Of a stretch of 639 nt of DNA, positions 1-639 are shown piece after piece. The stretch is from Escherichia coli (GTDB lineage Bacteria > Pseudomonadota > Gammaproteobacteria > Enterobacterales > Enterobacteriaceae). The notes beneath the pieces are model-generated. The model worked only from the letters and a program-made list of their open reading frames with translations, had not been told where the DNA came from and did no database searches. Each line of letters opens with the position of its first letter. Within the stretch, counting starts at the first letter, position 1. The stretch is taken from the NCBI RefSeq assembly GCF_003334405.1, contig NZ_QOWM01000060.1; one strand, 5' to 3'. The translations under genes were made by a program, and so were the position numbers.

Positions 1-639
1 GACCGAAAGGAGACTGCCACGCATAATTTCTTCAGCCCTTTCCATTCAAACGTGAAATCAATAAGTTCATCAGGGACATCGCAAACAATATGAAGACGGA
101 TTTCTTCTCTGCCGTGACTCTTTTCACTCATTGCGTAACTGTCATGCGCTGGATTATTTAATTCTTTCAGCGGAAATTTTTCCTCAAAGGCTTTATTTAG
201 CCGCCCCTGGTTTCCTTTTACCGCGAATAAATAATCACCTCCCTGTTTTTGTATCTTCTCTGCAATATCTTTCTGGCAACCCATCGCATCAGTTGTGATG
301 ATTTTTCCTTTAATATCCAGCATGTTAAGAAGTTCTGGGATAGCTGTAATCTCATTAGATTTCTCATCCGTCTTGATCTGTCCGATGACCAGACTGTGCA
401 TTGTTGAGAACGCACTAATGACATGAATCGCTCCCCTGCGGCGACTCTTGTCATAAGAGTGCCGGAGCGTTTTTCCATCAATTGCAATGACGTCTTTATC
501 ATCTGAAGAATGGCAGTCACGCATCCAGTTAATAAAGCACTCGTGAAATTTTGCAGGACTGATACAGGATACAACTCTGGCAATGGTATCGTGAACAGGA
601 ATACCATTTTCAAAATCACCATATTGCTTCAAAAAATCG
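1..639 (-). CDS. ISAs1-family (H-repeat-associated) DDE transposase, internal fragment, 5' and 3' partial; complete codons span 638..3 and both termini lie outside the window
   Basis: Seen in sequence: manual translation of the reverse complement gives 212 consecutive sense codons with no stop, from GAT (Asp) at 638..636 to CGG (Arg) at 5..3. The other two minus-strand frames are interrupted. The protein is not low-complexity and carries motifs I recognise from ISAs1/IS4-like transposases: IAIDGKTL (Asp at 477..479), ITTDAMG (Asp at 288..290) and AVKGNQ (207..218). From memory it closely resembles the E. coli H-repeat (H-rpt) protein group (YhhI/YdcC/YbfL/YbfD-like), but I cannot assign a specific paralog or confirm identity without a database search. 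Confidence 0.85.
1..639 (-). mobile_element. Interior of an ISAs1-family insertion sequence (H-rpt-like element); terminal inverted repeats and target-site duplications not in window
   Basis: Inferred from the transposase CDS filling the window. ISAs1-family elements are single-ORF insertion sequences, so the window necessarily sits inside the element. GC is about 42% by manual count (266 of 639), which is AT-rich compared with a typical enterobacterial chromosome and consistent with acquired mobile DNA. Confidence 0.7.

Follow-up and report, generated by a model that had tools for sequence, protein, structure and literature searches.

A 639-base fragment almost certainly internal to the Escherichia coli ISEc1/ISEc5 transposase gene, and the open reading frame listed in its place

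Which of two overlapping frames on the minus strand is the gene at this locus, and to what element does that gene belong? The window (the whole stretch of DNA analysed here) is 639 bases long, with 41.6% G+C, and had been listed with one complete open reading frame (ORF), encoding 134 amino acids. The first-pass annotation claimed that this ORF was the by-product of a different and unterminated frame, one that encodes the core of an ISAs1-family transposase and that the ORF list had missed. Our conclusion is that the window is, almost certainly, an internal piece of the E. coli ISEc1/ISEc5 H-repeat transposase gene and that the 134-aa ORF is most probably accidental. The features on which the argument draws are collected in Table 1.

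Table 1. Features of the window, with coordinates counted from its first base
Feature	Coordinates	Strand	Remarks
Transposase gene fragment	3..638	(-)	Start and stop outside the window; residues 56-267 of 378; ISEc1/ISEc5 (yhhI/ydcC)
134-aa ORF, ATG to stop	218..622	(-)	+1 frame relative to the transposase; non-coding by-product in the best-supported reading; sole complete ORF listed over the gene
DDE_Tnp_1_assoc (PF13808), C-terminal half	522..638	(-)	Window residues 1-39; Pfam 4.4e-10; model 50-88 of 88
DDE_Tnp_1 (PF01609), N-terminal ~60%	108..500	(-)	Window residues 47-177; Pfam 2e-18; model 3-126 of 200
D109 codon GAT, motif AIDGKT	477..479	(-)	Presumed first catalytic aspartate; invariant in five-protein alignment
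D172 codon GAT, motif DAMGCQ	288..290	(-)	Presumed second catalytic aspartate; invariant in five-protein alignment

Translation of the window yielded 212 stop-free codons in the minus-strand frame 638..3, open throughout as had been claimed, and the coordinates given in the first-pass annotation were all correct. A six-frame count found 6 to 25 stops apiece in the remaining five frames, where the longest open run was 136 codons. At the composition of the window, stops are expected at a rate of 0.0665 per codon, which gives any single frame a probability of ~5e-7 of running through 212 codons without one. In 3000 mononucleotide shuffles of the window, the longest open run in any frame never got to 212 codons (maximum 194; mean longest run 76). 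The absence of so long a frame from the ORF list has a simple cause: the list was mechanical and left out ORFs running off the ends of the source. The ORF that was listed lies in a frame other than that of the transposase, since 638-622 = 16; as the earlier reading had it, the two differ, the ORF occupying the +1 frame and beginning at nucleotide 182 of the coding sequence (CDS). An Rfam scan (E <= 1) for structured RNA in the window gave no match.

The 212-aa product was assigned to the ISAs1 family by its match to the NCBIfam model NF033564 (ISAs1 family transposase), against which it scored 261.7 bits (E = 8.3e-78; model positions 28-240 of 314) where the curated cut-off is 70 bits. The two Pfam matches that had been predicted, DDE_Tnp_1 and DDE_Tnp_1_assoc, were both found, with the E-values given in Table 1. 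Their order in the product, DDE_Tnp_1_assoc and then DDE_Tnp_1, is the ISAs1 architecture, the edge of the window cutting the first of the two domains. The proposed ISAs1-family transposase core was thus upheld by the family model, and further by the identity of the window with annotated ISEc1 and ISEc5 transposase genes. Two other assignments were tried and rejected: membership in the IS4 family, for which the NF033592 score was 18.9 bits, its cut-off being 115, and IS1634, whose NCBIfam family model scored far under its cut-off. The product of 3-638 (-) also matched phrog_16731, a family of phage proteins whose function is unknown (E = 2.5e-105); ISAs1-type transposases therefore also occur in the collections of phage genomes from which PHROGs was built.

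Identity at the DNA level was 100% over all 639 bases with two annotated genes, yhhI ('ISAs1-like element ISEc1 family transposase') and ydcC ('ISEc5 family transposase'), as annotated in K-12 and in many further complete E. coli genomes. The window corresponds to positions 5001-5639 of the yhhI locus (L001), and its peptide equals the internal stretch of the annotated 378-aa YhhI given in Table 1, read in the annotated frame. In a K-12-type genome the yhhI match lies within a 1137-nt CDS adjoining yhhH and rhsB; in another K-12 derivative the ydcC match has two pseudogenes as neighbours, one of them a degenerate ISAs1 copy and the other encoding an RHS core domain. Because the two copies are identical across the window, it fits both loci equally well. 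Of 5426 complete E. coli genomes, 5343 have matches to the window (median 5 per genome), for a total of 24143 places, nearly all of them chromosomal and 23 on plasmids. Nothing counts against the ISEc1/ISEc5 identification, and nothing in the finding is new, the gene being long known and nearly ubiquitous in E. coli.

The yhhI and ydcC copies of K-12 were also compared over the whole element (L001 versus L002, 4657-5947). They are identical over ~930 bp, including all of the window; they differ at two sites near the 3' end of the element and at roughly a dozen others grouped within its 5' 300 bp. This mosaic suggests gene conversion between the copies.

The ends of the element were defined by aligning first the yhhI locus with that of ydcC and afterwards nine copies lying in different contexts (L001, L002, L007, L009-L014). 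Homology was lost sharply at both ends of a 1291-bp unit (L001 4657-5947), within which the window occupies approximately positions 309-947. One end of the element reads CAGGG(C/A)AAGATTACGAAAG..., or in a longer reading CAGGG(C/A)AAGATTACGAAAGCC, and the opposite end finishes ...GATCTTTCCCTG, also given as ...ATCTTTCCCTG. The terminal inverted repeats, which were read from the genome copies and lie outside the window, begin CAGGG(A/C)AAGAT; they are imperfect, and a generic inverted-repeat search around the gene missed them. The 1137-nt CDS has its stop 10 nt from one end of the element and its start 144 nt inside the other. The genome copies thus follow the compact ISAs1 plan of a single transposase gene with short terminal inverted repeats.

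Target-site duplications were sought by reading the flanks of the nine copies by eye in the alignments, and no direct repeat was visible at any of them; such duplications could have been lost because the insertions are old or because copies have recombined with one another. Transposition activity of the H-repeat (H-rpt) has not been observed, and it is on account of the H-rpt that ISfinder lists such regions as insertion sequences (PMC3032704). The absence of visible duplications beside CAGGG...CCCTG ends fits both old insertions or recombination and this reported lack of transposition. Beyond the H-rpt statement, the literature on ISEc1 activity came down to a passing remark in a mobilome preprint, that in K-12 ISAs1 may give rise to circular DNA only rarely; all other matches to 'ISEc1' were prefix matches to different names. 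Since transposition of the H-repeat is reportedly unobserved and no target-site duplications are visible at the nine copies, its present mobility is unproven.

The surroundings of the copies vary. A second ISAs1 copy, partial or degenerate, was found directly beside an intact one at L011 (~1648-1690), L002 (5889-7033) and L013 (1606-2039), and in FCI48 a new CAGGGAAAGATTACGAAAG end begins ~25 nt past the end of the first element. In other E. coli strains, the flanks of the element (L010, L012, L008) carry type VI secretion genes (VgrG, PAAR) and not classical rhs loci, which is consistent with an association of the element with toxin-delivery gene clusters.

Any open stretch of 134 codons invites the question of whether it is itself a real gene, either replacing the transposase frame or overlapping it in the +1 frame. 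Its length would favour a gene: the open stretch of 136 codons exceeds expectation for the +1 frame, where the shuffle mean was 53-60, and in that frame the shuffling of synonymous codons reproduced it in a fraction of only ~0.001 of trials and the shuffling of codon order in 0.0005. When the longest stretch over all five alternate frames was considered, however, 0.05 of the synonymous-codon and 0.14 of the codon-order shuffles reached 136 codons; the length is unusual for its own frame and marginal across all the alternate frames. The ORF is open in all nine of the E. coli copies compared, and the ISAs12 and ISKpn31 relatives have open +1 stretches of 105 and 90 codons in the roughly corresponding region, but the stretch is only 43 codons long in the Leclercia relative and likewise in that from Nostoc (43 codons), so that two of the four distant relatives lack the ORF. 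The alternate products of ISEc1 and ISAs12 have 12 of 30 residues in common (21.6 bits), a likeness that is explicable by common nucleotides under a conserved transposase motif. Furthermore, the 134-aa product, a match for which had been named beforehand as the result that would speak for this ORF instead, matched nothing in NCBIfam, Pfam (E <= 10), PHROGs or PDB sequences (E <= 1).

The substitutions among copies also bear on this question. With K-12 yhhI as the reference, nine E. coli copies diverging by up to 4% were compared; 66 of their 94 variable sites fall at third codon positions of the transposase, as do 18 of the 26 that lie within the alternate ORF. Within the ORF region, synonymous and nonsynonymous substitutions in the transposase frame numbered 11:4 in E300010, 8:4 in R8, 7:3 in SCU485, 4:3 in FCI48, 3:1 in KSC207 and 2:1 in CLSC36, and are thus mostly synonymous; counted in the +1 frame, the same six diverged copies gave 0:15, 0:12, 0:10, 0:7, 0:4 and 0:3, without one synonymous change. 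Strain CV261 has a single substitution in the region, which changes an amino acid of the transposase but is silent in the +1 frame, and ydcC has zero substitutions there relative to yhhI. The substitutions among the copies show purifying selection on the transposase protein. On the combined grounds of library searches, length shuffles, conservation and substitution pattern, the alternate ORF was rejected as a coding gene; a real gene at 218..622 is already largely refuted, and we would give it next to no probability. Scarcely credible, too, is the more specific proposal that the +1 ORF is translated as an overlapping gene, with a possible role in regulating transposition, and that the ISEc1 lineage has kept it whole while ISAs12 and ISKpn31 have kept it in part. 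The best-supported reading, though not a proven one, is that of the first-pass annotation, in which the ORF arises as a by-product of the gene for the transposase; the substitution pattern supports it.

A transposase gene need not be a working one, and the H-repeat copy that supplied the window could instead have decayed into a non-functional pseudogene or relic. Degenerate ISAs1 pseudogenes do adjoin intact copies (beside K-12 ydcC, in KSC207, and in strain 5132), and decay would agree with the reportedly unobserved transposition of the H-repeat (PMC3032704) and with the lack of visible target-site duplications at the nine copies. The KSC207 copy has an internal stop in its transposase gene, at a place elsewhere than in the window. 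The window itself, however, contains neither a stop nor a frameshift and matches, at 100% identity, copies whose annotation is that of an intact 378-aa gene, and the purifying selection on the protein likewise argues against a relic. We consider an origin in a decayed copy quite unlikely, and keep to the reading of the window as an internal piece of the ISEc1/ISEc5 transposase gene.

The conserved acidic residues of the transposase were located by aligning YhhI with ISAs1-family proteins of a Leclercia plasmid, Aeromonas (ISAs12), Klebsiella (ISKpn31) and Nostoc. In addition to the two aspartates of Table 1, a glutamate, E306, is invariant in this alignment, within the motif HWxxEN (HW..EN..HW.LD). 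It falls past residue 267, and so beyond the window, and was located in a full-length copy whose DNA equals that of the window over 639 bases. Together, D109, D172 and E306 are presumed to be the DDE triad, an assignment drawn from the DDE_Tnp_1 profile match and from what is generally known of DDE transposases. Sequence comparison detected no relative with a solved structure, so the catalytic role of these three residues rests on analogy.

The picture of the locus is as follows: the gene reads from right to left, running past both ends of the window, and is the sole gene of the 1291-bp H-repeat that is found adjacent to Rhs elements. Its product is an ISAs1-family DDE transposase, of which the window encodes the end of DDE_Tnp_1_assoc and the opening portion of the catalytic domain. 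By analogy, the transposase may bind the CAGGG(A/C)AAGAT inverted repeats and may catalyse metal-dependent DNA cleavage and strand transfer; the basis for expecting metal-dependent DDE chemistry is the DDE_Tnp_1 profile common to this product and IS4-family/Tn5-type transposases. The 134-aa ORF would be no part of this scheme, the +1 frame being probably open there by accident.

The biological weight of the finding is small, and its lesson is a practical one alone, that ORF callers working from start to stop mis-annotate edge-cut fragments. The first-pass annotation had warned that an ATG-to-stop caller would pick the wrong frame on an edge-truncated fragment, and this is what occurred here: only the 134-aa ORF was listed and the transposase frame was missed. 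Because callers that depend on both a start and a stop miss genes cut by an edge, short contigs and reads need partial-gene calling or a translated homology search.

Among known systems, the IS4-family and Tn5-type DDE transposases have the DDE_Tnp_1 catalytic domain profile in common with the window product, which falls below the NF033592 cut-off and so is no member of that family. Other ISAs1 elements (ISAs12, ISKpn31, and the Leclercia and Nostoc plasmid copies) are closer. Their proteins, of 377-394 aa, have the same domain architecture as YhhI and the same conserved motifs, including HW..EN..HW.LD and the invariant D109, D172 and E306; they differ in having merely 44-50% protein identity with YhhI, and in being carried on plasmids and not beside chromosomal Rhs genes. 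Closest of all are ISEc1 and ISEc5, the H-repeat (H-rpt) of Rhs elements, with yhhI, ydcC and their paralogues. The window is without the start, the stop, E306 and the inverted repeats of that element; in sequence there is no difference between them, and with the same DNA, the same frame and the same peptide, the window is this element.

Follow-up and report, generated by a model that had tools for sequence, protein, structure and literature searches.

The DNA analyzed here, a 639-nucleotide stretch of Escherichia coli sequence referred to as the window, is the middle of an already known, annotated and ordinary transposase gene. The encoded protein is very probably an ISAs1-family transposase that has an N-terminal helical domain and a Tn5-type RNase H-like DDE domain, with D109, D172 and E306 as its catalytic triad. 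The codons of both aspartates were found inside the window, and the codon of the glutamate was found outside it. The features of the window are listed below, with residues numbered in the full-length protein unless called window residues and with conservation counted over the 125 sequences of an alignment, A1.

3..638, minus strand: internal segment (codons 56-267 of 378) of the transposase gene of an ISAs1-family ISEc1/ISEc5 H-repeat, yhhI/ydcC type
522..638, minus strand: C-terminal part of the N-terminal helical domain, DDE_Tnp_1_assoc (PF13808), window residues 1-39, E 4.4e-10, model positions 50-88 of 88
3..500, minus strand: RNase H-like DDE catalytic domain (PF01609), from window residue 47 and continuing past the window end
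477..479, minus strand: D109 codon (GAT), window residue 54, putative first catalytic Asp, on strand beta1, within VIAID-GK; Asp in 124/125; same PF01609 offset as IS10 D97
351..353, minus strand: E151 codon, window residue 96, in the motif KSNEITAIP (336-362), outside the canonical triad; Glu in 125/125
288..290, minus strand: D172 codon (GAT), window residue 117, putative second catalytic Asp, directly after beta4; Asp in 124/125; NF033592 position 183/184
210..218, minus strand: K196-G-N198, at the end of beta5; K196 and N198 each in 125/125
3..143, minus strand: first part (residues 221-267) of the predicted beta-rich insertion domain, which separates beta5 from the Glu-bearing helix and ends near residue 286
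96-116, minus strand: HGRxExR (H230-R236), in the first hairpin of the insertion domain; R232 and R236 in 125/125, E234 in 116/125
42-44, minus strand: W254, in the insertion domain; 118/125
218..622, minus strand: 134-codon ATG-to-stop ORF in the +1 frame of the transposase gene

Translation of the minus strand from position 638 to position 3 gave 212 codons without a stop, in agreement with the preliminary description, which had reported no frameshift or stop over this length. The window DNA was 100% identical to the yhhI and ydcC coding sequences in E. coli chromosomes, which RefSeq labels ISAs1-like element ISEc1 family transposase and ISAs1-like element ISEc5 family transposase, respectively. 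Of the 5,426 complete E. coli genomes, 5,343 had matches to the window; the median number of places in a genome was 5 and the maximum 11. One locus per type was retrieved. In the first (L001), yhhI lies downstream of rhsB and yhhH; in the second (L002), ydcC is preceded by an RHS remnant, ydcD and a decayed ISAs1 pseudogene. Each gene is a complete 378-codon ORF encoding a protein of 378 aa. Position 1 of the window corresponds to L001 3639, and the window encodes residues 56-267 of the full-length protein. The genes ybfD and ybfL are H-repeat paralogues of yhhI and ydcC. An Rfam scan of the window gave no match.

The copy had been described as intact rather than decayed, and this view was strengthened: no defect was seen within the window, the full 378-codon ORF is present at both of the retrieved loci with an identical window, and the annotation of each of the 20 genomes listed with an identical window shows an intact transposase gene. 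Compared with the Salmonella and E. fergusonii orthologues, dN was 0.08-0.13 and dS was saturated, giving a dN/dS of about 0.04-0.05. Against the Serratia and Dickeya orthologues, dN was 0.17 and dS was beyond saturation. The Serratia (L004, 77% identity) and Dickeya (L005, 75% identity) orthologues lie amid sugar-nucleotide and polysaccharide genes, unlike the Rhs context of the E. coli copies. Their neighbors, at L004 1-186 and 1525-1734 and at L005 1516-1734, encode a dTDP-sugar isomerase, an epimerase/dehydratase and a glycosyltransferase.

The yhhI and ydcC loci share 1,291 bp (L001 2693-3983, with the same coordinates in L002) and are unrelated outside this segment, which opens with CAGGGAAAGATC and closes with the complement of CAGGGCAAGATT. 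The element ends, CAGGGAAAGATCATCAAAAG and CAGGGCAAGATTACGAAAGC, form imperfect terminal inverted repeats with CAGGG ends and 14 of the first 20 positions matching. These repeats were found by comparing the two loci; a search for exact repeats missed them (longest exact seed, 5 bases). ISAs1 elements are about 1.2-1.5 kb long with short terminal inverted repeats, and their target-site duplication is 8-10 bp (ISfinder). A length of 1,291 bp and ends matching at 14/20 positions agree with this size and these repeats. No target-site duplication flanks either element (2681-2692 and 3984-3995 in both L001 and L002), an absence that is uninformative in old Rhs-locus insertions such as these. The two elements differ from each other at 14 positions, 12 of them in the first 308 bp and 2 in the last 47 bp. 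This pattern of differences suggests gene conversion between the copies. The central 936 bp (L001 3001-3936), which hold the whole window, show zero differences and, therefore, the window can be assigned to neither yhhI nor ydcC. L002 1607-2751, immediately upstream of the intact ydcC, holds a second ISAs1 copy whose annotation records a frameshift and an internal stop; as annotated, this copy extends 59 bp into the left end of the ydcC element.

The full-length protein matched the NCBIfam model NF033564 (transpos_ISAs1) with 417.8 bits against a cut-off of 70, with residues 29-344 aligned to profile positions 1-314 of 314. In Pfam, it matched PF13808 (DDE_Tnp_1_assoc) at residues 8-94 (E 1.9e-33) and PF01609 (DDE_Tnp_1) at residues 102-343 (E 2e-30), and both domains were still detected with the translation of the window alone. 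PF13808 then PF01609, in one ORF without a programmed frameshift, is the architecture of ISAs1. The NF033564 match, the Pfam architecture and the RefSeq label on identical DNA all bear out the original assignment to ISAs1. The wording then used was "IS4-like/ISAs1", and its first half holds at the level of the fold only. With the curated models of the IS4 family, NF033592 gave 18.8 bits against a cut-off of 115 and no other IS4 model matched. IS4-family transposases carry the signature Y-(2)-R-(3)-E-(6)-K (YREK) around the catalytic Glu (PMC2266710). This signature is absent around E306, where position -7 is I299 (Ile or Val in the family), position -4 is H302 (His in 124/125 of A1) and position +7 is L313 (Leu in 122/125). 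The family consensus around E306 is instead R-x-H-W-x-[IV]-E-N-x-L-H-W-x-L-D. Since the YREK signature is not found, "IS4-like" is a loose label for this protein.

Next, conservation was examined across the family. A search of a representative library clustered at 50% identity gave 30,587 relatives at E <= 0.001, and A1 was made up of the query and 124 full-length relatives with 35-54% identity (n=125). The motif IAIDGKTL starts at window residue 51 and ITTDAMG at window residue 114. The coordinates originally given for their aspartates, 477-479 and 288-290, are exact, and both codons are GAT. These residues had been recognized by motif as the first two of the DDE triad, a reading that is now supported by conservation, by the predicted fold and by their register with IS10 on shared profiles. 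The acidic positions of A1 were as follows:

D109, in the window: 124 Asp and 1 Glu of 125
D172, in the window: 124 Asp and 1 Glu of 125
E151, in the window: 125/125 Glu
E234, in the window: 116/125 Glu
E306, outside the window: 125/125 Glu
D314, outside the window: 125/125 Asp
E319, outside the window: 122/125 Glu
D320, outside the window: 124/125 Asp

Several acidic positions are thus equally conserved and, therefore, conservation alone cannot choose the triad. Among 120 close homologues, there was one Tyr at position 109, one Gly and one Trp at position 172, and no replacement at position 306.

The fold was predicted with AlphaFold. A single-sequence model was unusable (pLDDT 31.8), and an alignment-based model (AF2), with a pLDDT of 95.3 and a pTM of 0.92, was used in its place. 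The predicted elements, by residue, are these:

105-113: beta1, includes D109
126-133: beta2
138-145: beta3
148-161: alpha1, with E151 at its N-terminus
168-171: beta4, the next residue being D172
178-186: alpha2
190-195: beta5
221-286: beta-rich insertion, includes E234, with strands 221-229, 232-242, 259-269 and 278-286
292-316: long helix, includes E306

The order of elements in the DDE fold is beta1-beta2-beta3-alpha1-beta4-alpha2/3-beta5-alpha4, with one Asp on beta1, one Asp on or just after beta4 and the Glu on or just before alpha4 (PMC8230255). Insertion domains typically lie between beta5 and alpha4, as in Tn5 and other transposases (PMC8230255). In the AF2 model, D109, D172 and E306 satisfy this fold order. 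The three residues match the topology rule of the superfamily as modeled, whereas E151 and E234 do not. A search of PDB chains with the protein and the family profile returned chance matches only (E > 0.6). Neither a solved structure nor mutagenesis of an ISAs1-family member was found in the PDB or the literature searched, and that literature yielded nothing specific to the ISAs1 catalytic core or insertion domain and no experiment demonstrating catalysis by this protein.

Residues were then registered with Tn5 and IS10 through shared profile HMMs, with the Tn5, IS10 and query proteins cut at the candidate residues. The Tn5 sequence was confirmed against PDB 3ECP/1MUH, and the IS10 sequence was confirmed at 100% against plasmid R100. 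We take the IS10 triad to be numbered D97/D161/E292 (Bolland and Kleckner 1996). The Tn5 triad is D97/D188/E326, and the Glu of its YREK signature is catalytic (PMC1847836; PMC2566895). On NF033592, E306 of the query, E326 of Tn5 and E292 of IS10 all end at position 291. IS10 D161 falls at NF033592 position 184 (anchors 140 to 163 and 164 to 187). If short stretches are assumed to be ungapped, D172 of the query falls at position 183 or 184 (anchors 125 to 137, 145 to 157 and 198 to 209). Query fragments starting at residues 148-168 or ending at residues 172-186 had no match to an IS4 model in NCBIfam and, therefore, D172 is bracketed by the anchors at 145 and 198. Under the same assumption, position 3 of PF01609 corresponds to residue 102 of the query and residue 90 of IS10, which places D109 and D97 each 7 residues further on. 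Each of the two also ends a hydrophobic strand.

Two other uses of Pfam, and a direct comparison of profiles, were less helpful. Fragments beginning at the Asp itself were uninformative in Pfam, where local alignments trimmed the ends. The limits of PF01609 were also tried as a way to place the first Asp of Tn5, and this was rejected: in Tn5, Pfam matches from residue 125 onward and leaves out D97, and the limits are thus unreliable for holding the first Asp in every member. Comparisons by hhalign of the ISAs1 alignment with Tn5 alone, with a 77-member IS50-group alignment and on sub-regions, in both local and global modes, were non-significant (probability <1%). The expected pairing of E306 with E326 appeared in the C-terminal sub-alignment only (E 0.055). 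Since there was no significant profile-profile match, the link to Tn5 depends on the modeled structure and on weak similarity through shared profiles (E 7e-4 for NF033592).

Several alternative readings were weighed against this assignment. Non-coding DNA might by chance contain an open frame and both Asp motifs; only the prior that short motifs arise in this way can be cited for this. This reading was dismissed outright, given that the transposase frame stayed open in 0 of 20,000 mononucleotide shuffles, that the family model has an E-value of 2.7e-125 and that the same frame is an annotated CDS in thousands of genomes. A closer question is whether the third carboxylate is E151 (351-353) or E234 (window residue 179, 102-104), in which case the whole triad would be inside the window. 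The catalytic Glu of RNase H lies at the N-terminus of helix alpha1, which is the site that E151 occupies here, and the A1 counts for E151 and E234 do not separate either residue from E306. However, it is E306 that sits on the helix after the insertion, as the DDE rule requires (PMC8230255), whereas E151 is on alpha1 and E234 is within the insertion domain. E306 also shares a profile column with E326 of Tn5 and E292 of IS10, and, of 111 close full-length homologues that were aligned, 3 have Gly, Arg or Ala in place of E151 and none replaces E306. Topology and profile registration led to the rejection of E151 and E234 as the third residue, and we consider a triad complete within the window to be extremely unlikely. 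E306 is, therefore, the best-supported candidate for the third catalytic residue. Its codon is at L001 3752-3754, 113-115 nt past window coordinate 1, and the expectation that the Glu would be encoded beyond position 1 was correct. E151 may be an extra active-site or DNA-contact residue. It is very doubtful that ISAs1-family transposases use it as a fourth active-site carboxylate and are DEDE-like rather than plain DDE.

The remaining alternative accepts the intact frame and holds that the chromosomal H-repeat copies are nevertheless immobile, either as relics of gene conversion or as a host-retained (domesticated) gene. Neither K-12-type copy has a target-site duplication beside it, and the terminal repeats match at 14/20 positions. 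The two copies share 936 bp of identical sequence and differ at 14 positions, all near the edges, which suggests gene conversion, and ydcC has a decayed copy immediately upstream of it. In addition, a study of the K-12 mobilome detected no ISAs1 circles (10.1101/2024.07.17.603846). On the other hand, the triad and the other family-invariant residues are all present, and dN/dS stays at about 0.05 or below among species that carry the gene at different loci, as expected for a functioning transposase. E. coli genomes also carry the sequence at several places (median 5, up to 11), and an ISAs1-family element, ISPmar4, was trapped as a functional element in other bacteria (PMC3281130). Taken together, immobility seems unlikely. 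It is also unlikely, though conceivable, that the host keeps the Rhs-linked H-repeat copies for some role apart from transposing themselves. The favored reading remains an intact ISAs1-family DDE transposase gene.

Two further findings concern the rest of the window. The invariant K196 at the end of beta5 may be the counterpart of Tn5 R210, which contacts the 5' phosphate of DNA (PMC2566895). The 134-codon ORF in the +1 frame was considered as an overlapping gene and rejected. The open run in that frame is 136 codons long, which exceeds 99.5% of synonymous-codon shuffles (p 0.005 for that frame, 0.014 for any frame). In four orthologues, those of Salmonella, E. fergusonii, Serratia and Dickeya, the homologous interval contains 6-11 stops, and the ORF is thus due to chance.

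By analogy with characterized DDE transposases, D109, D172 and E306 would hold two divalent metal ions. These ions would catalyze hydrolysis at the 3' ends of the element and then strand transfer into the target. An insertion domain resembling those of Tn5 and piggyBac, with R232, R236 and W254, makes cut-and-paste handling of the DNA ends plausible. It is from that analogy that we infer metal binding and catalysis by this protein, and its route of transposition. YREK is absent, so the mechanistic details need not match those of Tn5. What had been a motif-based guess at two aspartates now has an explicit argument behind it: a triad of D109, D172 and E306 on a predicted Tn5-like fold that has an insertion domain and lacks YREK. 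The meaning of this result beyond correct annotation is small, since this is a standard gene with matches in almost all complete E. coli genomes. The triad assignment could, however, guide mutagenesis of the ISAs1 family.

Lastly, the gene was compared with known systems. No difference from ISEc1/ISEc5 could be detected: the sequence is identical over all 639 bases, and the 378-aa protein and the 1,291-bp element are the same. With the ISAs1 family as a whole, whose prototype is ISAs1 of Aeromonas salmonicida, the protein shares the full-length NF033564 match, the PF13808 and PF01609 domains and a single ORF. It also shares the invariant motifs HGRxExR, R-x-H-W-x-I-E-N-x-L-H-W-x-L-D and a longer one that ends in x-N-Q. 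Identity to diverse ISAs1 representatives is 35-54%, and the E. coli copies adjoin Rhs loci. The piggyBac transposase (PDB 6X67) has 14% identity to the query, and it is a eukaryotic enzyme that has additional domains and a DDD triad. Tn5 (IS50) transposase, of the IS4 family (PDB 1MUH, 1MM8, 4DM0), has about 9-11% identity to the query. Its N-terminal domain is PF14706, compared with PF13808 in the query, which also lacks both the Tn5-type C-terminal dimerization domain, PF02281, and YREK. The spacing between the two aspartates is 63 residues in the query and 91 in Tn5. IS10 (Tn10), also of the IS4 family, is closer in this respect, with a spacing of 64, but its similarity to the query is weak and mediated by profiles. 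IS10 has YREK, and the families, the element ends and the N-terminal regions of the two differ.

Follow-up and report, generated by a model that had tools for sequence, protein, structure and literature searches.

A 639-nt AT-rich stretch of Escherichia coli DNA lies within the ISEc1/ISEc5 (H-repeat) transposase gene

The stretch of DNA analysed here, 639 nt in length and referred to as the window, comes from the middle of the only gene in the 1291-bp E. coli insertion sequence ISEc1/ISEc5, the H-repeat, which belongs to the ISAs1 family. The best overall explanation of the observations, to which we assign a probability of about 0.93, is that the window is part of the ISEc1/ISEc5 transposase and that its low GC content is a lasting trait of a selfish element that is old and moves horizontally. 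The element is already known: the H-repeat was catalogued decades ago, and automatic annotation marks it in every E. coli genome.

The element and its transposase gene

Frame 2 of the minus strand is open from end to end across the window and spans 212 codons. These correspond to codons 56–267 of the 378 codons of the transposase gene (nt 638 down to 3), with nt 639 forming the last base of codon 55 and nt 2–1 the first two bases of codon 268. The 212-aa window fragment alone matched the NCBIfam equivalog model NF033564 (transpos_ISAs1) with 261.7 bits against a cut-off of 70 (E 8e-78), while the IS4 model gave 18.9 bits against a cut-off of 115. The guess in the initial annotation that the stretch derives from an insertion sequence was thus borne out, as the ISAs1-family transposase lies in a 1291-bp element with terminal inverted repeats. 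The features of the window are collected in Table 1. Asp109, Asp172 and Glu306, the last of which belongs to a WxIEN motif and lies outside the window, are invariant in an alignment of seven ISAs1-family transposases that are 25–87% identical to the query, and are predicted from this alignment to constitute the DDE triad.

Table 1 Features of the 639-nt window.
Feature	Position (nt)	Strand	Basis
ISAs1-family (ISEc1/ISEc5, H-repeat) transposase gene, internal segment	1..639	-	open frame, NF033564, 100% DNA identity to yhhI/ydcC
DDE catalytic domain, part (Pfam DDE_Tnp_1, PF01609; residues 47-177 of the 212-aa translation)	108..500	-	i-E 2e-18
DDE_Tnp_1-associated N-terminal domain, C-terminal part (PF13808, DDE_Tnp_1_assoc; residues 1-39 of the translation)	522..638	-	i-E 4.4e-10
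Asp109 codon GAT, first catalytic Asp of the putative DDE triad (motif AIDGK)	477..479	-	alignment + sequence
Asp172 codon GAT, second catalytic Asp of the putative triad (motif TTDA; TxDA in the alignment)	288..290	-	alignment + sequence

At the DNA level, the window is 100% identical over its 639 nt to both yhhI and ydcC of E. coli K-12. The first of these genes adjoins rhsB and is annotated in RefSeq as 'ISAs1-like element ISEc1 family transposase', and the second adjoins the RhsE remnant and is annotated there as 'ISEc5 family transposase'. The window does not differ from ISEc1/ISEc5 and is that element; as the two genes have the same sequence throughout the window, it is not assignable to a single copy.

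Other candidate features of the window were rejected. The small ORFs on the plus strand (23–55 aa) lie inside or overlap the strongly supported transposase frame and have no other support as genes. A 134-aa ATG-started ORF in frame 3 of the minus strand (window 218–622) overlaps the transposase frame in another phase, and nothing supports it as a gene. A search for structured RNA returned no Rfam match at E ≤ 1 on either strand of the window.

Alignment of the two K-12 loci showed that the sequence common to them starts and stops sharply and is exactly 1291 bp long. It holds one ORF of 378 aa. Elements of the ISAs1 family are ~1.2–1.5 kb in size (ISfinder), and the 1291-bp length and single ORF fall within the range of the family. 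The ends of the K-12 element, which lie outside the window, are CAGGGCAAGATTACGAAA and TTTGATGATCTTTCCCTG; when the right end is read as its reverse complement (CAGGGAAAGATCATCAAA) and compared with CAGGGCAAGATTACGAAA, the two form an imperfect inverted repeat that matches at 14 of 18 positions. Identical ends were found in nine further copies. Family membership and the insertion footprint described below suggest how such an element would move: the transposase would recognise the imperfect 18-nt terminal inverted repeats beginning CAGGG, and would then cleave the element ends and join them to a target cut with a 10-bp stagger. This staggered joining would generate a 10-bp target duplication.

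Older literature describes the element as the H-repeat (H-rep) of Rhs elements, the genes of which are yhhI, ydcC, ybfL and ybfD. The name H-rpt is used for the H-repeat in the E. coli W genome paper (PMC3032704), and the transposase goes unmentioned in a paper on rhs evolution (PMC2935791). The hallmark of the ISAs1 family is an inverted repeat of 14–22 bp whose first bases are CAGGG, combined with a 10-bp direct repeat where the element has inserted (PMC11946415). The founder of the family, ISAs1 of Aeromonas salmonicida, shares this type of inverted repeat with ISEc1, as well as a single-ORF DDE transposase and a length of ~1.2–1.5 kb; the 10-bp duplication is seen at one of the nine ISEc1 copies examined. 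The relation is distant, as the hit on an A. salmonicida plasmid, in another host and context, has ~30% amino acid identity over 72% of the query.

Low GC content relative to the host and to other insertion sequences

The GC content of the window is 41.63%, in agreement with the ~42% of the initial annotation, which had suggested that such a value would be atypical if the host were an enterobacterium with about 50% GC, as would be expected for an insertion sequence. The premise about the host was correct: the host is E. coli, given the 100% identical match, and our background sample, six arbitrary 50-kb stretches of one K-12 chromosome (300 kb), has 51.1% GC and not the value of about 42% at which the composition of the window would carry no information. 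The local troughs of 32–35% that had also been pointed out fared differently. The figures themselves were right, as the 60-nt segments at 121–180 and 301–360 have 35.0% and 31.7% GC, respectively, but a 60-nt minimum of ≤31.7% was reached in 97.7% of 5000 mononucleotide shuffles of the window, and a spread between 60-nt windows at least as large as that observed occurred in 83.7% of them. The troughs were therefore rejected as a feature and are sampling noise.

Sliding windows of 639 nt across the host sample had a mean GC content of 51.1% (sd 5.1%), and 5.0% of them had ≤41.6% GC (24 of 468 when non-overlapping windows were counted), which places the window at z = -1.85. The gene background consisted of 190 long-ORF proxies from the same 300-kb sample, rather than of a full annotated genome, and had a mean GC of 52.3% (sd 4.4) and a mean GC3 of 57.2% (sd 7.6). 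Relative to these proxies, the transposase gene falls in the lowest 3.2% both for GC (41.5%, z = -2.47) and for GC3 (40.6%, z = -2.18), offsets that are marginal by the usual 2-sd criteria. Its GC1 and GC2 are low too (lowest 5–8% of the proxies). The codon-usage distance to the pooled genes was unremarkable (Karlin B = 0.393), with 15.8% of the proxies being at least as distant. Measured against the 300-kb K-12 sample, the atypicality claimed for the window thus holds for GC and GC3, where window and gene lie in the 3–5% tail of the host, and does not extend to codon usage. The window is truly AT-rich for E. coli, yet it lies only in this 3–5% tail, a long way from the most extreme compositions in the genome. 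Since ~5% of E. coli windows from ordinary DNA reach the same AT-richness, the argument from composition made in the initial annotation is weak on its own, and the element could not have been recognised by composition alone.

Some regions of the host sample are far more AT-rich than the window. Among them are a gene for a 444-aa hypothetical protein with 27.6% GC in a CPS-53-type prophage region (L004 10406–11737) and the yhiJ/yhiL paralogue region (L001 9938–14479).

The low GC content extends over the whole 1291-bp element, which has 40.2–40.5% GC in K-12 and 39–41% in every other copy examined, whatever the flank. Contrary to the initial annotation, such a low GC content is not what is expected of insertion sequences in general. 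The transposase genes of IS1, IS2 and IS3, which like ISEc1 are multi-copy transposable elements of the same chromosome and which belong to unrelated transposase families, have 54% GC, slightly above the host mean, and show no AT offset, unlike ISEc1. The same holds within the ISAs1 family, which is represented on plasmids by 939 records from more than 100 genera. In seven other family members, the GC content of the gene ranges from 42% (Proteus) to 68% (Rhodococcus) and stays within ~5 points of the flanks (gene minus flank, -5.3 to +4.6 points), whereas the corresponding value is -10.7 points for E. coli and -11.1 points for a copy with 87% identity that is carried by an Enterobacter IncFII plasmid. 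Because these seven members track their surroundings while the E. coli and Enterobacter copies lie ~11 points below theirs, the AT offset is a property of the ISEc1 clade and not of the ISAs1 family or of insertion sequences in general. ISKpn31 of Klebsiella KPC plasmids illustrates the difference. It also belongs to the ISAs1 family (48.5% amino acid identity over 96% of the protein), but its gene, with a GC of 52.8% and a GC3 of 0.60, is much nearer to its 58% surroundings than the ISEc1 gene is to its own, and it lies on plasmids next to Tn4401, while nearly all places occupied by ISEc1 are chromosomal.

Copies of the ISAs1 family were repeatedly found beside type VI secretion genes (tssA, tssE-G and tssJ; tssD with a DUF4225 gene) or in polysaccharide/O-antigen clusters. 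The loci concerned are on an Enterobacter plasmid (L009), in Salinivibrio (L012), on a Proteus plasmid (L010) and in the E. coli gnd region (L024). This neighbourhood echoes the association with Rhs in E. coli.

Distribution and age of the element

A megablast match was present in 5343 of 5426 complete E. coli genomes (98.5%), each with 1–11 matching places (median 5), and many hits were 100% identical. These places comprise 24120 on chromosomes and 23 on plasmids. Individual sites are occupied far less regularly: the junction between yhhJ and the element is intact in 1826 of the 5426 genomes (34%), and that between pptA and the element in 2364 (44%). Single sites are therefore polymorphic among strains, and the element itself is near-universal in E. 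coli.

Plasmid-borne copies of ISEc1 were considered as a sign of recent movement and rejected, and three small, non-mobilizable records listed as 'plasmid' in PLSDB were not counted. In NZ_CP055112.1, the neighbours of ISEc1 are xerC and symE; NZ_OY757120.1 carries ISEc1 together with an Rhs dsORF-e4 gene; and NZ_OY754386.1 (L019) carries it with nrfB/nfrA. All three look like chromosomal fragments or excised circles rather than true plasmids, and the chromosomal-type neighbours of the latter two (Rhs dsORF, nrfB/nfrA) led us to read them as chromosomal fragments.

To assess the age of the low GC content, we compared the yhhI copy with the Enterobacter copy. Synonymous sites between the two are saturated (pS 0.71, dS ~2.1), while dN is 0.08 (dN/dS 0.04); among E. 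coli copies, dN/dS is 0.08–0.14. These ratios (0.04–0.14) indicate that the transposase protein is under strong purifying selection. GC3 is 0.37–0.41 in both the E. coli and the Enterobacter copies, whose surroundings have 51–52% GC. With synonymous sites saturated and GC3 low on both sides, the low GC3 has been kept across a very old split, which, along with the finding that 98.5% of E. coli genomes carry the element, argues against a recent, un-ameliorated import. The horizontal acquisition proposed in the initial annotation, if understood as a recent arrival, does not fit the same two observations, as a copy at synonymous saturation has an equally low GC3 in an equally GC-rich setting. The low GC belongs to the whole element and to its lineage; it is seen at synonymous sites (GC3 0.41, compared with 0.57 in host genes) and less strongly at codon positions 1 and 2.

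The alternative to be weighed against these data is classical amelioration, in which the composition would be the fading fingerprint of a fairly recent transfer from a donor with ~38–42% GC, such as a member of the Morganellaceae or Vibrionaceae, that is drifting towards 51%. This explanation fits the position of the element ~10.7 points below its flanks and the occupation of each chromosomal site in only 34–44% of genomes. It also fits the next-closest relatives found (51–55% amino acid identity), which occur in Proteus terrae, Photobacterium and Salinivibrio; in Proteus, the copy has 42.1% GC in surroundings of 41.7%. Nevertheless, carriage by nearly all complete E. coli genomes marks the element as an old resident of the species, and two saturated copies that both keep a low GC3 in 51–52% GC surroundings are not expected under relaxation towards the host. 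In addition, the plasmid collection searched contained no relative with more than 60% identity in a low-GC host. On balance, we consider amelioration unlikely.

We instead read the low GC content as a stable mark in the composition of a selfish element that is old and moves horizontally, and as neither a local anomaly nor a sign of recent arrival. Candidate causes of its persistence are an intrinsic mutational or selective equilibrium, residence at AT-rich Rhs tips, or re-seeding from a low-GC reservoir. A stronger version, in which ~40% GC and a GC3 of ~0.4 are actively maintained in hosts of ~51% GC beyond synonymous saturation and are not a donor fingerprint, seems to us quite improbable. 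If it were true, the possible causes would include selection to keep the transposase under H-NS-type silencing, preferential residence at AT-rich Rhs tips or O-antigen loci, and continual re-seeding from a low-GC reservoir.

Transposition, recombination between copies and the use of composition

A footprint of transposition was found in the chromosome of E. coli CUVET23-CCU12 (NZ_CM172040.1; L023 2002–3292), where an intact 1291-bp ISEc1 copy sits inside a second H-repeat that has an internal deletion, with the perfect 10-bp direct repeat AATGAGGAAT on both sides of the nested copy. When the nested insert and one copy of the repeat were removed in silico, a continuous H-repeat sequence was recovered, which itself bears the internal deletion. 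It has 97.6% identity to the K-12 element, and the junction falls at element position 1222. The nested copy is thus a true transposition footprint with the characteristic duplication length of the family, and it arose within the history of E. coli. A target duplication was absent at eight of the nine distinct copies whose ends were examined, and neither of the two K-12 copies matching the window has one. According to the E. coli W genome paper (PMC3032704), no transposition of the H-repeat has been observed, and a study of the MG1655 mobilome reported no clear ISAs1 circles (10.1101/2024.07.17.603846). Given a duplication at one copy in nine and these two negative reports, present-day activity of ISEc1 is unproven.

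The copies also appear to recombine with one another. The elements containing yhhI and ydcC (L001 and L002 19657–20947) differ at 14 sites in 1291 nt, all of them near the ends, and agree without a break over 936 nt (P = 2e-7 if the differences were uniformly spaced), a block that includes the window. This pattern suggests gene conversion between two copies ~2 Mb apart, and as a result of the identical run, ISEc1 cannot be told from ISEc5 within the window. Two further copies, at L022 (2001–3291) and L019 (3488–4778, minus strand), share the left flank aggaggtgagcagg adjoining nrfB and have different right flanks, which is consistent with rearrangement by recombination between copies. Such recombination may account for the absence of target duplications at most copies.

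A second, degenerate ISAs1-family copy with a frameshift and an internal stop lies directly beside ydcC in the K-12-type RhsE region (L002 20889–22149). Its far end carries the inverted-repeat sequence TTTCATGATCTTGCCCTG, and two H-repeat elements are therefore adjacent at this region.

These observations bear on a further explanation, namely that the H-repeat is an immobile or domesticated part of Rhs/O-antigen loci, fixed and selectively retained, for example as recombination homology, with an AT-richness that matches the Rhs tips. Several lines of evidence agree with it. Copies lie beside Rhs tips in several strains, and at the yhhI locus (L001) the neighbouring Rhs tip continues the low-GC stretch of the element as far as position 22433. 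The transposase is under strong purifying selection, the copies appear to recombine, most of them have no target duplication, and the E. coli W genome paper states that no transposition has been observed. Against it, the nested insertion with its perfect 10-bp duplication is a true transposition in E. coli history, the copy number varies among genomes (1–11), and ISAs1-family members transpose in other bacteria (PMC11946415). The putative catalytic triad and both inverted repeats are also intact. We therefore regard immobility as highly doubtful. One possibility, related to the reading of an actively maintained low GC and like it quite improbable, is that the strongly conserved transposase serves the shuffling of Rhs tips or O-antigen clusters.

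The remaining view, that the window is ordinary host DNA from the lower GC tail whose composition is silent on its origin, draws on the 5.0% of 639-nt host windows in the 300-kb sample that are equally low or lower, the ordinary codon-usage distance and the pure noise of the local troughs, but it can practically be set aside, as the low GC spans all 1291 bp in every copy examined regardless of flank, the gene ranks among the lowest 3.2% in GC as well as in GC3, and its identity as a demonstrably multi-copy insertion sequence largely refutes such a view.

For the ISEc1/ISEc5 transposase, an offset of ~10 points in GC content places a 639-nt window only in the lowest 5% of E. coli windows. As other insertion sequences of the same genome show no such offset, composition by itself detects mobile DNA poorly, whereas the question is settled at once by homology, terminal repeats and site polymorphism. 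For specialists in insertion sequences, two minor points are added: the clean 10-bp target duplication in an element often described as never seen transposing, and the persistence of a low GC3 across saturated synonymous divergence.

Follow-up and report, generated by a model that had tools for sequence, protein, structure and literature searches.

The window, by which we mean the whole stretch of 639 nucleotides of Escherichia coli DNA that was analysed, is very probably the central 639 bp of the transposase gene of the 1,291-bp H-repeat (H-rpt), an element whose window-identical copies lie at the distal (3′) end of both the rhsB and the rhsE type VI effector array and which has been spread mostly by recombination; we put the probability of this reading at roughly 0.9. 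A core housekeeping gene adjoins one end of the element, and beyond the other lie Rhs toxin tips, immunity genes and the debris of older H-rpt copies. What the window represents is a multi-copy, apparently gene-converted repeat without a unique mapping, and its neighbourhood is a known Rhs type VI effector and immunity array. The element is ISEc1/ISEc5 itself, and its associations with Rhs loci and with O-antigen clusters are already in the literature (PMC3032704, PMC3715488). The result is textbook biology, not a discovery, and it matters little beyond annotation. For annotation, a short window of this kind may represent several loci simultaneously, and the informative DNA, namely the toxin tips and the orphan immunity genes, sits past the ends of the element.

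The window within the H-rpt transposase gene

The window has a G+C content of 41.6%. Six-frame translation yielded one frame that is uninterrupted across its whole length, minus strand frame 1, which encodes 212 aa; no other frame is open from end to end. The 212-aa fragment matched the curated NCBIfam model NF033564, 'ISAs1 family transposase', at 261.7 bits (cut-off 70, E = 8.3e-78), which places it in the ISAs1 family, and it also matched Pfam DDE_Tnp_1 and the C-terminal end of DDE_Tnp_1_assoc. Positions 1..639, on the minus strand, are an internal part of the transposase gene of H-rpt (ISEc1/ISEc5, ISAs1 family), covering codons 56-267 of 378, and the encoded fragment corresponds to residues 56-267 of the 378-aa protein YhhI. 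Numbered with the window as the plus strand, the window occupies positions 345-983 of the 1,291-bp element.

The match to the catalytic domain DDE_Tnp_1 (PF01609, i-E 2e-18) extends over positions 108..500 of the minus strand, corresponding to residues 47-177 of the window protein and to positions 3-126 of the 200 in the model, and the C-terminal third of the domain, which carries the catalytic glutamate, falls outside the window. Upstream of it in the protein, the C-terminal part of the N-terminal domain DDE_Tnp_1_assoc (PF13808, i-E 4.4e-10) was found at positions 522..638, minus strand (residues 1-39 of the window protein). By analogy with the DDE_Tnp_1 family, the putative first catalytic aspartate is D109 in the motif 'AIDGK' (codon GAT, positions 477..479, minus strand), and the putative second is D172 in the motif 'TTDAMGCQ' (codon GAT, positions 288..290, minus strand). 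The presumed third catalytic residue, E306 in 'HWHVENKLHW', lies beyond the low-coordinate end of the window and is present in the full copies. When YhhI was aligned with four relatives of 46-50% identity, D109, D172 and E306 were invariant across the five family members, so that the conserved D, D and E of the DDE domain agree with the assignment to the ISAs1 family, E306 being outside the window.

Comparison of 14 copies over the window region gave 49 distinct substitutions, 31 of which are synonymous and 18 nonsynonymous for the transposase. Division of the substitution counts yields a rough dN/dS of ~0.16, a value that indicates that the transposase protein is still under purifying selection.

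The program-made list of reading frames also contained a 134-aa ORF at positions 218..622 of the minus strand, in the +1 frame relative to the transposase. This ORF is open in 14/14 copies, including those with a broken transposase, and none of 2,000 synonymous-codon shuffles gave one as long. We nevertheless rejected it as an overlapping gene, because 41/49 substitutions are nonsynonymous in its frame and because in four relatives at ~50% identity the homologous region contains 3-9 stops. Most likely the ORF is no gene, although its unusual length is only partly explained. A search of the window for structured RNA gave no Rfam match at E≤1, and the rhsB junction region gave none above the gathering score. 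Repeats in the window are limited to a single 12-nt inverted pair, apparently a chance occurrence. The first-pass annotation had held that the window itself is silent on its context, and the analysis of the window bears this out.

Copies of the window and their Rhs-linked flanks

Megablast found matches to the window in 5,343/5,426 complete E. coli genomes. They amount to 24,143 places, the median genome having 5. Over all 639 bases the window is identical both to yhhI, the copy beside rhsB, and to ydcC, the copy beside the rhsE remnant, in K-12-like genomes, and the 100% matches are annotated variously as yhhI (ISEc1) or ydcC (ISEc5). These two K-12 elements, ISEc1/H-rptB and ISEc5/H-rptE, each match the window at 639/639 bases and are alike in their length of 1,291 bp, their termini, their 378-aa ORF and their location downstream of an rhs gene. 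They differ from each other at 14/1,291 positions, none of which falls within the window, and the window is therefore assignable to neither copy; as it is 100% identical to two separate chromosomal places, its context is ambiguous and it has no unique placement. One end of the window lies one base short of the first yhhI/ydcC difference on that side. The source sequence being 639 bases long, flanks were read at the matching loci, and those of the window itself are deduced from them.

A parallel for such ambiguity was seen in the draft genome of Escherichia whittamii, where H-rpt forms a contig of its own (NZ_JACSQI010000032.1, 1,144 bp). Its coverage of 45x far exceeds the ~9.5x of two further contigs from this assembly, and it is a collapsed repeat. 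By analogy, we conjecture that the 639-base window could likewise be a collapsed-repeat product of assembly or windowing.

The number of matching places also bears on the idea that the window came from a plasmid- or phage-borne copy, that is, from an actively mobile H-rpt in transit. This idea draws on 22 matching PLSDB records, one matching 'phage' record and the 23/24,143 E. coli places that are on plasmids. However, 24,120/24,143 places are chromosomal, and no plasmid matches at 100%, the best reaching 99.5%. Most of the matching records are either 'plasmids' of 0.2-4.9 Mb that resemble pieces of chromosome or very small fragments, and the phage record is an unannotated fragment of 1,547 bp. 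With no plasmid match at 100%, doubtful records and a chromosomal majority, we rejected this origin, which we regard as hardly credible.

The surroundings of the copies were taken from ten E. coli places fetched from the similarity hits and from the five places in K-12. The complete census of places was made in K-12 alone, while the contexts outside K-12 are a biased sample that represents the best place per genome, and four further strains were taken at evenly spaced ranks of the similarity-hit list. At all of these places a housekeeping gene (yhhJ, pptA, ybgA or yafV) lies on one side, and the opposite side is taken up by an Rhs/VgrG type VI effector array together with immunity genes and the remnants of older H-repeats. 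All five fetched places that are 100% identical to the window (L001, L002, L004, L005 and L006) are at the rhsB or the rhsE locus. The order at the rhsB site is nikR, rhsB, yhhH, a truncated HEAT-repeat gene (yibA'), H-rpt and yhhJ. The rhsE site runs from a partial rhsE through ydcD and a degenerate ISAs1 copy (~67% identical) to H-rpt and pptA. One strain has an intact vgrG-rhs-ydcD at a locus of the rhsE type.

The three remaining matches in K-12 are the abutting H-rpt pieces ybfQ, ybfL and ybfD, located downstream of rhsC, ybfB, ybfO and ybfC, so that 5/5 K-12 places are Rhs-linked. These pieces belong to the same element and share its Rhs-distal, co-oriented position; in contrast to the intact window, to which they are 95-98% identical, they are truncated or interrupted by stops and are arranged head to tail. 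In the four further strains the element was found inside a tssB-hcp-vgrG-rhs array adjoining yafV, inside vgrG-rhs-rhs arrays by pptA, or at the end of an rhsC array by ybgA. The transposase is co-oriented with rhs or vgrG in 7/7 loci that retain either gene, and the element is distal in the arrays examined.

Two strains depart from this order. ETEC6 has the same rhsE-type locus but has lost its rhs remnant beside an IS3, which occupies the position expected for ydcD/rhsE and adjoins a truncated yncG (L005 10907-13519). Strain MS1718 has vgrG followed directly by H-rpt, without an intervening rhs gene (L010 11342-14824). Both arrangements look like IS-associated deletions of the Rhs effector.

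How widespread the occupied sites are was estimated with queries consisting of the element plus 700 bp on each side, run against the 5,426 genomes. The occupied rhsB-type site, with both flanks, was present in 1,791/5,426 genomes, the occupied rhsE-type site in 1,274/5,426 and the occupied O157-type rhsC site in 441/5,426.

At every E. coli place fetched from the similarity hits the element thus lies inside an rhs array or closes it distally, no more than a few kb from an rhs core or tip and an immunity gene. The first-pass annotation had stated that H-rpt/ISAs1 elements are often found beside Rhs loci and had proposed that the flanks be inspected for Rhs genes; these are present, both at all E. 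coli places fetched from the similarity hits and at the five in K-12. Flanks of housekeeping genes only, with no cut ORF and no Rhs or polysaccharide locus, which it had set against its own expectation, were not the pattern that we found. Its broader suggestion, that anything unusual would more likely be in the flanks, held insofar as the flanks are informative, but their contents are Rhs biology that has already been described, with nothing unusual among them: type VI effectors with C-terminal toxin tips, cognate or orphan immunity genes and IS debris. Work on Rhs elements from C. W. Hill's laboratory in the 1990s reportedly agrees with the Rhs association.

Element ends, target sites and proposed recombination between copies

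What the copies at rhsB and rhsE have in common is a homologous stretch of exactly 1,291 bp that halts at both termini; H-rpt is therefore a discrete unit. All 11 full-length copies end in CAGGG(C/A)AAGAT...ATCTTTCCCTG, with terminal inverted repeats of 11 bp that agree at 10/11 or 11/11 positions. Seen from these loci beyond the window, H-rpt has the build of its family, a discrete element of ~1.2-1.5 kb with a single ORF and short inverted repeats. Of the hallmarks of insertion that the first-pass annotation had proposed to look for around the element, the terminal inverted repeats and interrupted genes were found, the latter being a yibA-like gene, an rhs gene and older ISAs1 copies that are cut at the ends of the element, but a target-site duplication was not: no direct repeat of at least 3 bp flanks any of the 11 full-length E. 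coli copies (L001 11657/12947; L002, L003, L005-L010).

ISAs1-family elements have target-site duplications of 8-10 bp in the ISfinder descriptions, a feature that the E. coli H-rpt lacks. A more distant relative was informative in this respect. The Photobacterium element, which has 52% protein identity and occupies 10 places in its replicon, is bounded by the termini CAGGGCAAGATCACG and carries, at L020 2905-4145, a clean 10-bp target-site duplication, GGCGAGAGGG, unlike any examined E. coli H-rpt; the terminal motif CAGGGCAAGAT is common to both. The ISAs1 family therefore does produce duplications, and their count of 0/11 in E. coli leaves no direct sign that H-rpt has transposed in this species. 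We read the missing duplications as loss after insertion and not as evidence against ISAs1 membership. The Photobacterium element, ISKpn31 and ISAs12 belong to the same transposase family and conserve D109/D172/E306, whereas they differ from the window in their protein identity of 46-52% and in being plasmid-borne or present in high copy number. For the plasmid relatives L021-L023, a crude search for inverted repeats and duplications gave no convincing ends.

The sites themselves were searched for in their empty state. A query of the joined rhsB flanks found no empty rhsB site in the 5,426 genomes; the single match to it (H118, NZ_AP025205.2 287417-288936) has an IS1B between the flanks instead of H-rpt. 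Where the rhsB site is occupied, a yibA paralogue reduced to its first 117 codons (of 280) adjoins the right end of the element, and the DNA of this yibA' is 97% identical to yibA up to the H-rpt junction. It corresponds to a pseudogene annotated 'HEAT repeat domain-containing protein' (L001 12944-13294) with an internal stop at codon 82. The remaining 163 codons were sought across the element and are absent on its far side. In K-12, yibA is located immediately downstream of rhsA, and from this position we take it to be the cognate immunity gene; yibA' looks like the remnant of an orphan immunity gene at the rhsB locus. The lack of an empty site is consistent with the endpoint of a rearrangement and not with a simple insertion.

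Further cut genes were found at other ends of the element. One of them is an rhs gene in L007, truncated by the left terminus of a full copy. In three cases a full copy runs, at its right terminus, into an internal position (~59, 771 or 911) of a co-oriented ISAs1 neighbour, so that the copies abut head to tail without a spacer (L003 12303-14926, L007 9001-10813 and L002 12947-14033). This abutment suggests either nested insertion followed by recombination or a preferred insertion into the element's own kind. A nested insertion in the same orientation, followed by recombination between the copies, would both yield the abutting pattern and remove one copy of the duplication.

On the yhhJ side of the rhsB site, the ~150 nt that separate the outer end of H-rpt from the yhhJ stop codon contain REP-like palindromic sequence (L001 11510-11600), and the same stretch matches places annotated as IS1397 (hits H65 and H131). 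IS1397 is an element that targets REP/BIME repeats. Genomes that share less of the yhhJ flank lose homology 67-154 nt before the IS end.

The distribution of the differences between yhhI and ydcC points to exchange between the copies. Their difference-free central run is 936 nt long and contains the whole window (11704-12639 in both L001 and L002), and 0/200,000 random placements of the 14 differences gave a run of 936 nt. From the run and this permutation result we infer gene conversion, and the pattern suggests that it probably took place between the paralogous yhhI and ydcC copies, which are ~2 Mb apart. A second trace is a 4.39-kb block found at both the pptA locus and the yafV locus with its T6SS cluster, at 97% identity (L002 11659-16047 and L007 3504-7891). 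It comprises H-rpt, the degenerate ISAs1 copy, ydcD and an rhs tip, and its homology starts at the outer terminus of H-rpt and ends inside rhs.

Taken as a history, H-rpt would originally have arrived by DDE transposition, given that a relative with the same termini has a 10-bp duplication, and homologous recombination would later have remodelled its copies and accounted for most of their spread. The modes of this recombination may have included gene conversion, passenger transfer with Rhs tip cassettes, recombination between nested or neighbouring copies, and deletions between copies. These processes would erase duplications, which could account for their being missing now. Judged from the junctions, with which such scenarios are consistent, the present E. 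coli distribution looks dominated by homologous recombination, without fresh footprints of transposition. H-rpt occurs in Rhs C-terminal tips, and no transposition of it has been observed (PMC3032704). A mobilome study of K-12 brings up ISAs1 only in noting that its circular DNA may be rarer than that of IS5, and ISAs1 is not among the five IS groups with raised coverage in that study.

The same observations have a more active reading, in which H-rpt is the vehicle that installs new Rhs toxin/immunity tips and hence a partner in Rhs diversification, not inert debris or a passenger. We consider this unlikely. As a first step, H-rpt would sit on the incoming DNA and its transposase would mediate a joint at the outer end; in a second step, homologous recombination in the conserved rhs core would resolve the structure and leave the element distal, co-oriented and without a duplication. 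The 4.39-kb block, which begins at the outer terminus of H-rpt and ends inside rhs, is what such events would leave, and the constant orientation, the distal position in the arrays examined, the 0/11 copies with a duplication and the purifying selection on the transposase fit as well; a similar model has been proposed for the Salmonella D2 O-antigen cluster (PMC3715488). However, passive hitch-hiking with later deletions gives the same junction patterns, many Rhs arrays, such as rhsA in K-12, gain tips without any H-rpt, and the absence of observed transposition (PMC3032704) weighs against a working transposase-mediated step. Nor does the main paper on the displacement of rhs C-terminal tips invoke H-rpt; as it leaves the element unmentioned, it neither supports nor refutes a role for it. 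If the vehicle were real, it would provide a mechanism by which polymorphic toxin arrays acquire new cassettes. Spread by recombination, with H-rpt as a passenger of the arrays, is the reading that we retain.

Polysaccharide loci and contexts outside E. coli

Besides Rhs loci, the first-pass annotation had named surface-polysaccharide (O-antigen) gene clusters as frequent neighbours of H-rpt/ISAs1 elements and had asked for such genes to be sought in the flanks. Part of this stands. The O-antigen cluster of O157:H7 Sakai has a repeat annotated 'ISEc1 partial' between manB (cpsG) and wbdR/gnd, which at ~935 bp is degenerate, full of stops and 85-87% identical to the window. A less diverged H-rpt copy (L015, 95.7% identical) adjoins manB, manC and two glycosyltransferase-sized ORFs. 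A distant relative, an ISAs1-family transposase of 51% identity, was found on a conjugative plasmid of Citrobacter portucalensis (L021 2977-4116), with GT4/GT2 glycosyltransferase genes on one side, gtrA and a GT2 gene on the other, and both IS1 and IS5 close by, a setting of polysaccharide modification on a plasmid. At the places that match the window at 100%, by contrast, polysaccharide genes were absent from all five that were fetched, and a location between galF and gnd was found for the O157 remnant but not for the window-identical copies. The O-antigen association is thus real for the family, but it does not apply to copies that are identical to the window. Studies of O-antigen clusters from P. 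Reeves's laboratory in the 1990s are said to agree with the association.

These copies leave little room for deriving the window from an H-repeat in or beside an O-antigen or surface-polysaccharide cluster, where it would mark a junction of recombination between clusters. The O157 remnant, the manB-manC copy and the relative among GT4/GT2/gtrA genes on the Citrobacter plasmid give this origin some substance, and an H-repeat remnant, for which yhhI was the reference, lies at the recombination junction of the Salmonella D2 cluster (PMC3715488). The remnants in O157 and in Salmonella group D2/D3 are of the same IS lineage as the window. The O157 remnant, however, has sugar-pathway genes and not Rhs genes as neighbours and is diverged and degenerate, whereas the intact window matches the Rhs-linked yhhI and ydcC at 100%, with 0/5 fetched 100% places in a polysaccharide locus. 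We regard this origin as very improbable.

Outside E. coli, an exact 22-mer from the window was scanned for in species-representative genomes and was found in 7 stretches, too few for statistics. One of them is in a type VI cluster with TssM, TagF, VgrG and PAAR-Rhs, neighbours of a kind seen in other Escherichia species, another is at a yafV/ivy locus, a third adjoins a VgrG fragment, and manB, manC and two glycosyltransferase-sized ORFs adjoin a fourth; the seventh is the collapsed contig of E. whittamii (L018). The two others share a pair of small ORFs as neighbours. This pair, of 147-151 aa and 188 aa, lies beside H-rpt in Pseudocitrobacter vendiensis (L014 19-1115) and in a Citrobacter MAG (L019 12092-13200). 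Neither Pfam nor NCBIfam gave a match for the pair by the Citrobacter and Pseudocitrobacter copies, and the two ORFs might be orphan immunity-type genes.
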